Made by a program: the position numbers and the translations under genes | Part shown: positions 1-64,000 of the stretch, one piece after another | Numbering within the stretch: the stretch's first letter is position 1 | How the letters are laid out: each line of letters opens with the position of its first letter | Source of the DNA: Alphaproteobacteria bacterium | GTDB taxonomy: Bacteria > Pseudomonadota > Alphaproteobacteria > Rs-D84 | Direction of reading: 5' to 3' | Assembly (NCBI GenBank): GCA_009777955.1 | Contig: WRKW01000001.1 | Coordinates: 162,309 to 226,308, forward strand | Length of the DNA stretch: 64,000 nucleotides | The notes under the pieces: generated by a model | What the model was told of the DNA's origin: nothing | The model's database searches: none | What the model saw: the letters and a program-made list of their open reading frames with translations, nothing else

Positions 1-8661: not shown

Positions 8662-10350
8662 ATGAAAGATTTATCCAAAGAACTATTTAATCCGCTGTCT
8701 GGCGAAGATTTTGGCCAGATGTTTACCCAATCATATGGCACCCAGGAAACACTGCAGGGATACGCCACCAAAGGTACCGTAAAAGATATCGTAAGCGACT
8801 TTGTACTGGTTGATGTCGGCCTTAAATCCGAAGGTCGTGTGCAGATGCGCGAATTCGGGGCATCGGTGCCAAAGGTTGGCGATATCATAGACGTGTTTAT
8901 CGAACGTTATGAATCTCGCGATGGTTCCGCAGTGCTGTCTTATACAAAGGCTCGTGCTGAAAAAGCCTGGAAAGACCTGGAAAAGGCTGTCGCAGAAGGC
9001 AGTGATCCCGAAGGTACAATTATGGAAGTCGTACGTGGCGGATATACCGTAGATCTGGGCGGAGTCTTTGCATTCATGCCATCTTCCCAAGCAGACCATC
9101 GTCCGATACGCGATGCAAAGTCGCTGGTTGGCGTTACAGACAAATTCCGTGTTTTGAAAATGGATGCATTGCGTACAAATGCCATTGTTTCACGTCGCGC
9201 AATCCAGGCAGATTCTATTGCTGCGACCCAGAAAGAGGCAATGAAAAATATCGCTCTGGGTGCCGTTATTTCCGGTACCGTCAAGAATATAACCGATTAT
9301 GGGGTTTTTGTAGATTTGGGTGGTATTGATGGATTGCTGCATGTTACGGATCTTTCTTGGAAGCGTGTCAACCATCCGCGCGAGCTTGTAAAAGTCGGCC
9401 AAAAGATAAATGTAAAGATTATCCAATTTGATCCTGAATCACATCGTATTTCATTGGGTATGAAGCAGCTTGAAGAGGACCCGTGGGATACCGCATCACG
9501 TGCATTCAATGTCGGCGACACTGTATCCGGAAAGGTTTCCAGTATTACGGATTATGGTGCGTTCGTGGATCTTGGCAATGGTATCGAGGGACTTATCCAT
9601 ATGTCCGAGTTGTCTTGGACCAACAAGAATGTTCATCCGTCGAAGATTTTGTCCAGTGCCCAAGAGATACAAATTGTTATACTGGGCATAGACCAGGATA
9701 AGCGTCGAATTTCGCTGGGATATAAACAGACCCAAAAAAATCCGTGGAAAGAATTTGCGGAAAGCCACAATGTCGGCGACATCGTTACAGGCCCAATAAA
9801 GAATACGACAGAATTTGGTTTGTTCGTAGAACTTACATCTACGTTGGACGGAATGGTACACATATCTGATCTATCATGGGACAAGCTGGACGAAGAAGAA
9901 CTGAAAAAATTCGTTCGTGGCCAGGAAATTACCGCAAAAATTCTGGACATCAATCCTGAAAAGGAGCGTATCACCCTTGGTATCAAACAGCTTACAGAAG
10001 GTAGCGATAGCAAGCGGGTATCTGTGAAAAAGGGTGCGATTGTCCGTGGCACAGTGTCCGAAGTATCTATTGATGAACTGGTAATAGACCTTGGCAATAG
10101 TGTCAGGGGTATTATCCGCCGCACTGACCTGTCGATGAACAAGGATGAACAAAATACATCAAAGTACAAAGTTGGCGATTCCGTAGAAGCATCGGTTGTA
10201 TCGGTTGAAGAAGATATTGTTAAATTGTCGATACGCTCGTTACAAGCGGCAATGGAAAAACAGGCTGTTAAGGACTATGCCAAATCCTCTGATTCCGGCG
10301 CAGTCTTGGGCGACATATTGGGTGCGGCATTCGACAATGCATCAAAGTGA
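8662..10350 (+). CDS. rpsA: 30S ribosomal protein S1.
   Basis: The 562-aa protein has repeated S1 domains (GxV.GxV..I.DYGAFVDLGG..GLLHVSE repeated several times), typical of rpsA. Confidence 0.95.
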   Translation: MKDLSKELFNPLSGEDFGQMFTQSYGTQETLQGYATKGTVKDIVSDFVLVDVGLKSEGRVQMREFGASVPKVGDIIDVFIERYESRDGSAVLSYTKARAEKAWKDLEKAVAEGSDPEGTIMEVVRGGYTVDLGGVFAFMPSSQADHRPIRDAKSLVGVTDKFRVLKMDALRTNAIVSRRAIQADSIAATQKEAMKNIALGAVISGTVKNITDYGVFVDLGGIDGLLHVTDLSWKRVNHPRELVKVGQKINVKIIQFDPESHRISLGMKQLEEDPWDTASRAFNVGDTVSGKVSSITDYGAFVDLGNGIEGLIHMSELSWTNKNVHPSKILSSAQEIQIVILGIDQDKRRISLGYKQTQKNPWKEFAESHNVGDIVTGPIKNTTEFGLFVELTSTLDGMVHISDLSWDKLDEEELKKFVRGQEITAKILDINPEKERITLGIKQLTEGSDSKRVSVKKGAIVRGTVSEVSIDELVIDLGNSVRGIIRRTDLSMNKDEQNTSKYKVGDSVEASVVSVEEDIVKLSIRSLQAAMEKQAVKDYAKSSDSGAVLGDILGAAFDNASK

Positions 10351-10384
10351 TTCATACCGGTTCCGTTATTCTCGAATGTCATTT

Positions 10385-10446
10385 TGGTATGGCTTATAAT
10401 TTAAACGGCTCTTCTTCAAGAGCCGTTTAAATTATAAGCCATACCA
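10385..10446. terminator. Bidirectional intrinsic terminator, a 62-nt near-perfect palindrome between convergent rpsA and mpg.
   Basis: The sequence tggtatggcttataatttaaacggctcttcttcaagagccgtttaaattataagccatacca is a perfect inverted repeat with a 4-nt loop. It lies between the convergent 3' ends of rpsA (+) and the glycosylase gene (-). Confidence 0.6.
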
Positions 10447-10475
10447 GAAAGCCATGGTATGCAAAAATCGGGCAA

Positions 10476-11069
10476 TTAAATCGCCTTGCTTATAAATTTG
10501 CTTCCCTTTATTGCAAACCGCCAGGGCAAAGCGGCATCTTCACCGGCATATTCAACGCCTATACGGGTGCCGATTGCGATTTCCATTGGTGCGATTGGTG
10601 TGGTTGCCGATTCCAACCAGATCTTGTCGCTTTCCAAATCAATCCCATTATGTTTTGTGGATATGCCCATTGCTACGGTCAGCTTGGCCGGGCCATTGCA
10701 TAGATTACGGGTATCATTTATTCCGCGTCTTGCTATCATAATATCAATACCTTTCAGCGGTTCCAGTGCACGGATAAGTATTGCGTTCGGTTGACCCGTG
10801 TCGCTGATTACCACGTTAAACATGTTGTGCATTCCGTAAACAAAATAAACATAAGCTTGACCTCCGGATTCAAACATTACGGCATTGCGCTGGGTCTTTC
10901 CTTTGAAGGCGTGGCATGCCCGATCGCAATTACCCATATATAGTTCAAGTTCGACAATTCGTCCGGCGGTAAGTCGTCCGCCTATGCGAGAATATAATGT
11001 TGCGCCCAATAAAACCGTGCGTGCGACCACAAAAGGGTCTTTTAAAAATTCTGCTTTTGGTATTTTCAT
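10476..11069 (-). CDS. mpg: DNA-3-methyladenine glycosylase (Mpg/AAG family).
   Basis: The 197-aa protein carries AAG-family motifs (GRIVELELYMG...DRACHAFKG.T.RN.VMF..GG.AYVYFVYGMH.MFNVV, ...LIRALEP). Confidence 0.8.
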   Translation of the reverse strand: MKIPKAEFLKDPFVVARTVLLGATLYSRIGGRLTAGRIVELELYMGNCDRACHAFKGKTQRNAVMFESGGQAYVYFVYGMHNMFNVVISDTGQPNAILIRALEPLKGIDIMIARRGINDTRNLCNGPAKLTVAMGISTKHNGIDLESDKIWLESATTPIAPMEIAIGTRIGVEYAGEDAALPWRFAIKGSKFISKAI

Positions 11070-11218
11070 ATAAAAATGAGTTTAGTCATACGATGATTAT
11101 ATTTCAATGTAAAAAAGATAATTTTTAGGCTCAAGTATCAGTAATGTACCTTTTGGTACACACAAAGTGCTATGAAATATTGTTTTTATACTGTATTGTT
11201 CCAAAAACGGAGTTATAA

Positions 11219-11584
11219 ATGACGATTCATAATATGCATTTGCATGCGGAACCGTTTGCACAGTTCAAGTCTGGTAAGAAAAAGATTGAGCTTCGAGTAA
11301 ATGACCCTAAAAGACAAGCAGTAGAACTTGGTGATGGAATCATATTCACTTCCAGAGAGTCGGGACAAAAATTGGCATTCAAGGTTATCGGTCGTGTTTT
11401 GTTCAGAGATTTTGAAACACTTGTAGATTACTTGGGCGGGGATAAATGCGGGTTTACCAAAGATTCGCCCACAGGATATAAGAAAGAATGGATGGGAAAT
11501 ATCTACTCTAAAGCGGATGTAGAAAAATACGGCGCTTTGGGTATAGTTGTAGAACCTGTCGTTGACTCTTGCAAAAACATCTGA
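11219..11584 (+). CDS. ASCH/PUA-like domain protein.
   Basis: The 121-aa protein has an N-terminal motif HAEPFAQFKSGKKKIELR, typical of ASCH domain proteins (basic residues after a beta-strand). Confidence 0.5.
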   Translation: MTIHNMHLHAEPFAQFKSGKKKIELRVNDPKRQAVELGDGIIFTSRESGQKLAFKVIGRVLFRDFETLVDYLGGDKCGFTKDSPTGYKKEWMGNIYSKADVEKYGALGIVVEPVVDSCKNI

Positions 11585-11618
11585 AAAAGTACATTCCTGA
11601 CACGTGGGCTAATTTTTA

Positions 11619-13658
11619 TTAGAATTTTATTCTCATTCCAATGTTCAGGGCGTATGATTCATAGGCATTTCCGAATTCCAATGTAAAGTCGCCATAAGCG
11701 TAAGAGCTTTGTGTCATACGAACATTCGTGCCGATGGATATATCAAAGCCGGCTCCGCCGATATCAGAATCCATGTAAACCCCTGCGAAATTCATTTTTG
11801 TATTCCCCAGCCATTCGTTATAGATTCCTGCTTCGATGAATGGCCGCCATACTGAATCGGTTCCTTCGACCAGATAAGTTGCCTGCAGTGCCAACCGGGT
11901 GTCGAAACTGTGCGTATCGTCGAAAGTTATAACATCACCAAAGCTTGTTTTATGTGAAGAGCCAAGCCCCAACGAATATCGGGCTTCGACTTTTGGTTCC
12001 CACATTATCAGCGATATTTCGCGTTTTCCGAATTGTGCGAACGAAGGTGCATAGTGCCACATGGAACGACCGCTTTCGACACTTGTAGATATAAAGTTGC
12101 GCATCGCACGATGTTCTATATCATGGCCGCTGCTGGACACATTATTTAAATTTGTTTCTACCCAAAAATTACGGAACGTGGCATCGACGAACCATCCGGA
12201 TTTGTGCATCCAGGTTGCGTATGTTCCTATGTTGGGGATGGATGCGTCACCGCTTCCGTAAAACTTGTTTGTCTGTTTGATTTTTACACTATCGGAATAC
12301 ATTATTCCGCCCATAATTCCTACATATAGTTCACTATTATGTAATTTTCGCGAAATGTCTATTCCGCTCTCTGTCCCGACCAAACCAATTCTTGTGCTGA
12401 TCGTATCGTTAACGTTTAAGTATTTCCCATAAGAACGGATCCATAGGCCTGCCTGCTTTTCTTTATTTTCGCTGCGCAAATTTCCCAGACGTTTGCGCAA
12501 CTCATTCATTCCGGATTTCACTATGTACAGGTGCATCGCTGGAACATTGGCGATTGTTTTTGCCGTGTTCGTAAGTTGCGCCGTGTTATTTGATGGATCT
12601 GGCGACATGTTCGTTGTCAGGTACCAGTTATCGTCACTACCCTGAACCAAGCCATATTCCAATGCGCCGACATCAATTACTTTACCCGCTAACGAGAATT
12701 TTGAAGTTTTTACAATGGCATCGGTCAGATCTACAACCAGTATTCCATTGGCATCCTTTGGGGTTCGGGTTTCGCTAAAGCCCGTTGGGGTAATAAACAA
12801 AGTTGCGTTACCGGTCGCGCTTCCAGTAAGTACAAGCTTGTCCGATTTATTACCTTTGTCGTCAAAGTATGTATTAAGAAAAATATTCCCACCGTTCGCT
12901 GTCCAGTTTTCAACTGTCAAAGTATTGTATTGGCCGGAAATCGATCGCAGATCGATATTCGCGCCACCTGATATTGAAAGGTTATTTATGGATAATGTGT
13001 CGTAAAAGTGAATTGTTCCGCCAGATATTACATTGCGACCCGCAAAAAAGTTTGTTGTATATACTCTGGTTACGCCGCCGGTTTGTGTGAATGTTCCATT
13101 AAAGTTATTGTTGATGGAACTGGATTGCAAAACAAGTTCCCCATTTCCTGATTTATTTATATAGCTGTTGTTATCTCCGACATTGGAAATTCCGCCATAA
13201 AAAATAACTTGGCCAGAGTTGCCATTTATATTGAGATGACTGTCGCCCGAACCAAACAGGCTGAACAATGCGATGTCGTTCAACCCTGTTGAGTCTGAAT
13301 TTTCTTTGAATATGGTTGTATCATCGTTTGCTGTTTGTATCGTTATTGTGCCAGAGCTTAAATATATCGCGCCACCCCGTTCATCCGTATGGCGATTTTC
13401 GAATTTGTCGCCGCCCGATATACTGAATGTGCCACCATTTATGCAAAAGCGTCCGCCGCTGCCGTTGGTGCAGCTGAATGCAGCATTAAAATTCATGATG
13501 AACAGTATGGAACAAAGCGTTTTTACAAAAAATTTTCCCCGCGCCAAGGCTGGTCTTTTTTGTACCGAATGACGCTTGGTTATGAAACGATAAAAAAAAT
13601 GTGGCATTTTCAGCGTCATAATGCAAAGCATTATATCATAATTACCGGTTTCTATCAA
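11619..13658 (-). CDS. Autotransporter outer membrane protein with Pmp-like (GGAI) passenger repeats. The start is uncertain among the first roughly 20 codons.
   Basis: The N-terminal signal reads KTLCSILFIMNFNAAFS. The passenger is rich in Asn/Gly/Thr/Ser with GGAIY, FxxN and INGNSG motifs. The C-terminal roughly 280-aa beta-domain has alternating hydrophobic residues and a terminal ...GMRIKF. Confidence 0.65.
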   Translation of the reverse strand: MIETGNYDIMLCIMTLKMPHFFYRFITKRHSVQKRPALARGKFFVKTLCSILFIMNFNAAFSCTNGSGGRFCINGGTFSISGGDKFENRHTDERGGAIYLSSGTITIQTANDDTTIFKENSDSTGLNDIALFSLFGSGDSHLNINGNSGQVIFYGGISNVGDNNSYINKSGNGELVLQSSSINNNFNGTFTQTGGVTRVYTTNFFAGRNVISGGTIHFYDTLSINNLSISGGANIDLRSISGQYNTLTVENWTANGGNIFLNTYFDDKGNKSDKLVLTGSATGNATLFITPTGFSETRTPKDANGILVVDLTDAIVKTSKFSLAGKVIDVGALEYGLVQGSDDNWYLTTNMSPDPSNNTAQLTNTAKTIANVPAMHLYIVKSGMNELRKRLGNLRSENKEKQAGLWIRSYGKYLNVNDTISTRIGLVGTESGIDISRKLHNSELYVGIMGGIMYSDSVKIKQTNKFYGSGDASIPNIGTYATWMHKSGWFVDATFRNFWVETNLNNVSSSGHDIEHRAMRNFISTSVESGRSMWHYAPSFAQFGKREISLIMWEPKVEARYSLGLGSSHKTSFGDVITFDDTHSFDTRLALQATYLVEGTDSVWRPFIEAGIYNEWLGNTKMNFAGVYMDSDIGGAGFDISIGTNVRMTQSSYAYGDFTLEFGNAYESYALNIGMRIKF

Positions 13659-13866
13659 ATATTTAAGTAACTTGATTAAGAAAAAGTTAGATGCTTTATT
13701 GTATAAAAACAGTACTAACTATTGGGTAGAAGGGTTTGAAACAATAATGATTCATGATTGTTAAAATCAGGTTGGAAATCAAAATTTTCAATCAACAATA
13801 AATAATTCCGGCCTTTGGCTGGTATTTCCCAAAAGAAAAGGGTATTGGGTGTATATTTTTAAGTTC

Positions 13867-14217
13867 TTACTGATCTTTAAATTTAAGAGAATCGTTTTTA
13901 ATCGCCAGATATTTTTGACCCCAATCGCCCATAACATCAAGAATTTTGGCCAAGTCATGTGCAAGGTCTGTCATGGAATATTCGACGCGCGGGGGAACTT
14001 CTGCATATACCTGTCTGGATACCAGGCCGTCGGCTTCGAGAGATCTAAGACTTTGTGTCAGCATCTTTTGGCTGATACCGTCAATTTTTTTCAGAATATC
14101 GCTGAATCTGCGAACGCCTTGCGAAAGCTCCCACAATATAAGCAGTTTCCACTTGCTGTCAATAAGATTGACAGTAACTTCGGCAGGACATATATGAGCA
14201 TTTTTAACAGGCGACAT
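13867..14217 (-). CDS. HxlR family transcriptional regulator.
   Basis: Taken from the internal ATG. The product reads CPAEVTVNLIDSKWKLLILWELSQGVRRFSDILKKIDGISQKMLTQSLRSLEADGLVSR..YAEVPPRVEYSMT, the canonical HxlR/MarR-like wHTH signature (C..E..L.L.G.KW...IL..L..G..RF.EL.R.i.gis.k.Lt..Lr.LE..G...R). Confidence 0.75.
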   Translation of the reverse strand: MSPVKNAHICPAEVTVNLIDSKWKLLILWELSQGVRRFSDILKKIDGISQKMLTQSLRSLEADGLVSRQVYAEVPPRVEYSMTDLAHDLAKILDVMGDWGQKYLAIKNDSLKFKDQ

Positions 14218-14682
14218 GCTTTTTCCTTTTCTTTGTTTTATGTATGGCTTTAAACGCCATTTTAAAAAGGGTCTGATATTTATTGTGATCACAATGACTG
14301 TGAATCGCATTAAATATATTTTGTCGCTTCCTTGATTTTGATCAAGGAAAGGTATTTTGAGATACCAATGATCGGGCCTCTAAACCCAACTTTAAGTCAC
14401 TTGAATGATATAACACTCTTAAAAAAAATTCAAGTAATTTTATCCTTTAAAAACCCGCAAAGGAAACCTTTTGGTATTATTAAGACAAAAAATAAACCAA
14501 TATAATCAAAGATTTAGTCTGTGTGTTGCTTTTGCTGATTCGGTATTTGGGGTGCGATGCGGATAATGTAATTCGGATATTTCCAGTATAAAAAATACTG
14601 TTTATTATTTCCGGGTCGGGGGCAAAAATATAAAGCACCAAACTGAAACACAGTTGTGTGATATGGCGGGTTCTATAATACA

Positions 14683-14712
14683 TAAAAAAGACCTATTGAA
14701 GTCAATAGGTCT
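14683..14712 (-). terminator. Intrinsic terminator immediately downstream of the tRNA-Lys gene.
   Basis: On the minus strand, the hairpin agacctattga-cttc-aataggtct is followed by a T-run, right after the tRNA CCA end at 14718. Confidence 0.55.
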
Positions 14713-14717
14713 GAAAC

Positions 14718-14984
14718 TGGTGGACGCAGTAGGATTCGAACCTACGACCCACTGATTACTTTACCACTTCAATTTTCATTGCCCCTTATGGGTTCGTGGT
14801 CTGGACTATGTCTTCAACCTTTCGGTTGGTCGGTGTATAGTCTCTACACTCGGTTTTTCAACCTAGCTCGGTGTTGCCATTTTACAGGGTTCGCCGAATT
14901 AGCCGACTTTTTCAATCAAGATTTCTCTTGAAAGCTCCTAATCTAGTCAAGAGTCAGTTGCTCTACCAACTGAGCTATGCATCC
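14718..14984 (-). tRNA. tRNA-Lys(CUU) gene interrupted in the anticodon loop by a group I intron. Exon 1 is 14950..14984 and exon 2 is 14718..14758.
   Basis: The minus strand reads GGATGCATAGCTCAGTTGGTAGAGCAACTGACTCT | intron | TAATCAGTGGGTCGTAGGTTCGAATCCTACTGCGTCCACCA. The acceptor stem GGATGCA/TGCGTCC pairs perfectly. The D-arm is GCTCAGTTGGTAGAGC, the anticodon stem is ACTGA/TCAGT, and the spliced loop CUCUUAA gives anticodon CUU. The T-arm is GTAGGTTCGAATCCTAC. Confidence 0.75.
14759..14949 (-). ncRNA. Group I (IC3-like) self-splicing intron within tRNA-Lys, 191 nt.
   Basis: The intron follows a U and ends in G (omega-G). The 5' exon and intron start CUCUUGA pair with the internal guide UCAAGAG. 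The core matches the Azoarcus tRNA-Ile intron almost word for word: AAUUCGGCGAA.CC, AUGGCAAC.CCGAGC, GUGUAGAGACUA.AC and CCGAAAGG. Confidence 0.75.
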
Positions 14985-15088
14985 AGTGCGTCGCATTATA
15001 TCCCAAAAATTGCCGGACGCAAGCGGTTTTTTGTATTGCCAGTTGATACAAAAATCTCTAAGATAAGCCGGAAACAAAAGGGGCATGA

Positions 15089-16408
15089 ATGAAAGTTCAT
15101 TTTGTCGGAATCAACGGATCGGGCGCAAGCGGGGTCGCAATCGCCGCCGCAAAAATGGGTTTCCAGGTAAGTGGATGTGATCATTCTGCGGATACTCCAT
15201 ATTCAGCCCAAATTGCCGGTGCCGGAATTCCGGTAATAATCGGTCACGACGCGGCGCATGTTGATGATGCAGATATAGTAACGGCATCGCCGGCTTTGAC
15301 AACGCAGTCAGAAAACATTCCTGAAATTGCTGCTGCCGCTGCTGCTGGTAAACTTATGAAGTGGCAGGAATTCTTGGGCAAATACATATTGCCGGGTCGA
15401 AAGCTTATTGCTGTATGCGGCACCCATGGTAAAACCACGACCAGTGCTATGGTTGCCCATATCCTTGAATATGCGGGTCTTGATCCTACTGCTTTTATTG
15501 GGGCGATCGTACCTGCTTGGAATTCTTCCAACAGATTTGGTGCATCGGACTGGACGGTGCTGGAAGCCGATGAATACGCGAATAATTTCGAATCATATCG
15601 ACCACAAATTACCATACTTAATAATTTGGAAATGGAGCATCCGGAATATTTTCGTGATTATGAACACTATAAAAAAACATTCCGGGATTTTTTGGCGAAT
15701 GCGACCGGGATGTTGATATATAATGCGGATGATGCCGGGGTTTTGGAAGTCATAGACTCTTTTTCCGGTGAAAAAATTCCATTCAGTATACACGGTATTA
15801 AAATTACGGCCGATGCAAATGGCCAGAGTTTTGACGGATTTGAAATCAAACTATTGGGTGTGCATAATGTAAGCAATGCCATGGCGGCAATTTCCGTCGC
15901 GCGGAAGGTTGGAATAAACGATGATATTATTCGTGACGCGCTTTCTTGTTTTCGTGGTACTGGACACAGGCTGGAAAAGGTTTATGAAAGCACGAAAATT
16001 ACGATTTATGATGATTATGCGCATCATCATACCCAGGCAAAAAAAACGATAGAAGCACTGCGTGCATCATATCCCGATGCGCGGCTTACTGTTGTTTACG
16101 AACCACATCAGATTTCAAGATATACCCAGAATACTGTCGATACATTGGCGGGGCTGTCGGTTGCCGATATGGTTTTTATAATGGAATTTTGGCGTGGTCG
16201 TGAAAGTAACTTATCGCTTCCAGACGTGACTGCTGACATAGAAAGATTTGGTGCGAAAAATATCAGATATATTCCAAACACGGACGAAGTCTTGGCGGTG
16301 GCACTTTCCGATGCGCACAGCACGTCTGGTAAATCTGTAATTCTTGTAATGGGCGCGGGGGCTTCTTGGAAAATAGCAAAGAGACTTAAAGAAGAGTTGG
16401 AGATTTAG
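15089..16408 (+). CDS. mpl: Mur ligase family protein, MurC/Mpl-like. It is probably murein peptide ligase Mpl because it lies outside a dcw cluster.
   Basis: The 439-aa protein has an N-terminal HFVGINGSGASGVAIAA (the MurC/Mpl Rossmann motif), the central ATP-binding P-loop CGTHGKTTTSAM, and a C-terminal Mur ligase domain. Its neighbours are not cell-wall genes. Confidence 0.7.
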   Translation: MKVHFVGINGSGASGVAIAAAKMGFQVSGCDHSADTPYSAQIAGAGIPVIIGHDAAHVDDADIVTASPALTTQSENIPEIAAAAAAGKLMKWQEFLGKYILPGRKLIAVCGTHGKTTTSAMVAHILEYAGLDPTAFIGAIVPAWNSSNRFGASDWTVLEADEYANNFESYRPQITILNNLEMEHPEYFRDYEHYKKTFRDFLANATGMLIYNADDAGVLEVIDSFSGEKIPFSIHGIKITADANGQSFDGFEIKLLGVHNVSNAMAAISVARKVGINDDIIRDALSCFRGTGHRLEKVYESTKITIYDDYAHHHTQAKKTIEALRASYPDARLTVVYEPHQISRYTQNTVDTLAGLSVADMVFIMEFWRGRESNLSLPDVTADIERFGAKNIRYIPNTDEVLAVALSDAHSTSGKSVILVMGAGASWKIAKRLKEELEI

Positions 16409-16418
16409 ATAATATTAT

Positions 16419-17420
16419 TTGTGTAAATATGATATAATCTTTGCCAAGAGAGATTATATTTTGAAAAAATTCCTTTTATTTTTTGTTACAGTTAATGCTT
16501 TGCTATTGTGTCAGGTTTATGCCGATATATTGGCACTGGATATCGCGGTTGCCGAAACGCGGGACAGTTGCAATGGAATTTCTGATGAATTGAAATCATT
16601 ACAGACCATGGCCGGGATAAATACTGCGATTACTGGTATCGGAACAGTTGCCGGTGGTGGTGCTTTGTACGCAGGAATTCAAAAGAAACAATTGGATGAG
16701 AAGGCAAGAGAACTTTGGGAATATATTAAAGATATAGAAGATATGAGTGATGATGCTTTTTTTATGCTTTTAGTAAAATTAGCAAATTATAAAGAAGCAT
16801 CTGAGATTATGGATAAAGAATGGGATGAGGACATACTTAATATGGTAGACACACAATCGAAAAATTTTGGTAATTGGCGGACGGGTTTGATGGCCGGTAA
16901 CACTGCTACAAATATTGCAGGTACTGTGATCGCAAATAAAAACAAAAATGCCGGAAAAGGCATAGTTGTTATGGTAAATTCGTGTTTGGATTCTTTAATA
17001 GGTTTGCGCGCGGCCTGGATGCAAGCGCGATTAGATGGTGCGGATATTGATGATTTGATTCTTGCGCAAAGGATAGTTGATGAATGCGGAAAGTACAACA
17101 TAAGGGATTTGGAAAAAATTCCACGTCGATCCGACATAGCCAAATGGTCTTCGGCGGTGGGTATCGGGACAGGTGCAGCTGGAACCGTAACCAGTGTGGT
17201 TGCGAATACGGAAAATATACGCAATGCAGCACGTGACACACAGGATGGTGTTCATAAAAATGCCTGGGAAAAAGAACAGAATCTGAATACTGCTTCCAAT
17301 ATTCTGGCTGGTGCCAGTACCGTTGCCAGTGGTATTGCAACCGGTTTTAATATTGCAACGATTACTGTGATAAACAAAGCATTGGGTGTCGCGAATAGCT
17401 GTGAATATATGTTGAGATGA
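16419..17420 (+). CDS. Hypothetical secreted protein with Gly/Ala/Thr-rich glycine-zipper-like segments. The start is possibly at an internal TTG near 16461.
   Basis: It has a signal-like segment KKFLLFFVTVNALLLCQVYA and repeated small-residue segments (GINTAITGIGTVAGGGALYAG, AGNTATNIAGTVIAN, AVGIGTGAAGTVTSVVAN, LAGASTVASGIATGFNIATI). Its stop overlaps the start of the downstream protease gene (ATGA). Confidence 0.4.
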   Translation: MCKYDIIFAKRDYILKKFLLFFVTVNALLLCQVYADILALDIAVAETRDSCNGISDELKSLQTMAGINTAITGIGTVAGGGALYAGIQKKQLDEKARELWEYIKDIEDMSDDAFFMLLVKLANYKEASEIMDKEWDEDILNMVDTQSKNFGNWRTGLMAGNTATNIAGTVIANKNKNAGKGIVVMVNSCLDSLIGLRAAWMQARLDGADIDDLILAQRIVDECGKYNIRDLEKIPRRSDIAKWSSAVGIGTGAAGTVTSVVANTENIRNAARDTQDGVHKNAWEKEQNLNTASNILAGASTVASGIATGFNIATITVINKALGVANSCEYMLR

Positions 17421-25500: not shown

Positions 25501-27184
25501 GGGTGGTGTCAACAATTGGCTTAATTCTTTGAGGGGTGAAACCGGTGTCCAAGGAGCGATTGGTTTGCAGGGTGAGACTGGTGCAACCGGCGCAACTGCG
25601 GGAGAAGTTGCCGAGGTGCTTAAATACGATTCTGGATTTGTTGATTCTGTGCGAGGACATCAGGGGGTTGCCGGTGCTACGGGCATATCTGCGTTCGAGC
25701 TTGCTATCGAAGAAGCCGGTTACGATATGTGGGGTGGTGTCAACAGCTGGCTTAACTCTCTGAGAGGTGAAACTGGTGTGACTGGTGCGACCGGTCTGTC
25801 GGCATTTGAATTTGCTCAACAGTATGACGATACCTTTGGTATGACAGAGATAGAATGGCTGCAGTCTCTGAGAGGTGAAACCGGCGTGACTGGTGCGACC
25901 GGTGCTACTGCGGGCGAAGTTGCGGATTATCTGTCGCAAGATCAGGACTTTGTTGATTCTGTACGGGGACCTCAGGGGTTCACGGGCGCTACTGGTCTGT
26001 CGGCGTATGAGTTGGCTGTCGAAGAAGTTGGTGATGATATATGGGGCAGTATTGAAAATTGGCTTGATTCCATAAAGGGTGAAATAGGTCCCCAGGGAGT
26101 GAAGGGGGATGATGGCGCGGGTATAGAAATTTCCGGTTCTGTCGATACATATGGCGGTTTGCCCAATAACCTTACATCCACTGATGCGGGAAGGGCGTAC
26201 TTTGTCCGTGGTGATGGGTTGCTTTATGTCTGGGATGGTGCAGGATTTCCAATCGATGGCAATGGAATCCAGTTCCAGGGGCCGGCCGGAGCATCCGCAT
26301 TCCAGCTTGCCATAGAAAGTGGCGTTTGGACTGGCGCGACCGGTCCACAGGGTGAATTGGAATGGCTTACGTCACTTCAGGGAGTCATAGGTGTCGATGG
26401 TAAATCTGCATTCGAGCTTGCTATAGAAAGTGGTGTTTGGACCGGCGCGACCGGCTTGCAAGGTGAATTAGAATGGCTTGAATCGCTTCAGGGGGTTATA
26501 GGTGTTGATGGTAAATCTGCATTCGAGCTTGCACAAGAATTCGACCCAAATGTGACATTGGAAACAACTATGGAAGAGTGGCTGGAATCTCTTCGGGGAG
26601 CGACTGGTCCATCCGGAGTATTGAACACAGATAATGACGAACCCTTGGAAGTTCCGTCCGAACCAGAGTTGCTTTCCGGCGATTTGCAGTTGCACAGGGT
26701 TTCAAAAACTGGGAATTACGAGCATTTAAATGAATTGCCTATGTTAATGACGAGCATAGAAGCCCAAAGCGCGATTGAAGAAGCGACCCCGATTTTTGGT
26801 GATGTGATTCTGCATCAAGTATCAAGAACGGGGAATTATGATCATCTTATTGATATACCAACCCTTGCGATACAACAAGAGGCACAGATCGTGCCAGAAG
26901 AAGGACAAGAGCTGTTTTCAGGCCAAATAACCCTGCAAACAGTCTCAAAAACTGGGGATTATACGGATCTTCACAATACGCCAGCAATTTGGGATACAGC
27001 TGGATTGATTGGAACAATCGGAACACTTGGCACTGATGGACTTCCCCTTATTCCCACCGATGATACCGAAGGGAAGTTGATCGATGGCCAAACGATACAA
27101 CAAACCATTATTACAGTACAGGGTGGCAAAGTCGAAGGGTATCTTATAGTTCCGACACAGGTATTACCGGAATGGACATGGTAA
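22553..27184 (+). CDS. Giant secreted collagen-like triple-helix repeat protein with phage-tail-fibre-like repeats.
   Basis: The 1543-aa protein has a signal peptide (ILALCPMVAQA) and a long Gly-X-Y region (GPQGHQGETGATGAQGAAGTDG...GPAGPAGPAGSAG...). It contains about nine 31-42-aa units (GATGATAGQVAEVLKEDSEFIESARGHQG) and the repeat [VS]K/RTGNY.HL...P three times near the C-terminus, resembling phage tail fibre repeat motifs. It lies antisense between plsX and fabH. Confidence 0.7.
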   Translation: MAGTESFLVKKSSVSYLVILALCPMVAQAASTVRTSSAGISSSTSATQSVGSIGSSALKSVGASTSSGSVSRVPAMPKGATSGSLTSSGSCVNCPDVDLSDYAKRRDVDAVEARVDDLEIELDGKANISDVYFQHEVYNKEEIHELLDDFQSGEDGATGPQGHQGETGATGAQGAAGTDGTVGTQGFQGFQGVTGATGAVGAQGATGVQGATGLVGLSAYQVALSRSNVLVGLPENATEIQFLEWLKGPQGAPGSAGLQGAQGPQGSAGSGSGGGGAQGPAGPAGPAGSAGPQGNIGPQGPAGPAGPAGPAGSAGSAGPAGPAGSQGNIGPQGSAGPAGPAGSAGPQGIMGAQGQAGAQGAAGSQGAQGAQGAQGAAGSQGATGAQGAQGIGVTGAQGATGTQGAQGEQGVQGTGATGATGATGETGVQGAPGLTGPQGERGEIGAGISAYAMAQAQGYSGSEIEWIASLKGATGMSAFELAQQQGIAAGMTESQWVESLKGSTGATGATGTDEYQVASTLINNPNFIESVRGPKGDQGAQGVTGAEAWQVADILKVDSEFLESARGYQGVTGAAGATGASAEEIAELLVVDPLFVDAVKGPTGPTGAQGQDGILGGDGKSALEVAREYMNLPNMTFSEWSEFLRGDVGVAGPTGPTGAAAWQVAEVLKEDSEFLESARGYQGETGATGATGATAGQVAEVLKEDSEFLESARGYQGEIGATGATGATAGQVAEVLKEDSEFMESARGYQGVTGATGATAGQVAEVLKEDSEFIESARGHQGAIGATGATAGQVAEVLKEDSEFIESARGHQGATGTSAFNLAIEEAGYDIWGGVNNWLDSLKGATGATGATGATAGQVAEVLKEDSEFIESARGHQGTQGVTGATGVTGATGATGATAGQVAEVLKEDSEFIESARGHQGTQGVTGATGVTGVTGATAGQVAEVLKEDSEFIESARGHQGVAGAAGISAFELAIEEAGHDMWGGVNNWLNSLRGETGVQGAIGLQGETGATGATAGEVAEVLKYDSGFVDSVRGHQGVAGATGISAFELAIEEAGYDMWGGVNSWLNSLRGETGVTGATGLSAFEFAQQYDDTFGMTEIEWLQSLRGETGVTGATGATAGEVADYLSQDQDFVDSVRGPQGFTGATGLSAYELAVEEVGDDIWGSIENWLDSIKGEIGPQGVKGDDGAGIEISGSVDTYGGLPNNLTSTDAGRAYFVRGDGLLYVWDGAGFPIDGNGIQFQGPAGASAFQLAIESGVWTGATGPQGELEWLTSLQGVIGVDGKSAFELAIESGVWTGATGLQGELEWLESLQGVIGVDGKSAFELAQEFDPNVTLETTMEEWLESLRGATGPSGVLNTDNDEPLEVPSEPELLSGDLQLHRVSKTGNYEHLNELPMLMTSIEAQSAIEEATPIFGDVILHQVSRTGNYDHLIDIPTLAIQQEAQIVPEEGQELFSGQITLQTVSKTGDYTDLHNTPAIWDTAGLIGTIGTLGTDGLPLIPTDDTEGKLIDGQTIQQTIITVQGGKVEGYLIVPTQVLPEWTW
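24520..25440 (+). repeat. In-frame tandem repeat array of 93-126-bp units, about eight copies, inside the collagen-like gene.
   Basis: The nearly identical unit ggtgcgactgcgggacaggttgccgaagtgcttaaagaagatagtgaatttatagaatc(t/c)gcaagggg(a/g)catcagggt... recurs with spacings of 102, 102, 93, 93, about 195, about 126 and about 120 bp. All are multiples of 3, with a degenerate copy near 25590. Confidence 0.7.
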
Positions 27185-27238
27185 AATCGCTGGTTTATGA
27201 TTGCAGACTTCAGGTTTAGTCGCAAGTTGGACTTGCAT

Positions 27239-28300
27239 TTATTCTTTCAGTTTTTTCTTTATCCCAGACAGCTGTTTCACACCAGCCAGTATCTGTTCAT
27301 TAAAATCCTGGACAGCCAGGTCAGCGGCGTATTTTATCGCGTTTGAAAATGCAAGCGCGTCTGAATTTCCGTGGGTCTTTACGGAAAATCCATTAAGACC
27401 CAGAAATACCGCCCCGGCATAAGACCTGGGATCGATTTTGCTTTTTAAACGCTTGAAAACATGCACAAGCAAGAATGACAATACGATTGCCAGTGGTGAT
27501 TTTTTAAAGCTGTCGACCACAACGCGTTTTATAAGTTTTGCGGTGCCTTCTACGGTTTTCAGCACGATATTGCCGGTCCAGCCATCGGTCACGACAACCT
27601 GGACGTTTCCCGTACCGATGTCGTTTCCTTCGATAAAGCCTATGTATTCGTACGGTAATTTATCTTTGTTTTCTGACAATACTTTGTTCAGGCGTTGCAG
27701 GGTATCAAGGCCTTTGGTTTCTTCTTCGCCTATATTAAGCACCCCAAGCTTTGGTCGTGGCATTTTCCCGATTTTATCGGCATATACGCTTCCCATAAGG
27801 GCAAAATCAAATAAACATTCCGCACTGCATTCTATATTTGCGCCCAGATCCAGCATTATTACGCGCTGATCCCCGCCGCCCGCCGGCAACATAGTGGTAA
27901 TCGCGGGACGGGAAATACCCTCGACCGTTTTCAATGCCAGCTTTGACAGTGCCATCAAAACACCGGTATTCCCGGCAGATACTATGGCGCATGACCGACC
28001 TTCACGGACATCTTTTATGGCCATATACATACTTGTATCTTGAGCCTGGCGGATCACTTCGGAAACTTTGTCAGTGGGTTTTATTGCGTTTGGGGAATGG
28101 ACGACTTCGCAATTTCGGGCAACGCGCGGATATTTAGATAAAAACTTCCTTAATCGTATTTCGTCGCCGAATATGCGGAAAAATACGGAATTGTCGGCAC
28201 TATGTTGGAACAGGAACTGGTTCAATCCCCCAAAAACGGCTTTGGGGGCTTTATCGCCCCCCATAGCATCGATTGCAATGATTTTTCTAGTGTCTGACAT
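27239..28300 (-). CDS. plsX: Phosphate acyltransferase PlsX.
   Basis: The 353-aa protein has the PlsX N-terminus IAIDAMGGDKAPK and the motif GLNIGEEETKG. It lies immediately downstream of rpmF, the canonical rpmF-plsX arrangement. Confidence 0.9.
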   Translation of the reverse strand: MSDTRKIIAIDAMGGDKAPKAVFGGLNQFLFQHSADNSVFFRIFGDEIRLRKFLSKYPRVARNCEVVHSPNAIKPTDKVSEVIRQAQDTSMYMAIKDVREGRSCAIVSAGNTGVLMALSKLALKTVEGISRPAITTMLPAGGGDQRVIMLDLGANIECSAECLFDFALMGSVYADKIGKMPRPKLGVLNIGEEETKGLDTLQRLNKVLSENKDKLPYEYIGFIEGNDIGTGNVQVVVTDGWTGNIVLKTVEGTAKLIKRVVVDSFKKSPLAIVLSFLLVHVFKRLKSKIDPRSYAGAVFLGLNGFSVKTHGNSDALAFSNAIKYAADLAVQDFNEQILAGVKQLSGIKKKLKE

Positions 28301-28321
28301 GTTTTATGCAAACTGCATATT

Positions 28322-28495
28322 TTATTTCGCCATCACTTGCTTTTCGTCATAAGCCCCGCATGCCGCGCATACATGATGTGGACGTTTTTTTTCACCGCAT
28401 TTTTTACAGTTGCCGGATGCCATTATTGCCAGGGCATCGTGATTGCGGCGCATAGCACTTTTTGCTTTGCTGGTTTTCTTTTTTGGAACCGCCAT
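28322..28495 (-). CDS. rpmF: 50S ribosomal protein L32.
   Basis: The minus-strand translation MAVPKKKTSKAKSAMRRNHDALAIMASGNCKKCGEKKRPHHVCAACGAYDEKQVMAK carries the L32 signature (AVPKKKTS..R...RR.H) and a CxxC...CxxC zinc ribbon. This ORF is absent from the supplied ORF list because it is short. Confidence 0.8.
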   Translation of the reverse strand: MAVPKKKTSKAKSAMRRNHDALAIMASGNCKKCGEKKRPHHVCAACGAYDEKQVMAK

Positions 28496-28604
28496 GGTTT
28501 AATCCTTTTTGTATTAGCTTGTAATTTTATCTATATTCCGGCAATTTGCAAGTGAAAAATTTTTTTGTAAAAACAAATATGCAGCCCTGGAATAATGTGT
28601 TTTA

Positions 28605-31600
28605 ATGTATTATAATGTCATTATGAAAAACAGTAATATTAAAAATATTAAAAGATACGAAAAACTGTATTCCGAGCTGGAAACCCTGCGCGTACAGATA
28701 GATTCTGCTTTGGCTTCTATAATTGCCAGGGCGAAAAAGTCCCGTGAAAGCCAAAAATCCGTATTTAAAAACCAGGTTGGCAATCTGGGGCAGCTTATTA
28801 TCGCAATAGACAAGATGTTGGAAAAAAAAGAATCCAGATCAATAGCCAAAAAATTCAAATCCGCATCAAACCGTCTGGTTGCAAAGGTTGTTTCCAGGGT
28901 AACAAAGCAGGATAATATAAGCCAGCTTGAAAACCATGCAAAAGCTGTGTTGAAAGAAATGTTCATGATGAGCATACGGGGAGAGAATGATTACGATACA
29001 GCCGTATTGGATCAAGAGTTTGAAGATCTGTCGCCAAAAAAACGTCGTAATTCTGATATGGCGATTGATTACAAGAAAAAGCAATGGGGTATAAGGCGAA
29101 TAGTATTGGATGGCATACAAAATCATGTGGATGCAAAGGGAAATGTTTGGTGCCAATGTTTGATTGATGGAAATTGGGTCAATGTGGGTTTGGCAAAATT
29201 CCATCGCGACAAGATAAAAGCTGTAAGATTTGTCGATGATGGAGAAACGGGTTATCCTTATGAAAGAATGCTTGTTCTTGATTCCACGAAAGCAGATGAT
29301 CAAAGCACAGTGGGTGAAAATGGCGAAGGCTTAAAGTTAATAGCTTTGGCGGCGTTGCGTGAAGGACTGGATATGTACTGTGAATCAAGGAATTGGAGGG
29401 GAACCCCCGTGGCGTTTCCATATATAGTTGATAAAATCGCAGGCAAGAAAAAAACTTGGTACGGTGTTGATGTCCAAGAATCAGAAAGCATGTCTATCAG
29501 GGGAAGCAGAACCTTTTTTATGAATCCTTCCAAAAATTTTTTGTACGAAATTCTGAATATAAAGTCGAATGTCCTGCAATTGAATTCTGAAGAAGAAAAA
29601 AGGGTTGTATTCCGAAACAAACATATTGAAGTCTTGGATAATGGCGGCGGAAAACTTTACAACAAAGGTTTTTTTATCCAGGAAGGAAGAGTCGCGCTTT
29701 CTTATAACTTCAGCGATATAGAAATCAATACCGACCGCAACTATATAAATAGCGATTGGATCAGAAAGATAAACGATTATGTATGGCGTTCGGACGAATT
29801 ATCTGTCGATTTTGTCGGAATTTTTTTAAGACGTTCGAACGAAATGGCAATCGAAGGTAAGCATTATTCACAACAAGATTTTATACGGCTCGATAGTCTG
29901 ACCGACCAAAACAAAGCCATAATCCAACAGGCTTTTATTAAAGAGTTCGGGGAAGATGCCTGTATCGACAGTGGGTGGAAAATCCCAGAAGGATCAGAAC
30001 CGCTGCCGAAAATTGTGAAGTTCAATACAGAAGTCAATGATTGTCTTGTCAAAGCAGGAATTAAAACTACCAAAGATATTCAGCCGCCGTATCACGAAGA
30101 ACATCTATCCACTTCTTTTGTTGTGGAAGAAAATGCATATTGGGGTGCCGCCGAGATAATGCGTGATGTTGTGCAAAATCATCTTCCAGGCGGTGATTCC
30201 GGCGGTGACAAGATTTATGCAGAATTTCTTGGTGGTGACGGAGAATGGCGGGATCTTTATAGTACCGGGAAAATATCTTATCAGGATATAAAGGCGATAA
30301 GGATTGGTGATAATGGGCGGGGATTTGATTGGATCAGCCTTAAAATGAAAAGCAGCAACAAAAGCGATACAGATAATTCTGTGGATAACGCCGCTGGAAA
30401 ATTCGGCGAAGGTTTAAAAATTGTCGCGTCAAGCGCATTATCAATGCAACAAGATATGATTTTCAAGTCTGCGAAGAACCGATATGGTTCAAGTGGAGAG
30501 GAATGGTTCGCTATACCTGAAACAGAAGAGTACGAAGATAACCAAAAAAAGAAAAAGGCTCTGGCTTTCAAGGTCAGAACACATTTTAAAGATTGGGAAA
30601 GCAGTGAGTTTAAGAAATATTTTTATAAATATTCTATCAGCGAAACTATATTCATACTTCCAAAAGAAGAAATATGGAATGAATTCAAAACACTTGAAAA
30701 AAAGTTTCTTGTATTTCGGAAAGAAAAACCAGAATATCAAACGGAATATGTAGATTTATTAAGTTTTAACGACAACGCTCTTTATGTTCGTGGACAACTT
30801 GTGTTTGAAAATTATGATTTGCAGTTTTCATATAACTTGAAAAAATTTGTGATAAAAGACAGGGACAGGCGACAGATAAAACAGGAAGAGCTTTCAAATG
30901 AAATCGCAAAATTCTGGGGTTCAACCCAAGATATTTCGCTTATCAGCAAGTATTTACATCAGGCTGCTCTTTGTGCAGGTTATTCAGAAGAACCTTTGGA
31001 ATTCAAGTCTGATGCCTTGGTGCCGGAATATCCTGATTTATGGATAAAATGCTTTCGTGATAAATTCGGGGACAAGGCAGTTGTGCGTTCGTCTAAAGAT
31101 AAGAATGAAACAGCAATAGCAGAAGCCACATACCATAATGCCACCGTTGTATCGGTTCCGCCAAGGGTTTATGAGATGCTGGTTAATCTTAGGGGTAAAG
31201 ACGGGGATCGTTTGATTACACTGGGTATTGCCAAGGAGAAACTGCTGGAACACAAGGATGTGCCCGAAGATCAGCTTACCAAGGAACAGAAAGAAGGGTT
31301 GAAATTTGCGCGGGAACTGATGGAGTATATGGGCTTTAAATACGAAATAAAGGCTGTTGATTTTAAAATACCAACGACTTTGGGTTGTTCCGGCAATCCG
31401 ATATCTTTGGGTATTTTAGTACTAGGAGAGGGAAAGCTTTCAATTGCAAATACCCTTATTCATGAAGTGGGACATAATGAAACAGGTGCTGCTGATCTTG
31501 ATTCAGAATTTCGCAATTGGTTTTGTATGAAATTATCCGAAGTTGTGCTTTATCTTATGGAAATAGATAAAGAAGATGCTATTCAAAAAGAGAAAATAAG

Positions 31601-31628
31601 AAAAGTATTGAAGGCTGGGCGTTCATAG
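28605..31628 (+). CDS. Large hypothetical protein with two tandem GHKL/Bergerat-fold ATPase-like modules (sacsin-repeat or MORC-like) and a C-terminal HExxH putative metallopeptidase motif.
   Basis: Module 1 has an N-box VLDGIQNHVDA, G1 VDDGETGYP and G2 GENGEGLKLIA. Module 2 has an N-box RDVVQNHLPGGD, G1 IRIGDNGRGFD and G2 GKFGEGLKIVA. The C-terminus reads LIHEVGHNETG (HExxH). The protein is 1007 aa, has no signal peptide and uses AT-rich codons. Confidence 0.5.
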   Translation: MYYNVIMKNSNIKNIKRYEKLYSELETLRVQIDSALASIIARAKKSRESQKSVFKNQVGNLGQLIIAIDKMLEKKESRSIAKKFKSASNRLVAKVVSRVTKQDNISQLENHAKAVLKEMFMMSIRGENDYDTAVLDQEFEDLSPKKRRNSDMAIDYKKKQWGIRRIVLDGIQNHVDAKGNVWCQCLIDGNWVNVGLAKFHRDKIKAVRFVDDGETGYPYERMLVLDSTKADDQSTVGENGEGLKLIALAALREGLDMYCESRNWRGTPVAFPYIVDKIAGKKKTWYGVDVQESESMSIRGSRTFFMNPSKNFLYEILNIKSNVLQLNSEEEKRVVFRNKHIEVLDNGGGKLYNKGFFIQEGRVALSYNFSDIEINTDRNYINSDWIRKINDYVWRSDELSVDFVGIFLRRSNEMAIEGKHYSQQDFIRLDSLTDQNKAIIQQAFIKEFGEDACIDSGWKIPEGSEPLPKIVKFNTEVNDCLVKAGIKTTKDIQPPYHEEHLSTSFVVEENAYWGAAEIMRDVVQNHLPGGDSGGDKIYAEFLGGDGEWRDLYSTGKISYQDIKAIRIGDNGRGFDWISLKMKSSNKSDTDNSVDNAAGKFGEGLKIVASSALSMQQDMIFKSAKNRYGSSGEEWFAIPETEEYEDNQKKKKALAFKVRTHFKDWESSEFKKYFYKYSISETIFILPKEEIWNEFKTLEKKFLVFRKEKPEYQTEYVDLLSFNDNALYVRGQLVFENYDLQFSYNLKKFVIKDRDRRQIKQEELSNEIAKFWGSTQDISLISKYLHQAALCAGYSEEPLEFKSDALVPEYPDLWIKCFRDKFGDKAVVRSSKDKNETAIAEATYHNATVVSVPPRVYEMLVNLRGKDGDRLITLGIAKEKLLEHKDVPEDQLTKEQKEGLKFARELMEYMGFKYEIKAVDFKIPTTLGCSGNPISLGILVLGEGKLSIANTLIHEVGHNETGAADLDSEFRNWFCMKLSEVVLYLMEIDKEDAIQKEKIRKVLKAGRS

Positions 31629-31757
31629 GTGAAATTTATAATTTATTTTGTTCCATGTATGGGAAATGTTGGATTATTGTCGCTGTGCATCTTGATTGTT
31701 ACAAATGGCTATAATCTCTGCTTTTTTTTAACCCCTATTTATGATATAATTTAATGG

Positions 31758-33278
31758 ATGATGAGAGAGTTCAGGTTACTTTTCCCCGCGATTATGGGAC
31801 TTTTCGTGCCTTTTGCCGCGTCTGTCGCGCAAGAGGGGACTCCGTTTTACTATCAACAGGGTTATCGGCCTGCTCAGACGGTACAAACAAGCAGCGGAAA
31901 TACGGTGATCAGCCAGCGAAGCCATACACTCCAAGTTCCGCGCGCCGCAACCGATCAATATGGCCAACCGGGTCAAATTCCTGGAAGCTTTTCGCCCTTT
32001 GCCATGGGAACCATGACCCCGAATGGCATCGGAGTATTGCAACAGCCGGATTGGCTGGCAAGCCTTACCTATACGCGTAAATATGCAGATTTCGAATTTC
32101 ATACAGGTGTAAATTCCATTTTGAAATGGAACGACATGGTAATCAATGAAATCGGACTTCGTCTGGATCATAACTTTACCATACGCAATTACAATCTTTT
32201 TGCGTTCGGAGAATACAGATTTGGAAGTGTGGCCAATGACGGGCTTTCGATGGACTATGACCTTTTGCCGTATGATGAAAGGGTGCCATATATCGGAATA
32301 TTTACCATATCTATGGGTGATCAGGACGGAAAAACAGACTATCTGCGGCTTGGGTTTGGTGCAAAAAATGTCTGGGATATCGCGGGATGGAAGTTGTCGC
32401 CCAGTATTGGTTACGAAGTATTCAAGCACAACTTGCAAATGTCTAACCATATTTATCCCAATCCCGGGATATATTTGCCACTTATGACGGACAGGGGCGA
32501 ATACGTGTTCGGCGACGGTATGGGAAATTTCTATAATATTCCGATAAATGTAACGCCAGAAGATTACTTGTATCAGGTCTGTCTTTCCCCGGAAGATATC
32601 GCAATAGTTTATACCGATCCCGATGGTTCGCCGGCACTTAATGGCGGTACTCTTTGGACCGGTCCGTATGACGAGAGTATGGGATATATTCCATGGGGGG
32701 TTGGGCCAAGCGATTGCGTTATCATCGGCGGTGATGGTGCAATCAAAGTCGGCGGGGTGACCCATATTTATAATACTACTTGGAGCGGTATATATCTTGG
32801 ACTGGAAGTGGAAAAACAATTGACATTTGCCGACAAATTGCGCTTTTATCTGCAAGTCAGCATGCCACATTATTATTCCGAAGGTATCTGGCCGAACCGT
32901 ACCGACTGGCAACAAAGCCCAAGCTTTACGGACGAAGGCAGTACCGGTGCATATTCGTATCTGTTGGAAATGGAATATACTTATCAGTTGTCTGACAGAT
33001 TACAGTTTTCTTTGAAAGCGGATACGAATTACTTTTATGTTGGCAAAATAGGCGGAAATCTTTATGTCGCGCCCTATACAACATACTTGTATGATGAAGC
33101 AACCGGCCAATATGTCTATACAGATATGGATGGCATACAATGCGACCCATATGTAACCGCTGGTTGTTTTCCGACACCGATAGATGTTCCCGCGCATACG
33201 CAAAAGATTTCAGATTCTTTGCTGTATTCGAAATGGCAATCATTTGCTTTGCATATCGGGCTTAAATATGCGTTCTAA
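31758..33278 (+). CDS. Outer-membrane beta-barrel protein (hypothetical OMP).
   Basis: It has a signal peptide (LLFPAIMGLFVPFAASVAQ), many alternating aromatic/hydrophobic beta-strand patterns and a C-terminal ...IGLKYAF with terminal Phe, an OMP85-sorting signature. Confidence 0.45.
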   Translation: MMREFRLLFPAIMGLFVPFAASVAQEGTPFYYQQGYRPAQTVQTSSGNTVISQRSHTLQVPRAATDQYGQPGQIPGSFSPFAMGTMTPNGIGVLQQPDWLASLTYTRKYADFEFHTGVNSILKWNDMVINEIGLRLDHNFTIRNYNLFAFGEYRFGSVANDGLSMDYDLLPYDERVPYIGIFTISMGDQDGKTDYLRLGFGAKNVWDIAGWKLSPSIGYEVFKHNLQMSNHIYPNPGIYLPLMTDRGEYVFGDGMGNFYNIPINVTPEDYLYQVCLSPEDIAIVYTDPDGSPALNGGTLWTGPYDESMGYIPWGVGPSDCVIIGGDGAIKVGGVTHIYNTTWSGIYLGLEVEKQLTFADKLRFYLQVSMPHYYSEGIWPNRTDWQQSPSFTDEGSTGAYSYLLEMEYTYQLSDRLQFSLKADTNYFYVGKIGGNLYVAPYTTYLYDEATGQYVYTDMDGIQCDPYVTAGCFPTPIDVPAHTQKISDSLLYSKWQSFALHIGLKYAF

Positions 33279-33290
33279 AAGGAGTAAAAA

Positions 33291-33476
33291 ATGAATAATA
33301 TAACGCTTATCGACATTCTTATAATCATAGGTTTTGCCGGTGCACTGTTTTCGCCGTATGAAGACGGCATGCTTATCGGCGGCGGTGCGTTCGCGGCACT
33401 GTTGGTTGTAAAGTTGGGGGTTTGGCTGTTTTCAAAGTACAAACCTGTTCTTGGAAAGGCGGGGAAAAAGAAGTAA
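33291..33476 (+). CDS. Possible small membrane protein (61 aa).
   Basis: It has two hydrophobic helices (ILIIIGFAGALF, GGGAFAALLVVKLGVWLF) and a basic tail. It abuts the start of the downstream mltB-like gene. It is short, so confidence is low. Confidence 0.2.
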   Translation: MNNITLIDILIIIGFAGALFSPYEDGMLIGGGAFAALLVVKLGVWLFSKYKPVLGKAGKKK

Positions 33477-34469
33477 ATGATTGCCCGTCGTTTTTTCCTT
33501 TGCTCTTTTTTATTGTTCATTTCTGGCGTGGTGCATGCAGAATCCGACGAGTTTGATGCCAGCCGTTGGAATGCGATGCTGCACCGGATTCAGGATAGGG
33601 CAGTTGCCGAAAGAATTTCACCCGTCGTAATAAACGATGTGATTCAAAACAGCGTGTTTGTTCCGGATATTGTAAATAGGGACAGGAATCAGCCAGAATT
33701 CAAATTAACCATTGAAGATTATCTGCGTCGAACCGTTACCGAAACCCGCATATCCCAGGGCAAAGCCACCCGTAAAAAATATCCAACTTTGTTAAGTCGT
33801 GTAGACAAGAAATACGGCGTGCCGCCGCACATAATATTGGCATTTTGGGGGATGGAGTCCAATTATGGTACGTTCAGATCCACGAATAAGCTTTCCGATG
33901 CATTTCTTACGCTTATATACGATGGTCGGCGCGAAAAGTTTTTTACTGACCAGCTGTTTGCTTTGATGAAGATTGCCGACAAGAACAAGTTATCGATACA
34001 GTCTTTGCGTGGGTCTTGGGCTGGTGCGATGGGGCATTTCCAGTTTATTCCGACAACGCTTGTCCAATACGGGGTTGATGGAAATGGCGATGGCAAAATA
34101 GATATAATGAACAGCGTTTCCGATGCCATGTATTCGGCAGGAAATTATTTGAATAAACTGGGTTGGAACAAGAACGAAAGAATATTGCGTACAGTTTCGA
34201 TTCCAGGAAATTTCAATGCGTCGCTGGCCGATAGCAAAAGTAAAAAAACTTTGGATGAATGGGGCACGATGGGTGTAAGGAACCCCGACGGCACGCCGAT
34301 TCCAAAGGGTTCAAGAATGGCCGGAATCGTGTTTGATGTGCCCGATACGCCATCTGCGGATCGCATTACGGCATATCTTGTCTATGACAATTTTTATCGC
34401 ATAAAAAGATGGAACAATTCCAACAGCTATGCAGTTGCGATAGCATTACTTGCAGACAGGTTGAAATAG
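33477..34469 (+). CDS. mltB: Lytic murein transglycosylase (MltB family).
   Basis: It has a signal peptide, the catalytic-region motif ILAFWGMESNYG (equivalent to E162 of MltB), and ...GAMGHFQFIPTT...GVDGNGDGKIDI, as in the MltB/Slt35 family. Confidence 0.75.
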   Translation: MIARRFFLCSFLLFISGVVHAESDEFDASRWNAMLHRIQDRAVAERISPVVINDVIQNSVFVPDIVNRDRNQPEFKLTIEDYLRRTVTETRISQGKATRKKYPTLLSRVDKKYGVPPHIILAFWGMESNYGTFRSTNKLSDAFLTLIYDGRREKFFTDQLFALMKIADKNKLSIQSLRGSWAGAMGHFQFIPTTLVQYGVDGNGDGKIDIMNSVSDAMYSAGNYLNKLGWNKNERILRTVSIPGNFNASLADSKSKKTLDEWGTMGVRNPDGTPIPKGSRMAGIVFDVPDTPSADRITAYLVYDNFYRIKRWNNSNSYAVAIALLADRLK

Positions 34470-34555
34470 CGCGATCCCATGCCTTACGTTTCGCGCTTTA
34501 CACTTGCACTTGCAATTTTTCAGTGCTATCATTTCTTATCATAAAAGGATTCAAT

Positions 34556-35500
34556 ATGGCTATTAAAGTCCGTGATTATGAGGTCAGGCTGACCAGAAAT
34601 AAAGAAGAACGACGCAAGGCTCGTCAATTGCGATATCGGGTATTTGTAGAAGAAGAAGGTGCTGTTCCCACGGAAGAGCAAAAAGAGCTTTGCGAGGAAT
34701 ATGACGATTATGATCAATATGCGGATTATATGGGCGTGTTCCATGGGGACAGCCTTGTCGGAACTTATCGCATCATCACCCGCGAGAGTGCCGAAAAAAT
34801 GGGCGGATTTTACAGCGAGATAGAATTCGACATTTCAAAAATAAAAAAGGTTCGTGGAAATATTGCAGAAATGTCGCGTGCTTGTATCGCGCCGGAATAT
34901 CGCGACAATAGCCTGGTCATAAGGATGCTTTGGCTGGGGTTGGGCGATTATATAGCAAAAAAGAGAATATCCATACTGTTTGGGATGGCATCATGGTTCG
35001 GCGTAAAGCCTTTGCAATATGCTATGGCAACATCTTATCTTTATTATAACCATTTGGCACCGTTGTCATTGCGGGCAAAGGTAGATCTGGATAAATTGCG
35101 CGAAGACGTTGATCCAAAAATGACGAAAATGAATATACTTCCCAAAGAATTTGTAAACGAAAAAGAAGCCTATACGCAGATGGGTGCTGTGTTAAAGGGT
35201 TATATGCGTCTGGGTGCAAAGTTTGGAAATGGCGTTTCGCTGTCCAATGACGCTTTCCCCAGTTATTCGGTTTTCGTTATGATACAGACCAAAGATATGT
35301 CAAAGGCTTATAAAAAACACTTTATGGGCGACGAAAATGCGTTTGACGATCTGGGGCTTAAACCCGGCGCGTGGAAGGTATTCGGAAAGGTGTTATTGTC
35401 GCCGGTAACCGGTCTGGCCGCGCTGGCGAAATTCTTTTTAAAGCCCGAAGATGCCGAAGCGGCAGAGCGTATTCCAGAAGAAGATAAAAATGAAGAATAA
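34556..35500 (+). CDS. olsB: Ornithine lipid N-acyltransferase OlsB (GNAT-like putative hemolysin family).
   Basis: From the internal ATG at 34556, MAIKVRDYEVRLTRNKEERRKARQLRYRVFVEEEGA... matches the OlsB N-terminus. It is followed by, and overlaps, an acyltransferase gene (the olsBA operon). Confidence 0.65.
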   Translation: MAIKVRDYEVRLTRNKEERRKARQLRYRVFVEEEGAVPTEEQKELCEEYDDYDQYADYMGVFHGDSLVGTYRIITRESAEKMGGFYSEIEFDISKIKKVRGNIAEMSRACIAPEYRDNSLVIRMLWLGLGDYIAKKRISILFGMASWFGVKPLQYAMATSYLYYNHLAPLSLRAKVDLDKLREDVDPKMTKMNILPKEFVNEKEAYTQMGAVLKGYMRLGAKFGNGVSLSNDAFPSYSVFVMIQTKDMSKAYKKHFMGDENAFDDLGLKPGAWKVFGKVLLSPVTGLAALAKFFLKPEDAEAAERIPEEDKNEE

Positions 35501-36335
35501 GCCAAGTATTTTCAGCTATATTTCCGCGTCTGTGCGTTTCGTTTTGTTCTGGCTTTGGGCTGTATTGAACTTGCCCGTTATGCTGGTCAATCCTGGGGGA
35601 CGGCTTGGCGTGTGGCAGTTCGGTATGTTCATGCGCGTCGGTGGTATTATTTGCGGGTTGCATTATCGTATAAAAGGCCGGGTGGCCAGTGCGCGTCCAT
35701 TGCTGATGGTTGGAAATCATATTTCGGTTGTCGAATTTTCGGTCATTCCTGGGGCATTGATGGCGAATTTTTTCGGCAAGGCAGAAATAGCAAAAATGCC
35801 ACTGGTTGGGATATTTGCGCGCAAGGCAGGCGTGCAGTTCATAGATCGAAATCCTGCAAAAGCGATTGAAATGACGCGCAAGATAAAAGAATTTACAGAA
35901 CGCGCGACCTGGCCAATGGTGATATTCCCTGAGGGGTTAAGCAGTAATGGTTCAAAGGTTTATCCTTTTAAATCGGCGTTGTTTACTATGATGGAACCCC
36001 AGTTAATCGGTGATAAAAACGCGGCTCAATTTACAATACAGCCCTTTGCTATGTTTTTTCGCGATAAGCGTGGCAATAAGCTTTCCGACATTTGTCTGGC
36101 ACAGCATTACGCATATTTTGATCCGAAAAAAACGCCGGTTATTATGGATGGAAAAGAAATACAAGTAAAGGAACGCAGCGCGTTCGGCCAGTTATTCCAT
36201 ATCATGGCACTTGGTGGCATGATTGTAGATATTCATTTGTTACCGCCGCCGCCTTTGGCGGGAATACATGATAGAAAACAACTGGCAGAAATGCTGTATA
36301 AAATTGTAAATAGTGAATATATGAAATATAAATAG
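35490..36335 (+). CDS. olsA: Lyso-ornithine lipid O-acyltransferase OlsA (PlsC family).
   Basis: It has an N-terminal TM segment and an acyltransferase block GNHISVVEFSVIP (an HX4D/E-like motif) and FPEGLSSNGSKVYPFKSA (the FPEG motif). It lies directly downstream of olsB. Confidence 0.6.
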   Translation: MKNKPSIFSYISASVRFVLFWLWAVLNLPVMLVNPGGRLGVWQFGMFMRVGGIICGLHYRIKGRVASARPLLMVGNHISVVEFSVIPGALMANFFGKAEIAKMPLVGIFARKAGVQFIDRNPAKAIEMTRKIKEFTERATWPMVIFPEGLSSNGSKVYPFKSALFTMMEPQLIGDKNAAQFTIQPFAMFFRDKRGNKLSDICLAQHYAYFDPKKTPVIMDGKEIQVKERSAFGQLFHIMALGGMIVDIHLLPPPPLAGIHDRKQLAEMLYKIVNSEYMKYK

Positions 36336-36422
36336 TCGATAACAGTTCAGTCGTTAGAAATTCTAACTATTATATAAAGCAAATGACGGCGATCGACTTT
36401 ATACCTTTAAAGGAAAAATAAA

Positions 36423-37862
36423 ATGTCAAAAACTGCAATTACCCCCACTCGCGCCGAAAATTTCAGCGAGTGGTATCAGAATGTAATAACCGCGGCAGAT
36501 CTGGCCGAAAATTCTCCATCCGCGGGTAGCATGACAATAAAACCGTACGGTTGGGCTGTATGGGAACTTATGCGTGATGAACTGGAAAGGCGCATAAAGG
36601 CAGAAGGTGTCAAAAATGTGCAATTTCCGACGTTGATACCGCTTGAATATTTTAATAAAGAGGCTGAACATGTCGAAGGCTTTGCAAAAGAATGTGCGGT
36701 TGTGACCCATCATAGATTGAAAATTATTGATGGGAAGCTGCAGCCTGATCCGGATTCCAAATTAACCGAAGCATACGTTCTGCGTCCGACTTCGGAAACC
36801 ATCATAGGCGAAGCCATGTCGCGGTGGATACAATCCTATCGTGATCTGCCCATGAAGTTGAATCAATGGACAAGTGTATTCAGGTGGGAAATGCGTCCTC
36901 GTATATTCTTGCGCTCGCGCGAGTTCTTTTGGCAGGAGGGTCACAATGTCTTCGCGACCGCCAAAGAAGCGGATGCCGATGCAAAAAGAATGCATAAAGT
37001 CTATAATGATTATATGTCCCAGGTTCTTGCGATAGATTCTGTAACGGGGGAAAAAACACCAGAAGAAAGGTTTGCGGGTGCAGACCATACGTATACCCGT
37101 GAACAGATAATGCAGGACGGAAAGGCATTGCAAGTGGGTACTTCGCATGATTTGGGTCAGCATTTTTCAAAGTCATTCGGAATAAAATTCCTTGGGTCGG
37201 ATGGAAAACTTGAATATGCTTATACGACCAGTTGGGGAACCACAAGCCGTATGCTTGGTTCTGTCATTATGACGCATGGTGATGATGACGGTTTGGTTTT
37301 ACCGCCAATGATCGCGCCGCATCAGATTGTAATTGTTCCGATTATACGTGATGAAAATACAGACGCTTTGAACGAATATGCAACAAAGGTTGGTTCCCGG
37401 CTTTCTGCCGTGGGTTTGCGGGTTCTGGTCGATACATCTGATATGCGCACTGCGGATAAGATGTGGAAATGGATAAAGCATGGTGTGCCTTTGCGTGTTG
37501 AAATCGGTATGCGTGAAATGGAAAGTGGCGTTGTTACCATTACCCGCCGGGATATAGGAAAGTCGTCACAAAAGACCGTTTCTGTTGATGAATTGGTATC
37601 TGGTGCATCTGTCTTGTTGGAACAAATCCAATCCGACATGTTGGCTGCGGTAACTGTACGTAACAAGACGATGATTCATGAAGTTGCGGATTTAAAAGCG
37701 ATGGAAAAAGGCCTTGCCGACGGCAAGATCGGGTTTTTCCGATTGCCCTATACCGCCACTTTGGTGCCAGAATTCGATATCTTGATGGAAAAGTATAAAG
37801 TCAGCCGCAGATGTCTGGACGATGCCGATCCGTCGTTTGTATTTGTCGCAAAGTCGTATTAA
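36423..37862 (+). CDS. proS: Proline--tRNA ligase, the eukaryote/archaeal-like class II type lacking an editing domain.
   Basis: The 479-aa protein has class II motifs (FRWEMRPRIFLRSREF motif 2, ...GTSHDLG.. motif 3 region) and the architecture of the short ProRS found in alphaproteobacteria. This is consistent with a separate ProX/YbaK gene at 18594. Confidence 0.9.
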   Translation: MSKTAITPTRAENFSEWYQNVITAADLAENSPSAGSMTIKPYGWAVWELMRDELERRIKAEGVKNVQFPTLIPLEYFNKEAEHVEGFAKECAVVTHHRLKIIDGKLQPDPDSKLTEAYVLRPTSETIIGEAMSRWIQSYRDLPMKLNQWTSVFRWEMRPRIFLRSREFFWQEGHNVFATAKEADADAKRMHKVYNDYMSQVLAIDSVTGEKTPEERFAGADHTYTREQIMQDGKALQVGTSHDLGQHFSKSFGIKFLGSDGKLEYAYTTSWGTTSRMLGSVIMTHGDDDGLVLPPMIAPHQIVIVPIIRDENTDALNEYATKVGSRLSAVGLRVLVDTSDMRTADKMWKWIKHGVPLRVEIGMREMESGVVTITRRDIGKSSQKTVSVDELVSGASVLLEQIQSDMLAAVTVRNKTMIHEVADLKAMEKGLADGKIGFFRLPYTATLVPEFDILMEKYKVSRRCLDDADPSFVFVAKSY

Positions 37863-37924
37863 TAGATAGGCTTTGCCCGCGCTGCGAATGGTTGTGTAAC
37901 CATATGTGCAAGTCAAGTTTAACC

Positions 37925-38040
37925 TGAACGGCTCTCGTAAGAGAGCCGTCATGCTTTTCGTTTTTTTGAATGAATAATGAATAATTAATGCGTCGCGCAA
38001 AGCGCACACCACCGTCGACGGCAACTTCGTTGCCGTTAAA
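37925..38040. repeat. MITE-like dispersed repeat, copy A. It has a stem-loop module plus a GAATGAATAATGAATAAT module.
   Basis: The copy reads aacggctctcgtaagagagccgtcatgcttttcgtttttttgaatgaataatgaataattaatgcgtcgcgcaaagcgcacaccaccgtcgacggc. Related copies are at 41195, 46575 and 49150. Confidence 0.55.
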
Positions 38041-38078
38041 AATCAGTATGCAAACTAATTAATTTTCAGAAAAAAGCA

Positions 38079-40820
38079 TTAAGCGGCTTGTTGCCAACCT
38101 TGACCTATCATCCAATTTTGACGTAGTAAGTCCAATTCGCTAAGCGGCTTGCCTTTGGCATCTACTTCTGACGATGCCTGTTTGAATTCTGCTCTTATAC
38201 GACTTTGGTGACGGAATGGATTCTGACTATCAGACATTCCCGATTGCAGAAAATCCCAATAATAAGTAAGTTCGCTGACTATATTCAGCTTTTCTTTCTT
38301 TGCTGGTTCCGCTTTATTTTTCAGTATCTCCTTTCTAGCATCGATTTCATTCTTTGCGAATTTCAAATCGAAATCGGCTTTTTCATGGGCTTCACGCTTT
38401 TTATCGTACTCTTTATAACTATCAGATTCGAAAACCGCCTCGATGTTTTTGAGATCATTGTTTTTTATATTTTCTATTTCAGATTTTAAAGTATCAGGCC
38501 TTTCAAATACATCCTTAATTGTTTTGGTTTGTGTAACTTTTTTTTCTTTTTTACTTATTTCGGCATCTTTCGCAGTTTTTGACTGAAAATTTGTTTTTAT
38601 ATTATTATCTATCGCTTCTATCTTTTTAGTCAGTTTATCCCATTCAGCTTTTTGTACTTGCGCGGCCTGTTCTATATTGACTGTCATTGGGCTTGCCCGA
38701 ACCAGCAAATTTTGTCCCATCCATGATTTATCCGCTTCCAACCGTTGTTTTTCCTGTTCCAACCGTTGTTTTTCCTGTTCCAACCGTTGTCTTTCTGTTT
38801 CCAATTGTCGTTTGTTATTCACAGCTGTTCTATGATCAGCTCTTGCCGCATTAAGGTCATAATTATCGGACAAATTCGGATTCTCTTCTTTTAGTTTTTT
38901 GATTTCTGCTTCTGCTTTGCTTTTATCAGATTCCAGGTTACTTATTCTTTTATCAATATTCTTTTTTTTGTTTTGAAAATAAGTAGGACTTTTGTCCCCT
39001 TGGTCACTTTTAAATGCATCCCTAGCTGCTTTCATTTCCTGTTCTGCGGTTTCCTTTTTAATCTTTAATTCGGGCTCTTTTTGTTCCCAAGTATCAATTA
39101 TCTTTTGAAGTTCTTCTGGCGATTCATTTTTACCCTTGATTTCGTTGTATCGATCCGCAATTTTCATCAAGAATTCGTTATGACTTTCTTTTTCTCCAAA
39201 TTTTAAACCGGTTCTATGATACGTGCGCCACAAATAGTTTAATCCTTCGAACGTGGCTCTTGCGCCGAATTTTACTACACGGTCAACTATGCGACCCATA
39301 AATGCCAGCGGGGTTCCTTTTGCCGATGGCATATCGCCAAAAAATCCCCAATTTGATTTTTCACCGAACAGTTTTTCGCGTACATTGCTGGTAAATGGAC
39401 CGTATTGCATTACGCTTAAAACTTCCAGCAAAATTTTTGCCGCTTCCAACTTGTCTTCTGTGGCTGCACGTTTTATTATAATCTCTACCAAATGATGCAT
39501 TTGCCGCCCGTTTTTCAGCGCACTTGCAAAAGATTTCTTTAAACCTTGATCTTTTGAAAATTCTTCCAAAAGCTCTTTACCCCATTTCCAGTTTGGTATT
39601 GATCCGCTTGAATTGGCTTCTACATAATTCCAAATGTCCTCTTGCTTTTCGACTATTTTACCCAGACCATCTTGCGGTTTTATTTCCAGTTTATAAATCC
39701 CGTCCACAACGGCTTTTGCAGCGGGGTTACTATAAGAATGGCGATGATGCCGATTTCCAAATTTATCCCACGTCCCTTCGCGATAGTCATTCCATGCCTT
39801 GTCGATGTGTTCGCGAATCCCCCTTTTATCATCACTTTTTGCGACAATCTGGTTAAATTTGTCGCCTTTATAATCTATATTGTCTTTGGCGGCTGCTATG
39901 GCTGCTTTTAAATCTGGTTCACTGTTGTCAAAAGCGCCGACGCGCTGGTCTTTTTCGTAAAGTTCAGACATCAAGACCGACCAGTTCTCTTTAATATATT
40001 TTATATCTTCTTTTTCATCAACTGGTTCGGGTTTTCTTCCATTTCGAAAAGCATTAATGGTTGCTAAGTCTATTTCTTTTGGTGTTGGATTCGCCGCATT
40101 ATCAATATTCTGACTCAGCATCTGCAAAGCATCTTCTGCCTTGTCAAAAAATTCTGTACCAGCTTCTCCTGGATTAAGGAGATCTGTGTAAAAACTATCG
40201 GGTACATCCACTTTAAAATTACCATAAGAGCTCCGTAACGCCACATTGAATGCATTTTTATTTTTATCGCTTTCATCTACGAATTTTCCGATCTTAATCA
40301 ATGCATTAAGAGCTTCTTTTTTATAAATATCTTCTGGTTTTATCGGTTGAAATGGTTTTGTTTTGTCTGTGCCGCTACTGTTATAGTATTTATCCATCCA
40401 ATCCAATACGAACAGCTTGTCTTTGCCCGGAACAGAACTTCTGGATGCGTGTATTTTGCGGAAATTGTCACGAAAGTATACGTAAAGTTTTTCCCAATCG
40501 TTGTCATTAAGCTTTACATTAATTGGTTGTCCGGCAAGATCGAATTTATTTTCACCATCTTCGCCACTATACCCAAGTGCTTTATATCCAACATCTGTTG
40601 GTTTGTTTATATGATCTTCCCAAATACCGCTGTTTGGGCATGGTTGCATAGAACGAAGATAACGCCACCACAGCAGTTGTGTTTTTGATGCTTCATTTTT
40701 TGAAACCATATCCTCCAGACGCACTTGCTGTGCACTGGGCATGGAATTCGCATGTAGCCATTTGTAATACTGGTCTGCAAAATTTGCCAGTGGTGTTGAA
40801 TTGCTGAAACTTGTTGCCAT
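38079..40820 (-). CDS. Large hypothetical coiled-coil protein (913 aa), a candidate secreted effector.
   Basis: It has no signal peptide and a central coiled coil with the heptad-like repeat QRLEQEK x3. It is a Lys/Glu/Asp-rich, low-GC gene bounded by MITE-like repeats (37925 and 41195) and tRNA-Leu(TAG). Confidence 0.5.
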   Translation of the reverse strand: MATSFSNSTPLANFADQYYKWLHANSMPSAQQVRLEDMVSKNEASKTQLLWWRYLRSMQPCPNSGIWEDHINKPTDVGYKALGYSGEDGENKFDLAGQPINVKLNDNDWEKLYVYFRDNFRKIHASRSSVPGKDKLFVLDWMDKYYNSSGTDKTKPFQPIKPEDIYKKEALNALIKIGKFVDESDKNKNAFNVALRSSYGNFKVDVPDSFYTDLLNPGEAGTEFFDKAEDALQMLSQNIDNAANPTPKEIDLATINAFRNGRKPEPVDEKEDIKYIKENWSVLMSELYEKDQRVGAFDNSEPDLKAAIAAAKDNIDYKGDKFNQIVAKSDDKRGIREHIDKAWNDYREGTWDKFGNRHHRHSYSNPAAKAVVDGIYKLEIKPQDGLGKIVEKQEDIWNYVEANSSGSIPNWKWGKELLEEFSKDQGLKKSFASALKNGRQMHHLVEIIIKRAATEDKLEAAKILLEVLSVMQYGPFTSNVREKLFGEKSNWGFFGDMPSAKGTPLAFMGRIVDRVVKFGARATFEGLNYLWRTYHRTGLKFGEKESHNEFLMKIADRYNEIKGKNESPEELQKIIDTWEQKEPELKIKKETAEQEMKAARDAFKSDQGDKSPTYFQNKKKNIDKRISNLESDKSKAEAEIKKLKEENPNLSDNYDLNAARADHRTAVNNKRQLETERQRLEQEKQRLEQEKQRLEADKSWMGQNLLVRASPMTVNIEQAAQVQKAEWDKLTKKIEAIDNNIKTNFQSKTAKDAEISKKEKKVTQTKTIKDVFERPDTLKSEIENIKNNDLKNIEAVFESDSYKEYDKKREAHEKADFDLKFAKNEIDARKEILKNKAEPAKKEKLNIVSELTYYWDFLQSGMSDSQNPFRHQSRIRAEFKQASSEVDAKGKPLSELDLLRQNWMIGQGWQQAA
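38745..38830. repeat. 21-bp tandem repeat (about four copies) inside the coiled-coil gene, encoding QRLEQEK.
   Basis: The unit ttccaaccgttgtttttcctg occurs twice perfectly, followed by two degenerate copies. Confidence 0.6.
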
Positions 40821-41052
40821 ATTTTAACCTCTTTCTCTGCTTCTCACACTATTAATTATAGCATCTTTTGTCAAAATTTCAAGGGCTTCTATAAAATAAA
40901 TTGACAAATGTGATTGTGGGGTCGGGGGGATATTAGAGAAGTATTTTGGGTAATTCATGGACAGAATTATAGTTACCGTTAATTAGTATTATATTCTTTG
41001 ATTGGAAAAAATTTGCAAATTTAAAAAATTTGGGTAAAATATTGTATGTTGT

Positions 41053-41137
41053 GCGGATATGGCGAAATTGGCAGACGCGCTGGATTTAGGTTCCAGTGGG
41101 GAAACCCATGGGGGTTCAAGTCCCTCTATCCGCACCA
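41053..41137 (+). tRNA. tRNA-Leu(TAG), class II.
   Basis: The sequence is GCGGATATGGCGAAATTGGCAGACGCGCTGGATTTAGGTTCCAGTGGGGAAACCCATGGGGGTTCAAGTCCCTCTATCCGCACCA. It has an acceptor stem GCGGATA/TATCCGC, an anticodon stem CTGGA/TCCAG with loop TTTAGGT (anticodon UAG), a long variable arm and a T-loop GGTTCAAGTCC. Confidence 0.85.
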
Positions 41138-41194
41138 TCCCTTGCGGTTATGGGTTGTAAAAATCAATAATTTCATGGACAGAATTACAATCTA

Positions 41195-41310
41195 AACGGC
41201 TCTCGTCAGAGAGTCGTCATGCCTGCGGCGGCAGGCATCCACTGTTCAATAAGGCATCGTGCGATACATACATTATTCATTATTCACTATTCATTCAAAA
41301 ACGAAAGGCA
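41195..41310. repeat. MITE-like dispersed repeat, copy B, in inverted orientation. It contains the stem-loop, GC-palindrome and inverted GAATAAT-repeat modules.
   Basis: The copy reads aaacggctctcgtcagagagtcgtcatgcctgcggcggcaggcatccactgttcaataaggcatcgtgcgatacatacattattcattattcactattcattcaaaaacgaaaggcatgac. It lies immediately 3' of tRNA-Leu(TAG). Confidence 0.55.
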
Positions 41311-41331
41311 TGACAGCGGCTAAGGGAAGTT

Positions 41332-43125
41332 TCACTCTACGATTGCTGGGATTACTACGATGTCATTATAACCACTAAGAAAACGGTTGCCAGTTTTACA
41401 ATATATCTTTTGCAGGGAATCTTTGTATTCACGTTCGGCGGCAGCATAGCGCACATCTATTTCGTCCTGTGCCCCGTGGTATGCCGAAAGCCCGCCAAGC
41501 GCACCACCCGCCACACCGCCGGTTACGGTTGCGGTTGTCCGTGCCTGGTTTTGAAAATCGACTAAGCGTCCATCATCGGCACTGTCGTATAATGGAGAGA
41601 AACTTGAGTTATTGACTCCATCAGATGCTACAAACAGGCTTCTTATTTTAGTACCTCTACGATATGCAATCGTACCTTTAAGCCATCCTGATTTTTTTTC
41701 TGACCATGTACTTGCATCTGGGGCTTTTAAGCCCTTTGTCGCATCATCAGGCAAAATCAAAACAGCAGGTTCTTCTCTGGTTACAAAAAAACCATCATCT
41801 ATCGGTATGTATGTTTCATAGCCATCGCCCTCACCTTTACAACCATCCCTATCAAGTTTAATATGTTTATTTTCATCCCAAAATTTACACCCTTTATTTC
41901 GATTCTCTGGCTTAGTAAATGCACTGGCCAATGACTCCCAATCTGTCCAATCTTCTTTGGTTCCGCATCCCCCTGTAGAGAGATCTTTATCAGGATTTTT
42001 TATTTTCCATCCTGTCGCTCGTATAGCGGTACAAATATATTTGTCTGGACAGTTTGAATGTGAAAATTCCTGTCTTGTACAAGTGACAATAGTATCTCTA
42101 CTGAGAGTTAGATATGCCAGACAGTCACTTTGGTCACATTTTTTTGATATCTTCTCACCGGCCGAGAGTATCGTTCCCCATAGACATTGCTGGTTCGATT
42201 TCGCGCCGACAGCTTCCGCATCGTCTGTAGCTTCCGTTTCACAATCCCGTATCATCAGCTTTGACTTTCCGATTCCAGACATGTTGCCCATAAATGCGCC
42301 ACCGACGGCATTAACGCCCGCACCCATCAATGTATTTCCCCCGACGTGCCCCATTTGGGTCGATGCGTATGTTACACCACCGGCACCAATTGCGCCCTTT
42401 ACCGCCGCGCCCAGATTATCTTTGGTTTCGGTTCCCGGATTGCTTCGGTTTAAAAAGAACATGCCTGCACCACCAACCAATGCGGCGGCGGCGGTTTTCA
42501 GGCCGGCATTTTGCTTTTGTTCTTGATCCATAATTTTTTTAACATCTTCCTTTGTGGGGGCTTTGTCTGCTGGGAATGTAACCTTTCCGGCATCTATGGT
42601 ATATCCGGATTCAGGAAAATGGCTTATGTTACAATCGACGCTGTCACCGGCGGCAACAAATGCATGTGCCAGCAGTATGTCATTATTGCCATGTTGCAGC
42701 CACATCCCGACTTCCGCTACGCATCTGGGGGTATTGTCACCAATGCGTAATCCGGCATTTGGTGCTGTCCATGCGAATTTTCCCTGGGGATTAATAGCGG
42801 CGCATCTTTGAAGTGCTTCGATGGCGACGGGCATATTTCCCGGCGCGACAGCACCCGGCGTGCGATAACCCATGACTATGGCGCGCGCGACATCCGGATC
42901 CACAACACGTACGGGCAGGGCGGCGATTTCTGCTTCGATTCCTTCGGGGGATGCATAATATGCGGCTTCGGCCTGCATCTGGGTAATCTGGTTGTATCCT
43001 TCGGCATAATATGCGCGTGGATTCGATTGCTGTGTTCCGCTGGTAATACGAACCGCGGCATGCGGGGATGATGCTGTTAAAGCAATGAATAATGAATAAT
43101 GAATAATGAATAATGTCTTTTTCAT
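41332..43125 (-). CDS. Hypothetical secreted Cys-rich protein (597 aa).
   Basis: The signal peptide MKKTLFIIHYSLFIALTASS is partly encoded by the GAATAAT repeat. There are many Cys residues in the central region (CDQSDCLAYL, CTRQEFSHSNCPDKYIC, GGCGTKEDW, CKFWDENK, DGCKGEGDG). I recognise no family. Confidence 0.4.
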   Translation of the reverse strand: MKKTLFIIHYSLFIALTASSPHAAVRITSGTQQSNPRAYYAEGYNQITQMQAEAAYYASPEGIEAEIAALPVRVVDPDVARAIVMGYRTPGAVAPGNMPVAIEALQRCAAINPQGKFAWTAPNAGLRIGDNTPRCVAEVGMWLQHGNNDILLAHAFVAAGDSVDCNISHFPESGYTIDAGKVTFPADKAPTKEDVKKIMDQEQKQNAGLKTAAAALVGGAGMFFLNRSNPGTETKDNLGAAVKGAIGAGGVTYASTQMGHVGGNTLMGAGVNAVGGAFMGNMSGIGKSKLMIRDCETEATDDAEAVGAKSNQQCLWGTILSAGEKISKKCDQSDCLAYLTLSRDTIVTCTRQEFSHSNCPDKYICTAIRATGWKIKNPDKDLSTGGCGTKEDWTDWESLASAFTKPENRNKGCKFWDENKHIKLDRDGCKGEGDGYETYIPIDDGFFVTREEPAVLILPDDATKGLKAPDASTWSEKKSGWLKGTIAYRRGTKIRSLFVASDGVNNSSFSPLYDSADDGRLVDFQNQARTTATVTGGVAGGALGGLSAYHGAQDEIDVRYAAAEREYKDSLQKIYCKTGNRFLSGYNDIVVIPAIVE

Positions 43126-43520
43126 TTTTTTAAACTGTCTTTTGTGTCATTGCGAGTGTGTCATTGCGAGAGCGAAGCTCGAAGCAATCTTTCTCGGTAC
43201 TGGGTTTTATATTTTCCCGGTTTTTCGAGATTGCTTCACATTCTACGAACACTCGCAATGACACTCTTTGTTTGACTAGATTGCTTCGCATTCTGCGAAC
43301 GCTCGCAATGACGTTTACACCCATAAGCTTTTTTTAAACTGTCTTTTGTGTCATTGCGAGAGCGAAGCTCGAAGCAATCTTTCTCGGTACTGGGTTTTAT
43401 ATTTTCCCGATTTGACTAGATTGCTTCGCATTCTGCGAACGCTCGCAATGACACTCTTTGTTTGACTAGATTGCTTCGCATTCTACGAACGCTCGCAATG
43501 ACGTTTATACCCATAAGCTT
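43118..43520. repeat. Tandemly duplicated palindromic element, two full roughly 190-bp units.
   Basis: The block aaactgtcttttgtgtcattgcgagagcgaagctcgaagcaatctttctcggtactgggttttatattttccc ... tttgactagattgcttcgcattctgcgaacgctcgcaatgac ... acccataagcttt occurs twice. Each unit contains the inverted repeats tcattgcgag(a/t)gcg and cgctcgcaatga. A related sequence (tcgttcgctatgctctctcgcaatgacag) lies upstream of the GIY-YIG gene at 43800-43850. Confidence 0.6.
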
Positions 43521-43795
43521 TCAAACAAATCTTTCCAATAAGGATTAGCTTTTGTTATCAGCTCTATTTTCTTTTTCCTTGAACCAGCTTTAAGTTGTTT
43601 TTCTCTTTTTATAGCGCATGTGACTTCTGAAAAGGTTTCGTAGTATCCAAGTTTATCTATATTATATTTCAGGGTAAATCCCTTTATCAGATGTCGTTTG
43701 TGTTCTCCTATTCTGCGATATAAATCATTAGTTATTCCGATATACAGTGTTCCATCAGGTTTATTAAACAGAATGTATACGTAGTATGTTTTCAC
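43505..43795 (-). CDS. GIY-YIG nuclease superfamily mini-protein (YhbQ/UPF0213-like), with a probable GTG start.
   Basis: The product contains YYVYILFNKPDGTLYIGITNDLYRRIGEHK (GIY-YIG core with Arg and Glu). A GTG codon at 43793-43795 gives a roughly 96-aa product of typical size. The longer ATG-initiated frame would overlap the upstream OMP gene. Confidence 0.5.
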   Translation of the reverse strand: MKTYYVYILFNKPDGTLYIGITNDLYRRIGEHKRHLIKGFTLKYNIDKLGYYETFSEVTCAIKREKQLKAGSRKKKIELITKANPYWKDLFESLWV

Positions 43796-43854
43796 TTTTG
43801 TTTTCTTGCTTGACGAGATTGCTTCGTTCGCTATGCTCTCTCGCAATGACAGGT

Positions 43855-45012
43855 TTAGAACTGTAACCTCATTCTTACCCCCAGGTCGATTGTTGATAAT
43901 TTTCCGGTTTCGTAATAGTTCGTGTAATGGAATACACTGTCGTATGGGGCGGGTTCTTCGGATCCGGGCACGCCAATCGGTAATCCGCTGGGGGTTGCAA
44001 GCCATTCAGTCTGTGATATGACTATGCTTCCCGATGACTGAACCTTTCCCAGGCTGGCATATCGTACGAAAAAGTCAATCTTGATGCCGCCGTCCATTTC
44101 TGTGGTCATACCAAGTTCCAGCATATAGGCCAGACTTTCGGTAGTACCGCCGGCATGGTATGCAAAAATATCAGATATAGCGGTAAGGGTTCCCGGCGGA
44201 ACGTAAAGCCCTTCATCGACTTCGCCATAAAATTCGTTGTCATAGATAAGATAGTCAGCGATGGTGTTGGTGCTTATACCGATACCGACACCGACATAGG
44301 GGCGCAGGGCACCGCCCGCAAGATAACCGGTATAGGAATCCAGGTTGTAATACAGGTTAATCATGGTGGCACTGCTTGAAACCGCGCCGCCGGTCGCCTG
44401 GACATCAAAGAATCCGCCACCGCCGTCAGAAGTTTGTACAGATGTCGGATAAGAAATTCCGCTGTACCGCAGATATGCAAAGTCGACGCGTACATCGCTG
44501 TTAAGCGCGGCACCGACAGAAAGTTGCAATGGAAGGACTGTGTCGTGTCTGTATTTGGCCTCTTGAAATGCACCCGGGACAATCCAGGCATTTGCTTCGT
44601 TTGCATAGCTTGCGCTTAATCCGCCCATGATAGAGCCAGTGTATGCAAGGGAAAGCCCAAGGTACAGTCCGCTGTCAGACAGGCGGTCATAAGTTCCGGG
44701 GTAATAATACCGGCGACCGGCCGCACCGGTGGCAGAATTGGAACCGACCTGTGGCAGGATTCCGGTTACGCGCGTGGGATTTGCCGCAGTAGACATTTGC
44801 GAAACAGTTCCGGGTGGAATAAATTGACGACCACTATGCATTACAGGCTGTACCGGGAATGTTCCGGGGTGCATTTGTCCGGAAACTGGTGCCATCATCA
44901 TTTGTTGACCCTGTTGGGGTTGCATGAAGTATGCAGGAAAAGCGTCACGGGCGGAAATTGTTCCGCCGACGCAAACCATGCTAAAAATAGCCAAGATTCT
45001 GGATTTTTTCAT
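43855..45012 (-). CDS. Outer-membrane beta-barrel protein (hypothetical OMP).
   Basis: It has a signal peptide MKKSRILAIFSMVCVGGTISA, a Gln/Met/Pro-rich low-complexity linker, alternating beta-strand patterns and a C-terminal GVRMRLQF with terminal Phe. Confidence 0.5.
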   Translation of the reverse strand: MKKSRILAIFSMVCVGGTISARDAFPAYFMQPQQGQQMMMAPVSGQMHPGTFPVQPVMHSGRQFIPPGTVSQMSTAANPTRVTGILPQVGSNSATGAAGRRYYYPGTYDRLSDSGLYLGLSLAYTGSIMGGLSASYANEANAWIVPGAFQEAKYRHDTVLPLQLSVGAALNSDVRVDFAYLRYSGISYPTSVQTSDGGGGFFDVQATGGAVSSSATMINLYYNLDSYTGYLAGGALRPYVGVGIGISTNTIADYLIYDNEFYGEVDEGLYVPPGTLTAISDIFAYHAGGTTESLAYMLELGMTTEMDGGIKIDFFVRYASLGKVQSSGSIVISQTEWLATPSGLPIGVPGSEEPAPYDSVFHYTNYYETGKLSTIDLGVRMRLQF

Positions 45013-45177
45013 CCTCTCCCGTGTCCTCGTTGGTAATATTATATCATAAAAAAGGGATAAAAAAAAGCCCGAAAGGACTTTTTTGGAAGTTTGTATTATC
45101 CCACTGTGAAAACCCATGCAATCGAATATTATGGGATTTCAGACCCGCCCCGCATAGCGGGGCAGGAATAGAACGCA

Positions 45178-46329
45178 TTAAAACCGTACGTTCAGGCGGA
45201 CACCGGTTTCCCATTTGATGTCGGTGCCGTTTTGAGACTTTATCATGGCATCGTCAAACGTGTATTCGCCGTATACCGCGACCTGGATGATTTCATTCAG
45301 TTGATGCGCGACAGAAAGGGTAAAGATATACTCTTCAATGCCGTCGTACATGCTTCCCAGGAAATCGCTCATGACCTTTTCGGTAATTGTTTGGCCACTT
45401 AGAAGTCCATTTTCGATTGCATATTGGACATCAAGCGGGAGCCCAGGCTTTAGAAGTTCCAGGGTCGCATCAGCGGCTGTGGTATCTACTTTGGCTTTTA
45501 CTTTTTCGACTTTGTTTGCCGCACGATTCTTATAGGTAAAGGCACCCCCGACCGACCATTTGCTGTCGATTTCATACAATCCCCTTAAACCTATGTTGTA
45601 TTCCCAGGTAGATTTGGTTTCTACTTTAAATGAATCCGGCAGACCACTGGCGAATGCTTCACCAATAAGTGGTATGGGATGCATAGTTTCATCAACCAAG
45701 AATTCAACCATATCTTTTCCGCTGGGCGTGACTGTGATTTTGTTGTTGCTGTTTCCAAATGTATGCATAGCCTCTACGAATGCGGCACCGGTAAATTTGC
45801 CCCATGTTTTACCAACCTGGGTTCCCAACCATGCACCCCAGCGACCGTTGGAATAGTTATCATAATTGAATGACAGCGGATATATTCCGGGATTTTTGGA
45901 TGCGACCAAATCAGCATTCATTTTTGAAAGGCCACCCATCTGGGCATCGGCATATATATCCCAGACCCACCCGTCTGTTGGAAGAAATTCCGACGCGCGG
46001 AAATTCAGCCCAATGCGGCCGTTGCTTAATCCTTGACGTTCTATGTCTCCGTTATGGGTGTATGTAAAAGAACCGCGCAGAGTCAGCCAATCCGTGATTC
46101 CAACGCCGATGTCTTCATGTATGCGCCAGACCGGAAATTCTATCGCACCGACATAATCTTTTGCCTGTCTGGCCAGATTGCCATCGGTTTTGATATACAT
46201 TATGCCTGCGCTGGTTTTGGAATAAAGTTCCCCGGATGTTGGCATATACAACGGATTTTCCAGATTTGCGGCAATGGTTGGGGTACTGAAAACAGCAAGC
46301 ACAACCGCAGAGGTTAACATTTTTTTCAT
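45178..46329 (-). CDS. Outer-membrane beta-barrel protein (hypothetical OMP or porin-like).
   Basis: It has a signal peptide MKKMLTSAVVLAVFSTPTIAA, amphipathic beta-strands and a C-terminal ETGVRLNVRF with terminal Phe. Confidence 0.5.
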   Translation of the reverse strand: MKKMLTSAVVLAVFSTPTIAANLENPLYMPTSGELYSKTSAGIMYIKTDGNLARQAKDYVGAIEFPVWRIHEDIGVGITDWLTLRGSFTYTHNGDIERQGLSNGRIGLNFRASEFLPTDGWVWDIYADAQMGGLSKMNADLVASKNPGIYPLSFNYDNYSNGRWGAWLGTQVGKTWGKFTGAAFVEAMHTFGNSNNKITVTPSGKDMVEFLVDETMHPIPLIGEAFASGLPDSFKVETKSTWEYNIGLRGLYEIDSKWSVGGAFTYKNRAANKVEKVKAKVDTTAADATLELLKPGLPLDVQYAIENGLLSGQTITEKVMSDFLGSMYDGIEEYIFTLSVAHQLNEIIQVAVYGEYTFDDAMIKSQNGTDIKWETGVRLNVRF

Positions 46330-46574
46330 AAGGTTTCTCCTTTTTTACGTAAAGCATGATTCTGTGAAGCGCGAGTTGTATGATAATATTCGTCACGTGC
46401 CTTACTTTTTACACTTTACGAAGTTTATTTTGATCCTGCGCCCATTTTTGGCAACACAGGACATACGAATCGTACATATAATCCGGAATAAAGTCAAAAA
46501 ACATTGGGTTTGACATTTAGTGTTAAATATTGTAGCCGATTACATGTGTTGTTGTGGATGCAAATTTGTATCGT

Positions 46575-46695
46575 GCGTTGTGCGCACACCACTGTCATAT
46601 TTTCTGTTTTTTGAATGAATAATGAATAATGAATTCGTCGCGCAAAGCGCGACACCATCGTCTTCTTTAAAAGAGCCGTTCAGGTTATAATTCTA
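46575..46695. repeat. MITE-like dispersed repeat, copy D.
   Basis: The copy reads gtgcgcacaccactgtcatattttctgttttttgaatgaataatgaataatgaattcgtcgcgcaaagcgcgacaccatcgtcttctttaaaagagccgttcaggtt. It shares the ttttttgaatgaataatgaataat(t)aat(g)cgtcgcgcaaagcgc..caccatcgtc module with the other copies. Confidence 0.55.
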
Positions 46696-46731
46696 TCCAC
46701 GAATTAATTGACTTGCGTAAGGCGCTTATTA

Positions 46732-47454
46732 TTACATTTCCAATACTTGTTTCTGCAATTCTATCAGCTTGTCACAGCCTTTTGCAGCAAGTGCCATCAT
46801 GTCGGTCAGTTGGGTCGGATTAAACGGACGGGCTTCGCCTGTTACCTGGATTTCGATGAATTTTCCGCTTCCCGCAACGACAAAGTTAGCATCCAGATCC
46901 GCCGTATGATCTTCTTCAAATTCCAGATCCAGAATCAATTCGTTATTCCAATATCCAACGCTGGTCGCGGCTATGAAATCGGATACCGGATCTTCGTTAA
47001 TCCGACCCGATTCGAGAAGCTTTTTCATCGCCAGCTTTAATGCCACGAATCCACCCGTAATTGCGGCACAACGGGTTCCGCCATCGGCCTGGATAACATC
47101 ACAGTCGATTGTTAAGGTGTGTTTTCCCAATTTTTCCATATCTATCACAGATCGAAGTGCGCGTCCGATAAGCCGGGTAATTTCTGCACTGCGATGATCT
47201 TTTATCATTGCTTCACGTGATTTTCGGATTTCGTTCGCACGTGGCAGCATGGAATATTCCGCGCTGACCCAGCCGCCGGTTTTATTCTGTTGACGTTTCC
47301 AAAGGGGTTGGTTCATTTCAACGGATGCGTTGCAAATTACATGGGTTCCGCCAACTTTTATCATGGCCGATCCTTCGGCCCATTTGTTGATATTGATTTC
47401 AATCGATACGGGTCGCATCTGATCTGGTTTGCGAAGTGAGGGGCGTATGGGCAT
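46732..47454 (-). CDS. rph: Ribonuclease PH. The start is possibly at the internal ATG at 47418.
   Basis: RNase PH motifs are present: HAEGSAMIKVGGTHVICNASVE, ...GWVSAEYSMLPRAN, RGRALRSVID and TIDCDVIQADGGTRCAAITGGFVAL. Confidence 0.9.
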   Translation of the reverse strand: MPIRPSLRKPDQMRPVSIEININKWAEGSAMIKVGGTHVICNASVEMNQPLWKRQQNKTGGWVSAEYSMLPRANEIRKSREAMIKDHRSAEITRLIGRALRSVIDMEKLGKHTLTIDCDVIQADGGTRCAAITGGFVALKLAMKKLLESGRINEDPVSDFIAATSVGYWNNELILDLEFEEDHTADLDANFVVAGSGKFIEIQVTGEARPFNPTQLTDMMALAAKGCDKLIELQKQVLEM

Positions 47455-47573
47455 AGTTGTTCCTTTTGTTTCCGGTAATTATAATTCTATGCTTTAAATT
47501 TGCAATCATTAAATATTTGACAAAATAATATTTGTTGTTTATAATGCCCCGTGTTTAACCAAAAGGAAATAAT

Positions 47574-47894
47574 ATGTACAATAACAATGTGGATTACGAA
47601 TTGCATGATCCGATGACACAATATTACATAGATCAAGAGCGGTTAACTTCGGAAGAGCTGGAAGCTGCGAAGGCCGCACGAACACTGAGAAGTTTTGTCA
47701 GCTATTTAACGAAACCCCATAATGTTAAAAACTGGTCAAAACTGGGTGAACAATGCGGTGTATATATAGATAAATTGGATGATGCAAAGGTCGAACCAAA
47801 ACGGATTGATGATAAGTACATCAGATTATTGGAAGCAGATGCCTGGCGACTTTATAATATTAATAGCCGCCAATATGCACATAGTCTTTGTTGA
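47574..47894 (+). CDS. Hypothetical small protein (106 aa).
   Basis: An ORF with a plausible AGGAAA-like ribosome-binding site lies in an otherwise gene-free interval. I recognise no motifs. Confidence 0.25.
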   Translation: MYNNNVDYELHDPMTQYYIDQERLTSEELEAAKAARTLRSFVSYLTKPHNVKNWSKLGEQCGVYIDKLDDAKVEPKRIDDKYIRLLEADAWRLYNINSRQYAHSLC

Positions 47895-48116
47895 TATGCA
47901 TGGGGCATAGGGCGAATATCGCCTTATGCCTTTATATAATCATTCTATCCAGAAAATTCATGCAATCAGAAATTGCTGGATTTCTGTTCCGCCCCTTTTA
48001 CGTTGTTGCCCGCGGTTGTGGGTTGTAAAAGTCGGGTAAATTACCAATTACCCAATTTAATATTGATTTCGTTTTGTTTGCTTGCTAGCATGCCCCATGA
48101 TAAATGAAGGAAGAAC

Positions 48117-49145
48117 ATGTCAGCCAAATCGAAACGAATTATAAAAAAATTTATATCATGGGCGGGGGTTTTATTTTTTGTGATAGCCGCCGGAATGCTG
48201 TATTGGCAGCTAAGAAAATATTCTTTTGTCGATATTGCTCATTCGCTTTTGAACATTCCTTTTAAAAATCTGATTTATGCGTCACTTGCGGCGTTTGCCG
48301 GATATATCGCGCTGTCTTGTTACGATTATCTTGCGTTAAGATATATTGGTCAAAAGCACAAGATCGTCTGGTGGAAATGGATGCTGGCCGGAATCATAGG
48401 ATTTGCGATAAGCAACAATGCCGGACATGCCGTAATATCCGGCGGCACGATACGATACAGACTTTATACCCGTTGGCGCATACGTATGGGCGATATAGTG
48501 AAAATGATGACTTTTATCGGATTTACGTATTTTATGGGTGCGACGGCGATTGTGGTTGCGGGGTATTTTATGATGCCCCATTCTTTGTTTAATGAATCGC
48601 TTGGCTTTAATATCGGAATGCACGGGTTGTTCATATTTTGCGTTGCCAGTCTGGGGGCATATTTTGCCATGACCGCACTGTTCAGAAACAAGAAAGTAAA
48701 TGTCGGTGAACTGGATTTCAAGATTCCACGGACAGGAATGGCGGTGGCGCAAACGGCACTTGGCATGCTTGACAGCCTGCTTGCCGGATTGGTTTTGTAT
48801 TTCTGTATTTCGCATTTTTCAGACGTGCCGTTTACTGTTTTCATAGGGATATTCGTCATAGCCCAGACAGCGGGCGTATTCAGTCAGGTTCCGGGCGGCA
48901 TAGGCGTTTTTGAAAGCATAGTCATGCTTGCCATGCCGGGGGTGGATAATCCGGCGAATTTATTCGGTGCATTGCTGGTGTATAGAATAATATATTTCGT
49001 AATGCCGCTTATTGGTGCCGGGGGATTGTTCGTTATATATGAAAATTGGCTGCGTAACCGAATGAAACGCTGGCTGGAAGAAGCAAAAGCCCGCATGCCG
49101 CATGTCCAGATTCCTTTGCCAAAGTTGGGAAGAAAAAGACAATAA
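48117..49145 (+). CDS. Membrane protein with a lysylphosphatidylglycerol-synthase-like transmembrane domain (UPF0104/MprF-N-like).
   Basis: The 342-aa protein has about eight predicted TM helices. Conserved Arg/Pro positions resemble the LPG_synthase_TM flippase-like domain (YDYLALRY..., GGIGVFESIV, LLVYRIIYF). Confidence 0.5.
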   Translation: MSAKSKRIIKKFISWAGVLFFVIAAGMLYWQLRKYSFVDIAHSLLNIPFKNLIYASLAAFAGYIALSCYDYLALRYIGQKHKIVWWKWMLAGIIGFAISNNAGHAVISGGTIRYRLYTRWRIRMGDIVKMMTFIGFTYFMGATAIVVAGYFMMPHSLFNESLGFNIGMHGLFIFCVASLGAYFAMTALFRNKKVNVGELDFKIPRTGMAVAQTALGMLDSLLAGLVLYFCISHFSDVPFTVFIGIFVIAQTAGVFSQVPGGIGVFESIVMLAMPGVDNPANLFGALLVYRIIYFVMPLIGAGGLFVIYENWLRNRMKRWLEEAKARMPHVQIPLPKLGRKRQ

Positions 49146-49149
49146 TTGC

Positions 49150-49345
49150 TGATTTTTTGAATGAATAATGAATAATTAATGCGTCGCGCAAAGCACAACA
49201 CCATCGTCATGCCTGCGGCGGCAGGCATCCATTGTTCAATAAGACATCGTGCGCATAGCGCACGATACATACATTATTCATTATTCACTATTCATTCAGC
49301 TGAAATCCACTGTACAATAAAGCATCGTGCGCCCCGCGCACACCA
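49150..49345. repeat. MITE-like dispersed repeat, copy E, the most complete copy with terminal inverted repeats.
   Basis: The copy reads tttgaatgaataatgaataattaatgcgtcgcgcaaagcacaacaccatcgtcatgcctgcggcggcaggcatccattgttcaataagacatcgtgcgcatagcgcacgatacatacattattcattattcactattcattcagctgaaatccactgtacaataaagcatcgtgcgccccgcgcacaccact. The terminal inverted repeats are GAATGAATAATGAATAAT and ATTATTCATTATTCAcTATTCATTC. Confidence 0.6.
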
Positions 49346-50659
49346 CTATAACAACTCGCCCGCTTTTATGTATTCGGGCGAGTTTTTTGGTAATACAGAA
49401 CGGGCGCGTTTCGCGTGTTCGCGTGTTTTTGATTTTTCTTTAATCATGGAATAATGTTCCGCCATAGCCCAATCGGCGATGCCGGAATTTCCGCGAAGTC
49501 TTTCCGCTTTGGACAAAACCCAATAGGCCAGTGGTGTCGGCTGTACCAACAGTGCGCGCTTTGCCATTTCTACCGCGCGATCGGCATCACCCTGCTTATT
49601 GCGTTCGGCCAATACCAGTGCCAGCGCGGTCTGAATCTGTGGCGCGCTTTTCAGCCCAATTGATTTTTCATAGGCTTTCACACTGTCGTCATAATGCCCA
49701 GACCGATATTCTATATCGCCCAAAAGTTCATAGAAAAAGGGGTTTTCCGGCGCGCGCGAAATCAGGGTAAGGGTTCCTGTTTTGGCCGCACCGACATCGC
49801 CCGCGCGCATGGCTGAAATTGCACGGGCATAAATTGCGGCATTTGATTTGTCTTTGGGTGGATATATTGTTCTTACCCTGTCCATCGGTGACAAATATCC
49901 GATCAGCTTTGCGCGGATCAGATTATATCTTTCAATCTGCGTCTTGTCTGCCTTGCGCGCTTTGCAGTTTTCGCATTCTTTCAGTCTATCTCTTACATTT
50001 TTTAATCGTTCGCTGGTAAACGGGTGTCTAAGATTATATGGATTAGCGCGTGCTTCTGCGGCACCCACCATGTCTTGCATCTGCTTCATTATGGTGGCAA
50101 ATCCGTTTGGATCCAAATCTGCTTTTATCATCAAATCTATGCCAAGGCTGTCGGCAATGCGTTCCTCGTCCCGGGAAAATGCCATTAGCGAAGAGTTTGC
50201 GATTCCGCCAGCACCGGCTACTATACCCATGCCCATCTGTGGATTTCCGCCCGCAACCATAAGGCCCACGCCAAGCGATTGGATGATAAGCGATCGTATC
50301 AGTTCGGCACGTATCTTTGCGGACATTTGGACGATATGCCCGCCGATCATGTGACCCAATTCGTGTGCTATGACGGCCTGGAAAGCCGATGGCTCTTCAA
50401 TCCGTGTAATCAGGCCTGTGTAAATATAAATATCCTCTCCGCCTGTAACAAATGCATTAAAATCATCATTACTTATGATGCGGATTTGTAATCTGTTTTC
50501 GGGGATGTCCGCTGCCCTGGTTAATGGTTCGATCAGTTCGTGGATAACGACTTCGATTTCTGTATCCTGGATCATGCGCATATTTGCATGTGCTTCGCTT
50601 TTGCAGAATGCAAAGTGCAAAGCGCAAAGCGCGTATAAAATTGCAAGAAACTTTTTCAT
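49346..50659 (-). CDS. bepA: Periplasmic M48 family metalloprotease with a C-terminal TPR domain (BepA/YfgC-like).
   Basis: It has a signal peptide, the HExxH motif AHELGHMIGGH, and C-terminal TPR-like helices (YRSGHYDDSVKAYEKSIGL..., ALALVLAERNKQGDADRAVEM). Confidence 0.7.
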   Translation of the reverse strand: MKKFLAILYALCALHFAFCKSEAHANMRMIQDTEIEVVIHELIEPLTRAADIPENRLQIRIISNDDFNAFVTGGEDIYIYTGLITRIEEPSAFQAVIAHELGHMIGGHIVQMSAKIRAELIRSLIIQSLGVGLMVAGGNPQMGMGIVAGAGGIANSSLMAFSRDEERIADSLGIDLMIKADLDPNGFATIMKQMQDMVGAAEARANPYNLRHPFTSERLKNVRDRLKECENCKARKADKTQIERYNLIRAKLIGYLSPMDRVRTIYPPKDKSNAAIYARAISAMRAGDVGAAKTGTLTLISRAPENPFFYELLGDIEYRSGHYDDSVKAYEKSIGLKSAPQIQTALALVLAERNKQGDADRAVEMAKRALLVQPTPLAYWVLSKAERLRGNSGIADWAMAEHYSMIKEKSKTREHAKRARSVLPKNSPEYIKAGELL

Positions 50660-50676
50660 CTGGTCTGATGATATTG

Positions 50677-52503
50677 TTATCCCAGCAGTTTTTGTAGCAA
50701 GGTTTTCTTTTTTGCGTCTTGCTTGCTTTTACTGTTGCTATTCTTGCCTTTGCTGCTGTTTTGTCGCCGCCGCCGCGATGGCGCGTTCTGTGCCGCCTTG
50801 CGCGCTTCGGCATGTACGGCGTTTTTCTTCTTCACATCAGTGGATGGTGTATACGCGTTTAATAATTCGTCGGTTTTCGCCGCTTCTGGTGCAACGCGTT
50901 GTATAGAATATTGTTCGATATTCAGCATGCTGTCGTCGCCGATAATGACGATTTCCGTATTGAATTTTTCTTCCATCGCCGTCAAATCCGGGCGTTTCGC
51001 ATTCAAAAGATAAACGGCTACATCGCTTGGCACAGTCATTATGATTTTCTGGGCCGACTTTGCCAAAAGCTTTTCTTGTAAATGCCGGAACATGATAATT
51101 GCGGCTGTCTGTATCGACGGCACCACGCCCGCGCCCAAGCAATGCGGGCATTGGACATAGCTGGATTCTATAAATGATGAACGCAAGCGTTGCCGCGACA
51201 TCATCAAGACACCAAAACTGTTGATTTTGGAAACTTGTGTGCGCGCCCGGTCGCGCTTCATTACTTCACGCACTTTTGTTTCAAGCTTTCGGTTATTGCG
51301 TTCTTCTTCCATATCTATAAAGTCTATCGCGATAATGCCGGCCAAATCGCGAAGGCGCAATTGCAGCGCGATTTCTTCGGCTGCTTCCAGATTGGTGTTA
51401 AGTGCGGTCGCTTCAATGTCTTTTTCTTTGATGGCACGGGATGAATTGACATCTATTGTAACCATAGCTTCGGTAGAATTGATAACAAGCGATCCGCCGG
51501 ACGGCAACTGAACCACGGGTCCGTGCAATCCTTCTAGTTGTTGTTCCAGCCCCGCGCGAACCAATAGCGGAACTGCGACATCATCGTATTTTATTATTGC
51601 TTTCTTCGGTGCGCGACCATGCATCTGTTGATAGAATTCGACCGATTGAGCGTATGCTTCGTCGCCCTGGATGGTAAGAATGTCGGTTGGTTCAGAAAGG
51701 AAATCGCGTACAACGCGGCGAAGCAGGGAATCTTCGGTATGAATGGTTGATGGGGCGACCGATTTTAAAGTATTTTCCCGGATTTCATTCCAAAGGTTGG
51801 TAAGGTATTCATAATCTTTTGCAATATCCTTGCCGTCGGCACCAAATGCGGCGGTACGCAGAACGACGGTCATTCCACGCGGAATTTTCAACCCGTGCAG
51901 AATTTCGCGCAGACGGGCGCGCTCTACCCGATCGGAAATCTTTTTGGATATGCCATAAGAATTGCGTTTTCTGGAATTCGGCATAAGAACGGCAAATCGT
52001 CCGGCCAGGGACAAGTAAGTTGTCATGCTGGCACCTTTCTGGCCGCGTTCTTCCTTTACCCCCTGGATAAGAAGTATTTGCTTTGGTTTTATGACATCTT
52101 GGATTTTGAATTCTTTTGCACGTTTAAGGAATTCTTTATTGTCTTCGCCCGCGTCATTATCATCGTATTCTGCGATTTCGGCATCATCGGACGGATCTTC
52201 GTCATAGTCGACTATGTTGGCATGCGCCAGTTCAAGCAACTTTTTCTTTTGCTCTGCGGTAATCTGATAATAATCCGGGTGAATTTCGGAAAATGGCATA
52301 AAGCCGTTTTTTCCACTGCCATAATCTATGAACGCGGCTTGCAACGACGGTTCTATACGTATGACTTTGGCCAGATAAATATTGCCCTTGATCTGAGGTT
52401 TAGTTGTTGTTTCTACATCAAAATCAGAAACGCGACCATTTTCGGCCACTACTACGCGTGTTTCCTCCGGGTGGACTGCATCCACATATATTTTCTTTAT
52501 CAT
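50677..52503 (-). CDS. Ribonuclease E/G family endoribonuclease.
   Basis: From the ATG at 52501-52503, the N-terminal S1 domain MIKKIYVDAVHPEETRVVVAENGRVSDFDVE parallels RNase E (MKRMLINA...RVALVDGQRLYDLDIE). The catalytic core has DNase-I-like and Zn-link regions (C..C..CxGxG) and a Lys/Arg-rich C-terminal tail. Confidence 0.8.
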   Translation of the reverse strand: MIKKIYVDAVHPEETRVVVAENGRVSDFDVETTTKPQIKGNIYLAKVIRIEPSLQAAFIDYGSGKNGFMPFSEIHPDYYQITAEQKKKLLELAHANIVDYDEDPSDDAEIAEYDDNDAGEDNKEFLKRAKEFKIQDVIKPKQILLIQGVKEERGQKGASMTTYLSLAGRFAVLMPNSRKRNSYGISKKISDRVERARLREILHGLKIPRGMTVVLRTAAFGADGKDIAKDYEYLTNLWNEIRENTLKSVAPSTIHTEDSLLRRVVRDFLSEPTDILTIQGDEAYAQSVEFYQQMHGRAPKKAIIKYDDVAVPLLVRAGLEQQLEGLHGPVVQLPSGGSLVINSTEAMVTIDVNSSRAIKEKDIEATALNTNLEAAEEIALQLRLRDLAGIIAIDFIDMEEERNNRKLETKVREVMKRDRARTQVSKINSFGVLMMSRQRLRSSFIESSYVQCPHCLGAGVVPSIQTAAIIMFRHLQEKLLAKSAQKIIMTVPSDVAVYLLNAKRPDLTAMEEKFNTEIVIIGDDSMLNIEQYSIQRVAPEAAKTDELLNAYTPSTDVKKKNAVHAEARKAAQNAPSRRRRQNSSKGKNSNSKSKQDAKKKTLLQKLLG

Positions 52504-52824
52504 TACGTAAATCCTTGAAGTTAAAGCGTAAAATAAAAGTACCGAACTGTCCCCGTGAGCCACAGGCTACGTCAGGGGAGTGCGCAATAGTCACGGCCAG
52601 CGCCGCACAGATCAGAAAAATCAATGTAGATACAAACACTAATTTGCCTTTTACTTATAGCTGAGTTCATGTTATCACGGGCTGGGGTGTTTTTCAAGGG
52701 GAAAATAGGGTCATGATTGCGGATTTATGATTGGTAATGAGCACAAATTACCACGATCGCCCGTTCTGTTGCGTTCGGGATGCTGTACATGGGATCTGGA
52801 ATACCCACTTACGCGTGGCGCGAT
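52504..52824 (-). promoter_or_regulatory. Long 5' leader and promoter region upstream of the RNase E/G gene, a candidate autoregulatory UTR.
   Basis: A roughly 320-bp non-coding interval with multiple potential hairpins (for example gtccccgtgagccacaggctacgtcaggggag) precedes the rne-like start. RNase E genes classically have long structured autoregulatory leaders. Confidence 0.3.
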
Positions 52825-53538
52825 TCACATGTTTGCCAATCGGGTTACAGTTTCCCAATGATTTGAATTTTTGGCGGAATAGATTTTGCCATCCGCAACC
52901 AGATAATGGTCGTATAAAACTATTTCCAAAGCGTCCAGTTTTCGTTTCAAATCTGCCGTTGTTTTTATATCATCGTCTGAAAATTGACCCGTGCCGCCAG
53001 GATGGTTGTGCATAATCGCCATAACTTTTGCATTCAGCTCTATTGCACGTTTCGCCATTTTTATCGGATATGCGGCAGTTTCATCAGATGTTCCGCGCGA
53101 ATGAATATCTTTTGCCAACATCCGGTATCCAGCATCCATATATATGATGTGAAATTCTTCTTCCGTTTTACCCATAAATTCCAATCGGCAATAATTTTCA
53201 AATTTCTCAGACTCATGGAATATCGGCACATTTGCGGCCATATTTTCATACTTCATTGTACTTGCATTACGTATAAGCTTGATAAGCCGTGCTGTTTTCG
53301 AACCTATGCCGGGAACAGCCAATAACTTTTCCGATGATGCGGTAAGTACGCCATAGAATCCGCCGAATTTTTTCAAAAGCTCCCTTGCCACAGGTTTTGT
53401 ATCGATACGCGGAATAGCATAGAACAAAAGTGCTTCTAAAACTTCATTTTCAGATAATGGATCGGAACAGGAATCGAGTTTTTCAAAAACCCTTTCTCTG
53501 TGTCCATGCCGATAATCTTTCGATTTCTTGTTATTCAT
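52825..53538 (-). CDS. radC: RadC-like JAB/MPN domain protein (UPF0758).
   Basis: From the ATG at 53536-53538. The N-terminal HhH region (LLAVPGIGSKTARLIK) and the C-terminal JAMM motif block (ESEKFE...HNHPGGT...SDDD) are typical of RadC. Confidence 0.75.
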   Translation of the reverse strand: MNNKKSKDYRHGHRERVFEKLDSCSDPLSENEVLEALLFYAIPRIDTKPVARELLKKFGGFYGVLTASSEKLLAVPGIGSKTARLIKLIRNASTMKYENMAANVPIFHESEKFENYCRLEFMGKTEEEFHIIYMDAGYRMLAKDIHSRGTSDETAAYPIKMAKRAIELNAKVMAIMHNHPGGTGQFSDDDIKTTADLKRKLDALEIVLYDHYLVADGKIYSAKNSNHWETVTRLANM

Positions 53539-53603
53539 TTTTTTTGATTTTACGGGGCTATACAATCTGTGCAAAGCATGGATGGGCAGGTTAAGCCCCG
53601 CTT

Positions 53604-54356
53604 TTATTCTGTAAAAATAATCGCGCCGTCTTCTGTAATCCCAATTGTATGTTCCCATTGTGCCGAAAGGCATCCGTCGGCGGTTCGCGCTGTCCATCCG
53701 TCTGTATCGATTTTACAGCCCGCAACGCCCATGTTTATCATGGGTTCGATAGTAAATACCAATCCCGGAACCATTTTTACTTTTTCCCATTTCTTGTCAT
53801 AAAAATGATAAATCTGTGGATCATCATGCATGACTTTTCCGATGCCATGGCCGACGAAATCACGTGATACGGAAAATCCGTGTGGTCTGACAACAGATTC
53901 GATAGTGCGGCCGATTTCCGAAAGGGGTACGCCCGGCGCACATACTGCAATTGCGGAGTTCATCGCATCTTGGGCGGTCTGGACAAGTTCTTGTGCCCGT
54001 GAATCCACATTTCCAATCATGAACATTCGTGATGAATCAGCATGAAATCCCTTGTATTCCGCAGTCAGGTCTATGTTTACTATATCGCCTTTTTTCAGTT
54101 TTTCGTCGTCGCGCGGGATTCCGTGGACAATTACATCGTTAATGCTGGTACAGCAATGCTTTGGATATCCTTTGTATCCCAGCGACGAAGAACGCGCGCC
54201 ATTTTCACGCAGAAAAGCGGCGACCATTCGGTCTATGTCGCCCGTGGATATTCCAGCATTAATATGCGGGGTTATGAAGTCAAAGCATCGTGCCACGATG
54301 CTTCCGGCGGCATGCAGTCGCTTGAAGTCTTTCGGGGCATATACGCTTGGTAACAT
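53604..54356 (-). CDS. map: Methionine aminopeptidase type I.
   Basis: The 250-aa protein has metal-ligand motifs (GDIVNIDLTAE.KGFHAD, H.IGK.VHD, FTIEPMIN, WTARTADG...QWEHTIGIT). Confidence 0.9.
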   Translation of the reverse strand: MLPSVYAPKDFKRLHAAGSIVARCFDFITPHINAGISTGDIDRMVAAFLRENGARSSSLGYKGYPKHCCTSINDVIVHGIPRDDEKLKKGDIVNIDLTAEYKGFHADSSRMFMIGNVDSRAQELVQTAQDAMNSAIAVCAPGVPLSEIGRTIESVVRPHGFSVSRDFVGHGIGKVMHDDPQIYHFYDKKWEKVKMVPGLVFTIEPMINMGVAGCKIDTDGWTARTADGCLSAQWEHTIGITEDGAIIFTE

Positions 54357-54476
54357 TGGGAATTCCTTTTGTCTGCGATTTTACAGGCAAAAATTCAAAT
54401 AATCAAGGGTTGAAATTCCAGTTCAGCGGATTATTTATAGCAAGACGATGGTTATATCAGTTCAAAAGGTGGCAAT

Positions 54477-57023
54477 ATGATTAATATTGAAAAATTTTCA
54501 CAGAATTCACAGGCCGTGATTACTGCGGCGGCGGGGCTTGCCGCCGCACGTGGCAATCCGACTGTGGCACGGGCTCATTTGCTTTTGGCACTTATCCAAG
54601 AACAGTCGGGTGTCATAGTGTCGCTTATAGAATTTGCTGGTGGAAATATGGTGGGGCTGCAAAACGAAACCGAACGTCTTCTGGCCAAAGAGCCATCTGT
54701 TACCCATAGTCGCAAAGGCCATGGTAGCGATGCCTCTAGCTTTTCGCCCGAAGCAATAAATGTTTTAGAAACTGCACAGCAACTTGCGCAGCGGGCAACA
54801 GAAAATTATGTCACGCTAGAGCGCATATTCGAGGCAATAATTGACAGTGGGCTTGGCCGCGACGGCCTGTTGATTGGAAAGAATGTGGGGGCTGCAATTC
54901 AAAGGCTTCGTGATGGTAATGCACCCGACAGTTCACATGCAGAAGAACAATATCAGGTATTAAAAAAATACACCACCGATTTTACCGACCTGTCGGCAAA
55001 GGGAAAGCTGGATCCTGTCATCGGGCGTGATGAAGAAATCCGCCGCGCGGTTCAGGTTTTGTCACGCAGAACTAAAAACAATCCCGTACTTATCGGAAAC
55101 CCAGGCGTGGGAAAGACAGCGATTGTCGAGGGGCTTGCCAACCGTATCATAGCGGGCGATGTGCCAGAGAATCTGTTAAAGAAACGTCTTTTGTCGCTGG
55201 ATATGGGCGCATTGCTTGCCGGTGCCAAGTATCGCGGCGATTTTGAAGAGCGTTTGAAATCCGTACTTAAATCCGTAAAGGAAGCGGGTGGCAACATAAT
55301 ATTGTTTATTGATGAATTACACACTATGGTCGGCGCGGGCAAGGGGGAAGGAAGCGCGGGTGCCGGAGATATGTTGAAACCTATGCTTGCGCGGGGCGAA
55401 TTGCATTGTCTTGGCGCGACGACTTTGGATGAATATCGTGAACATATCGAAAAAGATCCTGCGCTGGCGCGGCGATTTCAACCGGTTTATGTGGACGAAC
55501 CAACAGCTATTGATACAATATCAATCCTGCGCGGATTGAAAGAAAAGTACGAAGGTCATCATGGGGTACGCATAGCTGATGCCGCGATAGTCGCGGCGGT
55601 AAAACTTTCCGACCGCTATATTACCGATCGCTTTCTGCCGGACAAGGCGATTGACCTTATGGACGAAGCGGCCGCGCGTGTACGTATCGAAATCGCAAGC
55701 AAGCCCGAAAAACTGGACGAGATCGACCGCCGCATGATGCAGCTGAAAATCGAACGTGAAGCATTGAAACAGGAAAAAGATGCAGAATCCAAAAAGCGTC
55801 TTAAAGATCTGGAGAAACAATTAGCTGATGTGGAATCCCAGTCCGCCACAATGACCACACAATGGCGGGCGGAACAAAAGAAAATGCGTGGCTTGTCGGA
55901 TGCAATGGCGGAACTTGACGCAGCAAAGGCAGAGGTTGCAAGCGCGATGCGTGCGGGTAATTTTGAAAAGGCAAGTGCATTGCAATACGGAAAAATCCCG
56001 GATCTGGAAAAACAAATCGAAGAGCTGGAAAAAACTGAGCGTACGTCTGAATATAAGACTGTAATGCCAGAACACATTGCCGCTGTTGTTTCGCGCTGGA
56101 CGGGCGTGCCGGTGGAAAAATTATCCGGTGAAGCGCAGAATAAATTACTTCAAATAGAGGACGAATTGCGCAAACGGGTTGTGGGGCAGGATTACGCATT
56201 GTCTGTTGTTGCGCGCGCCATTCGGCGCAGTCGTGCCGGATTATCCGATCCGCGCCGACCATCGGGATCTTTTATGTTTCTGGGACCGACGGGTGTTGGC
56301 AAGACGGAATTGGTGAAATCGTTGGCAGAGCTTTTGTTCAACGATGACACAGCGATGACGCGCATAGATATGTCAGAGTATATGGAGCCGCATTCCGTAT
56401 CCCGCCTTGTGGGCGCACCCCCGGGCTATGTCGGTTATGATCGTGGTGGAACCTTGACTGAATCCGTCCGTCGCCGGCCGTACCAGGTTATTCTGTTTGA
56501 CGAGATTGAAAAAGCCCATCCAGATGTGTTTAATATTTTCTTGCAGATTCTGGATGACGGCCGTCTTACCGATGGCCAGGGCAGAGTGGTTAATTTTACG
56601 AACACTATTATAATAATGACATCGAACCTGGGGTCGGAAATACTTTTGAAAACCCCGTCGGCCCAGGATAAAGTAATGGAAGCCGTAAAGCGTCATTTCC
56701 GTCCGGAATTTTTGAATCGTATTGATGAAATAGTATTTTTCCAGCCGCTGGGTCGGGATATCATGGGCAGTATAGTAGAAATACAGTTGCGTGGTTTGCG
56801 CCAGCGACTTTCCGGTCGACATATAGAGCTTTATGTCAGTGACCAGGCGATGGCATGGCTTGCTGATAATGGATATGATCCCACATTCGGTGCGCGCCCG
56901 TTAAAACGCCTTATCATCAGTGCGGTTGAAGATCCTATTGCAGATTTGATACTTTCCGGAAAAATTACCGATGGCGGAAGCGTGAATGTGGATGTTAAAG
57001 GAAAAGATTTGGTGGTTGGATGA
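54477..57023 (+). CDS. clpB: Chaperone ClpB (AAA+ disaggregase).
   Basis: The 848-aa protein has two AAA+ modules with Walker A motifs (GNPGVGKTAIVEG and GPTGVGKTELVKS), a middle coiled-coil domain and the typical ClpB N-domain. Confidence 0.95.
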   Translation: MINIEKFSQNSQAVITAAAGLAAARGNPTVARAHLLLALIQEQSGVIVSLIEFAGGNMVGLQNETERLLAKEPSVTHSRKGHGSDASSFSPEAINVLETAQQLAQRATENYVTLERIFEAIIDSGLGRDGLLIGKNVGAAIQRLRDGNAPDSSHAEEQYQVLKKYTTDFTDLSAKGKLDPVIGRDEEIRRAVQVLSRRTKNNPVLIGNPGVGKTAIVEGLANRIIAGDVPENLLKKRLLSLDMGALLAGAKYRGDFEERLKSVLKSVKEAGGNIILFIDELHTMVGAGKGEGSAGAGDMLKPMLARGELHCLGATTLDEYREHIEKDPALARRFQPVYVDEPTAIDTISILRGLKEKYEGHHGVRIADAAIVAAVKLSDRYITDRFLPDKAIDLMDEAAARVRIEIASKPEKLDEIDRRMMQLKIEREALKQEKDAESKKRLKDLEKQLADVESQSATMTTQWRAEQKKMRGLSDAMAELDAAKAEVASAMRAGNFEKASALQYGKIPDLEKQIEELEKTERTSEYKTVMPEHIAAVVSRWTGVPVEKLSGEAQNKLLQIEDELRKRVVGQDYALSVVARAIRRSRAGLSDPRRPSGSFMFLGPTGVGKTELVKSLAELLFNDDTAMTRIDMSEYMEPHSVSRLVGAPPGYVGYDRGGTLTESVRRRPYQVILFDEIEKAHPDVFNIFLQILDDGRLTDGQGRVVNFTNTIIIMTSNLGSEILLKTPSAQDKVMEAVKRHFRPEFLNRIDEIVFFQPLGRDIMGSIVEIQLRGLRQRLSGRHIELYVSDQAMAWLADNGYDPTFGARPLKRLIISAVEDPIADLILSGKITDGGSVNVDVKGKDLVVG

Positions 57024-57085
57024 TTTAACTTACACCCAACAACTGGCAACGGGGATTTTGGTCTTACGTCAAATAGGTAATTTTC

Positions 57086-57358
57086 TTACCCTATATTCTT
57101 TCTTACCTGTTTTACTCTTGCCAGGATTTCTTCAAGTGATTTTTCGTCTATGCATGCGGGGCGGGATTTGATTTCATCCGCCATTACTATGCAAAGTGTT
57201 GCCAATAGCGACGTTTCCGGTAATGGACCGATTTTTTTCAATATCTCGCGGGCGCGTTGATCCACCATTTTGCCAAGTTCCAGAAGACGTAACTCTTGGC
57301 CGTCTTCGCAGCCCATTTGGTATTTCTTGTTAATGATTGGAATCGATACGACGCTCAT
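57086..57358 (-). CDS. zapA: Cell division protein ZapA.
   Basis: The 90-aa sequence MSVVSIPIINKKYQMGCEDGQELRLLELGKMVDQRAREILKKIGPLPETSLLATLCIVMADEI closely parallels alphaproteobacterial ZapA (..I.GR.Y.LAC.DGQE.HL..LG..VD...). Confidence 0.7.
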   Translation of the reverse strand: MSVVSIPIINKKYQMGCEDGQELRLLELGKMVDQRAREILKKIGPLPETSLLATLCIVMADEIKSRPACIDEKSLEEILARVKQVRKNIG

Positions 57359-57362
57359 ATTC

Positions 57363-57584
57363 TTAATCTTCCGTTTTTTTCAATTTTTTTATGATTTCCA
57401 TTGCGTCATTTACAAACTCAGTCGCCCGGGCGTTTTTATCCCGCAGTTCTGCCATTTGTTGGTTCAGAATGGCGACTTCCAGATCTGTCTGTTTTCCTGC
57501 GCCGGCTGCCACCGACCGAAGTTTTGATGCAGACTCTTCCAAAGTGTCCAGTTCTTTCAAGATTTGACTTACAATCTCGCTCAT
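57363..57584 (-). CDS. Small coiled-coil protein upstream of zapA (ZauP/DUF4164-like).
   Basis: A 73-aa all-helical coiled-coil ORF ends 5 bp before the zapA start. This is the same arrangement as Caulobacter zauP-zapA. Confidence 0.45.
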   Translation of the reverse strand: MSEIVSQILKELDTLEESASKLRSVAAGAGKQTDLEVAILNQQMAELRDKNARATEFVNDAMEIIKKLKKTED

Positions 57585-57663
57585 ATCGACATATTAAAAT
57601 ATTTTTCTCTGACGGACAAGAAAAATATGATATAATGTCCGCATACGTTCCAGAGAGGGGTTT

Positions 57664-58677
57664 ATGAAGACTAAAATAATCTATATTTCCGGTGGTGAAG
57701 TATTCCCACCGCAACAGGTGCGCGCGGCGTTTGATGCTGTGCGCGGCATGCTTTGCCTTGACAGCGATACGGTTATTTTCGGTGTCCCGGTTGACTGTGA
57801 CGATATTGGACTGTCGTCCATACCGGATGCCCACAGTCATGTCGTAACGGATGAAAAAGGATTGGAAAAAAGTGCCATTGATAAAGAATCCATCGTTCCG
57901 GCTATGGAGATTCCGGAAGCCAGTCTTATAGAGAATCAAATTGCCACAAAACCTGTGGCCGAACAGACTGTCACCGCGCCCCCCATCCGCAAAAGAAAAA
58001 AGAAAGAAACGGAAGAACAGGCCTTGGCAACGCCAATTCTTTCGGTTCTTGGTTCTATCCAGAGTGCGAAAGAGGAATCTGTTGCATCAATTCCAGACCC
58101 GACACCGGTTGCCAACCCGGAACCTGTGAAAGATAAAGAAGTTTCGGGTTCTGCCCTGCCTGGCCGGGTATCTGATGATTTTGCAGTTCGTTCCGCGCCA
58201 TCCGATAATTATGCACAAACCCCGGCGGTGAAAACTTCACATGATGATGTCAAAGAAGAAATGCTTGTCGAAGCTGTCGAAGAAGATGTGGTACAGAGCA
58301 TAGAAGATATTTTTGCGGGTATTCCGCCTTTGTCCGAAGATAAACCTATTGATCTGACCACGCGCGACGAAGCGGCGGGGGAAGATGAATATACGGATTC
58401 ACCCGTTGTACAGCATACGGGGGACGATGCTACATTATCAAAGCTGGCGGCAGAATTTATCGCTGTCCAGGATAAGGATTTGGGGGTCGCCAAAGAACTT
58501 GACACAGCAAAGGGTGGAAAAATCGGTCGTTTGAAAAATATACTGCCGTTTAAAAAGAAAGAAAGGGCAGAGCCGTCAGTGCTGGGCGATTTATTCGGAT
58601 GGGCTGGTGTGGCCGCGAATGATGACACCGACAGCTTTGCAATGCCGGATTTTTTTCAGATGGGTGGGAATAGATAA
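57664..58677 (+). CDS. Hypothetical acidic protein (337 aa).
   Basis: A long ORF with a plausible start. It is an Asp/Glu/Pro/Ala-rich, low-complexity protein. I recognise no family. Confidence 0.35.
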   Translation: MKTKIIYISGGEVFPPQQVRAAFDAVRGMLCLDSDTVIFGVPVDCDDIGLSSIPDAHSHVVTDEKGLEKSAIDKESIVPAMEIPEASLIENQIATKPVAEQTVTAPPIRKRKKKETEEQALATPILSVLGSIQSAKEESVASIPDPTPVANPEPVKDKEVSGSALPGRVSDDFAVRSAPSDNYAQTPAVKTSHDDVKEEMLVEAVEEDVVQSIEDIFAGIPPLSEDKPIDLTTRDEAAGEDEYTDSPVVQHTGDDATLSKLAAEFIAVQDKDLGVAKELDTAKGGKIGRLKNILPFKKKERAEPSVLGDLFGWAGVAANDDTDSFAMPDFFQMGGNR

Positions 58678-58698
58678 TCGGGTTAAAATTTATATGCC

Positions 58699-59793
58699 AT
58701 GGATCGCGTAATATCTCTTCTTAGAAATTCAGGATTTGTTGGACCAGGCGGCGGCCCGATTGTTTTTGACGGCGAAAGAATCTGGTTGGAAGATCCCACA
58801 TGTTTTACCCGCGGTATTGAACAGCTTGCAACTTATCTATGGACTGGCCTGGTTGTTATGACGGCATTTTTATTGCTGGGATGGGCTTTTTCTCTTATTC
58901 GCAGTACCGATATGAAGATTTCGGAAAATATAAAGGTACTTGTTATTGTATTCGGGATAATATCTGCTGCACCGTTGATTGCAAATACTATGTGGGATGG
59001 TGATCTTTTCGGTCAGGGTTGCGCGAAAATCGGGGTTCCGGCACACGAAGTTCAGGATATTATAGAAAAAGCAAACAATGCAAAGTTAAAAGCTTTTAAT
59101 CCTGATGATTTGTGGGAAGAGTATGATATTTATGATTCCGCGGTAAGCACCTATACCCCCGGTATGGGAATATTTGGTGAAAGCGATGATTCTATTCCTG
59201 CGGGATTCAGTGGGGAGAGTGGCGGCCGCATGGGCATAGTCCGTACCGAAGGTCCGATAAGAGATGGGGGGGCTATTGGGGGCGGGTATAGCCAAACAAG
59301 CGGTCGTGGTGGTATCGCGCGTCGGATTTACAGGGCAGAGGAACAGCTTTCGTCAGGTGACATTGCTGTTTTCCGGAATGTTGCGGGCAGATATGGTATC
59401 AGCATGCGTTCTGATGGTGTTGGGCATTTGAATGCATCACGTGATGGGGGACTTCGCGATCATACCGGAACAGATTTATACATAGGTGGCGGGCCACCAC
59501 CACCGGGTACGGCCGTGCCATCGTTGTTTGATGGCAGAGTTTTGTATTCCAGATATTCCCATACACGAAATGGGGTCGCTTTGTATAGTGTGATGATACA
59601 AAACGATAATGGTACGACCAGCCGCATGTTGTATGTTAACGGAAATGTGAATACAGGTGACCGCGTACAGGCGGGTCAGATCATAGGGTATACCCAAGAT
59701 ATAAGCAGAGCTTATAGAAACACGCCGCAACATGTTCATTTCGAGCTGCGCAGAAATGGCCAAATAATTGATCCGGAAACGTTATTGCATTAA
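58699..59793 (+). CDS. Membrane-anchored M23 (LytM) family peptidase.
   Basis: It has an N-terminal TM segment and C-terminal M23 motifs HTGTDLY (HxxxD) and HVHFELR (HxH), followed by GQIIDP. Confidence 0.65.
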   Translation: MDRVISLLRNSGFVGPGGGPIVFDGERIWLEDPTCFTRGIEQLATYLWTGLVVMTAFLLLGWAFSLIRSTDMKISENIKVLVIVFGIISAAPLIANTMWDGDLFGQGCAKIGVPAHEVQDIIEKANNAKLKAFNPDDLWEEYDIYDSAVSTYTPGMGIFGESDDSIPAGFSGESGGRMGIVRTEGPIRDGGAIGGGYSQTSGRGGIARRIYRAEEQLSSGDIAVFRNVAGRYGISMRSDGVGHLNASRDGGLRDHTGTDLYIGGGPPPPGTAVPSLFDGRVLYSRYSHTRNGVALYSVMIQNDNGTTSRMLYVNGNVNTGDRVQAGQIIGYTQDISRAYRNTPQHVHFELRRNGQIIDPETLLH

Positions 59794-59800
59794 AGGATAC

Positions 59801-60301
59801 ATGATGAGAAAAATATTATTCGCATTTTGCACTTTGTATTTTACATTTTATGCCATGTCACCGGCCAGCTCAGCCAGCTTTTTTGCCGAACGTACGGTAA
59901 CGGTCAGGCCTTTGTCCGATGAATGCATAGGCAATGAAAAAGATCCGCTTTGCGTATTCGATACAGTAATAGCTTGCATTATACGCAACGATAAAAGCCT
60001 GTGTGAGAAAGTCGGTCTTGCATACGATCAGACCATGCGAAACGCGGTCGGCTATCTTGCCGGAAAAGATTACAAATACAGGCCGGTTGAAATGTTCGTT
60101 AATCGTCGTACATCGCTTTGCAGTGTCGTGAATGACAAGGCATGCGTATACAATCCCAGTACTGGAAAGCCGGTTGCGGTGGATATGTCGGTAACCAATG
60201 ATCGAAAATTTGTTGTGCATTTGCGGCGTGATAAAGACAGTGCATGGTCAGTTATATTCGCGACGGAATTCGATTGCTGGTCAGACGAAGATTGTTCATA
60301 A
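59801..60301 (+). CDS. Hypothetical secreted Cys-containing protein (166 aa).
   Basis: The start is at ATGATG 59801. It has a signal peptide MMRKILFAFCTLYFTFYAMSPASSASF and eight Cys residues. I recognise no family. Confidence 0.35.
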   Translation: MMRKILFAFCTLYFTFYAMSPASSASFFAERTVTVRPLSDECIGNEKDPLCVFDTVIACIIRNDKSLCEKVGLAYDQTMRNAVGYLAGKDYKYRPVEMFVNRRTSLCSVVNDKACVYNPSTGKPVAVDMSVTNDRKFVVHLRRDKDSAWSVIFATEFDCWSDEDCS

Positions 60302-60457
60302 TTGTATAGGCATGATGTATAGATGGTAAGGTTGCAAGTCGTTCAGTGCGTGATATATAAGACGTAAAGCGATGTTATCTTTTGCGGGCTGTTAAGTCAC
60401 AAAAAAATCCCACCCCGGATGGTGTATGGGGGTGGGGCGGGTAAATCATCAATATTT

Positions 60458-61459
60458 CTATTTTCCCCGGCGTTTTATAGCAAGTTTTGCCGCACGGACG
60501 GATAGTTTCAGGGCGAAATCCCGCAACAAAAGTTCTGCCGGCATACCAGTGGTTTTTGTCTGACGTTCAAGTTCGTTAAGGCGCGACAGCACGCCGATAA
60601 TTTCGGATTCCGGCCAGATGCGGACAGCAGCATTGAATTTTTCTGCAACTTTCCAAAATAGCTTTGGCATCTGTCCACCGGATACCGCCGCCAGCAATTT
60701 CTTGAAATGTATATCCAGCATCCTGACCAACATGACGGGTTCCGTTCCATCAAAAAATACCCGATCCAGTGCAAGCTGGGTTGCGGCAATATGTCCAGCA
60801 GTAAGGGAGTATAGAAAATCGTCCAATGATACTGCGCCCGCATCTGGCAGGCATTTTTCCACATCATCCAAAGTAACGACTTTTGTGTCGTCTACATATA
60901 GCGTCAATTTTTTAAGAAAGCTGCGTGTAACACCGCGATCCGCGCCAAGATGGCGGAACATATACTGCATAGCATCGGGTTCTATTGATTTTATTCCGGC
61001 TGCGAACAGGCTGTCGCGAATAACTTTGCCCAGCGAATTTTCATCATCGGCATAACATGCGACCGCGCCAAGCCGCCCCCCGTCTTCAAATAATGAACGC
61101 ATGCTGCCACCGGCGCGCAGTTCCGCGGCGGTTATGACTATGAATGCATCCAACGATGTATGCAAGACCAGTTCTTTTACCAATGCTGTATCAGAATCCC
61201 CAACACCCGCTATCATTACCATGCGTCTTCCGCCCAAAAGCGACGGACTGCATGCTTCGGCAAACAGGGCATCTGTTTTTTCACGTAATTCATTCGCATC
61301 GATAGCAAATAGGTTTGACGAATCTATGCTAAGCTTTTCAATAGCCTTATCAGCCAATTCATCTATTTGACCCGCATCTGGCCCGTAAATCAATACGGCC
61401 GACACATTCGCCATCTGGCGGGATAGGGCATCGTTAAAATCAGTTTCTTTCCACTTCAT
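60458..61459 (-). CDS. holA: DNA polymerase III delta subunit.
   Basis: The 333-aa protein has an N-terminus VLIYGPDAGQIDE and a delta-subunit helical C-terminus. Its position downstream of leuS-lptE matches the conserved proteobacterial leuS-lptE-holA order. Confidence 0.8.
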   Translation of the reverse strand: MKWKETDFNDALSRQMANVSAVLIYGPDAGQIDELADKAIEKLSIDSSNLFAIDANELREKTDALFAEACSPSLLGGRRMVMIAGVGDSDTALVKELVLHTSLDAFIVITAAELRAGGSMRSLFEDGGRLGAVACYADDENSLGKVIRDSLFAAGIKSIEPDAMQYMFRHLGADRGVTRSFLKKLTLYVDDTKVVTLDDVEKCLPDAGAVSLDDFLYSLTAGHIAATQLALDRVFFDGTEPVMLVRMLDIHFKKLLAAVSGGQMPKLFWKVAEKFNAAVRIWPESEIIGVLSRLNELERQTKTTGMPAELLLRDFALKLSVRAAKLAIKRRGK

Positions 61460-61492
61460 TGATCACTATTATAATATTGCTTAAATCTGCAA

Positions 61493-61993
61493 TCAAAAAT
61501 CTTTGGTTTCTGATGGAATAATTAGTTTTGCGTTCACGCGGGTTTCGATTTTGTTTGCCAATACCCGAATAGCATTTTGGACTGCGTTGTTATACGATGC
61601 CTGTGCCGCAACCAGATCGCTTACGAATGCATATGATTCCGAAGCAGTGTCAAATGCGGACAGTATTACATCGCCGGATTCGCGGTCGCGCAGTTCATAT
61701 TTGGCGGTCATGCGAACTTCCCGCCAGGTAGCGTCACCGGTAATTTGCAAGGCTTTTAATATAGTTTCTGGTTTTTTTAAGTCGACGCTAAGAATGTATT
61801 TTGATGTAGTGTCGTTGACGGTTCCCCAGCTGGCGCGCAAGGTGTTGCGAAGGTCGATGCCGTTTGTTCCGGAAATCGGAACTATGTAAATATCACGGGT
61901 TTCTGAACGCAGATGTCCGCCTGAATCATACATCGGTGTCCATCCGCAAGATGCAAGTGTCAACGCAAGTAAAAGTGTAAGCAGTTTTTTCAT
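61493..61993 (-). CDS. lptE: LPS-assembly lipoprotein LptE.
   Basis: It has a lipobox LTLASCGW, is about 166 aa, and lies between leuS and holA, the conserved synteny. Confidence 0.7.
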   Translation of the reverse strand: MKKLLTLLLALTLASCGWTPMYDSGGHLRSETRDIYIVPISGTNGIDLRNTLRASWGTVNDTTSKYILSVDLKKPETILKALQITGDATWREVRMTAKYELRDRESGDVILSAFDTASESYAFVSDLVAAQASYNNAVQNAIRVLANKIETRVNAKLIIPSETKDF

Positions 61994-62079
61994 AGTTTAT
62001 CTCTGAATTTATTTATGATCACTATCTTGTTTTCTTGCACATGGTTCGCATCCATCCTTTTGCAAGTGAAGGGGGATTA

Positions 62080-64000
62080 TTATTTTACAACGAAGTTAAT
62101 CAGCTTTCCCGGTACAACTATGGTTTTTACAATCGTGGTTATAAATCTTGCGACAGCGGTTTCCGCCGCCGCGATTATTTCTGATTCTGATGTGTTTGTG
62201 GCCACGGTTATTTCCCCGCGATTTTTGCCATTCACAGAAACGCCCAGTGTCATTGTAGACGCAACAAGTTTGGATTCATCCGCAACCGGCCATGGATGAA
62301 ATACCAACATGTCTTTATACCCCAGCTTTTCCCACATTTCTTCGGAAAGGTGCGGTGCAAACGGGTTAAGGACTTGCAGCAATGCTTCGTATGCTGGATG
62401 CGGCATACCACTTGGAAATTCGTTTATAAACTCCATCATCGCGCTTATGGCAGTGTTAAAGTTCATATTCTCAACGCGGTGGGTCATTTTGACTATCAAG
62501 TCGTTGATTAAGTATTCATTATCTGGCGTTAAAGCGTCATTGGTCAAATTGTCCGAAAAAGTTTCGACACGTTTCAAGAACCGTTGGATTCCGGTCAGGG
62601 TATCTTCTGACCAGTTTACATTTGATCCAAATGGTCCCAAAAATTGAATGGTCATACGACAGGCATCGGCACCGGCACGTTCGACTACTTCGGAACTGGG
62701 TACCAGATTTCCCAAAGACTTTGACATTTTTTTCCCGTCAGATCCCATTAACAATCCGCTTGTGGTGCGTTTTTTATAGGGTTCCACACCAGATACCAGA
62801 CCCAGGTCGTACAGTGCCTTGTACCAGAATCGCGAATACATCATGTGGCGTGTAACGTGTTCCATCGGGCCATTGTAGTGATCAACCGGCATCCATTTGT
62901 CCATCGCTGTGCGGTTGCAGAAATCTGATTTATTGTGTGGATCCAGATAACGCAGGAAATACCAGCTGCTGCCGGCCCATCCCGGCATAGTATCGGTTTC
63001 GCGCTTTCCCGGCTGGCCACATTTCGGACATGTCGTATTTACCCAATCAACCGCGCGAGCCAGTGGTGATTCGCCGTCTTCGGTTGGTCTGTAATCTTTC
63101 ATGTATGGTTGCATCAGTGGCAGTTGATCATCAGGTACCGGTACCCAGCCGCAACTGTCGCATTGTATCAAAGGTATGGGTTCGCCCCAATACATTTGGC
63201 GGGAAAAGCCCCAGTCACGCATTTTATACTGTTTTGTCATACGGGCAAAGCCGCCTTTGTCGCCGATTTTGATAGCGGCCGCCATTGCATCTTCTTTGCT
63301 CATTCCATCCATGAATTCAGAATTAATGTGTGCCCCGTCGAACTCCCATGCGGATTGTGAAACATCACCGCCGGCAAGAACCTGTACAATTGGCAGACCG
63401 AATTTTTTTGCAAAATCGTAATCACGCTGGTCATGCGCAGGTACCGCCATGATTGCGCCGTGTCCGTAATCGGCCAGGACATAATCGGAAATGAATAATG
63501 GAATTTCCATGTTGTTAAACGGATTGATTGCGGCGATGCCGTCCAGTTTTACACCGGTTTTTTCGCGTCCCGCATCAGTGCGTTCGAATTCGGATTTTGC
63601 TTTTGCTGTGGTAATATATGCATGCACTTCGTCAGCATTTTTAATATTGCCTTTATCAAGCCATTTTTGCACCAGCTTGTGCTCTGGCGCTATGACGCAG
63701 AATGTCACACCGAATATGGTATCGATGCGTGTGGTATATACGGTCATAATATCATCGCCGACTTTGAAGTCTATATCCGCGCCATAAGAACGCCCGACCC
63801 AGTTGATTTGCGCAACACGCACGGGATCGGGATAATCGACCAATGCAAGGTCATCGACCAGCCTATCCGCGTATTTTGTGATGGCCAGATTCCACTGTTC
63901 TTTCATTTTCTTTTCGATAGATCCCTGGCAGCGCGGACAGTTGCCGTCTTCCAATTCTTCATTGGTAAATGTGGTTTTGCAACCCGAACACCAATTCATG
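62080..64000 (-). CDS. leuS: Leucine--tRNA ligase, C-terminal two-thirds. The N-terminus lies beyond the window end.
   Basis: It contains the LeuS zinc/editing region (CPRCQG...), the KMSKS motif (KMSKSLGN) and the C-terminal anticodon-binding domain. The frame is open to the window edge. Confidence 0.9.
   Translation of the reverse strand, partial: MNWCSGCKTTFTNEELEDGNCPRCQGSIEKKMKEQWNLAITKYADRLVDDLALVDYPDPVRVAQINWVGRSYGADIDFKVGDDIMTVYTTRIDTIFGVTFCVIAPEHKLVQKWLDKGNIKNADEVHAYITTAKAKSEFERTDAGREKTGVKLDGIAAINPFNNMEIPLFISDYVLADYGHGAIMAVPAHDQRDYDFAKKFGLPIVQVLAGGDVSQSAWEFDGAHINSEFMDGMSKEDAMAAAIKIGDKGGFARMTKQYKMRDWGFSRQMYWGEPIPLIQCDSCGWVPVPDDQLPLMQPYMKDYRPTEDGESPLARAVDWVNTTCPKCGQPGKRETDTMPGWAGSSWYFLRYLDPHNKSDFCNRTAMDKWMPVDHYNGPMEHVTRHMMYSRFWYKALYDLGLVSGVEPYKKRTTSGLLMGSDGKKMSKSLGNLVPSSEVVERAGADACRMTIQFLGPFGSNVNWSEDTLTGIQRFLKRVETFSDNLTNDALTPDNEYLINDLIVKMTHRVENMNFNTAISAMMEFINEFPSGMPHPAYEALLQVLNPFAPHLSEEMWEKLGYKDMLVFHPWPVADESKLVASTMTLGVSVNGKNRGEITVATNTSESEIIAAAETAVARFITTIVKTIVVPGKLINFVVK

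Follow-up and report, generated by a model that had tools for sequence, protein, structure and literature searches.

[quoted passage not shown] The seed alignment of that survey contains introns hosted by tRNA-Lys, namely Mle24.Lys.3Ug, Mpe6.Lys.4Ug (loop CUUU/UAA, site 35/36) and Dba165.Lys.2Ug, and some of its seeds are tRNA introns as small as about 190–200 nt. Introns at site 35/36 have also been described in tRNA-Asn and tRNA-Asp genes of Patescibacteria where they are reported to splice accurately in vitro and to escape standard annotation tools (mSystems 2026, PMC13011429). Among 4,934 complete genomes, that study counts 28 such introns, with 19 in Patescibacteria and 1 in Pseudomonadota. 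In common with the introns of Azoarcus tRNA-Ile(CAU) and cyanobacterial tRNA-Leu(UAA), the element described here is a compact, ORF-less IC3 ribozyme located in an anticodon loop. The insertion sites and host tRNAs differ, however, with the intron lying at 36/37 in Azoarcus tRNA-Ile, at 34/35 in tRNA-Leu, and at 35/36 in our example.

The 64-kb stretch of alphaproteobacterial DNA that we analyzed (hereafter the window) carries a split tRNA-Lys(CUU) gene (Table 1). Its 35-nt 5' exon reads GGATGCATAGCTCAGTTGGTAGAGCAACTGACTCT and its 41-nt 3' exon reads TAATCAGTGGGTCGTAGGTTCGAATCCTACTGCGTCCACCA, and the 191-nt insert between them begins with TGACTAGATTAGGAGC and ends with GAAGTGGTAAAG. From the joined exons, ARAGORN predicts tRNA-Lys(ctt), 76 nt long. 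Its acceptor stem has 7 bp, its 7-nt anticodon loop reads CUCUUAA, the discriminator base is A73 and CCA is encoded. On this structure, the insert falls between U35 and U36. Thus, the insertion lies in the 7-nt anticodon loop, and exon joining restores a canonical tRNA-Lys(CUU). If the junction is moved by one or two bases in either direction, the preceding U or the terminal G is lost. This terminal residue, omega-G, is nucleotide 14759, directly before UAAUCAGU, and is invariant in the alignment of split tRNA-Lys(CUU) genes. The initial annotation had proposed exons of 35 and 41 nt around a 191-nt intron at 14718–14984, a canonical joined tRNA with the loop CUCUUAA, and an intron that follows a U and ends in G; all of these assignments are upheld by the sequence and by ARAGORN, with the U-1/omega-G combination being lost on shifts of 1–2 bases.

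Standard searches do not recover the gene in this form. Default ARAGORN reports two tRNA-Leu genes in the 64-kb window and misses the split tRNA-Lys(CUU). When run in intron mode on the precursor, the program does call a tRNA-Lys(ctt), but with incorrect intron bounds, i(37,179), and we did not take the junction from this prediction. The same locus sequence is present, without any difference, on a 187-kb ENA contig and on a JGI contig from two independent metagenomes, ENA ERZ27257348 and JGI 3300002469, and therefore is not an assembly artefact.

Table 1. Features of the split tRNA-Lys(CUU) locus. Window coordinate equals 14985 minus precursor position.
Feature	Window coordinates	Precursor positions	Strand	Detail	Basis
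TATAAT, -10-like hexamer	14995..15000		minus	10 nt upstream of mature 5' end	read from sequence
Split tRNA-Lys(CUU) gene, whole	14984..14718		minus	35-nt exon, 191-nt intron, 41-nt exon	
5' exon	14984..14950		minus	tRNA positions 1-35; last base U35 (-1 U)	sequence; ARAGORN on joined exons; identical in L133
Group I intron, IC3-like	14949..14759		minus	191 nt, no ORF, omega-G at 14759	RF00028; model R1; covariation
P1 hairpin	14953..14935	C32-A38 with U44-G50	minus	CUCU/UGA (14953..14947) with IGS UUAGGAG (14941..14935); loop CUAGA	Rfam alignment; MFE fold
P10 candidate		A43-A46 (AUUA) with UAAU of 3' exon	minus	4 bp	inspection only
P2 hairpin	14931..14916	54-69	minus	UCAAGA-GAAA-UCUUGA	Rfam alignment; MFE fold; 6/6 pairs covary
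P3	14907..14903 with 14833..14829	78-82 with 152-156	minus	GUCGG with CCGAC	4/5 pairs with double changes, 100% paired; R1 alignment
P4	14897..14892 with 14873..14868	88-93 with 112-117	minus	one C92·A113 mismatch	98.9% paired
P5, minimal	14889..14877	96-108	minus		R1 alignment
P6/P6a	14867..14848	118-137	minus	GGUU-GAAA-AACC	R1 alignment
P7	14844..14838 with 14808..14803	141-147 with 177-182	minus	GAGACUA with UAGUCC; A142 bulged	alignment of homologues
P8 hairpin	14828..14815	157-170	minus	CAACC-GAAA-GGUUG; much shorter than in other family members	
P9 three-way junction	14800..14763	185-222	minus	P9 ACCAC/GUGGU; P9a CCC-AUAA-GGG; P9b CAAU-GAAA-AUUG	fold
Intron end		223-226	minus	AAAG; omega-G at 226	sequence
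3' exon	14758..14718		minus	tRNA positions 36-76, encoded CCA included	sequence; ARAGORN
Intrinsic-terminator-like hairpin with T run	14689..14712		minus	5 nt past CCA	

The insert can be mapped helix by helix onto a group I intron. Our assignment of P1 departs from that of the initial annotation, in which CUCUUGA was paired with an internal UCAAGAG. That pairing fails, since it would put U opposite A at the splice site in place of the U·G wobble. We therefore reject UCAAGAG as the internal guide; it is the 5' strand of P2 and covaries with UCUUGA, while the Rfam alignment, the minimum free energy (MFE) fold and covariation all pair the exon with UUAGGAG. In the resulting P1, the U35·G47 wobble at the 5' splice site is invariant in all 15 distinct homologues. 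P3 spans 14907..14829 and encloses P4, P5, P6/P6a and the 5' strand of P7, with the two P7 strands forming the P3/P7 pseudoknot and the guanosine-binding helix. The precursor has a fold z-score of -4.5 relative to shuffled sequences, and its MFE structure displays P1, P2, P3, P4, P6a, P8 and P9/9a/9b.

By helix mapping and string comparison, as opposed to a formal classifier, the layout is that of an IC3 intron: P2 is present, there is no P5abc extension, P9 carries a GAAA-capped arm, and the core is collinear with those of the Azoarcus and tRNA-Leu introns. Two features set the intron apart from its relatives. First, the P4 mismatch C92·A113 (window 14893 and 14873) is found in the window only, with the other 14 distinct members having G-C (12), U-A (1) or U-G (1, in L133, the closest relative) at this position; the mismatch may be tolerated as an A+·C wobble or may slightly weaken the helix. 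Second, the intron is the shortest among 16 aligned split tRNA-Lys(CUU) genes. On inspection, its P5 and P8 are short hairpins that lack the CCUAAG/UAUGG-type tetraloop receptors of the Azoarcus seed, and tertiary stabilization may thus be weaker. GAAA tetraloops cap four of its hairpins (L2, L6a, L8 and L9b).

The insert is a well-supported group I intron and belongs to a conserved intron family that evolves in a structure-preserving manner. We aligned 16 split tRNA-Lys(CUU) precursors, 15 of them distinct, and scored P1 through P9 together with the tRNA structure. In this alignment, 94.1% of cells are paired, compared to 31–42% when partners are slid by one to three columns. Double changes occur in 36 of 77 pairs, and none of 500 shuffles reaches the observed values. 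Pairs changed on both sides are distributed over P2 (6/6), P3 (4/5), P4 (1/6), P6 and P6a combined (3/7), P8 (3/5), P9a (2/3) and P9b (3/4). All six P7 pairs are invariant, paired in every sequence and identical to the family consensus; because P7 never varies, this helix provides no covariation support.

Covariance models lead to the same assignment. The initial annotation had named RF00028 as the model to scan with and had counted the lack of a hit as refuting; at the curated threshold this outcome does arise formally, but not in substance. A scan of the whole window with Rfam at gathering thresholds does not report the intron, whereas in E-value mode RF00028 aligns over its full length (model positions 1–253) to 14959..14793 on the minus strand, with 43.7 bits and an E-value of 6e-10 over 501 nt. 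The curated gathering score is 50, which leaves the window intron 6 bits short. This sub-gathering score is typical of the class, as clear homologues receive between 37.7 and 70.2 bits (L112, 70.2; L087, 56.1; L133, 51.3; L084, 37.9; L016, 37.7). Furthermore, the Sphingomonas solaris intron (L058) is missed by RF00028 even at E ≤ 1e-4. The low scores of L016 and L084 and the failure to detect L058 indicate that annotation at the gathering threshold systematically under-calls tRNA group I introns. We also built a covariance model (R1) of the core, from P3 to the 3' strand of P7, using 14 tRNA-Lys(CUU) introns of other organisms and leaving out both the window and L133. When applied to both strands of the 64-kb window, R1 yields a single match, at 14909..14801 on the minus strand, with 64.4 bits and an E-value of about 6e-15 by a rough calibration.

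Among published introns, the seed Mpe6.Lys.4Ug provides the nearest match in setting. It shares with the window intron a tRNA-Lys host, site 35/36 after the fourth loop base, U-1, omega-G and the P1-P2-P3...P9/9a/9b layout, as well as the core strings AAUUCGGGGAA, GUAGAG.C.A and AUGGUCCAGACCAC...GAAA. Unlike this seed, whose anticodon is UUU, the window gene has the anticodon CUU; the two introns are about 60% identical in a rough global alignment, and the window intron lacks ~40 nt by comparison, its P5, P6a and P8 being reduced. The intron thus fits the Lys.4Ug setting with the anticodon CUU instead of UUU, in a compact form with reduced P5 and P8. The initial annotation had also quoted three core strings as near-collinear with known IC3 introns. 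These are indeed present and match Azoarcus tRNA-Ile and a tRNA-Leu seed in the published alignment; specifically, the J3/4-P4, P5-J5/4-P4' and J6/7-P7 strings are collinear with Aol6.Ile2.5Ug and Ncf2.Leu.3Ug. As in the Azoarcus and tRNA-Leu IC3 introns, L2 and one L9 loop have the form of GAAA tetraloops. Conversely, the CCUAAG/UAUGG receptors carried by P5 and P8 of Azoarcus are missing from the window intron, and global identity is a rough 59–63%. Rough global identities to 12 hand-transcribed published seeds all fall between 53 and 68%, with no single closest seed. The Patescibacteria tRNA-Asn/Asp introns resemble the window intron in their 35/36 site and in being missed by standard tools, but differ in host tRNAs and phylum.

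The initial annotation had noted that a lysine tRNA host is outside the classic cases. It is true that tRNA-Lys is not among the four classical hosts, but the Williams 2020 seeds include Lys.2Ug, Lys.3Ug and Lys.4Ug, and our searches find at least 20 other loci at which tRNA-Lys(CUU) is split at the same 35/36 site, 7 in named genomes and 13 in metagenome loci without taxonomy. Thus, tRNA-Lys as an intron host is not new, and the intron belongs to a described, widespread and recently catalogued class. The genome scan covered one genome per species with the pattern AGAGRCYR..AYRGTCC..GTAATC and gave at least 120 matches, ~110 of them chance occurrences in coding DNA. Among the matches listed, nine are real split tRNAs, comprising seven tRNA-Lys(CUU) and two tRNA-Lys(UUU) genes. 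Because the pattern is too loose and covers only the matches listed, the resulting species distribution is a sample and not a census. The tRNA-Lys(CUU) genes are from Pyrinomonadaceae (L016, L060, L087), other Acidobacteriota entries (L089, L112), an alphaproteobacterial metagenome-assembled genome (MAG; L093) and a Chloroflexia MAG (L095), and the tRNA-Lys(UUU) genes, split at the same site, are from Sphingomonas solaris (L058) and a Rhodobacterales MAG (L084). A tighter pattern applied to metagenomes produced 27 matches, of which 13 are tRNA-Lys(CUU) genes split at 35/36. The remaining 14, together with one viral match, have no tRNA flanks and were treated as chance or unrelated; nine of them were scanned and gave no RF00028 match at E ≤ 1e-4.

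The window intron and the other tRNA-Lys(CUU) introns at 35/36 (L016, L089, L093, L124–L147) have the tRNA, the junction and an IC3-like core in common. The other introns are 193–232 nt long, as opposed to 191 nt, and have longer P5a, P6a and P8 elements; their named hosts are mostly Acidobacteriota, plus one alphaproteobacterial MAG. The window and L133 group together as a compact sub-lineage: at the P3 positions where these two have U-A and G-C pairs, the remaining introns have G-C and U-G. Two core subtypes occupy this site. One is IC3-like (AAUUCGGGGAA...GUAGAGACUA) and is found in L016, L093 and the window, while the second (UAUGCUGGAA...CAGAGACU), found in L087, L112, L060 and L095, resembles the published Lys.3Ug seed. 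The presence of two subtypes at one site suggests more than one invasion of tRNA-Lys(CUU) at 35/36. The intron of L060, a Pyrinomonadaceae MAG, is 715 nt long and contains a 167-amino-acid PD-(D/E)XK endonuclease ORF (PF11645, PDDEXK_5; E-value 3.4e-18), and the 645-nt intron of L095 has a PD-(D/E)XK (PF11645) ORF that is broken into frames. We take PF11645 to be the family of the I-Ssp6803I homing endonuclease. These endonuclease-bearing introns at the same site suggest how the site was first invaded. A search for an endonuclease ORF inside the 191-nt window intron found none; being without a homing endonuclease, the intron presumably passes on by vertical descent or travels with its tRNA gene. 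Separately, the Chloroflexia contig matches the c-di-GMP-II riboswitch model at L095:7270–7356 (plus strand) with 57.8 bits, above the gathering score; this element is unrelated to the intron.

In the window, the split tRNA gene is flanked by a gene for an HxlR-family regulator and by a divergent murC-like gene. The TATAAT hexamer upstream of the mature 5' end is the putative promoter of the split gene. A promoter scan did not call it, because there is no adequate -35 element; each of the three tRNA-Lys genes on L133 and a further contig, L151, is preceded by the same hexamer at a distance of 10–11 nt. The divergent Mur ligase (15089–16408, plus strand) scores 321 bits against a murC equivalog cutoff of 335 and far below the mpl cutoff, and the identical NCBI product is named simply 'Mur ligase family protein'. 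Named MurC homologues at 53–59% identity are from 'Rickettsiales bacterium' MAGs. Next to this gene are two overlapping plus-strand ORFs of 333 and 322 amino acids (16419–17420 and 17417–18385), which also accompany murC on the ENA and JGI contigs; Pfam and NCBIfam searches with both gave no significant match, with one marginal hit to Trypsin (E-value 9e-4). Two genes away from the split tRNA on the other side, a 679-amino-acid autotransporter with a beta-barrel domain (TIGR01414, E-value 3e-55) is encoded at 11619–13658 on the minus strand.

We consider it very likely that the locus is a stand-alone tRNA-Lys(CUU) unit, comprising the TATAAT box, the gene and a terminator, in whose anticodon an ORF-less, IC3-like, 191-nt ribozyme separates U35 from U36 and is spliced out in two steps. 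The split gene is presumably transcribed, with the precursor self-splicing and the product being used. Self-splicing would probably follow the standard two-step mechanism. C32–U35 and the first three intron bases would pair with the guide UUAGGAG to form P1 with its U35·G wobble, and a free guanosine bound in P7 would attack the U35-U36 bond. Omega-G would then take the same pocket, while UAAU of the 3' exon could pair with AUUA of the guide region as P10. Attack by the 3'-OH of U35 would join the exons as mature tRNA-Lys(CUU) and release a linear intron.

Comparison with L133, a 4.3-kb metagenome contig, bears on whether this gene is still maintained. The exons of L133 are 100% identical to those of the window, and its 195-nt intron is ~87% identical over the aligned stretch (blastn), while the adjoining argS genes are ~68% identical in DNA. 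Conservation of the exons and of the ribozyme fold thus well exceeds that of the adjacent DNA. Differences between the two introns are compensatory and concentrated in the stems of P2, P6a and P9b. From the window to L133, P2 changes from CAAGAG/CUUG to CGGGGG/CCCG (the L133 hairpin being CGGGGG-CAAC-CCCG), P6a from GGUU/AACC to GGAUU/AAUCC, and P9b from CAAU/AUUG to CGGU/AUCG. This pattern of conservation argues against a dead remnant, although a similar picture would result if the cassette had been transferred recently.

L133 also reveals that the lineage can hold two tRNA-Lys(CUU) genes. In L133:1848–2375 (minus strand), argS is followed directly by an intronless copy (2375..2300) and, 180 nt further on, by the split copy (2118..1848); each of these tandem genes has its own TATAAT box. 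In L151, whose MurC is 63% identical, only an intronless tRNA-Lys(CUU) is present between argS and murC (1893–1968). The intronless genes of L133 and L151 are identical at 72 of 76 positions, whereas each matches the exons of the split gene at 66–68 of 76. Since the intronless genes are closer to each other than to the split exons, the split gene is a distinct paralogue. The loci around three other MurC homologues (P0002, P0005 and P0008) were without any tRNA-Lys and hence uninformative for synteny. Relative to the L151 arrangement, murC and the two ORFs beside it appear inverted in the window, between a ybaK-like gene and the split tRNA.

With an intronless paralogue kept in a relative, the split copy might in principle be under weaker selection, and the intron might be a decaying, splicing-incompetent remnant within a tRNA pseudogene, with AAG being decoded by an intronless tRNA-Lys(CUU) elsewhere or by tRNA-Lys(UUU). 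The redundancy seen in L133, where the intronless copy sits 180 nt upstream of the split one, is compatible with such decay, as are the sub-threshold RF00028 score, the C·A mismatch in P4 that is unique to the window, and the minimal P5 and P8. Nonetheless, we regard this reading as highly improbable. Columns that are invariant across the 16 aligned genes are by definition unchanged in the window, and where the window differs from the other 14 sequences, most changes are paired and compensatory or occur in L133 as well. The exons remain 100% conserved between organisms whose argS genes differ by ~32%, the TATAAT box and terminator are intact, and R1 scores the core at 64 bits. A ribozyme with an intact core that needs a protein cofactor or RNA chaperone in vivo, self-splicing being insufficient at physiological Mg2+, is likewise a highly improbable reading, judged from the anatomy: peripheral tetraloop-receptor contacts are reduced, with P5 and P8 short and lacking recognizable 11-nt receptors in an intron that is the smallest of those aligned, but the four GAAA tetraloops are still available for helix-minor-groove contacts, the published seeds include tRNA introns of similar size, and no candidate cofactor gene adjoins the split tRNA. 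The favored interpretation remains a self-splicing intron in a functional gene, and the window/L133 pair appears to show purifying selection maintaining an intron-bearing paralogue, whether alongside an intronless copy or in its place.

Whether an intronless copy persists in this genome affects how much depends on splicing. The initial annotation suggested that, if the split gene were the only tRNA-Lys(CUU) copy, the cell would rely on self-splicing to decode AAG. This is too strong, given that L133 has an intronless copy and that tRNA-Lys(UUU) alone suffices to read AAG in bacteria such as E. coli; a sole split copy would therefore not make AAG unreadable. Immediately after argS (20802..19087, minus strand), the window has the ybaK-like gene, which leaves no room for a tRNA, and a search for a second tRNA-Lys within the 64 kb found none. 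AAG accounts for 26% of lysine codons in seven window genes and for 48% in rpsA. It is nevertheless doubtful that the split gene is the only tRNA-Lys(CUU) of the genome, with the intronless copy having been lost.

The window intron leaves the knowledge of group I introns and of tRNA-Lys unchanged, and extends the 35/36 class of tRNA introns by an alphaproteobacterial member that, at 191 nt, is very compact. The recent survey places most members of this class in Patescibacteria (PMC13011429). Because the split gene is invisible both to default ARAGORN and to Rfam at gathering thresholds, a genome of this kind would be scored as lacking tRNA-Lys(CUU). A point of some interest is whether the genome has lost its intronless paralogue. 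If so, a minimal 191-nt ribozyme without the usual P5/P8 receptors would control the dedicated decoding of AAG, and the organism would be a natural case in which to ask if the level of a single tRNA can be adjusted through ribozyme splicing.

Follow-up and report, generated by a model that had tools for sequence, protein, structure and literature searches.

Tandem GHKL-type ATP-binding modules and a predicted minimal zincin domain in a conserved, previously unannotated protein family

The locus and its features

The window analyzed here is the whole 64,000-nucleotide stretch of alphaproteobacterial contig WRKW01000001.1, and the gene of interest lies on its forward strand. It adjoins rpmF (28322-28495, reverse strand) on one side and a Pom-family outer-membrane protein gene (31758-33278, forward strand) on the other, as the first-pass annotation of this DNA had reported. 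The same gene with the same neighbors was present in two independent metagenome assemblies, and the identical metagenome-assembled protein in NCBI, MCL2017318.1, begins at Met7 of our reading frame. We found no mobile-element or defense-island neighbors in the window. The earlier description of a protein without a signal peptide also held, as the sequence contains no hydrophobic or signal-like stretch and no transmembrane segment; it is not low-complexity and is near charge-neutral overall. Its codons had been described as strongly AT-biased. Both GC (0.388 vs. 0.448 ± 0.035 across 34 window ORFs, ~1.7 SD low) and GC3 (0.365 vs. 0.428 ± 0.053, ~1.2 SD low) were indeed reduced, but “strongly” was an overstatement, with three other window ORFs equally low in GC and GC3. 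Overall, the gene is a lineage orphan within a housekeeping region of this genome, and its soluble product comes from a stand-alone gene in an ordinary chromosomal context.

Read from its N-terminus, the protein has a variable helical region, then the two paralogous modules, and last a predicted minimal zincin domain of ~105 aa. Each module comprises a GHKL (Bergerat-fold) ATP-binding domain and a ~170-aa beta/helical domain. The features are given below; all seven motifs quoted in the first-pass annotation were found at the expected positions.

28605..31628, forward: whole gene, stop codon included, encoding 1007 aa
28623, forward: alternative start at Met7, as in NCBI record MCL2017318.1
28605..28982, forward: N-terminal region, aa 1-126; four long, coiled-coil-like helices predicted from model secondary structure at lower pLDDT
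29040..30053, forward: module 1, aa 146-483; GHKL domain at aa ~146-306, then a small beta domain and helices at aa ~310-483
29097..29132, forward: module 1 N box RIVLDGIQNHVD, aa 165-176, with Asn173 as the Mg-binding Asn and Asp169 at N-4; overlaps the quoted IQNHVDA (aa 171-177)
29229..29255, forward: module 1 G1 box FVDDGETGY, aa 209-217, with conserved Asp211, Gly213, and Gly216; holds the quoted DDGETG (aa 211-216)
29313..29336, forward: module 1 G2 box GENGEGLK, aa 237-244, of GxxGxG type, after the conserved S227-x-K229
29727..29741, forward: NTDRN motif (Asp377-Arg378) in the second half of module 1
30093..31184, forward: module 2, aa 497-860, paralogue of module 1; GHKL domain at aa ~497-684
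30153..30197, forward: module 2 N box EIMRDVVQNHLPGGD, aa 517-531, with Asn525 and Asp521; holds the quoted VQNHLPGGD (aa 523-531)
30303..30329, forward: module 2 G1 box IGDNGRGFD, aa 567-575, canonical DxGxG; holds the quoted GDNGRGFD (aa 568-575)
30396..30419, forward: module 2 G2 box GKFGEGLK, aa 598-605, canonical GxxGxG
30858..30872, forward: module 2 DRDRR motif (Asp754-Arg755), counterpart of Asp377-Arg378
31257..31574, forward: predicted mini-zincin domain, aa 885-990; helix 893-909, strands 915-920 and 933-936, active-site helix 944-960, helix 967-988
31461..31496, forward: HEVGHNETGAAD, aa 953-964, with HExxH, Thr960, and Asp964; overlaps the quoted LIHEVGHNE (aa 951-959), which bears the HExxH
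31509..31514, forward: Phe969-Arg970, invariant or near-invariant, at the start of the last zincin helix

Two ATP-binding modules and a C-terminal zincin-like domain

The two paralogous modules are ~340 aa each. Residues ~160-480 and ~510-850 aligned internally with one another (BLASTP E 2e-12 over ~330 residues), which indicates a true tandem duplication and upholds the duplicated GHKL architecture proposed earlier. Orthologous modules shared 30% identity vs. 25% for paralogous ones. The N-terminal region (aa 1-126) is poorly conserved, with almost no invariant columns, and is missing from many homologues. Among the best 157 family proteins, two modules followed by the C-terminal (CT) domain was the commonest architecture (54/157), single-module forms with the CT domain and three- to four-module forms also occurred, and the CT domain lay downstream of the module or modules in 129.

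The GHKL boxes noted in both segments were invariant or near-invariant in 34 full-length homologues of 23-32% identity. Chance matches had been raised as an alternative source of these boxes, and this concern is answered by 108 module-1 and 87 module-2 modules of the best family representatives, in which the ATP-site Asn, Asp, and Gly are kept. The N-box Asn was found in 108/108 and 87/87 modules, respectively, the Asp four residues before it in 104/108 and 84/87, and the G1 Asp in 108/108 and 85/87. The G2 glycines were ~100% conserved in both modules, and the G1 and G2 boxes occur in the correct order in both. The window protein departs from its family at two of these sites: the module 1 G1 box is one residue longer than the family DDGxG, and Glu517 stands in place of an Arg present in 80/87 module 2 N boxes. 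Further downstream, the NTDRN motif was also conserved (Asp in 82/85 and Arg in 85/85 aligned modules), as was the DRDRR motif of module 2. Asp377-Arg378 is a candidate phosphate sensor by analogy.

In canonical GHKL ATPases, the residue at N-4 is a catalytic Glu (ExxxN). In ~96% of family modules, this position is acidic but is an Asp (D169 and D521 in the window protein). Therefore, the modules may bind ATP yet hydrolyze it slowly or never. Single-module relatives from Pseudomonas phages retain ELLQNAID.

Profile and fold evidence together confirmed that both segments belong to the Bergerat-fold GHKL class. In Pfam, HATPase_c was matched in 19 of the 34 homologues and HATPase_c_3 in 15, with E-values down to 2e-9. 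The window protein itself exceeded no Pfam, NCBIfam, or PADLOC threshold. Its weak direct matches, both in module 2 (aa 563-627), were to HATPase_c_3 (13.8 bits vs. a gathering score of 25) and to the NCBIfam sacsin-like ATP-binding model NF047352 (16.6 bits vs. a 50-bit cut-off), the latter also weakly matching 17/34 homologues (best E 1.9e-4). No HisKA-type domain was matched by Pfam in the window protein or the 34 homologues. Against PDB sequences, the window protein itself gave no significant match, and profiles built from a 4-module alignment or from the 34-sequence C-terminal alignment returned nothing above noise. The predicted structure adopts a Bergerat alpha/beta sandwich and matched known GHKL folds, with full-length TRAP1 giving the best Foldseek matches in the PDB (E 7.6e-7, ~650 columns). 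The N-terminal domain of MutL was also among the best matches, so the earlier statement that the protein is unlike MutL was wrong at the fold level. Overall, Hsp90/TRAP1 matched about as well as DNA enzymes of the MutL, MORC, and topoisomerase type. The fold was confidently predicted; at an overall pTM of only 0.51, the model gives no evidence of contact between the two modules or between module and protease. AlphaFold with only a 2-sequence alignment gave a pLDDT of 33.

At the C-terminus, an invariant motif and a zincin-like predicted fold support the earlier reading of HExxH as a zincin signature. HEVGH (953-957) sits within the active-site helix of the predicted structure, past the strand region, and a short bridge at ~927-928 lies between the two strands. 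H953, E954, and H957 were invariant in the 34 homologues, and T960 and D964 were ≥90% conserved. Across the family, 115/126 CT domains carried HExxH, and the EExxH variants still had the Asp. Asp964, seven residues past the second His and in a low-confidence loop (pLDDT 56), is a candidate third metal ligand. The last helix carries a consensus “FFE” whose Glu is not conserved; the window protein has Cys there. Among zincin HMMs, none was significant, the best being PF18818 (E 0.019 in 2/34 CT domains), and no WLM or SprT-like model matched the CT domains even at E ≤ 10. Alignment of the C-terminal profile with Escherichia coli SprT/YggI by hhalign covered only the HExxH turn (probability 0.4%). 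Fold similarity to a solved member of the zincin metallopeptidases (Wss1/WLM, SprT-like, MPTase-PolyVal) was found, and we conclude that the ~105-aa domain, as modeled, is a minimal zincin resembling Wss1/SprT.

Family size, distribution, and neighborhoods

Whether started from one sequence or from a profile of seven, word-indexed homologue searches returned a single relative besides the protein itself. An exhaustive profile search run on a trimmed alignment recovered 780 cluster representatives at 50% identity. In the best 157 of these, the ATP-binding Asn, the G1 Asp, and the G2 glycines were ~100% conserved in both modules. Sampled source names of typical members were all “hypothetical protein,” no curated model passed its threshold for the window protein, and we found no paper on a GHKL-zincin fusion, in line with the earlier view that this is not a characterized family. 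Judged by sequence, it is a conserved, previously unannotated family in which the ATP sites and the metal site are kept at ~25-30% identity.

A genome scan with the 7-sequence alignment placed most carriers among labeled genomes in CPR bacteria and DPANN archaea, which are ultra-small symbionts, with fewer in some Clostridia, Elusimicrobia, Omnitrophota, and a few phages. Clades in the family tree follow taxonomy. The window copy is a long-branch orphan with ≤34% identity to anything, and no other proteobacterial member has a credible label. The gene had been said to look acquired. This phyletic pattern is the better argument for acquisition, composition offering weak backing, but no donor lineage could be identified and acquisition is unproven.

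Clustering of gene neighborhoods at 52 loci revealed no conserved partner. No neighbor was common to more than 6 of the 52 loci, and the recurrent ones were housekeeping genes (ABC ATPase, NUDIX, RecG-like helicases, FtsZ, UvrB, and PEP synthase). Mobile-element and defense-island neighbors were absent across all 52. A defense role, suggested in the first-pass annotation, found no backing in these neighborhoods or in PADLOC, where the window protein had no match at E ≤ 10. The other role suggested there, an effector for a eukaryotic host, was likewise unsupported because the protein has no secretion signal and because the family occurs mainly where the hosts of the carriers and viruses are prokaryotes.

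Mechanism, alternatives, and known systems

GHKL ATPases such as GyrB, MutL, Hsp90, and MORC act as ATP-driven dimeric clamps in which closure is passed to a C-terminal effector. By analogy with these established systems, our best reading, for which we judge the case to be evenly balanced, is that the window protein could be an ATP-gated clamp controlling a Wss1/SprT-like protease. The two modules would pair with one another as an intramolecular pseudo-dimer, and single-module forms, which occur in DPANN archaea and phages, would homodimerize. As ATP is bound and hydrolyzed, the clamp would close and open on a macromolecular client, either DNA-bound proteins or free proteins, and its state would control whether the C-terminal protease can be reached or becomes activated. 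The biological role could be cellular maintenance or inter-genome conflict. Several observations weaken this reading: the low pTM of the model, Asp in place of the catalytic Glu, the module 1 G1 insertion and the Glu517 substitution in the window protein, the lack of a significant zincin HMM, the SprT alignment confined to the HExxH turn, and the position of Asp964 in a low-confidence loop. The MPTase domains of mobile-element polyvalent proteins have, moreover, been proposed to act in cis by autoprocessing rather than on clients, which counts against a client-directed protease. We hold more tentatively, as a possibility that is rather doubtful, that the family represents a new class of nucleotide-dependent protease in which a GHKL clamp, rather than an AAA+ ring, controls a Wss1-like zincin that might act on DNA-bound proteins, with a role in host-dependent lifestyles.

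One version of the clamp model fixes the client. By analogy with the loading of MutL, MORC, and type II topoisomerases, the GHKL modules would load onto DNA and the Wss1/SprT/ArdC-like domain would cleave bound or crosslinked proteins, which could serve DNA-protein crosslink repair or the removal of DNA-bound defense or replication proteins. We consider this unlikely. Neither Pfam nor NCBIfam detected a DNA-binding domain, the near-neutral charge argues against it, and the equally good fold match to Hsp90/TRAP1 does not favor DNA enzymes. Even the RecG-like and UvrB neighbors occurred at only 3-4 of the 52 loci, roughly chance for small genomes.

Somewhat less probable is a viral or mobile conflict protein, acting in counter-defense, in rIIA-like exclusion, or as a delivered effector of host-dependent microbes, whose zincin would cleave host or competitor proteins or process only its own chain. 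Phage relatives speak for this reading. The module matched phrog_6077 at E 5e-25; a Moorella phage MTATph1 member has a module plus the CT domain, and Pseudomonas Ab18-like phage members have a single module, one being annotated “RIIA lysis inhibitor.” In BFVD, phage proteins ranked first (1.6e-19), and ~25 rIIA proteins came next, at Foldseek E-values between 2e-6 and 1e-3. Enrichment in host-dependent CPR, DPANN, and Omnitrophota is consistent with conflict, as is the position of zincin MPTases as the commonest domain of polyvalent conflict proteins. In Omnitrophota, moreover, the GHKL-zincin cassette lies within 6.4-kaa giant proteins (one of 6439 aa) with a signal-like N-terminus; a Pfam scan of the long relatives other than the 6439-aa giant found only a transglutaminase-like core, in one protein. 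However, the negative PADLOC result, the absence of mobile-element or defense-island neighbors in the window and at the 52 loci, and the lack of a secretion signal or transmembrane segment in the window protein all argue the other way. T4 rIIA was also unmatched by the family HMMs, and an IMG/VR scan with the family alignment found no relatives, a weak negative given its two narrow back-translated patterns.

We give a little less credence still to a sacsin/Hsp90-like proteostasis chaperone, a housekeeping protein with FtsH-like logic in which tandem modules would hold unfolded or aggregated proteins for the zincin to degrade. The long TRAP1 alignment and the weak NF047352 matches in half of the homologues would fit such a protein, as would the housekeeping surroundings of the gene here and elsewhere and the taxonomic tracking of the clades. 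Tandem Hsp90-like modules are also a hallmark of sacsin (PMC3710099). Finally, chance motifs in a spurious or low-complexity ORF, for which the sub-threshold direct matches of the window protein to curated models might speak, are refuted by the conserved motifs of 780 representatives, the confidently predicted fold, the internal duplication, and the second assembly, and merit practically no belief.

To our knowledge, all well-studied ATP-dependent proteases are driven by AAA+ motors. The conserved fusion of a putative GHKL clamp to a minimal zincin suggests another mode of coupling nucleotides to proteolysis. If the clamp-protease reading is true and the protein acts on DNA-bound proteins, eukaryotic DNA-protein-crosslink proteases would have a counterpart in prokaryotes and viruses. 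The concentration of the family in CPR, DPANN, phages, and the giant proteins of Omnitrophota would then suggest a part in host-dependent lifestyles. In any case, the analysis defines a sizeable family that no curated model names, concentrated in poorly understood lineages and several phages, and offers a testable protein for asking how proteins or DNA-protein complexes are dealt with in such reduced, host-dependent organisms and in viruses.

The closest GHKL clamp ATPases with a transducer domain are the MutL N-terminal domain, GyrB/ParE/topo II, TopoVI-B, MORC2/3, and SMCHD1. Our family differs from these in having Asp rather than Glu four residues before the Asn, and in carrying two modules on a single chain where the others homodimerize. 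Toprim, endonuclease, CW, and hinge domains were not detected, and the C-terminal effector is instead the zincin-like domain. Likeness to Hsp90/TRAP1 lies in the top Foldseek matches, and an Hsp90 C-terminal dimerization domain was not detected in the family. Likeness to sacsin lies in the tandem Hsp90-like modules, the NF047352 score of the window protein being far below its cut-off. Pfam and NCBIfam found no DnaJ, HEPN, or ubiquitin-like domain in the window protein or the 34 homologues, and sacsin, as far as we know, has no protease.

Proteins of the rIIA family combine an N-terminal GHKL ATPase with a variable C-terminal region (PMC7824862). T4 rIIA and our family thus share an N-terminal GHKL ATPase found in phages. 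We rejected membership in rIIA, as T4 rIIA scored below zero bits against the family module HMMs and the structural likeness is at superfamily level only, no better than that to TRAP1 or MutL. Moreover, annotation casts rIIA as a protector of membrane integrity, with a C-terminal region described as highly variable, whereas our family has a conserved zincin-like domain.

Wss1 takes its third metal ligand from a His at +6 relative to the second His; the conserved candidate here is an Asp at +7. Unlike in Wss1/SPRTN/SprT and ArdC-type proteins (MPTase-PolyVal, PF18818), no HMM reached significance for our domain, and the fusion partners are GHKL ATPases rather than SHP/VIM/SIM, ArdC-N, or other known partners. 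FtsH joins an AAA+ hexamer ATPase and an HExxH zincin in one membrane-anchored polypeptide. Our family has a putative GHKL clamp in place of an AAA+ hexamer, no membrane anchor, and no homology to FtsH; the likeness is an analogy only, an ATPase and an HExxH zincin sharing one polypeptide in both.

Architecture of the window protein and its family

The ORF at 28605-31628 (+) is a real gene encoding a 1007-aa protein. An identical protein (MCL2017318.1, "hypothetical protein FWG80_00895," starting at Met7) is known from an Alphaproteobacteria MAG, and the gene recurs with its neighbors rpmF, plsX, and a Pom-family outer membrane protein (OMP) gene in two more assemblies (JGI 3300002469 and ENA ERZ27257348). 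The protein is ordinary in composition, being K- and E-rich rather than low-complexity, and the gene's GC content is low, yet inside the range of other window genes. The first-pass annotation had described two tandem GHKL modules without a signal peptide. All seven motifs that it quoted were found where it placed them, and a sequence scan detected no hydrophobic segment suited to a signal peptide or membrane helix. The duplication is also real, as residues ~160-480 and ~510-850 align at E 2e-12 (BLASTP).

An indexed search returned a single relative, P0002 (1103 aa, 26% identity), in which both modules are present and each also cross-aligns with the opposite module of the window protein. Because orthologous modules are more alike (30% identity) than paralogous ones (25%), the duplication is old. 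An exhaustive HMMER search with a trimmed two-sequence profile then recovered 780 cluster representatives at E ≤ 1e-3, of which 287 had E ≤ 1e-10 and 138 had E ≤ 1e-30. Using local HMMs for module 1 (M1), module 2 (M2), and the C-terminal domain (CT, aa 885-990), we found CT after the module(s) in 129 of the best 157 representatives:

Architectures among the best 157 proteins
M1-M2-CT: 54
single module-CT: 37
other two-module-CT forms: 26
three or four modules before CT: about 12

Predicted fold and conserved sites

Modeling the window protein in AlphaFold with a 34-sequence alignment gave a mean pLDDT of 80.9 and a pTM of 0.51, against a pLDDT of 33 with a two-sequence alignment. The top matches of the whole model in the PDB (Foldseek) were only GHKL ATPases, namely TRAP1 (E 7.6e-7, ~650 columns), MutL LN40 (1.3e-4), and TopoVI-B (4e-4), followed by many Hsp90 N-domains. 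Both segments are thus predicted to adopt the Bergerat fold that had been proposed for them. Among the 34 homologues, Pfam HATPase_c matched 19 and HATPase_c_3 matched 15 (best E 2e-9), while the NCBIfam sacsin-like ATP-binding model gave weak matches in 17, all far under its cut-off.

These 34 full-length members share only 23%-32% identity with the window protein, and the following columns are invariant among them:

Module 1: D211, G213, G216, S227, K229, G237, G240, G242, K244
Module 2: N525, H526, G571, G573, G598, G601-E602-G603
CT: H953, E954, H957, F969

Across 108 M1-type and 87 M2-type modules, the Asn, Asp, and Gly positions underlying the original GHKL reading are conserved, contrary to the refuting conditions set by the first-pass annotation: every module has the N-box Asn (108/108 and 87/87), 108/108 and 85/87 have the G1 Asp, and the G2 glycines show essentially no variation. 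At the acidic position four residues ahead of the N-box Asn, 104/108 and 84/87 modules have Asp where Glu is canonical, and this substitution could slow ATP hydrolysis. Each module also has a conserved "D-R" pair in its second half (D377-R378 and D754-R755).

CT was modeled at pLDDT 77-92 as far as residue 960, with these elements in the AlphaFold model:

893-909: helix
915-920 and 933-936: strands, with a short bridge at ~927-928
944-960: helix bearing HEVGH
967-988: helix

As modeled, this order is that of the zincin-like metallopeptidase core, which consists of a helix at the N-terminus, a sheet of three strands, and a pair of helices at the C-terminus, the first of the pair bearing HExxH (PMC5512222). 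A Wss1 match in the fold search is of suitable size for CT, and we infer that it belongs there, since the search used the whole model. HExxH is present in 115 of 126 CT domains and EExxH in most others, among them the giant proteins described below. The full signature, HExxH-x2-T-x3-D-x4-FR, includes T960 and D964 (each ≥90%) as well as F969-R970. Because it is retained in the EExxH variants, D964 is the best candidate for a third metal ligand; in the last helix, the "FFE" Glu is not conserved. Zincin HMMs gave no significant match to CT (best MPTase-PolyVal 0.019, Zincin_1 0.14, and DUF6782 0.28), and neither a PDB sequence search with CT nor hhalign against Escherichia coli SprT added further support.

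Distribution and gene neighborhoods

A pattern-seeded scan of 185,579 species, with one genome each, yielded 49 loci. By label, these comprised DPANN or unclassified archaea (18), CPR/Patescibacteria (10), "uncultured Methanosarcinales" (7), Clostridia/Bacillota (7), "uncultured Gammaproteobacteria" (3), Elusimicrobia (2), and Omnitrophota (2). In a distance tree, CPR, Clostridia, and DPANN members formed separate clades. The "Gammaproteobacteria" contigs (L007, L013, and L021) nest in the CPR clade, the "Methanosarcinales" contigs L017 and L018 group with DPANN, and L025, also labeled "Methanosarcinales," has match statistics near-identical to a Woesearchaeota locus. Because these contigs fall with CPR and DPANN members, both labels are probably unreliable placeholders. 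Most DPANN members have a single module plus CT. The window protein stands alone on a long branch, nearest by distance to CPR members, and its best-segment identity to any scanned locus is at most 34%.

The family also extends to phages (14 records in the phage collection), and its module matches phrog_6077 (function not annotated) at E 5e-25. Moorella phage MTATph1 encodes a 446-aa protein with one module and a CT bearing HETLH, and Pseudomonas Ab18-like phages encode a 363-aa single module with a canonical ELLQNAID and no CT; replication genes surround both kinds. The best BFVD matches were uncharacterized phage proteins (1.6e-19, TM 0.74), followed by ~25 rIIA proteins (2e-6 to 1e-3). Family HMMs do not recognize T4 rIIA, so kinship with rIIA is at superfamily level only. 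One of the 363-aa relatives in PAKlein3 (L053 3935-5026) and related Ab18-like phages is annotated "RIIA lysis inhibitor," a name that probably stems from similarity at the fold level alone.

In Omnitrophota (L040, P0083/P0159, 6439 aa; aa 2440-3355 in P0083, with EExxH replacing HExxH) and Elusimicrobia (L020, P0158, 6481 aa), a two-module-CT cassette lies inside giant proteins of 6.4 kaa. The P0083 N-terminus is signal-like. NCBI names for the Elusimicrobia giant fragments (M3 metallopeptidase, GNAT, and LOG) come from other domains.

No neighbor of the family gene is conserved: the best non-self cluster reached 6 of 52 loci, and those neighbors that do recur are common housekeeping genes. 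PADLOC did not match the window protein, and the surrounding region is ordinary chromosome:

Window genes, in order around the GHKL gene
MurC-like gene
ArgS gene
21479-22450 (-): fabH
22553-27184 (+): collagen-like protein, 1543 aa (Pfam Collagen 4.5e-30)
plsX
rpmF
28605-31628 (+): GHKL gene
31758-33278 (+): Pom-family OMP (Protochlamydia outer membrane protein; 5e-9)
lytic transglycosylase
OlsB-like GNAT
acyltransferase
class II aminoacyl-tRNA synthetase gene
elsewhere, 11619-13658 (-): pertactin-type autotransporter

The collagen-like gene lies, on the opposite strand, between fabH and plsX/rpmF, thereby splitting the usual rpmF-plsX-fabH cluster. It has a signal-like N-terminus, many 93-231-nt tandem repeats, and a GC content of 0.527, whereas the window averages 0.448; in composition, it resembles an insertion more than the GHKL gene does. 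Pfam matched none of four sizeable ORFs (913, 597, 333, and 322 aa; 38079-40820 (-), 41332-43125 (-), and 16419-18385 (+)), the longest of which, at 913 aa, has a GC content of 0.384, as low as that of the GHKL gene. The Pom-family OMP and the autotransporter are surface proteins, consistent with a host-associated lifestyle of this MAG.

Two further neighborhoods have no counterpart in the window. In the Clostridia clade, the family gene is directly followed by a short conserved ORF of 112-167 aa (L008 10966-11304, L010 10862-11287, L011 3501-4339, and L012 4099-4602), which Pfam does not match and which may be a clade-specific partner. P0002, the closest indexed relative (L001/L002), has a divergent Fic-domain gene upstream and a convergent PAS/HisKA sensor kinase downstream.

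Proposed mechanism and candidate clients

GHKL and zincin are both well-known superfamilies. We found no description of their fusion, the tandem arrangement, or the family in Pfam, NCBIfam, PADLOC, PHROG annotations, or the searchable literature, and all sampled named members of typical length are "hypothetical protein."

GHKL ATPases such as GyrB, MutL, Hsp90, and MORC are dimeric clamps operated by ATP, and they relay their nucleotide state to effector domains at the C-terminus. Members of the present family consistently carry a mini-zincin after their one to four modules, with strict conservation of the ATP sites and the predicted metal site. Taken together, these features favor a functional link between nucleotide state and proteolysis. 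By analogy, the protein would be an ATP-gated clamp-protease, in which M1 and M2 may form an intramolecular pseudo-dimer (model pTM 0.51) and single-module forms would homodimerize. If true, this reading would make the family considerably more important. The role could be in cellular maintenance or conflict; the effector for a eukaryotic host suggested at first is unsupported.

Three clients are candidates for such a clamp-protease. DNA-bound proteins would fit the topo II/MORC/MutL-like and Wss1-like resemblance and the position of the phage members among replication genes. The Hsp90/TRAP1/sacsin-like resemblance would instead suit free or misfolded proteins. Finally, the protein could be its own client, as autoprocessing has been proposed for the MPTases of polyvalent proteins (PMC5512222).

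Follow-up and report, generated by a model that had tools for sequence, protein, structure and literature searches.

The intergenic repeats around position 49,150 of the window, which is the whole 64,000-nt stretch of alphaproteobacterial DNA analyzed here, are on balance best read as a lineage-specific mosaic. We favor a REP/NIME/SPRITE-like, terminator-like family built around a CGTC-tagged REP (CGTC-1), here called the T family. What was observed comprises the anatomy and placement of the repeats, stem covariation, an architecture conserved in related species, and module shuffling. From these, we infer that the units, once transcribed, form RNA structures that resemble terminators or protect 3' ends, and that paired units work in both directions. 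Spread and homogenization would proceed as in REP/NIME-type repeats, not by cut-and-paste of a MITE bounded by terminal inverted repeats (TIRs) and target-site duplications (TSDs).

Repeat sites in the window

All module sequences quoted in the original prediction, which was made from the sequence alone, were found at the positions given for them. The T motif (TTTGAATGAATARTGAATAAT, up to three mismatches) has five matches in 64 kb (37965, 41279-, 46610, 49156, and 49280-), while 100 shuffles gave an expectation of 0.00. The GC palindrome ATGCCTGCGGCGGCAGGCAT occurs exactly twice (41219 and 49209) and the stem AACGGCTCT-N6-AGAGCCGTT three times (10404, 37927, and 41195), with none expected in either case. 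A repeat search returned a common 56-nt segment in three copies (77–100% identity to the reference copy) and a common 50-nt segment with 96% identity between sites B and E. The same search yielded the inverted arms of the 49150 unit (49162-49189 and 49260-49287, 28 nt, 82% complementary). Five sites had been predicted to share modules. Sites A, B, D, and E do so far beyond chance, but site C has the heptamer array only. The sites and their modules are listed below.

Site A: 37921..38045, no strand, between a convergent ProRS-like gene (+) and a 913-aa ORF (-)
Site A, modules: S hairpin 37927-37949, then GTCAT and a T-run, terminator-like on the + strand; T array 37961-37989; H1 37991-38008; S2 hairpin 38018-38036
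Site A, order on the - strand: S2, H1, U-rich heptamer tail
Site B: 41166..41314, + strand, 29 nt past tRNA-Leu(tag), preceding the stop of ORF 41332-43125 (-)
Site B, modules: L 41166-41190; S hairpin 41195-41217; CGTC tag; P 41219-41238; X 41239-41257; H2 41258-41263, loop and 3' arm deleted; T' 41272-41296; J 41297-41314, ending in ATGAC
Site C: 43084..43115, - strand, (ATTATTC)4.6 tandem array in ORF 41332-43125; the T-arm heptamer, no element copy
Site D: 46570..46709, - strand, immediately 3' of RNase PH (- strand) and 5' of the next gene's conserved promoter
Site D, modules on the - strand: L 46709-46685; degenerate S 46684-46662; H1 46654-46636; heptamer tail 46634-46607; J' and ATGAC 46598-46594; H-type hairpin 46593-46570
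Site E: 49146..49345, no strand, the whole spacer between the convergent stops of an LPG-synthase-like gene (+) and an M48 peptidase gene (-)
Site E, left: T array 49153-49180; H1 49182-49200; CGTC tag 49205-49208; P palindrome 49209-49228
Site E, middle: X 49229-49247; H2 49248-49264; then a linker
Site E, right: T' array 49273-49300; X' 49307-49325; H3 49326-49342
CGTC-1 type REP in site E: 49205..49231, + strand, CGTC, ATGCCTGC GGCG GCAGGCAT, CCA
rpsA-mpg palindrome: 10376..10455, no strand, 80 nt between convergent rpsA and mpg, with a central S-type hairpin AACGGCTCTTCTTCAAGAGCCGTT and L-like flanks

The repeat at 49150 also takes in a further X'-H3 module, up to 49345, and this module is a family repeat in its own right. 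The supposed partial element at 43081-43112 turned out to be nothing but an (AATGAAT)4.6 tandem array within the 5' end of ORF 41332-43125. The proposed kinship of the rpsA-mpg palindrome with the family was confirmed for the L+S module, and nothing else is shared. An nhmmer census with profiles of both arm types gave no additional copies in the 64-kb window. The flanking DNA on overlapping contigs (~9 kb upstream and ~8 kb downstream) contains no T-family copies. All window copies are confined to 12 kb (37.9–49.3 kb), with none in the remaining ~52 kb. An Rfam search at gathering thresholds and at E ≤ 5 matched only tRNA.

Arms, arrays, and module shuffling

Each array was oriented from the outside inwards, which left two arm types, both alignable end to end across the window and the metagenomic contigs L067–L069 (described below). 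The type I arm consists of the T array, TAATG, hairpin H1 (GTCGCGC AAA GCGCGAC), and ACACCATCGTC. Six examples were found (A, D, E-left, L067b, L068-left, and L069c). The type II arm, read in sense, has an optional S or S2 hairpin, CGTC, the 20-nt palindrome P, motif X (CCAYTGTWCAATAARRCAT), hairpin H2, ATACATAC, and an (ATTATTC)n array (n = 5: B, E-right, L067a, L068-right, and L069a). At E and L068, both located between convergent genes, a type I and a type II unit stand back to back around a single P. Arms are single at 6 of 9 sites, and their partners differ. The heptamer arrays of the arms comprise 2, 3, 4, or 4.6 units and have ragged outer ends. Sequence beyond the arrays is often conserved too, as for GTCATGCYTTTCGTTTTT at A and B and GGATTTCARCT at E-right and L067b; therefore, the array is not the end of the repeat.

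The junction ACACCATCGTCAT leads to P (E, L067b, and L068) or to a G-family hairpin (L067, ~3990-4020). The related junctions ACACCACYGTC(AT) are followed by S2 at A or by J'+T at D. The modules recombine independently of one another. Copies at different loci are 93–100% identical, which rules out terminators of independent convergent origin. Three further candidates were rejected. A sigma-70 promoter reading of the T motif was discarded, as the arrays have no promoter-like match. Integron attC sites would need R/L core sites, of which there are none, and the neighboring genes are housekeeping and syntenic. DNA-uptake-sequence pairs were dismissed, since no short motif is over-represented beyond the repeats.

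The P module and stem covariation

CGTC-tagged REPs have an unpaired CGTC (or TGTC) tag and stems of 8–9 bp that almost always start with A-T pairs (PMC3733652). Their loops have 4–5 nt and their tail is CCA; they occur mainly in Alphaproteobacteria, downstream of coding regions (PMC3733652). CGTC-1 has been equated with Neisseria dRS3 and Rickettsia RPE-6, and repeats of the CGTC type apparently lack a dedicated transposase (PMC3733652, Di Nocera, De Gregorio & Rocco 2013). Judged on its sequence, the P palindrome is a CGTC-tagged REP of the CGTC-1 type, with every published sequence feature of the class. The sequence ahead of the stem is CGTCAT at B, E, L067a, and L069a, in L073, and in the second of the L070 units (L070 and L073 are related species). 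The tag variants are TGTCAT in L068 and GGTCAT in the first L070 unit. P has an 8-bp stem starting with AT and a 4-nt loop, and stem positions 3 and 6 covary (GC/UA/CG and UA/CG/GC). CCA comes after the stem in 7 of 8 aligned units; the exception, the second one of L070, has CCC. The window and L070 contain two P units each, whereas L067a, L067b, L068, L069a, and L073 have one each. The L070 unit after RNase PH has the exact dRS3 form ATTCCC-N8-GGGAAT, as compared with the published consensus (PMC1797815).

The covariation alignment contained eight type II units from the window, L067–L070, and L073, representing at least three species. In this alignment, 99.1% of the stem cells were paired, and two-sided changes occurred in 7 of 15 pairs. 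The covariation score was 0.419 as compared with 0.143 in shuffles, none of 500 reaching 0.419, and slid partners scored at most 0.074. Across the eight units, CGTCAT and ATCCAYTGT are essentially invariant, and the P and H stems change compensatorily. These invariant unpaired motifs are superfluous for a terminator, and they argue for a sequence-specific partner.

L073 (78% RNase PH identity) carries an S2-CGTC-P-X-H composite in sense after a 110-aa gene (nhmmer E = 3.6e-9). As this composite ends in a plain U-rich tail, the composite architecture predates the (GAATAAT)n arrays, which replace the plain tail in the window's organism.

Copies at other loci, in other strains, and in other samples

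A metagenome scan with the T+H1 junction gave three contigs, L067, L068, and L069. L067 and L068 belong to sample JGI24701J34945, and L069 comes from a different sample. Since the former sample also has contigs (L076 and L078) encoding proteins identical to those of the window, L067 and L068 are most likely other loci of the window's organism. The similarity of the three contigs to the window is limited to the repeats, and the gene contexts are unrelated. Because the repeats alone match, the family is dispersed. Its predicted multi-copy nature was borne out by composite units recurring in unrelated gene contexts on all three contigs. A protein database query with the repeat-encoded ORF, seeking other copies, returned the same locus only.

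L066, from another assembly, is 99.6–99.9% identical to the window over 37906-59145. Its differences are confined to a 21-nt tandem unit in the 913-aa ORF, a single SNP at 41083, and the TGTCATTGCGAG repeat region at 43.1–43.5 kb. Ongoing mobilization or recombination had been suggested from mixed and partial copies; we saw no sign of it, the T-family sites being identical in this strain. The nearest RNase PH (46732-47454) relatives after a 100% match reach at most 81% identity. Species at 77–81% RNase PH identity have no T sequences, and their spacers cannot be aligned.

We also scanned a genome collection with the T motif. The scan gave 65 loci in many phyla, where the match comprised only the heptamer part (up to 31 nt). 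According to a tally from the arrays listed, 32 of these 65 loci have an inverted (ATTCATT)n array at most 400 nt away, with unrelated cores. The inverted-pair loci examined were all intergenic (21 of 21) with mixed gene contexts, and several of these loci are orthologues of each other. The presence of inverted heptamer pairs in many phyla weakens the view of the arms as lineage-specific transposase binding sites. The idea that the inverted (GAATAAT)n pairs of other phyla are bidirectional terminators found no support, as their gene contexts are mixed.

Target-site duplications and the nature of the arms

The original prediction interpreted the site E unit as a MITE. In its classical form, this element would be derived from an insertion sequence (IS), bounded by GAATAAT-rich TIRs, and moved by a transposase encoded elsewhere that makes a TSD. 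Part of the description stood up: the repeats are multi-copy, with inverted arms and a stable predicted fold. The full unit measures ~150 nt, its inverted 28-nt arms are 82% complementary, and it is predicted to fold into a long stem (z = -6.4). It occurs in at least three contexts (E, L068, and L067b), and both of its ends at E are flanked by GCTGA. However, no TSD was detected at L068, L067b, or the half sites. The right GCTGA at E lies within a flank (GGATTTCAGCT) repeated at L067b, and E-right and L067b share GGATTTCA[G/A]CT. Since sequence beyond the arrays is conserved at these two sites, the GCTGA direct repeat at E is no TSD.

The arms themselves are heptamer microsatellites. They are built of 2–4.6 tandem units with ragged outer ends, they are solitary at 6 of 9 sites and joined to varied partners, and the modules recombine separately. 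Inverted (GAATAAT)n pairs also flank unrelated cores in many phyla. The search for a cognate transposase gave none among the Pfam/NCBIfam matches listed, and none was present among the best 25 Pfam families listed for most window ORFs and the main L067–L069 ORFs. Considering the TSD test and the nature of the arms, the classical MITE reading probably fails, and we regard it as quite unlikely.

Position and predicted folding

Over all loci (~11 units in all), 7 of 11 sites lie between convergent genes. A and E are located between convergent genes, and B lies between tRNA-Leu and a converging ORF. In the tandem gene contexts (D, L067b, and L073), all three units stand in sense right after the upstream stop; L069c has no upstream gene in sense. 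Site D occupies the space from the stop of RNase PH to a promoter-like region that is conserved among four species. This slot is kept across the four species, and its occupant varies. It holds a simple palindrome with 22-bp arms in L073, a pair of dRS3-like units with two GC hairpins in L070, and a unit with (TTAATAS)n inverted arms and GC hairpins in L074.

A scan with a simple terminator consensus flagged S(+) at A, H1(-) at D and E, and H3(-) at E. Region-wide, the terminator-like matches showed no significant excess (22 vs 14.8 ± 4.2). The T' tail has 52% U and is interrupted, unlike a canonical U-tract, and the first 8 nt past H1 contain only 3 U. According to the predicted folds, sense-strand units form 2–3 separate hairpins followed by an unstructured tail. 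For the full E unit, both strands are predicted to fold with the T/T' stem closing a multiloop of three hairpins (z = -6.4 and -6.5), and the z values of the type II units range from -3.8 to -6.4. Alignment A2 has three wobble pairs, and each of them is G-U on the sense strand, as are both mismatches of H1 at E. The wobble pair of H3 at L067b, on the other strand, is the single exception. The suggestion that the family doubles as terminators is compatible with the position and orientation of the units, at the level of a predicted role. Site B, with half of H2 missing, counts against the terminator reading. Enrichment after genes and between convergent genes is also expected of tolerated selfish insertions, as was argued for pneumococcal repeats (PMC3049150).

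The folding data also bear on a structured ncRNA family originating from 3' UTRs, the conserved loops of which would bind a protein or target mRNAs. Covarying stems adjoining conserved single-stranded motifs, the sense-strand preference of the wobble pairs, and the stable folds predicted for the type II units are consistent with such RNAs. Nevertheless, Rfam gave no match even at E = 5, and the modules are freely shuffled and truncated, as exemplified by H2 at B. The DNA hairpins of REP-type elements are expected to covary equally. We consider ncRNAs of this kind highly unlikely.

In the terminator-like mosaic that we favor, the basic unit has the orientation of the upstream gene and lies in sense right behind its stop codon. 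It may start with a terminator-like hairpin (S or S2), and this is followed by the CGTC tag with the 20-nt palindrome P, the conserved unpaired X motif (ATCCAYTGT...), and a second GC hairpin (H) with a U-rich tail. In the window's organism, this tail has turned into a slippage-prone (AUUAUUC)n array. H1 plus a tail constitutes a shorter unit. Between convergent genes, two units are placed back to back around one P, and their tails are the left A-rich and the right T-rich array. The terminal inverted repeat is thus apparent only, because two back-to-back tails read A-rich on the left and T-rich on the right. Spread could take place via recombination or a trans-acting enzyme, with the conserved CGTCAT junction as its site of action.

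Heptamer arrays in signal-peptide codons

The array at 43084-43115 encodes LFIIHYSLFI, the hydrophobic core of a plausible signal peptide (MKKT...SSPHA/AV) of ORF 41332-43125. It had been proposed that a copy of the element contributes these codons. The array does encode the core, but no copy was donated, and the orthologues have other heptamers. In the L073 orthologue, the array is (TTATTCC)4; an inverted (GGAATAA)4 lies ~80 nt upstream of it, and the M48 gene has an identical stretch of 36 nt. L070 has (ATGCTCT)4, likewise in its M48 gene, and L074 has a degenerate (TTTGCTC)5. The M48 gene of the window carries (GCTTTGC)3.3. Signal-peptide heptamer arrays are a clade-wide property with species-specific units.

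Another reading takes the repeats as recombination or contingency elements, in which arrays and dRS3-like palindromes would promote slippage, inversion, and the exchange of adjacent surface-protein genes. A recombination hypothesis was put forward for the Neisseria NIME arrays (PMC1797815). The copies are grouped around four genes without annotation, one or more of which are secreted, and inverted arrays bracket the 597-aa gene. In four species, the same two genes have heptamer arrays among their signal-peptide codons. Site E lies at an inversion breakpoint of the M48-RNase E/G block relative to L070 and L073, but the other breakpoint (52563-52825) has no family sequence. Furthermore, array lengths and arrangement are alike in the strains compared (the window and L066), and there is no recombinase nearby in the available DNA. 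On these grounds, we assign the contingency role a low probability.

The GIY-YIG cassette and a putative partner enzyme

A family related to the T family, but not part of it as reported here, forms a neighboring cassette in the window.

Neighboring cassette: 43126..43854, - strand, (C/T)GTCATTGCGAG...GCAATC tagged hairpin arrays flanking a UPF0213-type GIY-YIG gene

The GIY-YIG gene (~43508-43795) encodes a 96-aa protein of the UPF0213 family, the nearest solved relative of which is PDB 1zg2 (E = 2e-4). The cassette exactly fills the spacer from the stop of a 420-aa gene to the start of the 597-aa gene. The orthologous spacer has 183 nt in L070, 117 nt in L073, and 11 nt in L074, with no GIY-YIG gene in any of them. 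The ~200-bp cassette unit is present in two copies in the window vs one in L066. Homologues of the GIY-YIG gene (~64–72% identity) were found at five further independent loci (L079, L080-83, L084-86, L087, and L088/89). These belong to MAGs labelled Rickettsiales, Elusimicrobia, Ignavibacteriales, and Microgenomates, and to one unclassified bacterium. At all five, tagged (C/T)GTCATTGCGAG...GCAATC hairpins lie within ~100 nt of the GIY-YIG gene. With the window included, such hairpins flank the gene at six of six loci, usually with a sense hairpin upstream and an inverted one downstream. A literature search gave nothing connecting GIY-YIG proteins with REP-like repeats.

It is possible, if doubtful, that the P unit and the (C/T)GTCATTGCGAG...GCAATC hairpins are substrates of the UPF0213-type GIY-YIG nuclease, in a partnership resembling that of REP and RAYT. 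To our knowledge, UPF0213 proteins have no demonstrated transposition activity.

Because the unpaired motifs are invariant, a selfish REPIN-like system is a serious, non-exclusive rival of the terminator-like mosaic. In such a system, a dedicated nuclease would copy the CGTC-tagged hairpins and the attached modules, and the position after genes would reflect tolerated insertion. The candidate enzyme is the GIY-YIG protein, or a putative RAYT- or IS110-type protein. Invariant CGTCAT and ATCCAYTGT beside covarying stems, the 93–100% identity of copies at separate loci, and the same ACACCATCGTCAT junction preceding P and G hairpins all speak for it. So do the hairpin-flanked GIY-YIG homologues (6 of 6 independent loci, several phyla), the absence of the cassette from the orthologous spacer of three related species, and the cassette hairpin copy number, which varies between near-identical strains or contigs. 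On the other hand, the GIY-YIG genes are flanked by hairpins of the G type, whereas those of the T family are of the P type, and the two strains compared do not differ in their T-family copies. A terminator role would also be compatible with selfish spread. Altogether, we judge this system rather unlikely as the explanation of the family.

Comparison with known repeat systems

The T family resembles the CGTC-1 REPs in its tag, 8-bp AT-starting stem, 4-nt loop, and CCA tail, and those REPs are mostly found in Alphaproteobacteria. Both are located after coding regions, between convergent or unidirectional genes, sometimes within longer palindromes, and no dedicated transposase is known for either. 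In contrast to the CGTC-1 REPs, the REP of the T family is part of a fixed composite with X, a second hairpin, and a heptamer-array tail. P units are single at each site, and the head-to-head dimers typical of the class were not seen.

NIMEs are blocks of 50–150 nt from several repeat families, flanked by 20-bp palindromes of the dRS3 type (PMC1797815, Bentley et al. 2007). As in the T family, the blocks are joined at 20-bp 6-N8-6 palindromes, and GC-rich palindromes alternate with AT-rich blocks. Array positions are partly syntenic, with content differing between related genomes. Unlike NIMEs, the T family forms small arrays with only 1–2 palindromes per site instead of long dRS3 arrays, its blocks carry their own hairpins and tails, and the host class differs. 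No dRS3-integrating phage, prophage, or recombinase was seen in the DNA examined.

SPRITE of S. pneumoniae consists of an oversized duplex and a tract of ~48% U, and it is enriched at the 3' ends of convergent genes (PMC3049150, 2011). TSDs could not be established for it (PMC3049150). The T family shares with SPRITE a duplex followed by a ~50% U tract, simple A-rich and T-rich ends, proximity to the 3' ends of convergent genes, and the lack of an established TSD. It differs in sequence and host, which are unrelated, and in having 2–3 hairpins and a heptamer-periodic tail vs one 18-bp duplex. By analogy, SPRITE is probably the closest functional counterpart of the T family.

REP/BIME elements and the REPIN-RAYT system (PMC2817692 and PMC3116915) have GC-rich imperfect palindromes and a conserved unpaired tag, alternate in orientation with specific linkers, and occur after genes, similarly to the T family. 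However, the tag of the T family is CGTC and not GTAG, and the only nearby nuclease gene is of the GIY-YIG type. No Y1 (RAYT) transposase was among the Pfam matches listed for the ORFs of the window and L067–L069. Bacterial MITEs such as Correia and Nezha (PMC3184786) are likewise intergenic and non-coding, shorter than 200 nt, with inverted arms and a stable predicted fold. The T family departs from them in having no TSD, microsatellite arms instead of IS-like ends, half units that are commoner than full units, and no known parent IS.

The arrays as such have parallels elsewhere. Tandem 7-nt units of varying number make up the cyanobacterial STRR heptamer arrays. The 7-bp repeats of H. influenzae hmw (PMC8262952 and PMC12721329) are also variable tandem 7-nt units, located in 5' regions or between genes. 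Unlike the hmw and STRR heptamers, the T arrays flank hairpins as inverted pairs and form the tails of repeat units, and they showed no length variation between the strains compared.

Implications

The CGTC-tagged REP type has already been described. What appeared to be a MITE of an uncultured alphaproteobacterium is a composite built around such a REP, and the NIME- and SPRITE-like organization extends to a new lineage. The "terminal inverted repeats" would be explicable as two terminator-like tails placed back to back. The clade-wide signal-peptide heptamer arrays are candidate contingency loci in unculturable gut symbionts. If the nuclease partnership proves true, the GIY-YIG protein would be the dedicated enzyme that CGTC-type REPs reportedly lack (PMC3733652), and it would have a different nuclease fold. 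With a GIY-YIG gene that is consistently flanked by hairpins, the question of which enzyme moves CGTC-type repeats becomes directly testable.

Inverted heptamer-array pairs

About half of the 65 heptamer-bearing loci (L001–L065), which belong to very different phyla, were found to contain (GAATAAT)n with an inverted (ATTCATT)n no more than 400 nt away, and the cores between these arms were unrelated. All the examined pairs were intergenic, in mixed gene contexts. Examples are as follows:

L003, 1227–1315: inverted pair
L011, 7140–7274: inverted pair
L058, 6687–6925: inverted pair

Related species have units of their own in which the inverted arms are heptamer arrays, and the spacers that hold these units correspond in part to the occupied spacers of the window:

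L074, 1955–2131 and 3554–3708: unit with (TTAATAS)n arms, two copies in inverted orientation (90–96% match)
L073, 7676–7814: unit with (GGARTKA)n arms

Rearrangement and the GIY-YIG cassette

The M48 peptidase–RNase E/G block (window 49146–52825) is reversed relative to two of the related species (L070, 3507–7788; L073, 2–3226). One breakpoint coincides with the mosaic repeat at 49146–49345; the other (52563–52825) contains no sequence of the repeat family. The M48 gene also contains a hairpin:

49355–49392, plus strand: canonical terminator-like hairpin followed by TTTTTT, within the final 15 codons of M48 (minus strand)

Because the M48 C-terminus encoded here (LPKNSPEYIKAGELL) is kept in L070, the sequence underlying this hairpin is coding.

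Tagged hairpins accompany a nuclease-type gene:

~43508–43795, minus strand: small UPF0213-type GIY-YIG gene, within 43126–43854

Arrays of (C/T)GTCATTGCGAG...GCAATC tagged hairpins flank this gene on both sides. Gene and tagged hairpins occurred together in all six independent loci, from several phyla (window, L079, L080–L089). The cassette is missing from the orthologous spacer of three related species, and the copy number of one of its repeat units differs between two strains.

Strain differences and other features

Outside repeats, the window and the second strain (L066) differ by a single SNP, G/T at 41083, within the tRNA-Leu(tag) gene. Inside the 913-aa ORF, L066 is one unit shorter in the following repeat:

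38736–38804: 21-nt tandem repeat, 3.3 units

The GC content of a collagen-like ORF is 52%, as compared with ~43% elsewhere:

22553–27184: 1543-aa ORF, GGT-NNN-NNN triplets throughout, with 93–231-nt tandem repeats

One metagenome assembly apparently breaks near this ORF.

Four species share a conserved region upstream of the 383-aa gene:

Window, 46330–46500, minus strand
L070, 10900–11113
L073, 6330–6510
L074, 2170–2377

In this region TTGACT-N17-TACGAT resembles a promoter, and GTTGCCAAWAATGGGYGC occurs once or twice. A search of Rfam gave no match for the region, which possibly corresponds to a leader or a regulatory RNA.

Heptamer arrays in signal-peptide codons

In four related species, each with its own heptamer, heptanucleotide tandem arrays supply the codons for the hydrophobic signal-peptide core of two proteins, the M48 peptidase and the 597-aa protein:

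Window, 43084–43115 and 50610–50632
L073, 754–789 and 9070–9209
L070, 5574–5605 and 13842–13873
L074, about 4870–4905

No difference in array length showed up among the strains available for comparison. The two genes of L073 have an identical 36-nt stretch in common. Phase variation or concerted evolution may lie behind these arrays.
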